DNA of 61,428 nucleotides, filler included, from Sphacelaria rigidula (lineage: Eukaryota): the NCBI GenBank assembly GCA_964200075.2. It is 10 parts of 10 records of this genome, joined end to end, with 100 filler letters (N's around TTAATTAATTAA, not from the genome) between each part and the next. Parts side by side here need not be neighbours in the genome. Positions count along the whole stretch, not along the records: positions 12,307 to 18,359 come from CAXNAA020022550.1; 9 more parts are not named here. The stretch is one strand, 5' to 3'. The position numbers were made by a program, and so were the translations under genes. Of the stretch, positions 1 to 61,428 are shown one piece after another. The notes below the pieces were generated by a model that was not told where the DNA came from, made no database searches, and saw nothing but the letters and a program-made list of their open reading frames with translations. How positions within the stretch are numbered: position 1 is the first letter of the stretch; every line of letters starts with the position of its first letter.

Positions 1-2200
1 ATCAAGCAATCTCAGCGGAAACAAAACCGTCTTCGCAAGTTCTAAACACACCACAGAACAGTGATAGCTGCAGCACATGGGAGCGGACGTGAGTGTGTTT
101 GTGCCGCAGTACAGAGAAACAAGACATGTTTCATGTTTTAGTTCTTCGGCTGATTATAAACGGGCCCTCAGTCTGTGCAGGGTGCCGATCCTGAACACTC
201 GGACATGGTTGCGCTTCGCGCAAATAATTTATTTCACTACAAAATTATCCCCATGTATGGGTGCTGTGCCTAGCTTTGCCAAGTACTACGACACGTTGTC
301 CAAATTTCGATTTCGATCACCGAAATATAGGGGTCCTCGGTGAAAAGCGATTCCGGGAAATTTCGGCGATCCGATCGGGTCACCTGAATCTCCCAAAACT
401 ATTTCTTCATCTAGGACCCTAACATTTGGGTTATCGTTGTGTTATGTATGTCAGCCCGAAAATAGCCGTTTTTTGCCCCTGCTCCAGAGGCAAAATAAAT
501 GAACGCGCATAAAAAATGGCGGAGAACGCCACAAACTGTTCGCCTCAGCTTACGCTTCGTGCAGCGGCTAGCCACCCCTTACCCGGAACCACTTTGTCGC
601 GTTCTCACTTCCGTCAAGCACGAAAATTGCAGAAAAAAAGCGGTCGTTTGGCAAAACCCGAATATGGAGTGGCCAGATTGGGTCAAGTTTACCCTGAATT
701 TTGAACCAAAAATATCACACGCTGGGCAATTAGATTTTGTTGTACAGAGTGTATGGTGTACAGTACTGAATACATTGTGTATTGCAATAGGCGCAATAGT
801 CGATACTGTACGCAGTACACTTTTTGACTCTGTATTCCATGGTCCAGGGTGTGAAGAATGTAGTTTTTCCCTCCATCGGCTCCTACCGCTTCACCTTTCC
901 AACGATACTAGCTTCATGGTCGTGAATACTCGCCGACGGGGTGGACGCTTCTCCTAGACTCAAGTGCCTGAACTCATGGGATAGGAAGGATATGTTTTCA
1001 TCATTGTCGATAAAATCCCGTGTCGAACAGGACAGTCAAGTGCAATAAAGGTCTTTCTGAACGAAGGAAATTTTCCCGAAACGACCGCTGATTGGTCGCT
1101 GCGATACCACCCTTCCTCCCCCCCCCAAAAAAAAGAAAATCCCCTCAATGTATACGGAAATCCCCTTTCCAAAAGGGAATTTCCGTTCACCTCGAAGGGG
1201 AACATACATGTCTGTTTGACAGGAACACATACGAAGGCTTACCACACAACTCAATACAACCAGAGCTGGACCTGACTAACTCGGCCCCGCGAACCAATTA
1301 CACACTTCGAGCCGTCGCTTCTCATCAGCTGTGCACGGTTAGCATTCATCAAGAAATCGTGATTTATGTGAGACGCCCGCACAGCACACGCTTACAAAAC
1401 GGTCAGCAACGACACGTGTACGGTTGTTTTCGACACACACGTGGCCGCCATTTGTCCAATACGTAACGGGTTTCCGTGAAACCATAACTGCCGTGTGTAG
1501 ATAAGCAAGTGCTAGGGGTAAAAGCAGTGCGCATGAGTGGTATGTACCCGTGTATGTTTTTTCGGGGCTGCGTGTTTAGATGATCTGTTACGACGTTGCA
1601 TCCTGTCTGTAGCCCTAGACAGTCTTTGAACTAACGACCACGTCCAGATCTGGGGTCCGATCTGTACAAAACTCCTTCTCGATTGGACTCAGTACTGGTC
1701 GTTATGGGGCCAATCCTTCGTCAAAAGGGGATTGTGAAAGAGAGGAGAATCCCCTTCGATAAGAAGGGCCCTCAGAACTGTCGCCAAACAAATGTTGCCG
1801 CCCCCTCAGATTCCGCCCGGAATCTGGAATCCGCTGGAAATTGTCAATCCGTTGCAATCGGCAAGTTCCCTCTGTCAAAAAAATCTGAAAAGCCCAAATT
1901 CACTCGACGGGAATTTCGGCCACGGAGAGCGTCTTTTATGAGCAATCCAAAGAACTCTTAGTATCTATAGCCGAAAATATTTGATATGAATATTTCCCGG
2001 GGTGTCACCTGCCGTGAATACGGAGTAGTCCAGGGTATATTTGGAGTGGTACGATCGATTTATGGATTGATTGACTGTCGCACTCAAACTGATCTCTCAG
2101 GGATCGATTCGTCGTTACGTCATATGAAGATCTCCGAGTATTCCGGCGTTCCGCGCAGTACCCACCGCCAAATAATGGATTTTTCCTGCACCTGGTAAAC

Positions 2201-2303
2201 CCCATGCAATGACCGCGAGGGTGGTTCATCTGGATCACGCGCACTCTTTTCGAGTGAAAGTGATGTCGTTTCAACGGATGACGTACGCTCGCCGTGTGAG
2301 GGT
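2201..2303. mobile_element. Degenerate copy of ~100-bp piggyBac-like MITE
   Basis: GACCGCGAGGGTGGTTCATCTGGATC...GAGTGAAAGTGATGTCG..TCAACGGATGAC...GAGGG aligns with the copies at 3881-3978, 7445-7523 and 20975-21080. Confidence 0.55.
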
Positions 2304-2687
2304 TCTATAAACGTCACCGTGTAAGACGCGTAGGCACAGATCAAGGTGGTTTTGCTCGCGCAAAAGGTGACGCATGCGGTACAATCCAAAACACGAATGT
2401 AGAATCCATCTAACTTTGGCACGCTGGTGTAACTTCAGACATTCCCGAAATTCCACGTCATTCAAGAACCCTACACGTTTTCCAGTGCAGGGACCATACA
2501 GCGACGTGGTACGCAAACGCAGAACGTGTTGAACTCCCTATACAATGGATAGCACGAAACATCTCTCGGTACACAGTATACAACAAATACGTTTGAGCAT
2601 GGAATGGTTGAGACCGGGGAGGACGGCAGTGCTGCAGGAGCGCATAACCCGAGTGGGCGTCTGTGTTGCACGTGCGTCTTGTAGCCG

Positions 2688-3088
2688 CACACACGGCCAT
2701 TCGGCTACCCCCCCCCAAAATACTCTTTTCCGGTCAACTTTTCGAGCCTCCAGAGAAGAAGAAACGTCCTGAGAAGATGCGCGGCCCTCCAGAGGGGTAG
2801 GATCGAGCGCCTCCAGAGGCTTGTTTTGCCTCTCGAGGGCCGCGCACCCTCTGAAGGAACTAGATGCGCAGCCCTCCAGAGCACCATCCTTTTTGTGACT
2901 CTCGATGGATTCAGACCTTTGAAGCCACTGGAGCATCAGATGCCGTCCAGAGGATTCGTTGTATGACCGGAGTTGAGTATGAAATACCCTCTAAAGGGTA
3001 TTTTCATCCTCCGGAGGGTCACTTTACCCTCGAGAGGATGAAAATCGCGATAGAGGATATCTATGGGGGTAGCCGAATGCCGCGTGTG
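2688..3088. mobile_element. MITE with CACAC termini (CMC/EnSpm-like, non-autonomous)
   Basis: TIRs CACACACGGCCATTCGGCTACCCCC / GGGGGTAGCCGAATG-CCGCGTGTG, with internal CCTCCAGAGG palindromic repeats. Second copy at 46439-46789. Confidence 0.8.
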
Positions 3089-3644
3089 AGGGCACAGATC
3101 ACCGTGAGCGTCTAAAGCTTTGAATAGTGATTATTGCAGAGAATGTGTAGAATTCGTCGACTGGGCCAAAGTACTGAGTGCCCCCAGAGCACACATAGTA
3201 GTGTTCACCGCTCGAAGTACTGAATTCACCATGAAAACCCTCTTGTAGCACCGGATGCGACGCAAAATTGAACTCGGCGGCGACGGATCCTGCAGTGCTA
3301 CGAGCAAGGAGACTCCCAGGATAAGGGCAACGGGGGGGGCATGATGTTTGCAGTAAAAGGAACTGCGCGTTCCCCGACCCGAACAACAGGAGCAAATTTT
3401 TTTGGTGCGCGTACTTTCCAATTTGGAAACGAAAACGAACAACGTCAGATGAAGAAACGTCATGTACGGTTTCCAAAGCGAAGGAAGAAAAAATGAAGTA
3501 AAGTTCCCTCCAAAATTGGGGGCGGAAGCATCTTTTTCTCGCGTCGTTCACCTCTTGACCGGGCGGGCAGGTCATACGGGTCATGTATTCATGATTCAGG
3601 TGAAAATATTGGCGATTCAGCACATGATCCACCCGTATGCTGGA

Positions 3645-4133
3645 GGGTCATGAAGGGTCCTGAGTACAAAGATCCGAATCTTCTTGCATCCGGCGGAGCA
3701 TTTTCCTACTGAACACATGCGCACCCCTGAGTATATCATGTCGTTATTACAGGCATCTCAAACTCGGTTCCCGGGGATCATGAAGGGTCCCGAGTACAAA
3801 GATCCGAATCTCCTTGCGTCTTGCAGAGCATTTTACTACTAAAAACACGCTCACCCCTGAGTATATCATCTCGTTATTAACCCTCAGACTGCGAGGTTAG
3901 TCTTATGTTGAGTCGGCATCAATTTCATGTGAAGAAAATTATGCATGATCCAGGAAGACTAATCTCGCAGTCTAAGGGTTGAAGGTATCTCAAACTCGGT
4001 TCCCGGGGGTCCTAAAAGGCCCTGAGTACAAAGATCGGAATCTCCTTGCTTCTGGTGAAGCATTCTCGTACCTGACACACGCGCACCCCTGAGTATATCA
4101 GCTCGTAATTAGAGGTATCTCAAACTCGGTTCC
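3645..4133. repeat. Tandem repeat, ~130-bp unit, 3 copies, the second interrupted by a MITE
   Basis: TGAAGGGTCC.GAGTACAAAGATC..AATCT...CACCCCTGAGTATATCA...CTCAAACTCGGTTCCCGG starts near 3651, 3781 and ~4013. An inverted partial copy lies at ~4296-4320. Confidence 0.9.
3881..3978. mobile_element. piggyBac-like MITE (98 bp)
   Basis: TTAA|CCCTCAGACTGCGAGGTTAGTCTT ... AAGACTAATCTCGCAGTCTAAGGG|TTGA. CCC..GGG TIRs and a TTAA-type TSD. Neighbouring tandem units show the empty site. Confidence 0.85.
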
Positions 4134-5980
4134 CGGTTTCCTGGTTTCTTCGCTGGCTCTGGGGTTTGTACTTTTTCTTCAAGTGAAGGTGATGGCGATT
4201 CGTAGGGGGACCTGACCTGACGGTCAAAGGGTCTCATCATCTGATGAAATGCCATCACCTTCACTTGAAGAAATGAAAGGTAACAAACCAGGAGACCGGG
4301 AACCGAGTTTGAGATACCTTTCTCGTGACATGAAGTGGCGAGTGGCTCGCAGTGTTTCGCAGATAGAGTGCACCTTCCATTGGCGACGGTAATGTTAATT
4401 TCAAGTTTACGATAGTTCATGTGCGTGGTGTATGTGCCTGGATCTCTTTTCATAGTAGTACCTCAGGTTCCCTTTTTTTCGGCATGTATGCCCCTTGCAG
4501 TATCGAAGCAGCTCCTCGTCGTCTGCGACCATCGGCTCCCTTCACAGGGTATGGTCGACAGCTGTATCCTGGAGCTCTGAACCGCTCACTATAGTACAAC
4601 GTCGTTTTTCGATCGAAACAGTTGCTTCACACACATCTTTTCCTCCTCCGATCTAGGAGGTTGATATGTGGCATTAAAGTGTCAAAGGGTTAGAGTCCGC
4701 TCACAAGTCCAATGGTGTCATCCAAGTTGCTACAAAAGGTTTCATGGTTGAGCCATTATTCGTACTTGGTTCCGGTCCAGATCACCATATTCGGAACCTT
4801 TCGTGACAAAGAATGCGTCGATCAGTTCGCCTCAACGCATCTCTTTGTCGGTCCGCGCGAGTGACATCGTACATCGTGATGATCCAACCCAAGGATTCGG
4901 TCAATCTTCGACACAGCCGTCCCAGACAGGCCAGGTGGGATCCGAAGAATCAAGCAGAACCGATCTTTTCAGTCCAGTGCCCGGCTCTACAAATATGAAG
5001 TATAAAGATGCCGACTGCGTGCAAGTGGACGGGGTGGGGTGTCGGTATGTCCTGCAGTGCTTGTCTTGTTGCACCTGGTATACTTGTACGTATGACTGTC
5101 CCTCGAAAGGTCGAAAGATGGAACCTTGCGATTCTTAGTTCTTTGGTTGGTGGAATTAGAGGCCTTGAGTCTCGCCCGTAGTCGGACCGTATTTTCATTT
5201 CTACTTGGCCTCGCGCGTCGAGTTGGAAAGCCGGGTGCCACCCCCTTAAATCCGAATGGCCACCTGCGGCACCGGATCTCCTGAGGTTAGCCATATGTCC
5301 TCTCTTTCTTCTTCATTATTTATCCCTGTTTGGCTTGTAACGCGTCTTGTGAGTTTGAATCCGGGTCCATCGTAACTTGAGGAGGTTCTTTCCCACTAGG
5401 CCTCATACGGTTTTGAGACGAAGGCTGCAGTCGCCACCCCCGTCTCGAGTATTTGGTGCCGTATCTGTAACTGAGATGGTCAAACTTGATGTGTATGATA
5501 CAAACGCCCTTCATCTCTCTGACGATCGGAGTGGGCAATAGGTCTGTCGAGTCGGCGTCATTTTCACTCGAAAAGCATGGCGTAGGCAAGCAGCGAACGA
5601 ACGACCCAAAATGCGAAGAAGTCACGCCGCATCACGGAAGCTGTTGGAAGAACATCGTATACAGATTGTGATGCATAAAAGACCTTGGGGGAGTTCTGCT
5701 GGGCAGTAATTTGTAGAGCCGCCCACTGTACTGTTTCGAATCAAACGACGAGAGTTCTGAGCATACTTGTCTTTCGATCGACGGTGGGCAGCTTGAACCG
5801 CGTTCGACCGCGATGTTAGACGATCTGTTCATGTAATCATTTTTCAAGTGAGAATGATGCTGATTGCGTTCGGCCTTCTTTGTCTCGAGACGCTGGATCT
5901 CGTGTCCTTTTCATCTGTATTTTTTTCCACGTGATTTCACTTTGTCGGTTGTTCGCCGCCTACACTCTGATGACGGCACG

Positions 5981-6053
5981 ATATTTGTTGCTTGCCTTGG
6001 TCATTTGACCATTGACCACGCATCCCTTTCGAGGCGGAGCACCGTTCCTATTC
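5981..6053 (-). mobile_element. 3' terminus of the poly(C)-family LINE (contig ends inside it, no C-tail visible here)
   Basis: ATTTGTTGCTTGCCTTGGTCATTTGACCATTGACCACGCATCCCTTTCGAGGCGGAGCACCGTTCCTA matches 17013-17080 and 40634-40701. Confidence 0.85.
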
Positions 6054-6153
6054 NNNNNNNNNNNNNNNNNNNNNNNNNNNNNNNNNNNNNNNNNNNNTTA
6101 ATTAATTAANNNNNNNNNNNNNNNNNNNNNNNNNNNNNNNNNNNNNNNNNNNN
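6054..6153. other. Artificial contig spacer (N44-TTAATTAATTAA-N44). Same spacer at 12207-12306, 18360-18459, 24513-24612, 30666-30765, 36819-36918, 42972-43071, 49125-49224, 55277-55376
   Basis: Identical 100-nt spacers with stops in all six frames recur every 6152-6153 nt. Segments are 6053 bp (x8) then 6052 bp (x2), as expected for length-sorted contigs. Most segments begin or end inside repeats. Confidence 0.97.
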
Positions 6154-6342
6154 GTGAGAGCGTGAGTAAACAGAGTAGTCGACTGGGTTCGTGTGACGTG
6201 AGGTTCACTCGGTGCTGGAGTGCTGACCCAATCCGCGAGACCAAAATGAAAGGCGGGTACCGGGGGAGAGATGGGTTGATCCCCTAAGACCACAGACTCG
6301 TCCCGAGGAAGGGGAGGGGTTCAAAGTGCGAAGAAAAGAAAA
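6154..6342 (+). mobile_element. Dispersed retroposon-like repeat (3' end with A-rich tail), family 'GAGGAAGGGG'
   Basis: GCTGACCCAATCCGCGAG..AAAATG...GAGATGGGTTGATCCC.T.AGACCAC.GACT...GAGGAAGGGGAGGGGTTCAAAGTG also at 33785-33930 (+), 36919-37062 (+) and ~19550-19675 (-). Confidence 0.75.
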
Positions 6343-7199
6343 GTGTACACGAAACGAATTCTGCCACTGCAATTTGTTGTCGAGAGTGTAGAAAACACAA
6401 CGATCTTGACTTCCATGAGGGTGTCTCGTTTGCTGCTTTCTGTTTTTGTTTTTTCTGGTGATTTCCCAGAAGTAATTATGATAGCTCTTTCATCTCCTGT
6501 ACGGAATAGCACTGACGATATTGGAAATACGAGCCCGTCTGTCGCCTCGGGTTCAAGAGATCGTTTAATGGTACATTTTGGTTTGGTCAACCCCTTCCCC
6601 CCCCCCTCCCCGACAGAGGGGGCCCCACTGGAGACGCCGTGCCGGACGCATGTTTTAGCCTCGTTTTTACGCTGTTGATATTTGACGTCAAAGCCCAAAA
6701 AATACGTCAAGTTCGGTCTAATACTCAAGGGCAAAACCAGCGCACTCGGCGCGGAATTCCGATGAGTGAGAAAAAAGTAGCCCATTTCAATTTTTCATCA
6801 GAGAATAATTGAACCGTCTTTTCTAGTCTGTTTAATTTCTGATGATTGAAAAAAAATAGAACTGAAGCACGACCCCAGGACTGCTGCTGCATGTCGTGTG
6901 CTGTCTGGTGTAGTGTGTGCTGTATGTATCATACGTAGCTGGTATCGGCTTATAAAGCCGGTGACGGTAAATTCGGGTTTGAAACCATCATCCATTTTTT
7001 CAATATAACCATCACCACCATTACCATCATAATGATGTCATATCTCTAGAAGACGAAGCAATACTATGTCGAGGTATACGGGTATACCGGCGGTGGGTTT
7101 CATAGGTACAGGCAATTTTGATATAACGTGAACACTAAATTCAATAGTTACATGAGTTCAATATTTTCAACAATTCCTCTACAACATATTACGCATCAT

Positions 7200-8130
7200 A
7201 TGACGCAGACTCGATTTTGGTATGCACCCCATCACCCTTGGGTTTGCCGGGTTCCCGGGACCCGCAGTCGCAGGACAAAACCGTGCAGTGGCGGGATGAT
7301 GTCCACAACACCGACGTGTTTCCACAAGCGGTGCTATGTCATTCGGTATCCGGGTTGGTGTTCCCAAGGTTCGCTTAGAGCGTCACCGTGCTTGCGGTTT
7401 GGTTGCGATGGCCGTGGTTAGCGGTGTAGTTTCCATGTGCTTGACCCTGACGACTGCGAGGGTAGTCCATCTGGATCGTGCATACCCTTTCCGAGTGAAA
7501 TTGATGCCGACTCAACGGATGACCTACTGTCGCCGTCTGAGGGTTTAGCTGGCTTCCGCAATGTGAACGGCTTTGGCTACGGGACATGAGACAAGATACT
7601 GCTACCGTCGTCGTGGTGTGTTGTTTTATCGTGCTGCCCGGACGGAAAGCCTCCCGAGAAGAGTGCTATACCCGCATCAATGGTGCCTCCTTGCCTTTGT
7701 CGGGCTGACGTGCTGTTGTCCTGGATGGCTCCGTGTTGATCAATGCCGTACACACGGGACATCAGACAGCTTACGTAAACCTGTATCTCTCTCTCGCACG
7801 TGCAACCTCGTGTGCTGAAGCACCGCCTCCTTTTGAAGGTATACCGTGCGCCTGCTTCATTACCGAGTACTTGTGGAAATATTATCGATTTTGGCGGGAA
7901 ATCTTCTCTCTAGCTGGCCTGCTGCCACAACAGTCCTGAGCTGTAGCCAACTAGTGAGGGGACGATTAACCCGGACCAGATCTGGACGACAAATGCCCAA
8001 ACAGTGCAATCTCATTGACACGTCTGCGGCACACGAGGCTTGAGTAGCGTACGTGTATCTTCACAAGAAAACGCCGAATAAGATCTTGCACGAGTATCCT
8101 GGGAAACAACGAAACAAGAATCATTTTAGT
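7200..8130 (+). pseudogene. Degenerate protein-coding repeat of unknown family, homologous to ~47700-48700 (-)
   Basis: Translated blocks WYAPHH, VHTGHQTAYVNLY and AATTVLSCSQLV...QMPKQCNLIDTSAAH match WGAPHH, LHTGHQTANVNMY and AATVLGCSKLV...QIPNHFNLVDLSAAH in a different contig. Both copies are frameshifted. Confidence 0.65.
7445..7523. mobile_element. piggyBac-like MITE copy nested in the degenerate coding repeat (element runs to ~7543)
   Basis: TTGA|CCCTGACGACTGCGAGGGTAGTCCATCTGGATCG...GAAATTGATGCCGACTCAACGGATGACCTAC..TCGCCGTCTGAGGG|TTTA. The internal sequence matches the reverse complement of 3881-3978. Confidence 0.7.
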
Positions 8131-8232
8131 GCAATCATGTAACGATCTGTACCTCCGATCTGACCGTTTCATTGAATTGTGTGTGTGTGATCCCGTCAAT
8201 GCCTGTCGGTCTTGGATGCGAACGGTGCTCAG

Positions 8233-8370
8233 GCGTTCGGCGCGAAGCTGGTGTTGACGCCGGCTACTAAGGGCATGGGCGGGGCTGTGGGCAAGGCAGA
8301 GGCCATCGTGGCGGAGCTTGGGGAGAACGCCTTCATGCTCCAACAGTTCAACAATCCCGACAACCCGAAG
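8233..8370 (+). CDS. cysK: Cysteine synthase / O-acetylserine(thiol)lyase, internal exon
   Basis: AG|...|GT, 138 nt, phase 0. AFGAKLVLTPATKGMGGAVGKAEAIVAELGENAFMLQQFNNPDNPK contains the QQFxNPxN motif of CysK/OASTL. Confidence 0.93.
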
Positions 8371-8404
8371 GTGTGTCCTCAGCAGTGGCGTTTTCCCTTC
8401 GCCC

Positions 8405-8680
8405 CCTCCAGTTGTCGATACCAGAAGATGAAACAACTCAATGTAGGCTGCCATCCAAATGCAAGGCAATCATTAGGCTTCGGTCCGTACACTCGTAGCA
8501 GGATGCAGCTGACCCTCCATGCGACTCGCCGAACGATCACACCGCGGCACTTCACGCTTGGCGATTGATAGCCAACCTGATATGGCGAAAACCTGGCGCC
8601 CTCCCTCCCGGCTTTGGGGGGATATGAGATCATTAGTCTTTGGGACTACGGCATGCATCATCAGGAGTACACTCCCCCCT
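8405..8680 (+). mobile_element. Poly(C)-tailed SINE, 5'-truncated and diverged
   Basis: CCAGAAGATGAAACAACTCA...CATCCAAATGCAAG...GCAGGATGCAGCT...GGACTACGGCATGC...GAGTACACTCCCCC matches 11725-12160 and 40137-40535. Confidence 0.8.
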
Positions 8681-9287
8681 CTATATTCGATTAGCACGAT
8701 GACCCCGCGAGCTGTGCGGAAATTGAATGTAATAATCTTGTTGACTGTTTCTATGCACGCCCCTGTTTGATAACTTCGACATGTGTGGTAGTTCATGAGT
8801 CACACCGTCGACGATATTCTGGTCCTTTGACCTCACCCCTGTGCTGTAGCTCTCATGATACGTGCGATATTGAGAAGACATTTACTCCAGGGTCGTGACA
8901 GCAGGACCCTCCTGTGCGATGACGCCGATCCCTGAGGAGAAAACCGAGTTTGAATTATTTCCGGCTTGTGTTTTTATCGCGCAGGGGGGCACGATAAATA
9001 CGACGTGTGGACGGTTCGGACGAATCATCGCCCGTTCGAATAACCATATCCACGATGTCTGAGGCCTGATTGCTCGAAAGAGGGAATTTTTTGTTGACCG
9101 CTGATGGAAAACATTCCACACAATTCCACGTGCCTGGGGTGTGCGCGTACCTGGGTTGCAACGCTTCAAACAAGGGTTGAACATTATTTCATACGGTACG
9201 AATTAGACATACTGAGATCAAGTAATTTCCAGACGAATCATTGATTCGTCCAACCCTTGGACTTGTGCGATCAACCCGATTTGTGGC

Positions 9288-9362
9288 ATTATTATTATTA
9301 TTTCCGCACATTAGTCCGATCTCGCGAACCCGTGGTCACAGACGTACGCTCGCCTTTCCAAA
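9288..9362 (-). mobile_element. Retroposon 3' end with (TAA)n tail
   Basis: Minus strand GGAAAGGCGAGCGTACGTCTGTGACCACGGGTTCGCGAGATCGGACTAATGTGCGGAAATAATAATAATAAT. Second copy at ~58200-58255. Confidence 0.6.
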
Positions 9363-9620
9363 GCAGTCACTACAATTCCTTACCAGACACATCACCAAAA
9401 TAATGGAAAAAAATAAGAAGAGCGACATGATTCGCACTTTTCAAATTTAAGATACCCTTGACTCGCGCTTGTTAATTTCAAGGTACCCTTGTCAACATGG
9501 AGTGAGGGAGGGACTGCGTTATGTTGTGTAGATATTTAGCCATGAGAACACATCGTTCTTTTTTTCTCCTCCTTGTCTGACTGTTCTAGTTCCCGTATTC
9601 TTTTTTTTTTCGGTTCGCAG

Positions 9621-9758
9621 ATCCACCGCGAGACCACCGGACCCGAGCTGTGGACCCAGACCGCGGGTAAGATCGATGCCTTGGTGTCGGGTGTCGGAAC
9701 GGGCGGCACGATGACCGGTTCCGGGCAGTACCTCAAGGTCATGAAGCCTTCCATCAAG
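9621..9758 (+). CDS. cysK: Cysteine synthase, internal exon
   Basis: CAG|ATC...AAG|GTGAG, 138 nt. [46 protein letters not shown] contains the PLP phosphate-binding GTGGT loop. Confidence 0.95.
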
Positions 9759-10423
9759 GTGAGATATGCTCCGCCCTCGACTCGTGGATGTCAATGAGTG
9801 ATGGCGTCCCAAGCGCGCAGGGCGGCAGGCCGGTGGAGGCGGACTGTCGTCATCCCCAATGCGATCGATCATCCCGCAAAACAAATGCGTAGCCGCAACA
9901 AAGGGAGGGAGAGAGAGACAGAGAAAGATGGTTTATAGTAGCTATGCGCGTCTACCGACATAATGAGATCAAAGTGACTTCAATGTTCGATGTCAGTACA
10001 TGGACCACACCCTGAGCACGTAAAACCTTGGATAAGGATGATGCAACTCTTGGAAATCATCTGCCCATGTAGCCCAAGGAATCCACCCAATACTTTTTCA
10101 TGGGACATGTGTGGCAGTCATTACTTCAGTAGCAAGTGACGAAGCCTCCCATCAAGGTACGGTGCTTGCTGGCAGCTCACCCCAGTATCTCCGACCCCCC
10201 CCCCCCCCCCCCGCCCTTTCCCCCCCCCCCCCTCTCCCCCGTCCCCCCCCCGCCCCCCCCCCCCCACTCGGCCCCTCCTTCCGCNNNNNNNNNNGTCTCC
10301 CATTAAGGTTGCGTGGTTGGTGGCATCTTACCCCAGTGTCGCCTCCCCCCCCCCCCCGACTGTCGTTTCCGTTCCCCATCTGCTCGTCGATCCCCGTGTC
10401 GCTCTCTCGACCGAAATCGTCAG

Positions 10424-10546
10424 CTGTGCGCCGTGGAACCCGTAGAGTCTTCTGTTCTTTCTGGCGGAAAGCCAGGCCCTCACAAGATCCAAGGCATCGG
10501 TGCCGGCTTCATCCCGGGAAACTGCGACACGTCGCTGATTGATGAG
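10424..10546 (+). CDS. cysK: Cysteine synthase, internal exon
   Basis: CAG|CTG...GAG|GT, 123 nt. [41 protein letters not shown] contains the [12 protein letters not shown] signature. Confidence 0.95.
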
Positions 10547-10766
10547 GTGTGATGTGTGGTATGCGGTGTTCCCGACTGTAGTCTGCTCTACTCGCGCTTC
10601 GGTGGTTGATTGACCGATCTCTTTCTACGTGGGTGCACCTTCACGTTTTTATTTCCCTTGTAGTTTTTCCTTGTCTTCTCTTGTCTTGAATGAGCTGCTG
10701 GATATTATTCTCCTCCATGTGTTCGTTTCTCTCTCAACATCCAATTCCTTTCTCGTTGTTTTCAGA

Positions 10767-11098
10767 CCTTCACGCGACTCGCCAAGCACAGTACGGCGCT
10801 TTGCGCTTTGTGATCGATTGCGAACCTGGCCAGGCCATTACCTGGCGTGCTCCGTTCCGACTTTGTAGGGATACGAGGTCAAAGAGGTGTTATGACTACG
10901 GCATGCAAGATCACGGGTACCCCCCCCCCCCCCCCCTTAGCACACCGTTCATGCGACTTGCTGAGCACATTCACGGCGCCTCGTGCTTGATGACTGCTAG
11001 CCTATCCCGGGAAAACTTTTTGTAGGGATCCGAGTTCAATGGTCATGTTGCTACGGCATGTCAGAAAGTGAGTGCACCCCCTCAACCCCCCGCCCCCG
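10767..11098 (+). mobile_element. Two tandem 5'-truncated poly(C)-tailed SINE copies
   Basis: Copy 1 ends TATGACTACGGCATGCAAGATCACGGGTAC(C)17 at ~10936. Copy 2 follows at once and ends GAGTGCACCCCC..CCCCCC at ~11098. Confidence 0.8.
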
Positions 11099-11281
11099 TC
11101 ATTTTCCCTCGCCTCGTCTCATTCCGCAGTCAATCTGTCACGTGTTACTGAAGTGATGATTGAGTTCTGGAGATATCTCCCTACCGTCTTGACCGCTGTC
11201 GAACGCGTTTTGTGTGTGTGTGTGTGTGTGTGGTGTATTTCGTGCTTCGTTTCCATGGCGTTTGTCGCAATGTCCCGGTAG

Positions 11282-11380
11282 ATCATCAAGGTAGATTCTG
11301 AGCAATCGATGGTCATGGCCCGCGAGCTGGCGAAGAAGGAGGGGATGTTGGTGGGCATCTCGTCCGGTGCTGCAGTTCAC
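11282..11380 (+). CDS. cysK: Cysteine synthase, internal exon
   Basis: TAG|ATC...CAC|GTGAG, 99 nt. IIKVDSEQSMVMARELAKKEGMLVGISSGAAVH contains the EGxxVGISSGA motif. Confidence 0.93.
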
Positions 11381-11724
11381 GTGAGCTTGAAATGTACAGT
11401 GTGCATTTTGTTGTTTTCCATGTCAAGTTAGGGTCTGTCTTTTCTCGTGCTCTGTATCCTCATTTTTGTTGTGAGCGTTGCTTTGTGTGGTACTTCCTCG
11501 TTTTACCCTCAACAGGTATCGCAACCCCTCCCCCCCGCCCTCCTCGTATGCCTGGTCCGGCGAAAACCCGGTGTGCTCCGTCCCAGCTTTGTAGGGGCGG
11601 ACATCCCAATGGGGTTGGCATCGGTTGGCAATGACGCTGTAAACACGCCCCTCACTGCGTAAGCTAGGCAACCAGGTTACCAATTTTGTTTCGTGCGTTT
11701 GCGTTTTTTTTTTGCGGTAACCAT

Positions 11725-12109
11725 GGTGGTCGAGCTAGATGATACTGTGCGGGTAGTGAAAACCTCGACTCCGCTTGAAGATGATCGTGCTACGCAGTAT
11801 TTCAATGGTGAGACACCCATGAGGCAATGTGTAAGCCGGTGCTGTCTCTTAAAGTGGCAATGCCAGAAAATGAAGCAACTCATTGGAGGCTGTCATTCAA
11901 ATGCAAGATACTCAGTACGCTTCGGACTGAACAATATTAGCAGGATGCAGCTCACCCTTCATGCGACTCGCCGAGCAAACACCCCACGGTGCTTCGCGCT
12001 TGATGATCTACTGCCAGTGTGTTCGGGCGAAAACCCGGTGTGCTCCATCCTGGCTTTGTAGGGATGGGAGGTCAATGGTCTCATGACTACGGCGTGCAAG
12101 ATCCCGGGT

Positions 12110-12146
<37 letters not shown>

Positions 12147-12160
12147 ACCCCCCCCCCCCC
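11725..12160 (+). mobile_element. Full-length poly(C)-tailed SINE (~385 bp body plus C-tail)
   Basis: The 5' GTGGTCGAGCTAGAT is shared with the copy at 40137. The body ends GGGATGGGAGGTCAATGGTCTCATGACTACGGCGTGCAAGATCCCGGGTA followed by ~50 C. A fragment also lies at ~11548-11607. Confidence 0.85.
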
Positions 12161-12306
12161 ACCACCACAACACCAACCCCCACACCCCCGCCCCACACAC
12201 CGTGACNNNNNNNNNNNNNNNNNNNNNNNNNNNNNNNNNNNNNNNNNNNNTTAATTAATTAANNNNNNNNNNNNNNNNNNNNNNNNNNNNNNNNNNNNNN
12301 NNNNNN

Positions 12307-12384
12307 CGCGTGGTCAATGAATGGCCAAACGACTAAGACAAGCAACAAATGAGTACGCCCCCCCCCCCCCACCACCCCCCCCCC
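12307..12384 (+). mobile_element. 3' terminus and poly(C) tail of the poly(C)-family LINE
   Basis: CGCGTGGTCAATG..TGGCCAAACGACTAAGACAAGCAACAAATGAGTACG(C)13. Confidence 0.8.
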
Positions 12385-12547
12385 TTTTGCCGCCAGACCT
12401 CCCAATAGTGTTTGCGGTGAGATCTCGTTTCCTTCTGACGTGAAACCGTTCCGAGGCGACGCTGGCTCTCTAGCACATCCATCCATACAGCCTTTTCTGG
12501 ATATCTGAGCACCCGCGTGCGCAATTTCAGGGTCTACTTGAAACAAC

Positions 12548-15500
12548 TTGTTGTTGTCGTTGTCGTTGTTGTTGTTGTTGTTGTTTCTTCACATGAAAAA
12601 CCGTTGCGATATCTGCGCAGAACTATGTAGTGGGCATCCGATGCGGACGCCTCCCGTGGTCACACACTAACTGCCCCAAGCTAGGGTAAAAGAAAATCAT
12701 AAACATATGATCGGACCCAGAAACCATTCACACAGACGCGACACGAAAGAAAAAAAAATGAAAATACTAGAAAATACGAAAAAAGGAAGGAAAAAGGACT
12801 ACTGCAAGCCCTCTAAGTTCCGATGTCAGATGCGACCATTCGGGCTACTGGAGGCAAAGCCCATTGGTTCACTCAACACGCGAGCTCAAACAGGAAGGGA
12901 GCCAAACTCGAGAGCCACGATCACCACCCAAGGCGACAAACGTTGCAGGGTTCTAACCTTGCACCTCTAGAGGGACAGCTATGTTCACGAATATACTAGG
13001 TATAGCGAAAAAGCACCACATAATAACACACACCCCCTCGGGGAGGGGTGCGTTGGAGTCAGCGCTTCGTAGAAAAATAATACAAGAGGAGATGATGGGG
13101 GTCCTACCACTTTCGCCATTTTCAGTTCGGTACAAGCTGGTGACGCAGTGTTCCATCTGCCTCTACTCCTCAGAGTTCTTGCTTAATCGCACGTAGTCGG
13201 CTGGTCTCTTCCTCGATCTTGTGCTACGGGGTCATGCAAATCTCCACTCCCTGCGGCACCCCCACGTGCCGTGGTATCCTCTCTTCTCTCTTCGCTTCTG
13301 AAGACCAGAGGGCACTTTCAAGTCCGAACGTCTATCGCTTGTCTTCGGTAGAGCCATTCGTGACTTCGAAAGCTTGAAACTCGTCCCGCGGGCACTTCAT
13401 CCAGGTTTGCTCCGGGCCCTCTGTTCCTGGGCCCTCCTCCCCCACGAGTGTTGCGAATGCCAGTCGCTTCGGTAGTCGTCCGGCCGGTTATCTAGCCAGG
13501 GCTTCCGTAAACAGCAGTCGCCACTGCTAGACAATGACTTTAGCACTTTGACACCCGGTCTTCTTGTGGGCCTGGGCGCATGATAACTGTCGGTATGTGC
13601 CACGCACACGGCGGTACCTGATAACTCGCAGGAGAAGTCGGTAGTGTACCGTCCTTAGCAACCAGTAGTGCTCGCTGCGCGGGGCCCACGTTGTGCATCC
13701 ATACAGCAAGGCCTCCATTGCCTGTGCCTTCAGTAATTGGACCTTGAGTTGCAATGGTGCTTTCAGTCGGTCAAAGGGCTCTCGGGGAAACGTTCTCATG
13801 CACGCCCAAGCGGCTTTTCTCCGGTTGTTGCTCTTATGTGAGGTCGCCATCTTCGGTGACGAGCCCATCCAAGTATCGGAACTTCGTGATTTGTGCGTAA
13901 TTCTGGCCCGCTACTTCGATGACCAGTGGTGGCGGAGGCGGTGTTGCTTCTCTTTCTGCGGCTGTTTTGTTCGGTGCTTGCATCAGTAAAGTCTCTGAAC
14001 AGAGATCTCCGACACTGTCGTCCCGAAGGTCTCCAACACGCGTGCTGTGACGGTCATCATCCTCTTCAGGCCGTCAGGGGACCTCGAGACGATGGTCGCG
14101 CCGTCGGCATATAGCATTCCCCACACCGCCTTTCCGTACGCGTTCCAGAGATGTTTCCGTCTTCCTCACCATCTCCTCGCCGAGGCATACCATGCTCTTG
14201 AGGATGATTTCATCCTCGCTCAATCGCACGAGAACTATCTCGAGCGCCGCAGCGAAAAATATATTGAACAACAGCGCAGACAGCACGCCCCCTTGCCGTA
14301 GTCCCTGGGTGACCTCAAACCGCTCCGAGAGCACCCCGTCGTTCATGCGTACGCGGGCCGACATGCCACCGTCAAAATGACGGATAACGGCTATCATCCC
14401 GTCCGGAATCCCAGATCGGGCAAGCACCTGCCATAGCAGCTGTCTGTCGACCAAATCATAGACCTTTGGAGATCGACGAGGCACATGTGTGGTGATATTC
14501 TCCGTCGTCGTCCCAGTTCCTGGGCTCGGCGTACTACGAAGAACATGTCGACGGTAGATCGATTAGGTCGAAAACCGCACTCTTCCTCCAGCAGTATCCC
14601 GCGTGCTTCGCAGTAGTCGCTCAGGCGGTTGGCCACTATCTTCAGAAGCACTTTTCCTGCGTGACACCAGTGAGATTCCCGGTACTTATTACAGTCGGAG
14701 TGGTCCGATTTCTCGTAGAGCACTTTGATGGTAGCATATTTCCACTCCTGCGGGACCTCACCTCCGTTCCACACCTTGATGAGGATAAAATGGAAGCGTT
14801 CGATAACGACGGGCTCGGCTTGACGGGTCGATCTTGACTAGTTCTTTAAGGGGAGAGTTATGTTCCCGCGCTCTCCAGTGTTGCATCCCCTGTGCTGATC
14901 CAAGCGGTACCGAGTCTCCGGTGAGTAATGCTGTCGGTCCCTGCTTCACCTCCTCGATGGTGGCTAGGCTCAGTGTGGTCGATTTGGTGTTGGGCAGGGT
15001 TCGAGAAAACCTCCCCCTCGCTTCAGGATCTCGATGTTGTTCCTCAGTAGAACCACGCTCTCGTCTTTGATGAACTGCTGCCCCTCTGACTGCACAAGAC
15101 TCATCGATCTCTTGAGGTGTTTGTACAGGCCTCAAATGTCGCGGTCCTTGTAGTTCGGGTAAAGCCTCGCCACACTCCTTTTCAGGTGTGCGTGAACACC
15201 GTCGTCTATCGCAGAACCTACTTTTTTCCACACGTCTCTGGGTGCTTTCCACGTTGCCGGGGCCCGGTTGTCAACACCGTCGTTTATCGCAGTGCGTACT
15301 CCTCTCCACGCGTCTCTGTGTGCTTTCCACGTTGCCGGACCTCGTTGTCCTTCATCAGGCGCCGTGCCTCTCCTCGGTGGAAAAGTGCTGTCTCTACTGT
15401 TGCTGTCGTTTCGGGACTTCCACGCCATTCTGGCATACGTGGTATCCGTGTCTCTCCGTGCTGTCTGTGTTGCTTCGAGGATAGCTTCGGTGAACTCCTT

Positions 15501-16984
15501 CGTGGCCGCCGGTGCGGTGGTGGGTGGCTGGTATGCTCGCTCCCCGAGATTGTGCAGGAACCTCTCGATCACATGTTGCCGTGCGACTCTGACCTGCAGT
15601 TCCTGTTTACTGAACTGCCGTTGATTCGATTTCCTTCGTACGGTACGGTTGTGGGAGAAGCGGCCACCGAGGTGTGGCCACCACCGTGTTGTGACCCGAG
15701 TCAGCCTTGGCCGGCGGTGCGGCTTGGGGGTATACGACGACGTTGCGCACTTCACCTCGGTGTGCCTGCCAGGTAAGTATGTAGTCTATGCGCTTGAAGT
15801 CGCTCGCGCGGTCCCCTGCACTGCCGTCGTACGTGTGCAATATTTCACCTTTTTGCGTGCTGAAGAAGGTGTCCGTGATGGCAAGTCTGTTGTCGGCTGC
15901 GAACATTAAGAGTAGATGGTCGTTATCATTGAGCTCCCTACGTCCGTAGGCGCCTAGAACCCCCTCGTCCTGCAGGTTCTCTTCCAGTATTTTCCCCGCT
16001 CGCGTGATAGCGTCCATCAAGTCATACACACTCTCCTTCGACGGGATCCGCTGTACTAGGTCGTGAAGACTACCCCAGAACACTTGTTTGGTTCCGTCCT
16101 TGGCGAGTTCGGTTGGAAAATATGCAGCTATGAAAATGATCGCACTGCGTTGCCCCGAGATTTCAAACCGCGCTGCCATGAGGCGTTCGTCCACGTACTC
16201 AGTGGTGTAGGTAGCGTAGTTACAAATCGACTCTTTGATGGCTAGCCCCACACCGAGTTGCCCACCCGATTCGCTCCCACATTGGAAGACCCTGAACCCT
16301 GCTGCTGTACAGAGTGTTCGTCCTGCCCTCCGTGCCTCCTGCGGTCCCACCACCGAGATATTTTAGTCTCGCAGCATCATGCCGAAGGCTGTAGTCCCGC
16401 CCCACTCCGTTTGCTCCTTTCACAGCGAGGTTCCTGACGTTGCAAGTGGCTACCATACGACGTTGACTCCGCCCCCTTGCCTTCACTGTTTGTGCTGCTT
16501 TTCTAGCAAGTCTACGCCTAGCTCGGCCCCTCCTTCTCTTGTTTCTTCTCTTTTTTATGACGTTTTTCATTATTGCGCTGTGGATTTTCCCGCTGTGTTT
16601 GTTCGCCCGGTGTGTGTCTTTTCTCACGGGCAGGGGCAAGTTTCCTGCTCTGTCCGACTCTACTCCTTCCTCGCGTCTGGTGTGCGTACCCACGCAGTGC
16701 ATAGTCCTCCGACTTCTGCGTAGGATATCCTCACAGCGGTCTCAGCTGCTGCGTAGCCTCGGGGTCCAAGCTGGGGATTTCGGGTTTTACCTCATGCAGC
16801 TACCATAGTGGTCCCGAAACGAAGCACACGCCAACCTCGCGATCGCGGTGTCCCTTGACATTCAACTCAGGCTCCCCGTGGGTACGAGGCTCAGGCTCGC
16901 GTCTCTGCCGTTGCTTTTGAAGGGTCTTCTTGTGGTGTAAGTATGAATCCTGGCAAACTCCTGCCCACTACAGTATGGGCAGTC
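12548..16984 (-). mobile_element. Near full-length degenerate RTE-like LINE (APE + RT) with (CAA)n tail
   Basis: APE motifs VATCNVRNL, GVGLAI, RIDYIL, SGHN at ~15680-16450. RT motifs QEWKYATIKVLYEK, ECGFRPNRSTVD, GLRQGGVLSALLFN, LYADG at ~14090-14760. Thumb region LLYGCTTW. Many frameshifts. (CAA)n tail at 12548-12584. The 5' boundary is approximate. Confidence 0.9.
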
Positions 16985-18252
16985 GGGGGGGGGGGGGGGG
17001 GGGGGGGGGGTTATTTGTTGCTTCCCTCAGTCGTTTAACCATTGACCACGCATCCCTTCCGAGGCAGAGCACCGTTCCTACTCCCAGCAGAAGCACCTCC
17101 ATCGTTCAGGTGCTCATTGCGTTTCTTCCAAACATTACACGAAAACCTCTTACATATCTTATCCCGTCCTGTTTTGCCGTGTGTGGCCACCATTTATCTC
17201 CTAGTATAGCCATCGTTTTCTCGCTCTTGTCTAATGCATCAAACGATTACATGCCACCTTCGTTCACGTCTCGCATATTCGTCTCTAGCACGTCCCGTTC
17301 TTCCTTGTATACTTCACATTCTGCAACTATATGACTTCTGCTCTCTATTGCTTTCCTACAGGGGCAGTTCTGTGCATCTGCTTCCTCCTCCACACGACTA
17401 CTGGTATATCTATTTCTGCTTTCTAGCAGGTCCAGGTCCTCCACCCGATATCGCAGTTTCAGATTATTCCACGCGTCCATTGGGCCATGCAGATATGTTT
17501 TAATCCCTATCCCCTCTCTCAACCCCCCGTATATCCTCAGGTGTTCTTCCTCGTCTACCTTGCGTCTGAGCGCTCATTTTCCTCTACTTTCTATCATGTC
17601 TCTTACTTTTGTCTTGTACCCCGCGCCTTCACCTATGGACAGTATTTCGTTTTGGTTTCCTCCCATCTCCTTCCCTACTTTCTTGACTTCTTTATCCGAC
17701 CTTGTTCCAGTATGCCCTCTCGTACTTTTGTTCCATGCAGCCCCATCAACCATAGCTGGCAACCTCTTTCTTTGCATGTTCTGTAAGCTATATTGCCACC
17801 CAAATTTCCTCCCGTCTTTGTTTCAAGTGAGTACATTCCCAACTCTGCACTCAGTGCTGTTTTACTCGTCGTTGTCGAGCATCCAAGTATTTCCTTAGCT
17901 ACTGCCGTCTGTACTGTTCCCAACCTCTCTACCAACTTTACGTTCCCCTCCCATACTTCTCCTGCATATTCCAGCTTTGGTAAGGTCACGTTCATCAGGA
18001 TAGATATTAATCCCAGTGTCTACGTGCGAGTCTCTGAGGATCACATCTATCCTGCCTATCTATGCCTCACCCTTTTCTATTACTTTATTCACGTGTGCAT
18101 CCCAAAAACAGTTTTTTGAGATCTCTCCACCGAGGTATGTATACTGTTCTACGATCGGCAGTTCCTCTTCTCCCCGCTTCCGCTTGAACTTGATCGTATT
18201 TTTGTCATCTTGGTTACATACAAGTACCGCGCATCTGCTAACGTTCGCTGTC
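16985..18252 (-). mobile_element. 5'-truncated LINE with poly(C) tail and TSD
   Basis: RT C-terminal region (YTYLG, WDAHVNKV, PKLEYAGEVW, LSAELG) and C-terminal Cys/His knuckle CPCRKAIESRSHIVAEC. 26-nt C-run at the 3' end (G26 at 16985-17010). Flanked by ATGGGCAGTC(G)n at 16975 and ATGAGCAGTC(G)n at 18253. Confidence 0.9.
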
Positions 18253-18459
18253 ATGAGCAGTCGGGGGGGGGGGGGGGGGGGGTATTTTCGGACAGGCTGG
18301 TTTGGGAGGGGGCCGGTTGACTCGGGGGGTCCCCGGGCCCCCCCCAGAAAAAACTGAGGNNNNNNNNNNNNNNNNNNNNNNNNNNNNNNNNNNNNNNNNN
18401 NNNTTAATTAATTAANNNNNNNNNNNNNNNNNNNNNNNNNNNNNNNNNNNNNNNNNNNN

Positions 18460-18533
18460 CGTCACGAAAGGGGTTCGTGGGCCATGGGCAAACGAGTAAG
18501 GCAAGCAACAAATTAGCCCCCCCCCCCCCGCCC
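18460..18533 (+). mobile_element. Diverged 3' terminus and poly(C) tail of the poly(C)-family LINE
   Basis: CAAACGAGTAAGGCAAGCAACAAATTAG(C)13. Confidence 0.7.
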
Positions 18534-19549
18534 GGGGATCCAGCCGTGGTAACATGATACACGTACCCGAGACCGAACAAACGGAAAGTTAGAACAGAAC
18601 GACGGAGTGGGCTAAGGAAAAAAATAAAAATAAATGTGCTGGGAAAAAAAAGCGCAAACACGTAAATACCCCGCGTTTGCGAAAGCGAAGGTGGGCTCAG
18701 CGCCAGAGAACGGTCGCAGATGCAACTCCTCTGCACATACATGCAAGAAACCTGCAGCGGAATGTGCTGCGTGGGGGTTCCGTACTGCGCGCAACAGTAG
18801 AGCGTTGAACTATGTTCAACTAGATGAACATAATCTCCAGAAATCCCGACCACCCTGCAACTACAGCAATAATCCGAACTGAATTCCCGGTACAGTACAG
18901 CGTTACTAGGAGACGGAACCATTTCAGTGCCTTCGTGGTTCACATCCATGATCGAATGTGGATTTAGATTCATTCGAAGTGCGCGAGGTGGGTCTTGGAT
19001 TCAAGATCTCACATGACGGACGTGGGCCGGGTTAGGAAAAACATATTCATCCCCTCGACCGCCAGGGTTGGTAATCTGGTGAATCAACAAGCTTCTACTT
19101 GGAAAAGTATTGAAGGGCACAGATAGCCTTCTCCCGTACTCTGTCGGTCACGCCTTGGCCTTCATGGCGAGTCATCTGTTAGATCGTCACTTTGTCACTT
19201 GAAGACTCAATTTTTCAACCCCTCCATCGCCCGGGAAGGTCCTCTTCTTTTAAACCCCCTACAGTCCTTTTCGAGCGTTGATAGTGCCGATTCACCAGAT
19301 TGCCCCCCCTGGCGCCCTTCGGCCATCATCGAGATCTTCCGTTTATTTTGTATTTTTCAGGTGGAAATAATGCCAATCCTGACAATCCCTTAGCGGCCAG
19401 GATCGGTAATCGGTTGCATTGGTACTAGTTTAGCATGGAAATCGAGTGGTAAGCCTGGATATCGTGAACCCCAAAGCGGACGTCACCTATACTACAGTAC
19501 CACAGTACTGCTACTACTACTACTGTAGTATATTTGCGTTTGCGGCATT

Positions 19550-19675
19550 GTCAACCTCCCCTGCCCCCCCCTCCTTGGGAGGAGTCCGTGGTTAGTAGGG
19601 GATCAATCCATCTGTCCCTCGGTATACGCCTTGCAATTTGATATCGCGGATTGGTATAGCACTCTCGCATCGCGT
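19550..19675 (-). mobile_element. Copy of the 'GAGGAAGGGG' dispersed repeat
   Basis: Reverse complement aligns with 6220-6330 and 33795-33915. Confidence 0.6.
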
Positions 19676-20035
19676 GGACCCTCATCTAATGAACTCTTTT
19701 CGATTTCAGGTACTCACGTTTTCGACGACATGAAACAGATACTTTTCATAGAGACTCAAATACAAGTACTGCACCCGGAGTCGAACGCGCATCCTCTCTA
19801 CCTGGTGCAAAAAATGAACGGCCAATTTTACCATTAGACGACGCCGGCGCGGTGACAGGGATATTACAGGTTCGACCCCCACATGACAGCCAGGGGGGGT
19901 GATCTGCTAAATGGCGGCGATTTATCGAACCCTGACAGACATCAAGACTATACATTTTTAGTACAGTGCACTCAACAGTTAATTTTACAAGATGGGAACA
20001 GAGCGCAACTTCCAGCTGGACGGTAGGTATCACAC

Positions 20036-20212
20036 CTCAGGTAAAATAACGGTTGCGCTCCCGTCAGAAGCGAAGCAGCCCTCCTCCTCGCAAAGAGCGA
20101 CTGAAAATTCTCCGCATTCTCCAGCGCAATCCTTCTCGGCGCCGCAGGTGTACAGATCGATGTGCAGTACTTCCGCGTCTTCATCATCGTTTCCCACATA
20201 TTTCCATGTGAC
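20036..20212 (-). CDS. Exon 2 of a putative Ser/Thr-rich surface or secreted protein with a Cys-containing beta domain
   Basis: CAG|GTC...GAG|GTGTG, 177 nt, in phase with the exon at 21699-22232. VTWKYVGNDDEDAEVLHIDLYTCGAEKDCAGECGEFSVALCEEEGCFASDGSATVILPE. Confidence 0.7.
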
Positions 20213-20974
20213 CTGCAGCCGGGTGAATCACCAGTGCAGTATCAAGGCTTGAACGAGGCCATTATTACCACTTGATAGTATTGTTGAAATCTTTGTCGGG
20301 AATTCATTATTCTGAAATAATGTCTAACCCAGTCCGAGGCAAATACCGAGCAACCTTGGGCGGGGGTGGTGCAAAGTGCACCCTATGCAAAGTGTGCGTT
20401 GGTAGACCTCGAGCTGCGTCGATCTACTTATGCTGGTAGCAATCGGGACTGTCAACCGCACATCAGATCCGAATATCGGCGTTCAAATCATTATCGAGTA
20501 AAACTATTACGTGAAAGATCTTCACTACAGAGTGGTGATATCTGATATCTCCTGGATGGAAGGAACACAAGAACGACCAGCGGGACTTTCGTTTATGGGC
20601 ATACAGTCGCAGAAGCGACATTCCCGCCTTGTCAGTCGTGGATACCAAGCCCACTCCGAGTTCGACCCCACCCAATACAGAGGTGTTAGATACGCAAGCT
20701 GCATTGTTCCTTCTTTCTTACTCTGCTTTTATTCTTGCTGCTCCTGACCACGGGCTGGATTGTTGGATTCAGCAAATATGAGATGATCACCCAAAGCTAC
20801 AATTGGTGTGTTGCGTGATTGCCGTCATGCGAACTGCTCTACATTGTACAGCAGCTGCTGCACCTTCGGAGATATTGACCAACACTGATCGGGTACGTGT
20901 CATTATGGGAAAATAACGTCGCAAAGTCATACGAGCAATACAATTCGTATGCGGTACATTCTTGACAAGTTCAA

Positions 20975-21080
20975 CTCTTTCGACCGCGAGGGTAGGTTAT
21001 CTGATCGTGCAGTAATTTGTAATTTTCAAATGAAAAATTCATGAGGCTCCAACAGATGACCTACCCTCGCGGTCAAAGGG
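20975..21080. mobile_element. piggyBac-like MITE (in an intron)
   Basis: TCAA|CTCTTTCGACCGCGAGGGTAGGTTATCTG ... CAGATGACCTACCCTCGCGGTCAAAGGG|TTAA. Confidence 0.8.
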
Positions 21081-21698
21081 TTAACTCAAGTGGCATTATC
21101 GTACAGCCAGTAGATGAGTTGCGTTCGTGAGCAAACCAAACACACAGCTACACTAATACTGCATACAGCGTAGTGCACTACATGATCGTTACCCTTTCTG
21201 CCATTACGCAGTAAAGCTGCGACCTTGCCCTGATGGCCACTACGTTTACACTCAGCTTATGTTAAGCACTCCGTACCCCCAAACGTCCGGTTGAAAGGTG
21301 ATCCTGGGGTGATGCCAAGCGACAAGTCAGTTACGGAATGTACAGACACTGTACGTACTGTTACAATGTTTTTTTTTGTCTCATCACTACGAAATGATCT
21401 GCTATCGTTGCATGTGCTACATCCGCTGCGGCACCCCTAAAAAATGATTGCGCTTATCACGGACCGATTACATGCGGTCACTTGCAATGTCGACCTTGCA
21501 CGTTGCGAGTGCCCCAAAAAATGGAGAGGACCGACGCACACAACGCTGTGACCCTGAGGGCGGACATTATATTATAGCACATGAATTTTGATTTCCAGAG
21601 CACCTGTTGCCTATGTTCTTGTGGAGACACTCGGTGCTTGTACCGCCGGTTGAGCGTCGGTCGAACACGATGCAAAAGATGGCACTCGTAAATCTCAC

Positions 21699-22232
21699 CG
21701 TGTAACAGCCTCCAGGGTCGAGAACATCGCCTTGGCTTGGAGCCAAAATATCAATGTAGGAGGTCGCCTCGGCGCTCTCGTCCTCGGTGTTGCTCTCGTT
21801 CGATGATAGAGTGGAAGATCCGATCGTTGCTGTATCCAAATCCGAATCGTTGTCACTGCCTGTCGTATAAACACCACCACAATCACCATCGTCATCATCG
21901 TCCCCGCCGAACGATACTGTGGCTGTGGTGGATAATGTGGCAGAACCCTGGATCGTCGTCGATGAACTGCTCCCCCCTTGCGTATCAGCATCGTCGTCTG
22001 CACTACTGCCACCACCACCTGAAGTGGTCGCAGTCGCAGACGATGACACGGAAACCGTCCCGAGGCCCCGAGTTGCCGTTTTGCCCGTTTTCCTCGCAAT
22101 TTCACTGCTAGCTGAACAAAACACATTGTACGATGTACATGCTGTACCGCACACCGCAAAACGGAGCACGTTCCTCCGCGAGAAAGGACACGCGCGTTTT
22201 CGTCGGCGAGGGGCTGTCGGCGACGCCGACAT
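21699..22232 (-). CDS. Exon 1 of a putative Ser/Thr/Asp-rich protein (start codon uncertain)
   Basis: ATG at 22232. Basic N-terminus, weak hydrophobic segment, S/T/G/D low-complexity tract, then YIDILAPSQGDVLDPGGCYT|GTGAG donor. Confidence 0.65.
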
Positions 22233-23269
22233 TGCGCAGCTAAGCTCTGGTCCAGAGAGGTGGTTGCCTCCTTGCCTTGCAAAGGTTGTGTGATGGACAA
22301 GGAGCAAAGTTGTTTTGCTGGGTGGTGTCCGCAGCCCAAAAACTAATTTTGACCGCTTGTCCGCACGCACGCGCCTTACTGCCTGCTGCCTGCCTGCTAT
22401 CGATCACCTTCAGTTGTCTGTTTTTGTCCTTCGCAGCTATCCTACAAGCTTCAATATCAAGGACACATCGATACTTGTACTCTGCTCGCCACCGCACGGA
22501 GATTCACGTCGGGAGGGTGGTGCAACCGTAGCTTATCCTTACCCTCGATCGGGCAACCCTAGCACGACCCCAGGAAACCGTTGCACAATTTCCAAAGTCA
22601 GCAGATTTCGGGGAAACAGCGAAAATATTCGAATTTTCTAAAATGTGGCTTTACCCAGCTCCTTGATCGTTGCCGGCTCTGCTCTGCTATAGTGCAACAC
22701 ATGGAACCTCTTTTCACTGTCTGTACGGATTGCCGTGCTGCACCGGCTTACTATACGTGCAATAAGCAGCAGAATCAGCGGCAGCAGCAGCGGTGGTAGT
22801 CAATAATAGCGCATGGCACCAACGTCGCCATTGCCGTTCAAGTGTTGTGCACTTGTGTACCGCCGGCGCCTGGGGTCAGGTACACATCTGGGTGGTGAAC
22901 GGGATGTTTCGTGACAGTTATCGATGGGGGCCCGGACATATCTTCCTCTCTCCTGAAACCTCTCGAAAGAAGCCGAAATATCTTCGTAATTTCCGTCGTG
23001 CTCGTAGGGTCAAGAAGGGACTTTTGCGGCGGGGGCCTTCTTGTCTGTTTCGTGTGTTGTGACATACACACGCATACATACAACATACAATTGTGGGAAT
23101 CATACGAGTATACATATATGTATGGATCCTCTGAGCTCAACCATATGTATTCTCTTTCTTTTCATTAGCTATCCCTGTTTTGCTTGTATCGCGTTTTGCT
23201 GTTTTGTGAGTTTTAATCTTCTAGGTCTGTTTTGTTTTTTTGGTTTTGTTTGATTTCGATTTCCTCATA

Positions 23270-23379
23270 CCTTATTACCCAGGTAGGTACAGCTAGCCTG
23301 TGACTACGGAAGGCGTCCGCATCAGATGCCCAGTACAAATGTATACCGCGCAGATATCGGAACGGTTTTTAATGTGAAG

Positions 23380-23440
<61 letters not shown>

Positions 23441-23463
23441 CGACAACAAACAACAAACAACAA
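23270..23463 (+). mobile_element. 3' end of the (CAA)n-tailed RTE family
   Basis: TGTGACTACGGAAGGCGTCCGCATCAGATGCCCA...GCGCAGATATCGGAACGGTTTTTAATGTGAAGA(CAA)n matches the reverse complement of 12548-12670. Third copy at 42906-42971 (-). Confidence 0.85.
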
Positions 23464-23604
23464 CACTATCGTTTTTTTCAGACAGGTTTGAGGCGAACAT
23501 GTTTCATATTTGAGAGTGCTTCGAAGTGAAACACAAGATTAGTGCAAGAAAATGGGGTGCTTGAGTACCGATGCAGCAGGTTGAGCTAAAATATTGAATA
23601 TAAG

Positions 23605-23605
<1 letters not shown>

Positions 23606-23660
<55 letters not shown>

Positions 23661-23662
23661 TG
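23606..23662. repeat. (CTG)n microsatellite
   Basis: About 17 CTG units. Confidence 0.95.
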
Positions 23663-24345
23663 TGGCCTTGCGTACGTGTGCTCGTGTGCTCTATATATAT
23701 ATATTGTTCCACCGACAAAATTCGGCCGATTTCTGGCTTGTGTGTTGCTTAAATTCTACCGAAAAAATTAACCAATAGTCATTTTTATTAGCTGATTAAT
23801 TGACTGACGTGTTGTTGATTAGTTTATTTGAATAAACTAACGAGGATTAAATCAAGCCGACTTGGAAGAAAAGGACAAAAAATATCAAACCAACCCCTTG
23901 AAAAGTTGATATATTGCCCTACTCCGTATGTATTGTTGACGGGTGGGTGCAGGTGCAAGCTCATCCAGTTCATGTCCACGCGCGTTCGCATCTTCATGGT
24001 AGCTATCCAACCGCACGTACGTCTCTTTACGTGTGGACAAGTATGTATACATGAATACATTCGCATATATATTATTGTCGGGTTATGAAAATATTGGCGA
24101 AATATTGATGCGATTCGAGTATCGCTACAAAACACGTCATGCCATGCATGGTCTATGATGTTGTGATACAACTGCCTTTAACCATCAAACGACGTGCACG
24201 CGAATTTTCCATTTCCCAGACGAGCCCAGCAGAGATCGCTGCAACAGTAGGAGGTAGGGTAGAAATCTCTACGAGGCAGGAAAGCACCGATGTCTACCAG
24301 AGGTCACGCTTCATGATGTTGTGTAGGAACACGATGACTGCTACC

Positions 24346-24512
24346 CAGTGTTGTGAACCGAAGCTGAAAATGGCTCAATCGGTTTTTCGTTTTTTTTCGA
24401 AAAAGTCGGTCGGTTTCGGTCGGTTTTTTTAAAAAAACCGAAAAAAACCGAAACCGAAACCGAGCACTTCTCGGTCGGTTTTTCGGTCGGTTTTTCGACG
24501 AAACTAAAAAAC
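24346..24512 (+). mobile_element. Probable hAT-type transposon end (truncated by contig end)
   Basis: Begins CAGTGTTGTGAACCG, followed by dense palindromic CGGTTT/AAACCG subterminal motifs. The other end is not in the contig. Confidence 0.55.
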
Positions 24513-24654
24513 NNNNNNNNNNNNNNNNNNNNNNNNNNNNNNNNNNNNNNNNNNNNTTAATTAATTAANNNNNNNNNNNNNNNNNNNNNNNNNNNNNNNN
24601 NNNNNNNNNNNNCACTTCAGCCCCATATTTTGTTTGAACCCCAAAATATAAAAT

Positions 24655-26575
24655 CGGCTGTTATTAGCTCCTCTATGTCATGTCCATATCCGGGCTGTGT
24701 TATGGTAGCTTCACGACAAAGAAGGGTTAGTGTCTGTATTAAATGCCTATTCAATGTCCATGTCCGGGCCATGTTATGGTAGGTGAAGGAAATAGGAAAG
24801 TTAGCGTTTTTATTTTCGTGTCCATGTCGGCGGGCCGGGTTATGGTAGGTGAAATAAAAGGGTGGATAGCTCCTCTATTTCATGTCTATATCTGGGCTGT
24901 GTTATGGTAGGTCAAAGAGGAGGGAAGCTTAGCTTCTCTGTTTCAATGTCTATCTCCGGGCTGTGTTATGGTAAGCTGAAGGAAAAGGAGGGTTAGCTGC
25001 TTCATTTCATGCCTATGTCCAGGCTGTGTTATGGTAGGTCAAAAAGAAAGGAGGGTTAGCTTCTGTATTTTCATGTTCATGTCCGGTCTGTTTTATGGTA
25101 TGTTGAAGGAAACGGATGGGTTAGCTCCTTCATTTCATCTCCATGTCCGGGCTGTGTTATGGTGGGTTCAAGAAAAGAGGATGGTAAGCTTCTTCGTTTT
25201 ATGTCCATGTCCGAGCCGTGTTATGATAGGTTGAAGGAAAATGAGGATTAGCTTTCTACTTCAGGTCCATGTCCGAGCTGTGTTATGGTAGGTTCAGGGA
25301 AAAGGAGGGTTAGCTTCTGTATTTTCATGTCCATGTCCGGGCTGTGTTATGGTATGTTCAGGGAAAAGGAGGGTTAGCTTTTGTATTTTCATGTCTACGT
25401 CCGGGCTGCGCTATGATAGGTTGGACAAAAAAGGAGTGTTAGCTTCTTATTCTCATGTCCATGTCCAGGCTGTGTTATGGTAGGTTAAAGGACAAGAAAA
25501 GTGAGCTTATATATTTTCATTTGTATGTCTGAGCTGTGTTATGGTAGGTTAAAGGACAAGAAAAGTCAGCTTTTTTATCTTCGTGTCTATGTCCGGGCTG
25601 TGTTATGGTAGGTGAAATGAAAAGGAGGGTTAGCTTCTTCCTTTCATGTCCATGTCCGGCCTGTGTTATGGTCGTTTAAAGCAAGAGTATAATTAGCTTC
25701 TCTATTTCACGTCCATATCCTGGCTGTGTTATGGTAGGTCAATGAGAAAGAAGGGTTAGCGTCTGTATTAAATGTCTATTTAATGTTTATGTCCGGGCTA
25801 TGTTATGGTAGGTGAAGGAGAAAGGAAAGTTAGCTCTTTTATTTTCGTGTCTATGTCCGGGTCGGGTTATGGTAGGTGAAATTTTAGGATGGATAGCTTC
25901 TCCCTTTCATGTCTACGTCTGGGCTGTGTTATGGTGGGTAAGAGAGAAAGGAGGGTTAGCTTCTCTGTTTCCATGTCTATGTCCGGGCTGTGTTATGGTA
26001 GGTTGAAGAAAATGGAGCGTTAGCTTCTGTATTTCATGTCCATGTCCGGGCTGTGTTATGGTATGTTCAGGGAAAAAAAGGAGGGTTAGCTTTTGTATTT
26101 TCATGTCTACGTCCGGGCTGTGTTATGGTATGTTGAGGAAAAAGGAGTGTTAGCTTCTGTATTCTCATGTCCATGTCCGGGCTGTGTTCTGGTCGGTTCG
26201 AGAAAACGAGGGATAAGCTTCTCAATTCAATGTCTCTGTCCGGGCTGTGTTATGGTGGGTTCAAGAAAAAAGAATGGTAAGCTTCTTCGTTTTATGTCCA
26301 TGTCCGAGCTGTATTATGGTAAGCTGGAGGAAAATGAGGGTTAGCTTTTCTATTTCAGGTCCATGTCCGGGCTGTCTTTTGGTATGTTCAGGGAAAAGGA
26401 GGGTTAGCTTCTGTATTTTCATGTCCATGTCCGGGCTGTCTTATGGTATGTTCAGGGAAAAGGAGGATTAGCTTCTGTATTTTCATGTCCATGTCCGGGT
26501 TGTGTTATTATGGTAGGTCAACGAGAAAGAAGGGTAAGCGTCTGTATTGAATGTCGATTTAATGTCTATGTCCAC
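24655..26575. repeat. Minisatellite, ~59-60-bp unit, ~32 copies, with higher-order structure
   Basis: Consensus GGGCTGTGTTATGGTAGGTTCAGGGAAAAGGAGGGTTAGCTTCTGTATTTTCATGTCCATGTCC. A longer variant unit recurs at ~24725, ~25753 and ~26533. Confidence 0.95.
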
Positions 26576-26598
26576 GATGGAAATCATACATTACGAGG

Positions 26599-26686
26599 AA
26601 AAAACGCAACGTATCGGGAGTCGAACCCTCGTTCTCTCCACCCTAATGATGACAGTCGGAACATTACACCACCGGGTCGCAGCGGC
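26599..26686 (-). other. tRNA-like Pol III module (pseudo-tRNA or SINE head) abutting the minisatellite
   Basis: Minus strand: A-box-like TGGTGTAATG, B-box GGTTCGACTCC, then T6. No convincing cloverleaf. Confidence 0.5.
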
Positions 26687-27784
26687 AACACTCATCGTGC
26701 ATAATAATTGGAATAACTTCATCATGACGTGGAGATTTCACGATGCAACCTATTGGGTGGCTGTCGATAAGGCATGTTCGACATGTTGAAACAACGTGTA
26801 CTGCAGCTACGTCGTCCATACCAATATATGTAATTCGAAGTACAGTGGTTGACGGTCTAACTATTTTGTGCTTTTATTGTAATTTGTGATTTCCTTGGGC
26901 TCTTTTCACTTGCCAGCACTCATCATATTGGGGATCTGAAGATATATATATCCGCTTCACATTCCGAGAAAAAAATCACCTGCACTCATCGGGGGTCCTG
27001 TCACGATATTTATATCAGCTTCACATTCCGAGTGACTTACGGTGTGACCGGTCATCGGAGGTCCTGCCACGTTTCGGCCCAGATTCTTCCTCGTGGGTAT
27101 TTTCGGTCGATCGAGCCTGTCCCAATTATATTTGTGAAGAAATGTACAGTTTCAATTTTTTGGAAATGTTATCTTCTCATTGCACCAGAGCTGAAAAACT
27201 GTGCTTTACGCTCAACAACACCCTCCTGGTGAACGGGGTATCCACTCGTATCGCACGATAACACCAACTAACGCTGACTCGGGCACTGAGTCTCGAGGGT
27301 GATCTGTTTCTTGCACCAAAATCTGCCGACGCCAGTAATTTCGAGTTCTATCGAAGAGTAGAACGCGAGGAAAACCCCCAAACACCCCTGAATAGTTAGA
27401 CTGCCCACAACTGCAGAGTACAAAGTAGGAGATTCGTCATCAGGTGGCAAAAGCCTTTCATCTACTAGTGGAAACATAGGCTGGGACGTCACTTCCGATC
27501 GTCGAGGAGGCGGCTGATCGACGTGTCATGATTCGAGAAGCTACATGACAACAAAATGCGCACAGTGGGCGGTTTGTGTGCGCCAAGCCCTCTATCGAGG
27601 GGGGGGGATGGATGGGATAAAAGAGTTGTACTGCTACATGCCGAAAAAAAGCGGATGCCGATGTCCCACGCCTCAAGTACGGGAGAGGTGGAACAGGAGC
27701 GATGGTATAGACGAGGCTGGTTAACCGTCGCTGGGCTACGTTTTGGAACGGTCGATATTACGCTAGTAAACTCGTTGTGGATAC

Positions 27785-27998
27785 TACTTGATTTGAATGT
27801 GAACGACGAGAATCGGAATTTTGGTGGGGCTGATAGTCCCGTGTGCTCCTCGCGTGCACAGAACGCGTTTTCGCTGAAATTGGCGCCACAGGCGCCGATT
27901 TGGGGTCCATCAAGGCCGCACTTTGCGTAGGGAATGTATAGTCCGCCCCTGCACGAGGGTTTCCGGTATGCGTTGGGTTGGGGTTAGGATCAGGGGTA
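27785..27998 (+). repeat. Dispersed repeat ending in degenerate TTAGGG-like units
   Basis: CAGAACGCGTTTTCG..GAAAT.GGCGCCACAGGCGCCGATTTGGGGTC... also at 32120-32360 (+), 60335-60540 (-) and 61262-61350 (+). Confidence 0.75.
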
Positions 27999-29789
27999 GT
28001 GATACTTGTATAATTGTATCAACTATTCCGAAACGTAGCCCATCGACGGTGAACTAGCCTCTTATTGTGCCATAGACGTCAACGTGTCGTGCAACAATTC
28101 GAAAGGTGCATGTGACCGTCTTTCGAATGAATTGTTGATTCTCCTCAATCCGATTTGCTATCCTCAATCTCACGAAAATATTGTTGCAACCCCTGGACGA
28201 GTTCAAGGAGTAAAGGTTACAGGAGGTGGGCGGTTGGCCACGTACGAAACAACCTAAGCTTCTTGATACGGGGAATGATTCGAGAGACACGGCTGAACAT
28301 CGTCACAAAAAGTTGGAGCCTCGCGTGAGAGAAAAGTTCCTCAAGAGCGGGCCGCATCTGTATCACCATTTCAACACAGGTTCTGCCTTGTGGTGATTTG
28401 TAGTGCGAATTTGGTTTGCTCTGAGAAAAAAAAACCCAAAGCATTTATCACCACCTGTTCTACCCTTACACCCCCCCGCTGCGTGCTGACTCATAGTGTT
28501 ATTATTTCTCAGATGTGAGCCCGCACCAAAGTGCTTTCACCAACGTACTAACAAGACATGGTCCAGATGACAGCGTGTTTACGGGCCTTCACGGTTTACA
28601 TGGCACGGTCACATGGAGTGTCTGTGGGTACTTTTAAGTAGAAGTCCCATGAATCAGCAAAGACTCTCCAACGGGACTTTCGTCAACGAGAACTATCTCC
28701 GTTACAAGACGCGGTTTGCCAGAATACCACCGCCTCGTCATATGTGTGCATCAGAAAGACGGGGAGCGATACGTGACGCTCCAGGCTACCGGGAGACAAA
28801 ACGCACAACATATGCAGTCATGACACATTTTCACTCGCTCAGATCCGACAAATTCTGCGTCATATCTTGCAGATCGGCCAACCCTGTCAACCCTCTTGGG
28901 AACCGTTGATGAAAAAGTGACGATTCGCAATTGACGTGAACTTGGGCAAGATAAGCTCGTTTCTTCTGCAACTGTTGATGCAGTCCACCAAAACGGTGTG
29001 CCACCCCAAGTTCAAGTATACCAATGTGACAGAATCGTGCACCGAACTCGAAGTGATGTTTCCCAGGTGACAAACTCTCGCACATGGGAGTTCGTAAATC
29101 GTCGCCTTTTCGTCAACGGTTCCAAATGGGTTAAGAAAACATATCTCCAGCCTCTACCATCGCCGGTGGAAGTCGAACTTCGTCAACAAGTGCCAAAGGA
29201 ATGCGTACAGTTCGTCCCGACTGGGTGATGTGGAGTTCGTCGAATGTACGCTTCAGAAGCTTGCCCTCGAGTACGCGCTTGTTCTTGAAAGGTCCTCCCC
29301 TGCCAGCGGAATGAAACGGCGCACGATTTCGCGAAAGTTCACGTACATGTCAGACATCAGCAGATGAAAAAACACACAACCGATGCTAGTAGGCGATGTC
29401 CAACAGTGTACTATATCTTATAATCATCATTATCGAATGTACCATTCGCGTAAATATCTCACCGCTTGGTACTGGAATCAAGTAAGTCGTGTCGTTCTTG
29501 GGTCCACACTTTACCCAATGATTGAATGATTCTTCTCGGAACAGTAATTTACACTCCCTCAACCACAAACACGCCGGAGTATGGCCAGTGCGTAACTGCT
29601 CTTCCACGGAACAGTACCACATATGCCGATACCCGATTTGTTTAAAAAAAATGAACAAGAACTGGCGCATCTCACTTCTACCGCCCGTGACATATACTGC
29701 TCGCGGACAGAGCCCGACCATCACCCCCACAGGTACTGTCTTCACGCCTCATTTTGCATACACGAAAAGGCACTGACAATAGCGTACAC

Positions 29790-29985
29790 CGATCGGCAGA
29801 CGGGCAAGGGTACCACAGAAGGAAGGTAGAGTACCAACACAAAATGAAGGATAATAAAACTCCCGTGTTGGCCTTCGCCTTGCGTGACCCCGACTGATGC
29901 GTCCACATTCACATATATACCGAAATGAGGTGTATACTGCTGGCGTCCAGAATAGATGGGATGACAACACACAAACACGCACCGC
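29790..29985 (+). mobile_element. 3' part of the tRNA-derived (CA)n-tailed SINE
   Basis: Matches the reverse complement of 34940-35130 and 37310-37470. Ends ACAACACACAAACAC. Confidence 0.7.
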
Positions 29986-30765
29986 ACTGCTCACCGACTG
30001 AGTAATACCGTACGCACCGATGCTCATCGCGAAAGGATGGTTGAATACAAAAAACAAAATGAAAAACTCCGGGGTTGGCGCGCCCACCTACGCCCCTACT
30101 CCAAGGTAAACTGGCGTCCACTGTCAGTTCGAACAGGGGATGGTCGATGAAACTGAGCCATATTTCTGTTGGCAGGTTCAACTCCTACAAGCAGCTCTGC
30201 GGAAAATTCCATCTCAGCAGATAGATACCAGCTCAGATATACAACACACTGACTCCCCACCATCCCCGCTCTGTTACGGATCGCGGCGTGGCGTGGTGGA
30301 TAAGGGTAGTACGATGATGGGCCGTCGATTCAAAACGACTTACGCGCCCGGAGGGCTGATCGCGGGAACTGGCTAGTACCGCAGGCAGGGGTGAGGCGTT
30401 ATGTAAATCCGCCGAGAGACGGTATACATAAACATGCCTCTTTACATCTGGCTGGATCCGGTTCTTTCCGAGGACCGACCCAATCGGCTGCACCCTGGTG
30501 TCCACTCCTTTTCGGAAGTGCGAAGTCTCGACGCCACCAATGAGAGAAATAGAAAAGAAATCGGCCTTAACCCTTTTGGGACCGGGCCCCCACTAACACA
30601 GGGTTGACCCTGTGTTAGTGGAATAATAAAAAATAAGTCTTCGAGCGACCTACCCAATCACAGGGNNNNNNNNNNNNNNNNNNNNNNNNNNNNNNNNNNN
30701 NNNNNNNNNTTAATTAATTAANNNNNNNNNNNNNNNNNNNNNNNNNNNNNNNNNNNNNNNNNNNN

Positions 30766-30844
30766 GCTCCGTCCCGGCTTTGTGGGGATGCGAGGTCGAT
30801 GGTCTTACGACTATGGCAAGCATGATCATGAGTACACCCCCCCA
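30766..30844 (+). mobile_element. 3' end of the poly(C)-tailed SINE at contig start
   Basis: GCTCCGTCCCGGCTTTGTGGGGATGCGAGGTCGATGGTCTTACGACTATGGCAAGCATGATCATGAGTACACCCCCCC. Confidence 0.8.
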
Positions 30845-32119
30845 GCACATTCCTTGTAGTTCGGTATTGCGGACTGGATGAATATCTCCTTCACCGCGTC
30901 GACTTTCGTCTACAAAAGTCTTTCGGTCGGGCATGTTCTCACCTTCTCAACGACGAAAAATCAAGCTCTCTCTAGATATTACTGGAGGAAGAAGAAAAAT
31001 GATTGAAGAACACCTGCCGGGAATCGAGGGAATCGTACCCGCAGTCCTCCCACTCATGATGTAATAATTAATAACTGGTGGTGAGCCACGCCTGACGCGC
31101 GTGGCAGGAGGGCCGCAAATATCAACGCCACGGGTCTCGCATGCGTTAAGGTTAAAAAATGGCGAAGAACAAAAAATGACCCTGACGTCAACCGTTATTT
31201 TTTAGTATAAGCAGATCAGGACTTCCAACCCCACGGCTAACCGTCACCACTACGAAGGAGAAACAAGTAAGCCTGACCGCTAGGGGTGCTAACGGGGGGG
31301 TGTTGGCCTTCGAAGAATGTCCGAGCTGTTCGACAACATTTTTCCAACCATCGACCGCTTTTCTTCGTTTCCTCGAATACACTTAATTTTGGACTACATC
31401 CTTGAAGTGCAGCAATCGTGCATTAGCCTTTAGACTGCCAACCCTTCTGAAGTGGAGTCAGATGGACTATGCCACATTTGGGGATCTGAACAGCTCCTGT
31501 GTCTCTAAACGAAACGCTTTTTTATCAACATGTGGATGTTGGGCATCTGCATAGAAAATAATCCCAAAAAACCCTAACCGGTTTTGACCTGGAAGTCAAT
31601 TGCGTGCACAGTCAGTGTGTGTGTGCTGTATGTCTTCGCTGGATACAACGACAAGACTCAAAAAGCGTGCAATCGCTCTCCACTGAACACAGTCTGCTAC
31701 ATGCTGCTGATGTCTCTGCTTAGTGTTCCATAACGACACTACAGGCAAGCACGAAGCTGTGCTGGTAATACATGGTGGCGCGTCGGACAGGTAGAGCAGA
31801 CCACGAGCAGAATAAGAAACACGTTATTCGTGCCCATGTAATCTATGGTCGAATTGTCATGATCATAATGAGGAATACATCTAGGCGGCGAAGAAGTCGA
31901 CCTGTAGGGGAACAAAGTGACCATTTCGATGGCCGTGATTGGTTAGAATAGTCACTCGACTCCTCTGGGTACTCGTTCCTGGCTTTAGACTTGACGGAAC
32001 AAAAAACTGTGGGAAACTTCAAAACACACGTGGTTTACTTGGTGAGCTTTTCGGCTGTACGGCGAACAGGCCCCCACCCCAGTAGACCTCAAGATATTTG
32101 TTCGTCAACAGTGGTTAGT

Positions 32120-32360
32120 ACTTGATTTCACTTGACTTCAGGGTGAAAAATGTTTTTGGAAATTTATGCTTTGGGGCGGGTGAGCAGCAGACCCAGCTCG
32201 TCCAGAACGTGTTTTCGTCCAAAATCGGCGCCGCATGTGCCGATTTGAGAGGTCTCGCAAGGCATACTTTGCTTAGGAAACACTTAGTACCTCCCTTGCC
32301 CGAGGGTTCTCGGTACGCCTTGGTCGGGGGGTTAGGGTTAGCGTTAGCGTTGGGGTTGGC
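32120..32360 (+). repeat. Dispersed repeat ending in GGGTTAGGGTTAGCGTTAGCGTTGGGGTTGG
   Basis: Same family as 27785-27998. Confidence 0.75.
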
Positions 32361-32480
32361 GGCACCTCAATAGTATCAACCATTGTTTTCGAATATTTCT
32401 CTAGATCGCCTCCCCCACCCCCCCCTGTCAAAAACCACCCCTCTTTCCCTCACTTGCTAGTCTATACACAGTGCCCTCTG

Positions 32481-32945
32481 TTTCACGGCAATCCGTGCGG
32501 TGCTGAATGAGGGCCAGCCGTGTTTGCGCAACAAAATTTGCTCAAGATGGATGGAGTCGTGGACCTTTTTACATGGGGCGTATTTTTTGTTTCGGAGGTG
32601 GTAGGTTTACAATATATGCAGTATATACATGCAGTAGATAGCGTAACAGATCCGCAAAAAAGGATAGAGCTCAAGATTCCGCGGTGCGTGGTACACAGTG
32701 CGGTTGACACCTGACGCTAGCCCTTGTTTTTTCGTCTCACGGCAATCCGTGTGGTGTTGGATGAGGGCCAGCCGTCTGTGCGCAACAAAAATTGCTCAAG
32801 ATGGAGTCGTGGACCGTCTTATTTAGATGGGCGCATATTTTTGTGTCGGAGGTGGTGGGTATCACATAAAGTGCACAGTGCCTCAGATCCACAAGAGAGT
32901 ATGGAGCTCAACATTCCACCGCACTGGTGCACAATGCAGTTGGAT
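32481..32945. repeat. Diverged tandem duplication (~255-bp period)
   Basis: TCACGGCAATCCGTG.GGTG...GAGGGCCAGCCGT..GCGCAACAAAA.TTGCTCAAGATGGA at ~32483 and ~32737. Confidence 0.85.
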
Positions 32946-33464
32946 TGTTAAGTGAGGGCGGTGAGCGCACATCACACTGCCTTCTAGCAGCGCACGTACG
33001 TCGGACCCCCCGTTATTGGCCGATGGGTGTGCAGGGTAGGTGGCGGTGGTCTGAGGCGCTAAAACAAAGCTGAATTGCTGTGCATGGATGCAGTGAGTAA
33101 GTGAGTAGTATCGGTAGACCCCAGACTACTGGGTTTTCAGATTATGTGGGTGGACATGCAACTCGACTGTTCGTCACGGATATCATATTTCGGCCTGCTT
33201 CTGTGGGACGATAAAGAAGTGTGACAGTTTTCTCCTCTTCAGTCCGAGCGTCTAGTGTAAAATATCGTTCCGAAATGGTCATTTTTATTCGGATAGAGTA
33301 TGAAAAAACCGGACGGTAATATATTGATCTATGTATCAAGCGGAGAGGCATTCACGCTATTAATAAATTGATGATGATGATGATAATGACAAGCGGAGAT
33401 ACATTGACGCTATTAATGCAATTGATGATACAATTGATGATGATGGTATAACTGATATCATTAA

Positions 33465-33624
33465 CCATTTTGGGACCAGACACCCACAAACATAGCGTTT
33501 GCACGCAGGGGCCTCTTCGTGAATCGGGGCCATTTTCAGTCGTTCTCAAGTAAAAATGATGCCGATCCACAAAAAGCCCCCTGCGTGCACACACCACGTT
33601 TCTGGGAGTCCGGTCCCCGAAGGG
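33465..33624. mobile_element. piggyBac-like MITE, second family (160 bp)
   Basis: TTAA|CCATTTTGGGACCAGACACCCACAAAC ... GTTTCTGGGAGTCCGGTCCCCGAAGGG|TTAA. A related left end TTAACCCTTTTGGGACCGG lies at ~30567. Confidence 0.75.
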
Positions 33625-34079
33625 TTAAGTCGGAATCACAACGTGGGTTCGGTTTCGGTTCCTGCCAGATGTGTCGAGTTTGACATTTTTCCCAGGAAGT
33701 ACCTGATTATCCGTCTTCACCAACTTGACGATGTGAGTAACAAAAAACGGCTTGTTCTACCGAGTTTGTTAAACGACCGTCGACGCGGTGCGGGAGTAGT
33801 GCTGATCTAATTCGCGATATCAAAATGCAAGGCGGGTGCAGTACAGAGGAGGGAGATCAGTCCATTCCTTGAGACCACGGACTGGTCCCGAGGAAGGGGG
33901 GGGTTCAAGAGTGAGACAAGGAAAAAAAACAAGGAGAGACTACAGGCTTCCGCGGTGGCATGTACTGCTGATCTCAAAAGTCGTTGCGTGTTTTTTTTTT
34001 TTTTAATATCGAACGTACTTTCGTGCATTCCACGTGCGTGTGTGAAAAAATATGTGATTTTGCGTTGCGGATGGCACAG

Positions 34080-34266
34080 CCTTAAGGCTCAGGGCGCCCG
34101 CTTTCCGCCGGTGGAGAACGCGACACCAGTCTTTACACCTCCCGCGCAGTCCAGGTCCGTAGGCGGCGGAGGCGGCGGAGGCGGTGCTGCTGGCGGGGGT
34201 ACTGGTGGTGGGGAATCGGCGGTGGCTACACAGCAAACAATGGAGAAACTAGCGACTGACCTACAG
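34080..34266 (+). CDS. Internal exon, probably of a TOM1-like (VHS-GAT) protein
   Basis: CAG|C CTT AAG...CAG|GT. LKAQGARFPPVENATPVFTPP...QQTMEKLATDLQ resembles the end of the VHS domain, the linker and the start of GAT (LxxxGxxFP...PVFTPP). Judged from motif memory only. Confidence 0.55.
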
Positions 34267-34299
34267 GTGGGGGCCTCATTTATTGCTTGTGCTGCACTT

Positions 34300-34435
34300 G
34301 GTGGGGAGTTGGGGAGAGGGCGGGAGGGAGGGGGGAGGAGGGGGGGCGGGGGGGCGTACTCATTTGTTGCTTGCCTTTGTCGTTTGACCACTGACCACGC
34401 ATCCCTTGCGAGACGGAGCACCGTTGCTGCCTTTC
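34300..34435 (-). mobile_element. 3' terminus and C-rich tail of the poly(C)-family LINE (intronic)
   Basis: G-rich tract 34301-34355, then CGTACTCATTTGTTGCTTGCCTTTGTCGTTTGACCACTGACCACGCATCCC...GGAGCACCGTT. Confidence 0.8.
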
Positions 34436-34939
34436 CAAGGTTTGCTTGCGCCGATGTTTCGACACTGCTAGTGTTGAGGATCTAGTGTGAGACGGTTGGG
34501 AGAGACCTCGACAGGCCCTTGCGGGAGTTTTACACATTCTGGACAAAAGATTACACTCGTAAAAAAAAATGTGTACCGTGTACAGTATATTGAATGCATT
34601 GTCTTATGCAATAGACGCAAACAGTTGACACTCTACGCAGTACACTTTGTTACAAAGAAATGTTTTGTCCAGGGTTTGGAGTTTTAGAGTTTTCCCTTTC
34701 TTCATGTTTTGATGTTCACATTATCCCCTCCCAATCCTCCCCCTCGCATTTATGAGCCGCTTAGTACGCTCTTCGACAAAAGAAGGTGTATAGGGGTAAC
34801 CTTTTTCGCCGGTCAGAGATGAGAACTTCATTCCAACCGTTTCCCACATGTTTTCTCTTGCATATGATGGGGCGCCGAAGTATGTAGAGTATTTACATAA
34901 TGAGACTTGTCCGTGAGTTTGTAAAACTGTGATTGCCAG

Positions 34940-35331
34940 TGTGTTGTGTGTGTGTGTGTGTGTGTTCGTGCTGCCATCCCATCATCTATTCTGAAAGTCA
35001 GTCTACACCTTTCGGTACATGTGGGCGCAGCAGCCGGGGTCACGCAGGAGGAAGGCCAAGACGGGCGTTTTTCCTTTTTCTTTTGTTCTGTTTTAGTTCT
35101 CTACCTTCCTTTAGTGGTACTTGCCTTTTTTTTTATCACGAGAGGAGTTCTGCTTCCCCTTTCCTTCGTCGATCGTGAGGTCGTATTTTGTGTACCCTCG
35201 ACATAGTCGCTCTCCACTGTTGAGCGTGGCGTGAGAAGAGATCACAAATCGCGTGACTGCACCGAGATTCGAACCCACGACTCAACCGTGAGTAGGTTTC
35301 GAGGTTATCAACTCAGCCACCGGGCCGACCG
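34940..35331 (-). mobile_element. tRNA-derived SINE with (CA)n tail
   Basis: Minus-strand head GGTGGCTGAGTTG (A box) ... GGTTCGAATC (B box). Body shared with 37310-37666. Ends in (CA)n. Confidence 0.85.
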
Positions 35332-35433
35332 ACTTCCAGTCCTCCTCCACCAAATATACGACTTTTTGTTACCCAAATTTACTTTTTTTTTCTTCCCCCA
35401 AGTTTGTCGCGCTGATGAAAGCCGGGATTTATG

Positions 35434-36020
35434 GTAGTCAGCATCAGAAGTTTTCAGAATTCGTAGTTGTATTTCTTGAGTTTTTCTCGAGTACTTTTCT
35501 TCATTATTACTTGAAAGTGCTAGCGCCGGTAGATCTAGGGGAAAGCGTAGGCCGCGCTCAAACTGCAGTGCCCAAGTTGACGTTTTTGGGGCGATACGGA
35601 ATAGATACCTCGTTTATCAGGAGGGTGTTACTGACCGTTTTTGGTCCAATAGAAACAGTTTTGCGGTTCTTCCGCAACGAAACGATAAATATTCCGATAA
35701 ATGAAAACGTATACAGTTCTTAATAATTACGATCGAGATCGTGTTTCCCTCCTATACTGCACAGACCTCAGTCTAAGATTTTCTGCGGATGGCCTCTTTT
35801 CGTTTTTTTTCTTCCCATAACATTTTCCATGAGCACTCAAAAGTGCTAGCGTCGATAGTTTCGGCAAAATAAGCAGACCGCACTCGAACCAAAATATCCA
35901 AGTTGGTGTTGCGGGGGCGATACGGGGTAAAGACCCCGTTAATCAGGAGGGTGTTATTGACCGTGAATGGTTCAAGAAACACAATTTTCCGGCTTTAGCG
36001 CAGTGAACAGGTGGAATTAA
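35434..36020. repeat. Dispersed repeat with internal duplication, second copy at 42422-42827
   Basis: TAGTCAGCATCAGAA.TTTTCAGAATTCGTAGTTGTA...GAAAGTGCTAGCGCCGGTAGAT...CAGGAGGGTGTTA.TGACCG...GATCGAGATCGTGTTTCCCTCCTATA is shared between the copies. Confidence 0.85.
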
Positions 36021-37309
36021 AAAAAGAAGATCCTTAATTAGTCTTCACTTATATCATCCGGATCGAGTGGGTCCACCGAAAATACCGAAAAACAAGAACC
36101 TGGGGTTGCACTTTCGCAGGACCCCGAAGATCGGTCAAGCCCGTAAGTCACTCAATATTAATCGCCGATATTTTTTCTTTCAACATTTTTCAAGAGGATA
36201 AAAATATCTCCAGATGCCTATTTATTGGCATCCAACAGTCACTGTGATGAGCGGTGGCAAGCGAAACAAATTTGGAAAATCTTAGAGCAACTAAGGAATT
36301 ACGAATTCTGCATACTTCTGACGCTGACTACTGTTAACCCGGGACCTTCTCAAGTAGCATGTTGTAACCTATTTTCATGGTATCGACGATTTGAAAAAGA
36401 TGGAGACCTCGACGGATCTTTGTGGAAGCTTTCCTCGCATTTCCGTTGTGGCTGCTGTTTGTTACGTTTGGGGAGTCGGTGAGGATTACAACGATGCTGC
36501 TTGCTCACTGGTTGTCTCCCCCCCCCCTCCCATTACTGCGTTTCTGCTATCGGTGCTTGATGCTGTGTCGTGGGTTGTGTGTGTGTTTGTTTGTGTTTGC
36601 TAAAACGCGTGCTGTTTTTTCTAAAGAGAGCGGTGTGACGAGTAAGCGTAGCAAAGCGGGTGCGCTTTAAGCGTTTTTTTGCGGGTGCGGTAAAGTCGTT
36701 GAGAAGGCAGTAGAGATACTTTGTACGATAGCCCCCCCCCCCCCCCGAAAAAAAGTTGATGGTTTCGGCATGGAAAAACTACACGTGAAATGAAATGAAC
36801 AAAGACGGGCAAAAAGAANNNNNNNNNNNNNNNNNNNNNNNNNNNNNNNNNNNNNNNNNNNNTTAATTAATTAANNNNNNNNNNNNNNNNNNNNNNNNNN
36901 NNNNNNNNNNNNNNNNNNGGTTACGCGGTGGGGGAGGGCTGACCCAATCCGCGAGAAAAAAATGGAAGGCTCGTACGGGGGGAGAGATGGGTTGATCCCT
37001 TGAGACCACGGACTCATCTGGAGGAAGGGGAGGGGTTCAAAGTGTGGGGGAAAAAAGAAGAAGCAGGATGATAATTTAATTATTTGGGTTGAGGTTAGGG
37101 TTAGATTATTATTTTGGAAAAAGGGAACACAAGGTACTTCCATCTTTCTACCGTATCCGTCGCATATCGCACTACGGATGAACACACTTGGAATTGTCGA
37201 AAAAGAAATGAATAAGAAAAACGCTCGCTGCCGTTTTTTCCCCATGGTTCGATGTACTTACGTAATTGCAGACGATAGGATACGTTATCGTGTTCATTCA
37301 CGTACGCAG

Positions 37310-37666
37310 AGTGTGTTGTGTGTGTTGTTGTCTCCTCTGTTGTGGACGCCGGGCTACATTTTTCGGTATATGTGGGCGCATCAGTGGGAGTCACACAGGA
37401 AGGTCAACACAGCAGCTTTTCCTTTTTATTCATTTTTAGTACCACACCTTCCTTCTGCGGTGCTTGCCTTTCCTTTTTATCGCGAGAGGGGTTCAGCAGT
37501 CCCTTTCCCTCGTCGAGCGTTAAGTCGAACTTTGTCTACCCACGACATAGTTGCGCTCCACTGTTGGGCATGGTGATAAGAAATCGCATATCTCTCCGAT
37601 AATTGAACCCACGACCCAACTGTCAGAAGGTTTCGAGGTCACCAACTGAGCCACCGGGGCGACCGG
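37310..37666 (-). mobile_element. tRNA-derived SINE with (CA)n-like tail
   Basis: Head CCGGTCGCCCCGGTGGCTCAGTTGG...GTGGGTTCAAT. Same family as 34940-35331. Fragment at 55377-55450. Confidence 0.85.
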
Positions 37667-37777
37667 TGCAGTAGTTTTATATTTTCTCATTATTTATTTC
37701 ATTTTTACATTTTGTTTGTTTGTTTGTTTGTTTTCTTCATTTTTCATTTTTCCGTGACTTTTTTTTTGGTGATGCAG

Positions 37778-37918
37778 GGCTATTGCTCCCGCTGTAAGGA
37801 GTTCCGAAACGCGTCGAAGAAGATGGACATCTGGCGCCTGCCGCCTATCCTGGCGATACATCTTAAGCGCTTCCAGTACACGCAGTACAGCAGACGAAAG
37901 CTTAGGAATCTTGTCCAC
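37778..37918 (+). CDS. Ubiquitin-specific protease (peptidase C19), internal exon
   Basis: CAG|GGC...CAC|GTGAG, 141 nt. [31 protein letters not shown] is the CxxC plus LPxxLxIHLKRF USP box. Confidence 0.93.
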
Positions 37919-38676
37919 GTGAGTCTCCGCTGATTGTTGTTGGCGTGTGATGTGCGAGCTGGTTGCGCTCGTGTTTCTTTTCTCTTGTATAACTTTGACG
38001 TCCACGCTTTGGCCCCCCACCTCAAACGTTGTAGCGCTCAGTGTTTTCTGTTCCGAGGACTCATCCGGACAGTCCCGCGGACATTTGGCGTATGACAGTT
38101 ATACGCGTAAATGGGCCGTATATGGCCCTTGGACGATAAATCAGATAGAGATACAACTTTTTGTTTTTGGAGTGTAGCAAGTGTTGCCGTCAACGTCCAT
38201 GGCTGAGCACGAAGGTTGGAGTTTTTGTGCGTCGTCTGTCTGCTGCGAAGACTCTGAGAGCGGCGCACCCGTAGGCTAATGCTGGTGATACCTCTGTACA
38301 TGCTATACCACATGCGGCGGTGTCACTGTCACCGCTCATCATGGCCTCCACCCACTCAATTTAGATACATAATAGTGTACTGTTTCCTGTACTGTAGTCA
38401 CGACGACACAGATATTTACCTAAGTGACCACAGGTCGTTGGGCCCAAATCCATCTGTTTCTAATCGAGCGCTGTGGCGTTCATCAGAACCACTGTTCCGA
38501 AGCCTCCCGAAATAGCCAGGTCAACCTTCCGCCCTCATCCACTGCGGTTGCGCCAATGACATGACGGGGACGCGGCGGCAACATAATCTTTACCAACAAA
38601 CGAGCAAGGACTCATGCATTCACCCGCCGATGGCCTGTGCCCCCCTCCCCCTCCCCACACACACACATGTTCACAG

Positions 38677-39285
38677 TTTCCGGTCAACGGATTGGATCTG
38701 AGCCCGTATGTGGTGAAAGACGAAGCTAGCACAGGCAGCGCCGCCGGGGGGAACGGTGGCCGCAAGGAGACCGATGACCGAACACACCCCAACACACCCT
38801 ACCACTCAGCCGAAACAGCAACAGCAGAAGCAGCAGCCGCCGCATCCGCCGCCGCCGCCGCTGCTGTTGCCGACGGATACGGCAGCAGTGCCGGTGAACA
38901 AGTTCCCGACGCGTTGTCGGCTCCGGAGGTAGCCAGCAGTAGTTTAACAGGAGCAGCGGGTGCGGGGGCTGGGGGTGACGATGGGGCCGGCAGCCGCGGT
39001 AGAGTTGACGGTGGTGGGCGAGCAGAGGACAGACGAAATTGGAGTAGTAGCGACAACGGTGGAGGTGATGATCCGGGCATTGGCGGGAGCCTTCGAGGCG
39101 GGGGTAGTGACGTGGTCGAGCAAAAACCAGATTCTGTGGGGTGTGGTGCGGGTACTGCTGTGGTTGTGCCGCCATCCGCGGAGGAGCTGGGGGACGGGGT
39201 CAAGGTGGAGGAGTTGAAGGCGAGCACCGAGGAAGAGGTCACGGTGGAAGCGGGATTGGCAAGCCCTGGGGTCATGGGCGCGAAT
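38677..39285 (+). CDS. Ubiquitin-specific protease, internal exon with long low-complexity insertion
   Basis: CAG|TTT...AAT|GTGAGT, 609 nt. Begins FPVNGLDLSPYV, then an A/G/S-rich insert. Confidence 0.88.
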
Positions 39286-39815
39286 GTGAGTTGGGAATCT
39301 TGTTGCTCTGGGGAAGGTTTGCATCGTACTTTTTCGGCGTAGAGGTGGAGGCGGAGGTCTGTTGGAAATGGATCGAGAGGGGCGAAGATGCTTGTAGGTG
39401 CCGCCAATTTGCCTGTGGACCGGGTCATTTGTGTTCCCTTCTACATTTTCGGACTTTTACATTGCATCGATTTATCTTTGTTTTCTCTGTGCGTAGGTAT
39501 TACTGTCATTTTTGTTCGAATTATTTTCAACACACCCGTGTACTTGCTATTTTCCCGTTAAATTCACGGGCGGTGACGGAAGCCACGCTCTATTTTCCTC
39601 AACCCTCCTCGCGTCCAGTCCTACAACATATTTTTGTTCACATGTACTGAAAAGGAATATACACAAATATATGTATGTAGATATGTTGCAAACCTACTCA
39701 AAGCCACACATATCACGTACAATCTCTTCATGTATCTACATAGCCCATGAATTGTACTTCAAGACGGACCAACCATCGCAAGTCTCATTTTGGTGAATAT
39801 GTTGTTGCGCCACAG

Positions 39816-39947
39816 GGAGGCCGAGAAGAGTCATTGTACGACCTGTACGCGGTCGTTCACCATTTAGGGGCGCTGAGTTCGGGACACTACGTGGCGTCGG
39901 TGAAGAGTCAAACGACGCGAAAGTGGCATTACTTCAATGACAATCAG
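39816..39947 (+). CDS. Ubiquitin-specific protease, His-box exon
   Basis: CAG|GGA...CAG|GTGAG, 132 nt. YDLYAVVHHLGALSSGHYVASVK...WHYFND contains the catalytic His and Asn/Asp. Confidence 0.95.
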
Positions 39948-40136
39948 GTGAGAGCAATACTATCACCACCGACTATCAAGAAAAGAAGAAGAAACAGTGG
40001 ACGCACAAACAAACGAACGAATGGTTGGACCGACGGACGGCGAACGGAGTACTCCCGGAAAAAAACGTGTGTCGTGTATTCTTCTAAGGTCTTGTGTTTA
40101 ATCACACGATCGCCCTCCCCCCCCCCCCACCCCCAG

Positions 40137-40535
40137 TGGTCGAGCTAGATCATAGTGTGCGGAGTGGGAGAACTTGAATTCTTCGCAAAGGGGATGCGAT
40201 CATACCACGTAGTGTTTAGATAGTGAGACACCCATGAGGCAGTGTGTAAGCCGTGGATGTCTCTGGAAGTGGCAATGCCAGAAAATGAAGCAGCTCATTT
40301 GAGGTTGTCATCCAAATGCAAGATAATCGGTGCGCTTCGGGCCGAACAATCTAAGCAGGATGCAGCTCACACTTGATGCGACTCGCTGAACACATGACGG
40401 TGCTTGGCGCTTGGCGATTGATTGCGAGCCTGGTCCGGTGAAAGCCCGGCATGCTCCGTCCCGGCTTCGTAGGGATGCAAAATCAAAGGTCATATGACTC
40501 CGGCATCGCGATCATTAGTACCCCCTTCCCTTCCC
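40137..40535 (+). mobile_element. Full-length poly(C)-family SINE flanked by C-runs
   Basis: Preceded by CCCTCCCCCCCCCCCCACCCCCA. Starts GTGGTCGAGCTAGAT and ends TAGTACCCCCTTCCTTCCC. Confidence 0.85.
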
Positions 40536-40615
40536 TCACTTATCCGGTATTGAATATTACTGACAGTGTTCAATATATAATAGCCGTGATATTCTTGACA
40601 GTCTTTTTTTTTCGA

Positions 40616-42030
40616 GGGGGGGGCGGGATACGTATTTGTTGCTTGCCTTAGTCATCTGACCATTGACCATGCATCACTTTCGAGACGAAGCACCGTTCCT
40701 ATTTCAAGTAGAGACGTCGAACATTTGGGCTCCCGTTACGTTTCTTCCATACATTGAACAAAAACCTTTTACATATCTGATCACCGCCCTGTTTCGCCGT
40801 CTGTGGCCACCATCTACCTCCGAGTATAGTCATCGTTTTCTCCATACTCTCTAATGCATCAAACTATTTTGTCGCCAGCTGCGTTTAATTCCCACATCTC
40901 CCCCTCTAGCACGTCCCGTTCCTCCTTGTATAGTTCGCATTTTGCACCTATATGAGTTCTACTCTCTATTGCCGTGCCACAGGGCAGTTCTGTGTACCTA
41001 CTTCCTCCTCCACTCGACTACCGGTATATCTTCATTCTGGCAGGTCCAGGTCCCCCACCCGAAATCGCCCTCTCAATTTTTTCGCCGCGTCCATTAGGCC
41101 ATGCAGATACTGTTTCATTCCTACCCCCTCTCTCAACCCCCCGTATATCTTCAAGTTTTCTTCCTCGTCTACTTTGCGTCTGAGCGCTCATTTCCCCCTT
41201 ATTTTTATCATGTCTCTTACTTCTGTCTTGTACCCCGCGCCTTCACCTATGGACAGTATTTCGTCTTGGTTTTTTTTCATCTCCTTCAACACTTCCTCAA
41301 CTACGCTATTCCACCTTATCCCAACCCGTCCGTTCGTCATTTTCATCCGTACAGTCCCATCAACTATGGCTGGCAATCTCTTTCTCTGCATGTTCTTTAC
41401 GCTATATTGCCATTTCAATTCCCTCATGTCTGTGTTTTAAGTGGGCACATCCCCAATTCTGCTCTCAAAACTGTATCACTCGTTGTTTTCGAGAATCCAA
41501 GCATTTTCTTAGCTGCGGCCATTTGTACTGTTTCGAGCTGCTGCACCAAGTTCGCATTCCGCTCCCATACTTGTACATATTCCAGCTTTGGTATGATCAC
41601 GTTCATCAAAATACATCTCTTGATCACGTCCAACTTGCCTATCTGTGCCTTACCCTTTTCTATTACTTTGTTTATGTGTGCATCCCAACAACAGTCTGGG
41701 ATATCTCTACGGCAAGGTGTGTATACTGATTCACGATTGGCGATTCCGCTTCTCCCCACTTCCATTCGAATTCTACCGGGTTCATTCGTATCTTTGTTAC
41801 ATATAAGTACCGGGCATTTGTTATCGTTCGCCGCCACTCTCCATTTTCTAGTGTTTTCTAGCGCCTTCTCTATTTGCTTCTGCAATTCTTCTGGTGCTTC
41901 TGATATCCCCACGGAGTAATCCGCGAACATCAATCCCGACACCGTATCTTCCCCCACCTTGACTCCTTGCTTAGCGTCTTTTATTGCTATTATCCGGTCA
42001 TTAATAAATACCTTGAATAAAGTGGGTAAT
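40616..42030 (-). mobile_element. 5'-truncated poly(C)-family LINE, second long copy
   Basis: PTLFKVFIND...GLMFADYSVG (RT catalytic region), WDAHINKV, PKLEY, LRAELG and the Cys knuckle. 3' end identical in structure to 17011-17100, with G8 at 40616-40623. Confidence 0.9.
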
Positions 42031-43071
42031 ACAAACGTAACTAATTAATTAATTATAAAAGATGAACGATAATGAATAAATAAATAAATAATTTAATTCA
42101 AACAAATTATATAAATAAATTGATTAATTAAAGATTGTTTGAGGATGGATGGTTGAATGGTTGAGGATGGATGGTTTTATTTTTTGAACAAGGGGAAGAC
42201 AATATATCGCATATCCTTGTTCGATCCCTCGTAAGATATCAAACTATTTCGGCATATCCCCGTCTAGCATCAGAGCACTTACGGCACATTCTTTCATCTT
42301 TTTCATCATTCCCCACATTTTGCCTGTAGTGCCAGTTTCCCACATTTTTTTCCACCACCCATTTCTCCATACTGTGTCATAGGCCTCCTGTACGTCTAGA
42401 AAAAAACACTACGTTGTTATACTAGTCAGCATCAGAATTTTTCAGAATTCGTAGTTGTAGTTTTTGAGTTTTTCTCGAGTACTATTCTTCACTACCAGTT
42501 GAAAGTGCTAGCGCCGGTAGATTTTTTCAGGGGGAAATTGTTGGCCGCACTTAAACTGCAGTGCCGAGGTTGTTTTTTTGGGGGCGATAAGCACTATATA
42601 CCCCGTTTGTCAGGAGGGTGTTATTGACCGTTTTTGGTCTAACAAAAGGAGTTTTCCGGCTCTTCCACAACGAAACGGTAAATATTCAGATAAATGAACA
42701 CGTAAAAAAATATTCACAAAAACGATCGAGATCGTGTTTCCCTCCTATAGTGCACAGACCTCAGTCTAGCATTTTCTGCGGATGACCTCTCTTCGTTTTT
42801 TTTTTGCCCAACATTTTCCATGAGCATTTGTTACGACTTAGTCTGCTTTGTCGTTCTATTCGACTTTTTTGTTTTGTTCTGTTCCTTTTTCATTCGGGGC
42901 GTGTTTTGTTGTTGTCTTCACATTAAAAAACCGTTCCGATATCTGCGCGGTACATTCGTACTGGGCATCTGNNNNNNNNNNNNNNNNNNNNNNNNNNNNN
43001 NNNNNNNNNNNNNNNTTAATTAATTAANNNNNNNNNNNNNNNNNNNNNNNNNNNNNNNNNNNNNNNNNNNN

Positions 43072-43285
43072 TGTCTTTTTTTTTCTTTTTTTGTTTCTAC
43101 TTAGTCTGCTTTGTCGTTCTGTTCGTCCCCTCTTTCTTTTCCTTTTTTTCTCTTCCTTTTTTTTTTTTTGTATTTTATCCTTAGAGCGTGTTTCAGTTTC
43201 GTTTTTCTTGGGTACGTCTATCATGAGACCGCGGCTGGACCCCTGGGGGGTCAGCTAAAGTGCGACAATCAATTAATCAATCAAC
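43072..43285 (+). mobile_element. Retroposon 3' end with (CAAT)n tail
   Basis: T-rich 3' UTR, then GGGTACGTCTATCATGAGACCGCGGCTGGACCCC...GACAATCAATTAATCAATCAA. A related inverted copy lies at ~18534-18640. Confidence 0.6.
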
Positions 43286-46200
43286 CAGTTGCGAGATTGC
43301 AATGTAGTCAAAATTGCAAATATTCTCTTTTGAGTGAGCGCCCGAAAGGTTGTTACGACCACCCACCCACCCACCCACCCACGCTCTTCCTTCCGTGCAT
43401 GTGCCAGTTCCACAGTATCAATGGGGGGGGACTGGTGCTGCATATTAGCAGCGAACTCACATCTTGACTAAACATATTCTCACGCACGACCGCGGAATGT
43501 TTTTTACACGCACCCTGCCATGAATGTGCATATCCAGTGCTGGTGCGGTAACGACGACAACTTCACTCGCCACGGTGTATCCGAGGGCTGCACAATGACA
43601 TGTGGTGGAGCCGTGGGACACTGGTGCGGAGGCCGCTTCGCCATGAATGTGTACATGTCGGAATGAGGAAGATCGCACGCGTACGAGAGCTAGCGGAAGC
43701 GGCATGGTAGGCACGCACACATCTCTTTTCGATATAGACGGATGCTGTGTCGCCCGCCTCGTGATCCGACCTGTTCTCAGCTGGAGAGTGTATTTCAAGA
43801 TTGACCCACTCCGGATAAGTGTGTACCCTACTGTATAGAGAATGCGTTTCTTCGTTAATGTTGGAACGATTACGGACTCTCCGATCGGTTCACCTCGTGC
43901 TCGATGTTCGAGACTGCTCGAGTGCTGTGAGTGTTGGCCCGATTGATCTACGAGTTCGAGCTAGCGTGTTTTCACAAGATTGATCCCAGAAAACTTGAAC
44001 TAGTCCAACGGGGTTCAAGACCAAATGCGAGCAAAGCACTGTCGCGCGAGAAGCAGGGCATCGCCACGAGTACATAATATGTATATATATATTATATACA
44101 TACGTATGTATGCCACGGAAGCGCATGGGTCTACATCGGAAGCAAGTGGCACAGTGAAGTGAAATCCGAAAAGCTACGCTCCGTTGGGGATAGGTCGCAA
44201 GTAAGAAGGCTTTGGAGCGAAACCTTGAATGTTGAGCGCGTTGCTGCTCGTTGGTATGTGCTAAGGACGAGGGATTGCCACTCCTTTTGCATTGTAGAGA
44301 AGGGGGAACAACCGGCGAATCAATACCCAAGGTTATTTTCCCCCAAGCCGGCGCCGGCAGTACATGCTTGGATTGCTATTTTTGTTTGCGCGCGGGGGGG
44401 TTGTGTCACTTCCAAACCCATTTTCCGCCTCGGGACGGGTCCGTGGTCTCAAGGGAGCAACCCATCTTCCCCCATACGCACGCCTTACATCTTGGTATCG
44501 TTGGTTGGACTACAGTAGCACTCCCGCACTGCATCGACTGCTGTCGAACGACCTCAGCCGAAAATACTTTTCTTGCTACTCGCGTTCTCAAGTTTTCAAC
44601 GACGGAGATGATAAGCTTTTGAAACAAAGGCAAACTAGATACAACTGGCGCAAATCGAAAGTGCGTTTTCTGCTACCTCATGGTGCTACTTGTAATATTA
44701 GACCACCGGGGTGCTGTGGGATAGACTCTTACGTTGTCAGGGGGCAAGCTCGTTAGTTCGAGAACTAGGTGGAGGAAAAGAGGGTTTCAGCGAAATTCAA
44801 TGAGAAGGAGATGGAAATTTCAAGAGCGCGTCCATGCTTGCAACAACGGTTGGAGTCGTAGTGGTTGAAGTAGAGAAGGAGGTTGAGAATAGAAAAGGTG
44901 GAAGAAGATTGGAGATCCATGATGGCCTTCGACCACCGTGAGGTATCCATCTCATGTTTACCGCACAGAATCCATGTCGTAGCCATCCTTGATGTTGTGT
45001 TCGATTACGCATCATAGCCACAGCTCCACTCCTCGGGGTTCTACGGTAGATCTGTCGTGAGCACTTGCGGTAGTGAGCCTACCGCCCCATTTTTCGGGTT
45101 GTCATAGATTTGTGCGTCATACTCTCAGGGCCTCCGTGTCTTCTCCCGACATGAGTTTGACTAGAGTCCATGTTGCATGCGACAGTGCTTGTAGTCCTGC
45201 TTTGTTTGGCGCTTCGCTTCAGCATTAGATCAGCTATGAATGCATGGTTTGACGCGTAGGAGACAACGCGCAGACGAGCCCACGCGGCTGATGGTGTGTG
45301 TACATGTATGTATTGGCGTTCCGAGCCAGCATGGTATTTACTTTGATTTCGTTGTAAGCATTGCAGTCGCGTGCGCGTCGGGTTGGCATGCGATTGGCTT
45401 GTGCACCTGGTTGCTGGTGGTTGTCTTCTGAATGAACAGCGATGCTCGGCTTGCCGTTTTGCCTTTACTTGCACGAATATCTGGATTTACGTCATGAATT
45501 CGACCAAGTATTGAAACAAACTTCTCGAGGGTTCTACGACGCCTTGTGTCGGGTAAGGGGCAGCGGCAAAATAGGAGATGGCGATATCCCATTTCATCCA
45601 CGAGACTGCGGTATCGAGCATGCTGAACCAAGAGCGAATGAGACGTGTTCTTATTCAATCAAGATATTTTAATTTGGTGAGAAACCTTGGAACAGAAGCT
45701 GAAAACGACGGGTTAACGTGTCGATATAAATTTGCGTCCGTGACACGCTTCTGTTTGCGAGTGGCCTCCCTCGCAAACACAGTAGCCGCCCTCGTGTGCG
45801 CTGTCGAATTCTGAGTTTTTCCGTTCCTGTATTAGCCCAGGTTGTGCTCGAACGCCTGCGACTGGGACAAGTTGTCGGTACAGGGCGACTTATTGACGGA
45901 GAGGCCCATCAACGCATCTTCACCATGTCTATACCTGTTAAGCACAGCGTAGGCTTGGGGTTCCGACAGTTGTCAGGGCCACCGTAATAATAAGATGAAG
46001 CGAGAGTTGTTGTCGGGGCAGCTAGTAAAGGTAGAAGGTTTAATGCGTGAGAGGACCGCGTGCTTAGAGGACTGCATCAAAGTTTGAACATACCTATGGT
46101 TGGGGTTAGTGTTGGGGTTAGGGTTAATGTTGGGCTTAGAGTGAGGGGCGTGGTCCCTGGAGGGGCTAGCCCGATTGGGTTCGAAAAGCGTTGATCCTAA

Positions 46201-46438
46201 GATGTTTCGAAGTACGATGCGGTCCCCTTGGCACGCGGTCCTCTCACGCATTACAGAAGGGTTCAGGGCAGGAGTAGGTGGCACCAAACTCACATGCCAG
46301 ATTCTTCCTTCCGAGCGTTTATTTTGACTGACTTCCATGGATTACTTAATGTGTACACGTGTACTTTATTTTCGGCAGAGCTGCCGCCGAAAGGGGTTAA
46401 GCGAACGACCCACGGCTGATAATTCGTATTGGTGATAT

Positions 46439-46789
46439 CACACGCGGCCATTCGGCTACCCCCAAAATTACTCTATTCCGGTCAACTTCTCGAGCCTTCA
46501 GAGGGATTAGACGCCTCCAGAGGGTGCGCGGCCCTCCAGAGGGGTGGGATCAAACGCCTTCAGAGGCTTGTTTTGCCTCTGGAGGACCGCGCATCCCTCC
46601 GGAGCACCACCTTTTATTCACTCTCGAGGGATGCAGGCCTGAGTAGTCACTGGATCATCAGATGCCCTCCAGAGGATTCGTTTATGACCGCTTCTGGGGA
46701 TGAAATACCCTCTAGAGGGTATTTTACCCTCGAGATGATGAAAACCGCGACAGAGGGTTTTCATGGGGGTAGCCGAATGGCCGCGTGTC
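46439..46789. mobile_element. MITE with CACAC termini and AT TSD
   Basis: AT|CACACGCGGCCATTCGGCTACCCCCA ... TGGGGGTAGCCGAATGGCCGCGTGTC|AT. Same family as 2688-3088. Confidence 0.85.
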
Positions 46790-47059
46790 ATGGCCTTGCA
46801 TTATTAGCAAACAACATCCATCTCGGACATTGATAAATTTTGTCGAGGGTTCTACAGCGTGTGCGATCAACACGCCGAGCAGAGGCACTGAGTGTCCGCA
46901 GACAAACCAGTTTGTCCAGTGAGAACTGTTATCAAACATAGAAACACCTGCCTTCATCTTCATCTAGTTCACGCGATACGTAATGGCTCTCGACAGTACA
47001 GGAAGCATCGTTTTTTGTTTTTTTGTTTTTTTGTCTTTGTTCAAACCTAGCCCGCATCC

Positions 47060-48750
47060 TTTCACTCGTTTGTACCGATGGCGAAATATACTGTTTTTTC
47101 GAAGATACCAGAATAGTTAGGACTTTCCGGAATCTGCGTGGAGACTTCTTCGAAAACGACACGAATTGAAAGTTTCTACGAGGCGTTTTTCTTGGAGAAA
47201 TCCGAAACGTTCGGGCTGCGACGCAGCACTTCGGAGAGCTACCCCGTATGTACGCCGTGGCGCTCGCCAACATTTATGACCATAAGGTACCGTTGCAGTC
47301 TCGGACATTCGGAGATCTCCCAAAAAACAGTGTCGATCCATGAGGCCCATTATTGTCGACATATTTTCCCCGGATGTCTCCGAAATTGTGGGGACGGGCA
47401 AAGTACCTGATGATTCCCGGATACTTGCGAGCGCCACGGCGTTTTCACATGGCATCTGTCCGAAGTGCTGCGTTCCAGTCCGACTTTGTCGGACTTCAAC
47501 AAAAAGGCTTTGGAGAACAATCAAGCTACTTTGCTCCCAGAGAAGTCCAAACTCAGAGTCTGAATATGTTGGAAATCTCTGGGATCTCTGAAAAGAATCG
47601 TGTAAATGATAATGGGCGTAATGATGGGCCTTAGATGCAGGCACGCAAAATGCGACATGACAGCACCGTGTTCATAGGTACGGGTCGTTATATGGTAATT
47701 AAGCTGAAATCAGCGATTTTTCGTTTTCAATGATTGTTGAAATGATTGTATCCGAGACCTTTGTATTGTTGGTGGATACGCCTGCGCTTCTCAAGCTCTA
47801 TGTGCCGCGGAGAGGTCAACAAGATTGAAGTGGTTGGGTATTTGTTGTCCAGGCCCGGTCTGCGCTTCATTTGCCTCCACTAGCTTGCTACAGCCCAGGA
47901 CAGTAGCAGCGGATAAGCTAGAGAAAACATATGCAGCCCGCATTGAATATATTTCTACACGCACGAAGTCATGGAGCAAGGTCTTCGAAAGGAGACAGCG
48001 CTCTAGCACACGGGGTCGCACACGCTAGAGAAATACATGTTTACGTTAGCTGTCTGATGTCCCGTGTGCAGAGTGCTGCGGTTGTCTTCGCCATTGTATC
48101 TCACCAACTTCCTGTTGCGGATCATATCTTTACCGCACGATGTGCCGACCCTGACCAGACGGTAATGTAATGCGTGAGCGGACCGCGTGTTTTTGGACTG
48201 CATCGGAGTTCAAGGCACTCCGGGACCGACGTTCTTCAAAACCGCTCGGGTTAGTCCATGCAGGGACCGCACCCGTGACCTTAACACTCTCTCATGCCTC
48301 GTATCCTGAGCCAAGTAGGGTGCGCGAGCAAGCCAAGCGCAAATGCAGACTTTGGCCGCCGGCCGCCGCAACTACATCGTGGGTACGGCGACGAAGCTTA
48401 AAGCGAACGTTGGGTACATCAACCCGAACGCAAAAAGACAAAGTGCCCCACTACACGTCTCCCACAGGTGCCGTGGATTCCTCAAGAACAAAGCCCACTC
48501 CGTAGAGCTAGCCGAAACTGGTCTCTCGATCGTTCGACGCTGAGACTTCGAAGATGCCGTGCCCGTGGTGGGGTGCGCCCCACCACATAATTTTCTCCAC
48601 CCCACCTGATGAAATCAGTTGCCCCGCAGATAATGTCTCCTGCACTAGTCGGGATATCGCTACTTTTGCCTTACTCACATTCCCTCTGAAGTCCGCGTCG
48701 CTTCTTTCAGCCATATCGCTAGTGAACGGCAAATGCAGGATGATAAACCA
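47060..48750 (-). pseudogene. Degenerate protein-coding repeat (possible transposase relic), homologous to 7200-8130
   Basis: Amino-acid-level similarity to 7200-8130 across three blocks. Multiple stops and frameshifts. Confidence 0.55.
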
Positions 48751-49016
48751 CGACTGCAGAACATCATGCTATGATAATAGCGGAGGGGGGTATTTTGGAT
48801 AGCTTTCTTCCAAGAAGTTTATACTTTAACCGTCGTTGGAGGCAGCAACGGTTGTTCGAACGCGCTTGTTCCCGAACAATAAGGCTCATTCACACAGCTT
48901 GATACCGCTTATACTCAAATACAAGCGCACCGCGATTATGTGAGGTTGTTTGACGCACGTATGAGGCCATTTTTTCGTGGGATCGAACCCCCCCCCCCAC
49001 CCACCCACCCCTGATT

Positions 49017-49124
49017 AGACACCCATGAGGTAGTGTAAAAGCCGTGACTGTCTCTGGAAGTGGCGATGCCACAGAATGAAGCAACTCATTGTAGGCTGTC
49101 ATCCAAATGCAAGATAATCTGTAA
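49017..49124 (+). mobile_element. Poly(C)-family SINE, 5'-truncated, cut by contig end
   Basis: AGACACCCATGAGG...CTCTGGAAGTGGCGATGCC...CATCCAAATGCAAGATAATC, immediately preceded by a C-run (48988-49011). Confidence 0.8.
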
Positions 49125-49639
49125 NNNNNNNNNNNNNNNNNNNNNNNNNNNNNNNNNNNNNNNNNNNNTTAATTAATTAANNNNNNNNNNNNNNNNNNNN
49201 NNNNNNNNNNNNNNNNNNNNNNNNGTGGAGAAAGTACTGTTTTGAGCTCGAACCTCATTTCATTGATGAACCTCATTTTATAGAATCCTCTGTTAACAGT
49301 AGATCTAGATAATAACGATCCCCAGGCGAATGCCGAAGTTTAAGACCTTCTCCCATCTTGTTTATTTGTCGATAATGAAGGCCCTAAGTCATCTGTTGAA
49401 TCGGCCCCAATTTCACTCGAAAACGTATGCATAACCAGATGGACTCGTACCCTCGCCGCCAACCGATCAAATACTTTTTTGAACCATCTGACCAAGCCAA
49501 CGAGGATATGTTGGCTTCTTTCTTATCGCGAAGAGTGAGGCAAAACATCACAACCTCATGATATGTGGCGCCATCCGTTCGAACAAGAATGTTGCGTCAT
49601 AAGCGACGCGGGGTTGGCCAGCGGCGAGCTAGGCATATG

Positions 49640-50212
49640 ACGTGAGTGAGCCACGAGCATGTGTCCCTGGGGTGAGCTACCGGGCGTAGCTCATCCGCTC
49701 CTGTTTTCCCCGGGTGAGCTACAAGAGCTGCATGAGCTGCACATGTTTGCCTTGGGTGAGCTATCGAGCGTAGCTCATCCGCATATGTTTTCCCTGCGTG
49801 AGCTGTGAGAGCTACATGAGCTGCACATGTTTGCCCTGGATGAGCTTTCAACCCGTAGCTCATCAGCTCATATTCGGCCTGAGTGGGCTATGGGAGCTGT
49901 ATGAGCTACGCATGTTTGCGATAGGTGAGCTACCAATCCGTAGCTCATCAGCTCATATTCGTCCTGGGTGAGCTATGAGAGCTGCATGAGCTACGTATGT
50001 TTGCCCTGGATGAGCTACCAACTCGTAGCTCATCAGCTCATATTCGCCCTGGGTGAGCTATGAGAACTGCATGAGCTACACATGTTTTTCCTGGGTGAGC
50101 TACCAACTCGTGGCTCATCAGCGCACGTTTACCTTGTGTTGAGCTATCGGACGTAGCTCACATGTACATGTTTGACTACAAGTGAGCTACCGCCCGCAGA
50201 TAAGCTAGCTCA
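49640..50212. repeat. AGCT-rich palindromic minisatellite, ~80-86-bp unit, ~6-7 copies
   Basis: CATGTTTGCCCTGG.TGAGCT recurs at ~49658, 49743, 49825, 49911, 49996 and 50081. Each unit contains TGAGCTA...TAGCTCA inverted pairs. Confidence 0.9.
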
Positions 50213-50285
50213 CAAGCTGTCCCACGTGTGCAAGGCTGAATGCTTACGCGCAGATTTAACCTTGCCTGGTTCTGTAGGTTAGTTC

Positions 50286-52146
50286 ATGGCCCGCGTTATT
50301 CTGGACTCTGGGTCCGCGCTCACGTCAATCGGTGTGGGGTTGCTAGAACAGATGTCTTCGCAGTTTGGCGGCGCTCAGGTTCAGATTCCATTCGAAAACG
50401 GACCGCAAACGGCGCAAACCGCCACGGGTGCTCCCGTGACGGTTACACACAAACGGTGCCAATTACTGTCACCGTGCGTACGCCGTGGGGGGCTGTGCAG
50501 TTGCAGCCCATTACGTTCGCTGTCATGCCCGGTAAGGACAACGTAGTTCTTTTCGGGATGGCGACAATGAAGAAGCTTGGGATTGATCTATATCTGCTGG
50601 CGTTGGAGAAATTACGTCCGCGTGCTGTGCCGGTGCAAAACGGCGTGGAAACCCCCAGTTACCTTGGTGCAAGGCGTGTGATAGTATCCATACGATCATT
50701 CCAGAGCACCAATGAGGGGAAGGCTTCTGCTAATAAAGCGGTAGAGCGCTCGGTCGATCGGGGGCCTGATATGTTCATGGACCCAGCGGAGGAAAGAGAT
50801 GCACGAGAACGTGCGCTTGAGGATAGTGTGTGGCAGGCGGAACAGAAGGGCCTGAACGTCGATGGCGCACATTGCCTGGGCGATATTTTGACTCGTCGCG
50901 TAGATACATTTCGCCGTGCGCTGCGTGGTGATCCGCCAGCGCGCGTTGAGCCCATGAGGGTGCAGCTTAAGCCCCAGGCAAATGCGGTGAAGGCCAAGCC
51001 CAGACGGTACGATCCGGTGAAGACCGGGTGGCTGGCCTCATGCATCGCAGCTTTGGTGGCGTTTGGTTTAGTGGTGAGGAACATCCAGGCTGTGTGGACG
51101 AGTCCGGCGATGGCGGTGCCGAAAAGGGACACATTCCGTTTGGTCAGCGACTATCAGGCGGTGAACGCGCAAGTGGAACAGTCTCCGGGGGTGATACCAA
51201 GCCAAAACTCCTTTAACAGAGTGCCGGAAGAACACTGTGTGTGGCCTCACATGGATTCCCACGTTCGCGAGTTCGTTCGCCAGTGTTTGCATTGTGTAGA
51301 CACTCTTGTTGATCAAATTGTATCTCATTTTGGCGGTACTGTGCACGGTACTGCGCCAGGTGAAGTTGTTCACTTTGATTTTCTGTACGTCGGAAATAGC
51401 GGACCTGAAGGTGCTAATGCTTTGCCTGAGGAGGATGGTTTTCGGTACGTTTTGGTTATCATGGATGATTTGTCCAATTTTGTTGGCTTGGAGCCAACCG
51501 ACGCTTGCACCGCCGAGGTTACGGCTAAGCACTTGCTCCATTGGTGCAAGACTTTGGGGGCGCCGCGTGTTTGGGTTAGTGATACCGCCACGCACTTCAA
51601 GAATCTAGTGATCGCGTAGCTGAGCGATGGGCTGAAGGTGCAACACCTATTTGCTGTTGCGTATACCGCTTGGTCGAATGGTGCTTGTGAACGCATGGTG
51701 AAAGAGATCATTCGTGCGTTGCGGTCTAACTTGTCGGAACAAAGACGGCAGGTGTTTGAGTGGGTTGATGTTTCGCCAGCCGCCCAGTGGGCGCTGAATA
51801 CTAAGTTTTCGTGAACGCTACCGTAACACGCCGTATTGAGTGATGTTTGGGCGTACGCCGCGTACAGCGTTTTCCGCGCTGGCTTCTGTCACTAGCGTCG
51901 AGTGGAACGTCGATGTTATGGATGCTGATTTGTCACGTGACAAGGTTCAAGGCGTGGTTGACGAGCAAGTGCGGGTTTGTAATGAAGTGCAAGCTGCGAT
52001 TCGTATTGTATGCCCGTGTTCGTAGGCAAGGTGTGACACCAGAGTTGATGCTCACGTGGACAGGTCCATGACGAGTGATCGGAGCCGATAACGCTCACGT
52101 GTATTCGGCGCAGAACATTGTTTCTGGCGCCGTGCACTCGGCCCAT
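50286..52146 (+). mobile_element. Degenerate, internally deleted Ty3/Gypsy pol (protease, RT N-terminus, integrase)
   Basis: Aspartic protease VILDSGS. RT start WTSPAMAVPK..FRLVSDYQAVN. Integrase WPHMDSHVREFVRQCLHC, VHFDF, VSDTATHF, NGACERMV. The RT YxDD and RNase H are absent. Confidence 0.9.
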
Positions 52147-54763
52147 CACACGTGGACAGAAAGAACCCTGTGGAGGGGGTCTACAGAGTTTACGTACCCT
52201 GCGCAGTATTTCTGGCGGGAATTTTACTGTACAATGTTTTCCAGCGTAGCACAGGACGCTTCACAGGGTTTCTCTACAGTGGTCATGAATAGTGTGCATC
52301 ACAGGGTTCCTCTCCACAGGGTTTCTCTACAATGGTCATGAATAGTGTGCATCACAGGGTTCCGTCGCTTCGTGAAGAGTTCATCGCTGCTGGCAATGCT
52401 GTGCAGTGTGTTTACGCACAAACACTACCCTCCACATGCAGCTGCGGGTGCAAGGTATTGGCGGGAAAAAAACTGACTAGGTTGGACGGAGAATCGAACC
52501 CCCGACTTCATCTTTGAACATTAATCCGGTTACACACAGAGCTACGCGTGGTAGTCGTTGTGGATGCTATGTATTCTTTGTACTTCTGAATTTTGGGGCC
52601 CTCGAAGGTCCGTGTTGATAACACTGAAATCCCCCGAATTGTTTTTAGAGGCACAAGTGTAATGAAAAACTGGAATTTGGACAGCCTCTGCTGTTCGAAA
52701 TAAATCCTAATTCCAAACTTGGAATAGGGGAAAAATGATTCATTTCGAAGAGCTTAAGCTGTACAGATTATCCCATATACACTGTATATAGCAGATGGAA
52801 ATTGTACACCGCCAAGAATACCTGAAATTGGGTGGAGAGAGAACTTACTCGCGAGCAGCTTCAGCTGTTCAAGTCCCACATACTGCACGCACGATTTTGT
52901 TGCGGCTGACGACGTGATAACGGATCGCAATTTACCTCGGTGTTGGAAGCATATACCTGATGAAAATCCCGTCGTCCCGTGTCGACGAAACTAAAACAAT
53001 ATACAGGGAATAATGAAACATCTCATCGCGCGGTTGATACTGCGTACTCGGAATATATATTCACAACAATAAACTGTACTGGACTGTGCAATACCATTGC
53101 ATGCGGGACAGTGTGCTATACCGCCGTGCTTATACGTGCGGCGCCATGTACTGCAGATGGCTGGCTATGTATACAATGTAGATGCCTGCAGCTTATTTTG
53201 ATATATGGGGCGGGTGTTATATACCGTCACGAACAACAATTTGTCATGCGCGTTCCACAGCATATTTACGCACAGCTGCTGAAGCACAGTAAGTAGGGCG
53301 TAATAGGGAAGGGGGGAAAGTGCAGTACAGACAGCGCAGGACAATGTATATGTATGTTCTCTACCTACATGCGACGTGAAAAGGACTTGAACAACGTGCA
53401 GCATATCGTACGCGGCCTGTATGCTGCACTATATGTTATATCGCGGTGCGTCCGCAGCATTCATATTATGGTGAGTGTGTATATGCATAATATAGGCGGC
53501 CGGTTGATCGTTCCTCGCACCCGCCTATACGCACCCCGCGCATGTCGTCGCCACGCGATGTCGCGACCATGAAAGAAGGTTCTCAAGTTTCCACCAACAT
53601 CATATCCACCCGCACGGCCGTGTGTATGTGTCTATATCCCTGTGCCCAACCCGCGCTCATTGCTGCAGGGTTGTGGTGGTATCGCTGGGCGGAATAATAC
53701 TGTTGTGCGGGCGGGTGTGATGTTCGATTTGTGTGCGGTGATATATATACGGAGTATAGATATCTTGGGGTGATGGTCTATATACGATTGATTAAGTGAT
53801 ATTTTCTACACATGGTTTGTGTTCGTAGACCATGGAATGCGGGGTTTTGTGAAGTATGTGGCTACATGGGCGAGGGATACCCCGTCGTCCAGCGCCTTAC
53901 CATGCCTCCCCAGGGGCTCAGATGAAACAGGTGTGGACATACACACGTATCCAACGTGTGGGATCTCTATTCAGCGAAAGTTGTTGAGAGCTATTCATCC
54001 TTTAGCCCATGTACACATGGACTGGGGGGCAAAGGGATGAATAATTTCCAGCAACTTCTGCTGCGTGTCGGATCCCATGCGCTGGTAACGATGCAGTATG
54101 CGGGATTTGCCCAGCAGCTGACGCTGCTCGCAATAAAATCTCTTTTCCCCCAATCTCAGGATGAAATGGAGGGGAAAGTAAACATTTATTTCGAGCTTCT
54201 TCTGCTGGTCAATTTCCGAATCTGCCAGTGTGCATGGGATTTGCGCAGCAGAAGAAGCTGTTCGAAATAGATCCTTTTTTCGCTCATTTCAAAAATGGGC
54301 CAAAAAAGGATCGATCTTGAACAGCTTCTTCTGCTGTTCGATTTATTTATTTTTTTGCCGAAATAAATTGGGCGAGAATAGGATCTGTTTTGAATAGCTT
54401 GTCCTGCTGTCCAAAATTAATTCCCCCTCGCTCGATTCAAATCGGGTGAAGAGGAATTTACCTCGGACAGGAGGACAAGCTATCGAAAAGATATAAATTT
54501 ACAGACTTTGTACCAAAATATTTGGAATTTTCGAAAAAAGAAACGTCAGGGTTTTTCACCAAAACACTACCACATAACTGTGCAGAACTTTGCCGACAAG
54601 CCTACTCAGGGCTGTAAACCCGACCCTGGGGAAAACCCTATCAAAACGCTACGAGGGGTACAGGTTTGGTTTTTCACTGTCAGGGTTTTTTCACAAAGAC
54701 TGTGAAGGACCCTGTACGGACTCTGCACAGTGCGCCCCACAGGGTGCTTTCTGTCCACGTGTG
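52147..54763. mobile_element. 2617-bp non-autonomous DNA transposon, CACAC termini, 2-bp AT TSD (CMC/EnSpm-like)
   Basis: TIR CACACGTGGACAGAAAG(A/C)ACCCTGTGG (27 bp, 1 mismatch). Removing the element and one AT restores the Gypsy reading frame ...GAVHSAH-VARLRFY... Confidence 0.9.
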
Positions 54764-54765
54764 AT

Positions 54766-54960
54766 GTCGCTCGTTTACGTTTCTATGCGGACTCGCAGTT
54801 GCACATCACCGCGGAACTAAAAGATGTATTTCAGCATTCGTATGCTCAAGGTGAATGTCGGATGAACGCTTTGGTGCACGTCGCTGAAGACGACAATGGT
54901 GACGTCATCGTTTCGGTCGATTGGGAAGGGTTCGGTGCTGGAGAACGTACGTGGGAGTTG
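54766..54960 (+). mobile_element. Gypsy integrase C-terminus / chromodomain relic
   Basis: VARLRFYADSQL...VSVDWEGFGAGERTWE matches the chromodomain pattern V.W.G...E.TWE and continues 50286-52146. Confidence 0.8.
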
Positions 54961-57449
54961 TTAATCGTGTGATTTCACTCATGGTGAATGTGAGATCCAG
55001 GATACTATCACGAGACTGTCGAAGGAAAATGTGGTGGATTAACCGATGGGAAACGGTACTGGTGATTTTCAGAAATGGTACTGAGAACGACGGTTCGGAT
55101 AGATTCTCGGAATGTTCTGGAAGGTGTTGGTTGTTCTTACTTTTGTTCTCGAATGATCCGGAAACGACGGGGAGTTATATTGTGGTATGCGGTATGTTTC
55201 TGCGGGATAAAAACAGGAGATATTTGCCGTAGATCGAGAAGGATTCTCGACGGAAATGCGGAGGCGCATCTCTCCCNNNNNNNNNNNNNNNNNNNNNNNN
55301 NNNNNNNNNNNNNNNNNNNNTTAATTAATTAANNNNNNNNNNNNNNNNNNNNNNNNNNNNNNNNNNNNNNNNNNNNCGTCGACCGTTGAGTCGAATTTTC
55401 TGTACCCACGGCATAGTCGTCCACCACTGTTGGGCATCGTGTGAGGGGAAAACATTTATCGTGAAAAAACCTGCTTGCCAACAAATGCACATAGTAAAGA
55501 CGGAAAAGTAACACACGTGGGCAAAGGTCTGCTAAGTGGGTGAACTGCGTAGGCCGGGTGCAGCGTACTCGGATGACCCAGTTCACCGGACTGTGTGCAA
55601 AGTCACAGTCCATACACTGTGAAGAACCTGAGCAGGGTTATCCCTGTCTCATGAAAGTCCTGTTTCAGGGACATCTCTCTGCGTAGGCCCTGCGCAGGGG
55701 GCTCATGATGCCCCTGTAACAGGACTTTCACCCTTGAGACAGGGATACCCTGTGAATAACCTGCGCCCAAACGTTCGGGTATGTTACAGGATCCCAGGCA
55801 TGCAGCCGGATGATTTGGGGGTTCACTGGAACACAAGTGAGCCCGGTGTATATAGCAGTGAGCACCTGCACATATTGGCGCGTATACGTACATAGATCAT
55901 CAGCTCGCCAAGTCGCGCGGATACCCTCCCGTGCAGGCATATGCCTGGGAGGTACTCAAGTTCTCTTGTCTAATAAAACAAAAAAGTGAATATGGGGTGC
56001 ACATGCATGTGCGATGATAAATTTTAAATAACTCACCTCACATCGAATTGTCGGCGGAGGGTAATATTCGAATGTACATTATTTAGATCATCACGTAGAA
56101 GCAGCAAGAGGTGCTGCATTCAGCAAGAGCAATAAGTCGTTTCCGTTGACACACACGGACCCACGACACTCTAACGTATACACTATAATGGTGTGTTTCG
56201 GTTATTGAAAGAAAAGAAATCTGACTTGTCAACTGCGAGTCAAAGATTCACCGAACTTCGAGAAATCGAAGCATTTGTTTTGTTGTTGTTGCTCACGCTC
56301 TCGCTGATTGGACGCCTACGCTGTAAGGAAAACTGATCGCGTCATCGCTTCAACTTGAGTGTATTGCACATAAACAGCCATTTATGGTCCAAAGGAAACT
56401 CCAGCCTGAAGGAAACATCGATGCTTTATTGGAGTCTTGGTCGTGTATGCCTGTAAGATTGAAGTTTCCGTTTTTCAGAACCAAAACGTCAGGACCGCCA
56501 GTGCAATTTACCAAAAAAATAGACGAACGGGACAGAGGCGATAAAATTCGGCTCCAAAATTCACTGAACCGCGGGAAATCAGCTGTTAAATTTACCGAGC
56601 CCCGAACCCCGGGAAATGGAATCTAAGGAACACAGGAAGGCCGACGAAAAAAGCGCCGGACGGATGGCTGCAAACAGGTAACAACAAACACAGCGTCTAT
56701 GATTGTTGTTGATTGAAATCGAAGCAAAGAAAGGCCTGCGAAAAATGCACCGGGCGGTAAGCTGAACTTTTTTGTTGTTCTTGCTTACGCTCTTACTGAT
56801 TGTACGCCTACGCTGAAAGGAAAACTAATCACCTTACCGCTTCGACGTGAGTGTGTTGCACATATACTTGGGTCAACGTGGAATCTTTTCCTCGTCTAAG
56901 ATGAACGGTGATGGAAAATCAGTGCAAACCTGATCAAACTTACGTTATCATGTATTTTGCGCAATATACAGCCACACAATTACAGCAACATAGTCAAAAG
57001 AAAACTCTAGCCCAAAGGGAACAGATACGCTCTTCTTGCGTTCTGCAGTCTGGTGTCACCTGTGTTCATCGTGTGTACGCGTGTATAGTTGAAATTTCCG
57101 TTTTTGATAATCAAATTTCCGTTTTCTAGAATCAAAGTGTCAGATCCACCATCAGGCCTCCGCGTATTGCCTATTACGCGTACACTTTCAGGCACTGACT
57201 GGTTGGGTCGAAGGTCGAATCTCGCCCTCGTCGAACGTGAACGGTGATGGGAAAACATTGCAGTATCTCATCAAGTTTTCGGAAATGAAAAATGTCGCAG
57301 GGTGACGTGATGCTGAAGGGGTTTGTTAAGTTTACTGTTTCAAGAGTAGACCTAGTTGTCCCGCTTGCACGGGAGCGTTCACACGTAATCTTAGGCAAAC
57401 GCAGCAGCTTCTCATCGACCCGCGCGATTTGAATCTCATGGATGCCAAG

Positions 57450-59760
57450 CTAACCCTTACCCGTGGAATCCGAATCTAGTAAACAAGGAGCAGTCTTCCG
57501 TACCCGTAAGATCCGGACCAAGTACAAAAGAAACAGTATTCAGCAATCCTCACATGCTCACCTGTATGGCCCGGGTATATTGCGGATGTTCACAAGTCCG
57601 TAGGTTACACACGTCGGACAGATCATTATCTGTGTGACTTGAGTCACACAGGTCAAGCGTGAGCACACCCATGTGCACGACTCAATGACACAGTGCAACC
57701 CATCATGGCACGGTACTCGTGATCCGGGTATCATCGATCACGAGGGAGGTATCTTGTATGGGTTATGAGGGTACACAGGTTGCAGTTGGCGTTGCGAGCT
57801 ACCTGATTTGGATTACACAGGCATGTCCAAGGAGACGATGTACAGATCGAAAGAGTATACAAATAAAAAATGGCAGGTTCGTACGAATTCTCGGGTCATA
57901 CAGATCACCATAAAGCGGACTTGTACCACTCACAATGCCATACAGATCGTTCATCAGGATATATGTACCACGGGATCGGGTTCTACAGGTCATCAACCGA
58001 GAATTGTATATAGGTTAAACGAGTCATACAGATATAGATCAACGACAGATCGCACTGGTCATACGGCTGATCGTCGGGCGGGCTTGCAGGAGGTACCCGT
58101 GCTTCATTAACGCCGGCAGTGTACACGTTGCGGCCTCTGCCCGGGTACTTTTTGTCAGAGACGCTGGTTGAACAGCGTAATCATGACTCAATTGAGCATT
58201 TTTTTTATTATATCCGTCACATTAGCTCGATCTCTCGAACCCGTGGTCACAGAGTGCAAGGAGCATACTACCAATATACCCATGTAGCAACATCTCGTTT
58301 CTTCTTTTCCCCGCCGCACATGAGTGCGCACCCTGAAAGAGGAAATACTAAAACAGCCGTCTACACTGCCGCTGGCGCAACTGAACATACGTCTTATCAA
58401 CGCAAATTACAGCCCTGCAGCTCTAGTGCCATCATCATTTCCCTCCGACCCAACAACAAACATATCGGGCTGCCCTTCTGCGGATGTTGACTATGTTGTT
58501 GCGCTGCTAATGCTAGTGCTCAGAGGCCGCTGCTGTAGTTTCCAACTGAGTGAAGCGGGTGGGGGCGGCTGTCATCATCGTGATGCTTGCTGTGAGATAT
58601 GACCTTGCTCCTCAGCTCTTGATATATTCCGTGTATCCCACACCTCACTGTGTTAAGAATGCAAGCAGACCAAATTTCCACAGTGATACTCGTACACATC
58701 ACCAGTCGGTCCTGCGCGGGGATTGTAATTTAACGGTAGGGTGCGCTTTCCACAGGCTTGTACTTACTATGCGAGGACGGTTTCTGAAAAGGTCGTCTAT
58801 CTTGAAAATAATGATGGATCACATGCACACAGAACCCGTGCTAGCATAATGATAAAAAGCCTAGCTTTACAGTCCAACTTTCTCTGAGACTGCACACTAG
58901 ATTTTAGGGTCCAGCTTTTTGTCATGGACAAACCCCGACTGTGCAGATCCTTGGGGGAAAGAACAGGGCACTCATCGTTACAAATCGTAAACTCCAAGAC
59001 CATGACACGCTAAACGTCAAGCGTCGGGGCAGGCTAGTACTACGGTGGGGGACCACGCGAGGAGCCTTGTTTGAAGTCAATTCAAATTAAGGCTCCCCAC
59101 GTCGTCTCCCACCGTCGTACTAGCCTGGCTAAACTCTTGGCGTGCAGAGATTTGTGCTCTGGAAGAAACATGTGCACATCTGCCGAATAACGACTCGGAA
59201 TGAATATACGAGCTCCATGTTCCATGTGCCCAGGCTGTCACTGTCAACCTGCGGACTTGTGAACGTGCACGATGTACCCGGGTCATACAGGTTAAGAGGT
59301 AAGATATACTGCAAATTTTGTTCTTTGTATACTGGATTCGGATTCTCCGGGTGCGGGAAACTGTTTATTGTATACTGGATTCAGGCTCCACAGGTGAGGG
59401 GTAGCTTCTGGTATTCATGGGATTCGAATCGCACGGGTGTATGACAAGCTGCTGCATTGAATGAGCCGAGTTATATAGATGACAACTATGGGATGTTGTA
59501 CACATGGCACAGTTCTGCAGATCAGTTGTACATTAACGCGTATGTATGAGGCAGGTCGTACAGCTAATCACTGGGCAATCATGTACGGGTCAAGCGGGTC
59601 CTACAGATCACCATCAGACAAACGTGCACAGTTGACAGCACACCTCGAACAGGTCACGATCTATGCCCAAAATGAGCCGACCGGAATTTGTCAAGACCTG
59701 ATCTGTCCGACGTGTGGTAGGTTGACTGTAGCAGCCCGGGCACATGGAACATGAAAAACG
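57450..59760. repeat. Complex of diverged repeats in both orientations (TACAGATC-rich)
   Basis: 57451-57610 is the diverged reverse complement of ~59240-59404. TACAGATC/CGGGTC motifs recur at 57690-58080 and 59420-59760. Confidence 0.55.
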
Positions 59761-60334
59761 TATATTTATTCCGAGTGGTTCCACGGTAGGGGTACACATT
59801 TTCTATTTGAGGCTCTGCACTGTCGGAGCATCCGACTTATATATATACGAGGAACAGTTATGGGCGCGCGCCTGACCCCCCAAAATGGGCAAAAAAAGTG
59901 TCACCGGCCAATATCGCGAACAGACACGAATAGACCGAGCCGTTCTGGCTAGACTAAACACTGGCTACAGTACTGGTTCCCGGACCGTTCCTGTCGGTAC
60001 TGTGTACTGAACCGCACTGGCTCCTACCAGGCTGGTTGACAATATGCCCGAGAATCTACGTATGAGATCTATGTCCAATACATAATCTGCACAGGCTCAT
60101 CCAGGCTCTTGGGGTAAAATATGCCCTACGTCATCAGAAGAGAATGACATGTATACAAAATCCATATCGAGAAAAAGTGGACTGGTTCTAAAATCAGAAC
60201 CCTACCATTATTTCTAAAATCAGAACCCTACCATTATTTCCGTTCTTGTTCCTCATGCGTCGTATATTACATGCCACTGCGTCGCGTTTTGTCCGCGCTT
60301 GCGATACCCTGGCATGCAAGAAGGCTAGTTCGGT

Positions 60335-60540
60335 TGACCCTACCCAACGCACACCGAGAGCACTCGGGCAAGGGCGGTACAGACATACCCTGAATGAAGT
60401 GAGGCCTTGGTAGACCCCAAATCGGCGCCTGTGGCGCCGATTTCAACGAAAACGCGTTCTGCGCAGGAACACACGGAACCGTCAGCCGCACTCAAATTCT
60501 GATTCTCGCTGTTCCCACTCAAATCAAGTAATATCAACCA
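60335..60540 (-). repeat. Copy of the TTAGGG-ended dispersed repeat
   Basis: Reverse complement aligns with 27785-27980. Confidence 0.75.
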
Positions 60541-61352
60541 TGAACATTTGTAGCCCAACGTAGGTACTGAAACCAAGCTGATCCAGTTTTGGGGGGGATG
60601 CGGATCGAAATTGGGCCAACATACTCGATCTGCTAACATGCGACAGAGCCATATGTACTCATGAACTTCAACGACGACGGCCCTTACACAGACAAGTGGA
60701 GTACAAATAGTCACCGGGTGTGTCATGTGGGCTGGGCGGGTGTTGGTCCATCACCTCGTCATGTTTTGAGGAGCTTGATTCATCGGCTGCCATCATCCCA
60801 CAGCTTTTGGCCGATGAACGACTTGCCTTGTGCGAGTGAATTTGTTGTTCCGTGGGCATGGCTTCTCATTCGATGAATATGATCACCGCCTGAATCGGCA
60901 TCATTTTTCACTTTGAAAAAGTATACATGGTCCAGATGGACGGCCCTCGCGGTCTACGGGTGAATCGGATATTGTGTTGCAAGAGGAAATGAAAACAAAC
61001 GGTCGTCCGTCGCCCACCATTACCGATACAACAGATGCATTTCTTAGGACGGGTGGATCCACTGAAGGAAATGAATGGGGCTTCGGTGCCATGTGGCTTC
61101 AGCGAAAGTGGGCCGACGACTTTATGCTGTCTTTTGTGTCATCTTGACGCAGTATATTTTGCCATCCAGGAGGGTAAGTTGGTCAATCTTTATCATAGTC
61201 GGGAAACTGAAATCCGGATCTTTCATGGGGCTGTGCTCCTGGCATGCTCCTAGCGTGCCCACAACGCGTTTTTGTCTAAATTGGCGCCTTGGGCACCGGT
61301 TTGAGGTCTGGCAGCGCACCCTTCGCCTAGGGAAGACATGGGACCCCCCTTG

Positions 61353-61428
61353 GACACTCATGAGGCAGTGTGAAAGCCGTGACCGTCTCTGGAAGTGGCG
61401 ATACCACAGAATAAAGCAACTCATTGCA
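61353..61428 (+). mobile_element. Poly(C)-family SINE, 5'-truncated, cut by contig end
   Basis: GACACTCATGAGGCAGTGTGAAAGCCGTGACCGTCTCTGGAAGTGGCGATACCACAGAAT.AAGCAACTCATTG, preceded by CCCCCC. Confidence 0.8.

Follow-up and report, generated by a model that had tools for sequence, protein, structure and literature searches.

The stretch at 16975-18282 (minus strand) is best read, with a rough probability of 0.55, as a dead, 5′-truncated member of a LINE lineage that is APE-type, L1-like and very abundant, with a C homopolymer in the place of L1's poly(A). Target-primed reverse transcription started by a G tract on a C-ended template fits the data best, and we hold this mechanism with about the same confidence. 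The window, that is, the whole stretch of DNA analyzed, is 61,428 nt long and samples 61 kb of one brown-alga-like genome in the form of ten pieces of 6,053 bp, unrelated to one another and separated by N44-TTAATTAATTAA-N44 spacers.

A Truncated LINE Copy Lies between a C20 Run and a C26 Tail inside a Target-Site Duplication

Read on the minus strand, the locus consists of C20, GACTGCTCAT, a 1,242-nt 5′-truncated LINE extending from the RT C terminus to the stop codon TAA, C26, and GACTGCCCAT. The preliminary description had given this order of C20, decamer, element, C26 and decamer, and all its coordinates and letters matched the sequence. The features of this copy (copy 1 of family A) are as follows:

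18263-18282, minus strand: C20 run upstream of the 5′ duplication copy; proposed C-run start of the target-site duplication
18253-18262, minus strand: 5′ copy of the target-site duplication, GACTGCTCAT; 9/10 match to the 3′ copy
17011-18252, minus strand: family A LINE copy, 5′-truncated and frameshifted (tblastn to P0003, translations)
16985-17010, minus strand: C26 tail, directly after the stop codon (sequence)
16975-16984, minus strand: 3′ copy of the target-site duplication, GACTGCCCAT (sequence)

On the plus strand, the C26 and C20 runs read as G26 (16985-17010) and G20 (18263-18282). The two decamers (16975-16984 and 18253-18262) agree at nine of ten positions and keep one register with respect to the C runs; at least nine matches in a fixed register would arise by chance with a probability of 3e-5, and the duplication is regarded as established. 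The order is C20-decamer-element: the upstream C run comes first, then the non-C part of the duplication, then the element. The C run therefore occupies the outer edge, or start, of the duplication. This is the order expected of a duplication that starts in a C run. Copy 1 alone has a clean duplication with a non-C part; at the other copies, the duplication is indistinguishable from the runs. The lineage displays both target-site duplication (the decamer and C runs at copy 1) and variable 5′ truncation (copies cut at many points).

By tblastn, the body at 17011-18252 aligned, with frameshifts, to residues 945-1360 of P0003, a 1,360-aa APE and RT protein. The copy begins in the C-terminal part of the RT, includes a CxCx8Hx4C knuckle, and closes with AAA (17014-17016) as its last codon and TAA (17011-17013) as its stop codon; over 1,258 nt, it shares 77% identity with the copy at 40616-41831.

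The Shared 3′ Terminus Is the End of ORF2 and Is Followed by C Runs

The same 3′ terminus had been described as followed by a C run in five copies from four contigs. Among the six family A copies, five carried the run and the sixth (5984) did not; the number four also held, for the pieces with run-bearing copies, although the supposed contigs are the 6,053-bp pieces of the window. The other five copies are:

40616-42420, minus strand: copy 2, RT interrupted, extending towards the piece end (alignment, tblastn)
34290-34432, minus strand: copy 3 (alignment, tblastn)
5984-6053, minus strand: copy 4, cut by the piece end, the sole family A copy without a C run (alignment, tblastn)
18460-18529, plus strand: copy 5, cut by the piece start (sequence, peptide comparison)
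12307-12384, plus strand: copy 6, cut by the piece start (sequence, peptide comparison)

In copies 2, 3, 5 and 6, the terminus lies at 40635 (last codon), 34363, 18512 (last codon) and 12349, and a spacer of 3-11 nt is followed by C8, C7GC7..., C13 and C13ACCAC10, respectively. In copy 2, the spacer is CGTATCCCG, and TCG-A9 comes after the C8 (40616-40623). Copy 3 comprises ~70 nt of the 3′ end, TGAGTACG and a ~60-nt C-rich tail, followed by a second 3′-end fragment of ~23 nt bearing its own short C run. TTAG precedes the C13 of copy 5 (18517-18529), and TGAGTACG precedes the C13-ACCA-C10 of copy 6.

The recurrence of the terminus was therefore confirmed, and it can be added that the terminus is coding sequence ending in a stop codon. 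It corresponds to the final ~15 codons of ORF2 (...NGQMTKASNK*), which leaves no 3′ UTR. In three of the six family A copies, namely copy 1 (TAA) and copies 3 and 6 (both TGA), 0-8 nt separate the stop codon from the tail, indicating that the coding-region end of the RNA would abut the C run. Judged from the translations, conservation of the 3′ end appears to be due at least in part to coding. For the 3′ RNA, only a weak 5-bp hairpin was found; the RNAalifold prediction comprised 8 pairs at −2.3 kcal/mol, and its covariation term was 0.

C Runs Are Enriched at Both Junctions of Three Related Families

Beyond the copies described earlier, families C and D, which are related to family A, likewise end in C runs. 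The 3′ end is common to the three families at both the DNA and the peptide level. The copies are:

40117-40545, plus strand: family C copy; C12-A-C5 directly before its first base (40136); 3′ end ...TAGTA, then C5TTC3TTC3
11726-12206, plus strand: family C copy with the same start base as the copy at 40136; tail C36-A-C13, then C/A-rich to the piece end; 5′ flank T10 without a C run
10767-11110, plus strand: two family C copies head to tail (sequence), namely copy (10767-10919), C17 (10920-10936), TT, copy (10939 to ~11075), C5TCAAC6GC5
8418-8689, plus strand: family C copy with the short tail CTCCCCCCTC; C5 run 11 nt upstream of the 5′ junction
30766-30843, plus strand: family C 3′ end, cut by the piece start, then C7 (3′-end comparison)
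10146-10357, plus strand: two family D 3′ ends (3′-end comparison), the first with C18 and a ~70-nt C-rich tract, the second, beyond an N10 gap, with C13 and then GACTGTCG
48988-49124, plus strand: family C copy, 5′-truncated, preceded by C11-ACCCACCCACCCC (alignment)

A TTAGCAC that recurs behind family C tails was considered as a conserved element and rejected, being the start of the second head-to-tail copy. A SINE tRNA head was sought in family C, and 0 tRNAs (ARAGORN) and 0 Rfam matches at the gathering score were found.

When 3′ ends of families A, C and D were scored for a C run of at least 5 starting no more than 15 nt from the end, the script found one at 11 of 13 (background 1.7% per site; P for at least 11/13 by chance, 3e-18). 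The end at 40521 also runs into C's (gtaCCCCCTTCCC), and counting it gives 12/13. At these 11-12 of 13 ends, the tail directly follows the element and varies from C5 to C36; it is a tandem simple repeat if a period of 1 is allowed. A fixed-length run leading into conserved sequence or an A tail had been named as evidence against such a tail. The length, however, varies; pairwise local alignments of eight downstream flanks revealed no conserved sequence at a score of at least 36; and an A run is near 1 of 11 family A and C ends (five of family C), namely the A9 located 3 nt after the C8 at 40616.

At the other side, a C run of at least 5 ending no more than 20 nt upstream was found at 6 of 9 5′ junctions (background 2.4%; P ~1.6e-8 against the window background), the boundaries being BLAST or alignment ends with a possible error of a few bases. 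C runs are strongly enriched just ahead of the 5′ junctions; a lack of such enrichment at duplication starts is what the preliminary description had named as counting against its reading. A tenth junction (10939) lies 2 nt beyond the C17 tail of the preceding copy. At three of the nine junctions (34432; 11726, where T10 stands; and 10767), the 20 nt upstream lack a C run, indicating that a C-run target is frequent, not obligatory.

Homopolymers of at least 10 in the window comprise 17 of C/G, 5 of T and 0 of A. Of the 17 C/G runs, ten form the tails of family A, C or D copies, and three are situated no more than 20 nt ahead of 5′ junctions. As a control, a LINE of unrelated type from these pieces ends in (CAA)n at 3/3 3′ ends. 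These data establish the C tail and the C enrichment at both junctions, and the C tail is a property of the lineage, not of the assembly.

It could be argued that the element merely prefers existing (C)n/(G)n tracts as targets, so that the tail would mostly be split target DNA. C runs do flank many copies, at the 6/9 and 11-12/13 proportions given above, and read contigs hold many very short copies with runs on both sides. Nevertheless, long tails occur without a 5′ C run at 11726 (C36 and C13), 10767 (C17) and 34432 (~60-nt C-rich). Furthermore, the 3′ run of copy 1 (26) exceeds its 5′ run (20), and its non-C decamer is duplicated as well. Long C runs are also expected to be rare at 48% GC unless the element makes them, and the 17 include the ten tails and three upstream runs just counted. 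We therefore consider target choice by itself improbable.

Read Contigs Support the 5′ Junction of the Copy

Logan contigs of four public runs (X1-X4) of unrecorded read type and platform, which may include the sample behind the assembly, were compared with the locus; 16976-17022 was masked, and the C26 run was thus outside the comparison, which can reveal presence but not absence. A 1,026-nt contig of run X2 covers 18152-18276, including the element 5′ end, the decamer and 14 G, with 0 differences. The contigs hold the same junction and, in large numbers, short copies flanked by G/C runs. Across the element, word depth summed to 1e5-1.5e6 in X1, and that of the flank bins 16748-16809 and 16872-16933 was 27 and 101, respectively. 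Of the 15 joints listed, 12 connect element positions 17054-17084 to 18260-18263. They represent 44-74-nt 3′ fragments immediately preceded by at least 20 C's and occur in X1-X3 (two studies), not X4; having been detected only via the G run in the reference, the joints are not an unbiased sample.

These data bear on whether the runs are artefacts of two-colour poly-G calls or of contigs misjoined through homopolymers. Homopolymers are indeed error-prone, the longest lengths (C36) are not trustworthy, and the C26 run lies in the masked interval. However, the runs are internal and are flanked on either side by unique sequence and a matching decamer; they trail one end of the element in 11-12/13 cases and do not trail the (CAA)n-tailed LINE; and the C's are on the element strand irrespective of piece orientation. 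In addition, G runs of at least 20 stand beside the element end in contigs of X1-X3, and 18152-18276 is exact. An artefact is therefore highly improbable. The suspicion of one, voiced in the preliminary description, is countered at the 5′ junction and by the X1-X3 contigs, but the C26 region itself was masked.

The Lineage Encodes an APE and RT Protein Resembling L1 ORF2p

The relatives P0003 and P0004 carry Exo_endo_phos (PF03372) and RVT_1 (RVT_1 E-values of 1e-31 to 2e-33), which establishes the protein family; copy 1 lacks the APE endonuclease because it is 5′-truncated. The best solved relative is human L1 ORF2p (E-value 6.6e-21; PDB 8uw3 and 8c8j matched), with R2 at 8.8e-20, values so close that they do not decide placement in the L1 clade. 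A Cys/His knuckle, CxCx8Hx4C, is found near the C terminus, as CPCRKAIESRSHIVAEC in copy 1 and as CPCGKAKESRTHIVGEC in P0003. Full-length relatives are single ORFs of ~1,330-1,360 aa with an N-terminal extension of ~165 aa. No separate ORF1 was seen in these full-length relatives, and the window holds no full-length family A copy.

Several APE and RT relatives come from Ectocarpus. Three 'unnamed protein product' entries of Ectocarpus sp. CCAP 1310/34 (P0006, P0009 and P0010) are 47-71% identical to P0003 across RT and C-terminal part, and P0006 ends in ...NGQMTTASNK, the same last residues. ESM Atlas matches were generic APE/RT clusters, some with zf-RVT, and indicated no clade. No relative of P0003 was found among viral contigs. 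Metagenome matches to a 14-nt 3′ motif (119 loci) were rejected as chance hits, because by blastn none resembled the element beyond the motif. Poly-proline C termini, as read-through into the C tail would give, occurred in 0/125 relatives; this is uninformative on tails because predicted proteins end at the stop codon.

A Model of G-Tract-Primed Reverse Transcription

The preliminary description had proposed a mirror image of L1 integration in which a nicked G tract primes on poly(C). The variable C tail, the upstream C enrichment and the C-first order of the duplication speak for this proposal, whereas the C run missing at 3/9 5′ junctions speaks against it as a strict rule. Under the model, the RNA template would offer a C run immediately behind the stop codon of ORF2, derived either from the parent copy's own tail by read-through transcription or from addition to the RNA. 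The endonuclease would nick the bottom strand within or beside a G run, and the G-ended primer would anneal to the C run, where reverse transcription would begin. A second nick some bases downstream would then yield a target-site duplication opening with C's. Every insertion would deposit a new C run, making old tails preferred targets, and their reuse would produce head-to-tail strings of the form copy-(C)n-truncated copy-(C)n. What we infer is that the RNA bears the C run, that the primer pairs with it and that the endonuclease prefers G/C runs.

It is conceivable, though on balance unlikely, that the C run is made anew in each round, either by a nucleotidyltransferase adding poly(C) to the LINE RNA or by the RT adding a G homopolymer to nicked DNA. 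The tail at 12111-12206 (C36-A-C13 and C-with-A sequence) contains no T, although C-to-T decay would yield T, and this single case hints at synthesis rather than decay. A run made anew would amount to a homopolymer 'code' orthogonal to poly(A), consisting of a C tail, a G primer and a G/C-tuned nuclease.

A specific version is untemplated G-tailing. The RNA would end at the stop codon or spacer without C's, and the RT, acting like a terminal transferase, would add G's to the DNA 3′-OH before jumping onto the RNA end; the same addition at the cDNA end would place C runs at both junctions, and a jump to a second RNA would give tandem copies. Non-templated base addition is known for such RTs (R2, MMLV). 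The variable, often pure tails of C7 to C36 accord with G-tailing, as do the head-to-tail strings of truncated copies linked by C runs. Within a subfamily, an invariant spacer separates the stop codon from the run (GAGTACG for copies 3 and 6, and either GAGTAC or GGGTA for family C), as would be seen with a fixed template end, and C runs abut the 5′ junctions 40136 and 61350 at distance 0-1. In copy 1, however, the decamer duplication does not include the C20, and nothing separates the decamer from the element, whereas an untemplated 5′ run is expected between duplication and element; moreover, four of the six upstream runs sit 10-16 nt from the junction. We thus rate G-tailing as decidedly unlikely, and G-tract priming on a C-ended template remains the preferred reading.

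Should this C/G version of the scheme hold, tail identity would not be fixed by the mechanism. The lineage would then provide a natural test of the model in which the primer of target-primed reverse transcription pairs with the tail, and an RT and endonuclease pair of different primer/template preference for biochemistry and genome-writing tools. It would also account for many long G/C homopolymers in the genome. G-quadruplexes and i-motifs can arise in such long tracts, which can also interrupt short-read assemblies. SINE/LINE finders based on poly(A) would miss families of this kind, and brown-alga repeat annotation would have to allow for them.

Comparison with Known Systems

In agreement with the preliminary description, which knew of no precedent, no description of a poly(C)-tailed LINE or SINE was found in the literature, although a Repbase or Dfam entry may exist; the accessible part of PMC3627910 contains nothing on tails. 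Polycytidylation of mitochondrial mRNAs in Chlamydomonas (PMC5727444) provides, according to the portion of that source available, C-rich 3′ tails on cellular RNAs and is the sole such case among the matches listed. As described there, it is organellar, belongs to a green alga and is unlinked to retrotransposition, so that it would be a precedent only if the LINE RNA were C-tailed after transcription.

The R1-clade LINEs that target microsatellites (Dong, Waldo, Mino, Kibi and Koshi), reportedly described by Kojima and Fujiwara in 2004, are similar in that the same simple sequence often flanks copies on both sides. In the present lineage, however, the run is missing at 3/9 5′ junctions, the non-repeat decamer of copy 1 is duplicated, and the protein relatives are L1-like rather than shown to be R1-like.

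'Stringent' LINEs carry simple-repeat tails, as in eel UnaL2 with (TGTAA)n, the Drosophila I factor with (TAA)n, and CR1. Here too, a repeat of variable copy number directly follows a conserved 3′ end that the RT could recognize, and slippage on the repeat would account for the length variation. In contrast, the unit is a single C, the conserved end is coding, and the hairpin is weak and without covariation support; the C enrichment at 5′ junctions points instead to L1-like pairing between primer and tail.

To our knowledge, all well-studied homopolymer-tailed retrotransposons carry poly(A) and are hence tied to the host mRNA 3′-end machinery and T-rich nick sites. In mammalian L1, the TTTT/AA nick site yields a T-ended primer that pairs with the poly(A) tail. 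The present lineage differs from L1 in that the homopolymer is C, with no A run of at least 10 in the 61 kb; that the stop codon abuts the tail, without a 3′ UTR or AATAAA signal; and that the relatives have a single ORF, with no separate ORF1 seen. Nevertheless, it shares with L1 an N-terminal APE, an RT and a C-terminal Cys/His knuckle, frequent 5′ truncation, a variable homopolymer tail and a very high copy number, as well as a duplication that opens with the tail's letter and the apparent use of old tails as landing sites.

C runs follow the 3' ends of one LINE lineage

On the minus strand, the flagged copy of family A, a 5'-truncated LINE, reads ...GAAAATA-C20-GACTGCTCAT-[element]-...AGCAACAAATAA-C26-GACTGCCCAT-ACTGTAG..., and the two decamers flanking it are identical at 9 of 10 positions with the register kept (chance 3e-5). 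The window consists of ten pieces, each exactly 6,053 bp long, joined by N44-TTAATTAATTAA-N44 spacers, and therefore the copies compared are unlinked loci of one genome; a single N10 scaffold gap lies at 10285-10294. The preliminary description had reported five copies in which a shared 3' terminus is followed by a C run and a sixth without one. On re-reading of the sequence its coordinates, letters and copy list were all correct: besides the flagged copy, C runs follow the terminus at 40635, 34363, 18512, and 12349 after a spacer of 3-11 nt, and none does at 5984. The 3' end of family A is common to families C and D, as seen in DNA alignment and in remnants of the identical peptide. The 3' ends examined include the following.

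17011-18252, minus strand: flagged element, whose translation, broken by frameshifts, covers the final third of a LINE ORF2
8669, 10919, 11075, 12110, 40520, and 30836: 3' ends of family C
10194 and 10344: 3' ends of family D
12548-12689 (minus), 23275-23440 (plus), and 42902-42971 (minus): 3' ends of the (CAA)n LINE, ending in ...ATGTGAAGA and then (CAA)n

Every family C and D end was followed by a C run or C-rich tract. By script, a C run of at least 5 began no more than 15 nt from 11 of the 13 ends, compared with a background of 1.7% per site (P for at least 11 of 13, 3e-18), and inspection found a run at a twelfth. Run lengths ranged from 5 to 36 and differed between copies, so that the tail is not of fixed length; comparison of the downstream flanks found no sequence common to copies beyond the run. 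As an internal control, all three window 3' ends of an unrelated LINE type carried (CAA)n, an ordinary microsatellite tail within the same genome. Thus, the C tail is a property of one LINE lineage. That the runs are sequencing or assembly artefacts is very improbable: the flanks match, the runs are specific to these families, and independent contigs contain them too. Among homopolymers of at least 10 in the window, 17 were C/G, 5 were T, and none was A.

The longest tail (12111-12206) reads C36-A-C13 and then about 45 nt of C broken almost solely by A, up to the piece end, with one G and zero T ahead of the closing GTGAC. C-to-T decay would have yielded T's, which this stretch lacks ahead of GTGAC.

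The tail adjoins the end of ORF2

The flagged element encodes a CxCx8Hx4C knuckle in translation and aligned by tblastn to residues 945-1360 of P0003, a full-length relative identified by homology to the second family A copy (40616-42420, minus strand). P0003 has 1,360 aa with Exo_endo_phos and RVT_1 domains. In the flagged copy, the final codon occupies 17014-17016 and TAA 17011-17013, and the next base starts the C run; in copies 3 (34290-34432) and 6 (12307-12384), TGA is followed by GTACG and then the C run. The C-terminus ...NG(Q/L)MT(K/T)ASNK occurred in all six relatives with an intact end, namely P0001-P0004, P0006 (Ectocarpus), and a near-twin of P0003. Read in translation, the conserved 3' terminus is the last ~15 codons of ORF2, and with its stop codon placed beside the C run the element lacks a 3' UTR. 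A GCVVNG-type motif 5-9 residues from the C-terminus was found in many of 125 relatives (P0009-P0036 among them) down to ~40% identity, and its retention in distant relatives points to protein-level constraint on the extreme ORF2 end adjoining the tail. Among relatives with a species name, the nearest come from Ectocarpus sp. CCAP 1310/34, where they are entered as "unnamed protein product" (47-71% identity); the host is probably a brown alga or something closely related to one.

Residues 1-165 of P0003 form an N-terminal extension of ~165 aa ahead of the endonuclease, in which a Pfam search down to an E of 0.01 reported no family. This full-length relative showed no ORF1 apart from its single frame.

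Upstream C runs and the order of parts

Nine 5' junctions were defined by BLAST or alignment ends, with approximate boundaries. C runs were enriched here: in six of the nine, a run of at least 5 ended within 20 nt upstream (background 2.4%; P 1.6e-8), at distances of 10 (flagged copy), 1, 16, 0, 11, and 13 nt. No C run lay within 20 nt upstream of the junctions at 34432, 11726, and 10767, and a T10 precedes 11726. A tenth junction, at 10939, lies 2 nt past the C17 in which the copy before it ends, forming a head-to-tail pair. Likewise, in family A copy 3 the C-rich tail is followed by another 3' fragment, of ~23 nt, which bears a short C run itself, and solely a C-rich tract and a gap separate the two family D ends. 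From these insertion sites alone we infer a putative endonuclease preference for G/C runs. That the element targets existing C tracts and nothing more is doubtful, as this fails on copies with long tails without an upstream run.

The flagged copy has the duplication's non-C decamer directly against the element, with the upstream C20 on the far side of it. The C20 is therefore target DNA at the duplication start and not a run added when cDNA synthesis ended. Untemplated addition of G's by the reverse transcriptase could account for both the pure, variable tails and the C runs adjoining 5' junctions, and fails on this order of parts; we consider it unlikely. The order favors, with a probability of roughly 55%, a G-ended primer that would pair with the C run on the template. 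The C run itself could be copied from the parent's tail through a read-through transcript, with slippage keeping its length variable, and such copying would require no new enzyme. Mixtures of models, or something further, are also unlikely. This evidence comes from 61 kb with one clean target-site duplication.

In both flagged-copy decamers (16980-16984 and 18258-18262), and at 10345 in family D (10358-10364), the C run is followed by GACTG(C/T)C, which also comes after the A9 beyond the copy 2 tail (40597-40603). This recurrence is above chance for a 7-mer, in too few cases for a nick-site motif.

Copies in public sequencing runs

Five runs matched the piece or part of it, and the four with at least half of the sampled words (X1-X4), which come from two studies and have "algae metagenome" among their labels, were compared as assembled contigs with 16500-18359; 16976-17022 was masked, and hence the C26 run lay outside the comparison. 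In X1, summed word depth was 27 (16748-16809) and 101 (16872-16933) in the flanks and 1e5-1.5e6 across the element, which fits thousands of copies, word depth itself being no copy number. An X2 contig of 1,026 nt matched 18152-18276 with 0 differences, a span that takes in 14 G and the decamer as well as the 5' end of the element. Among the 15 joints listed (another 282 go unlisted), 12 linked element positions 17054-17084 to 18260-18263; they occurred in X1-X3 and were absent from X4. These 12 are loci that retain just 44-74 nt from the element's 3' end, directly preceded by at least 20 C, their detection being biased by the run that the reference has at that spot.

Neighboring elements

~13400-16970, minus strand: near-full-length, frameshifted LINE of another family, (CAA)n type, with APE and RT (weak RVT_1 match), directly downstream of the flagged copy
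24678-26555: tandem array of ~1.9 kb, 64-bp unit, 28 copies, 74% matches, higher-order periods 127 and 318
49658-50122: 85-bp tandem repeat, 5.5 copies, just upstream of the 459-aa open frame 50240-51616

The presumed initial ~230 nt (16748-16974) of the LINE at 13400-16970 were near single-copy in reads. Family C copies at 11726 and 40136 begin at the same element position (GTGGTCGAGCTAG) with unrelated DNA upstream, and therefore family C may be non-autonomous, ~390 bp long, and derived from a LINE at its 3' end; its head gave neither a tRNA nor an Rfam match. The 459-aa frame gave weak integrase matches (rve and Integrase_H2C2, both under Pfam cut-offs), and its region is probably an LTR-type retroelement remnant.

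Comparison with L1

The full-text literature searched, where "poly(C)" as written cannot be queried, yielded no description of a LINE or SINE with a poly(C) tail; a family entry may exist in Repbase or Dfam. The DNA pattern mirrors that of L1: a homopolymer tail, a duplication opening in the tail's own letter, here C, and earlier tails serving again as landing sites.
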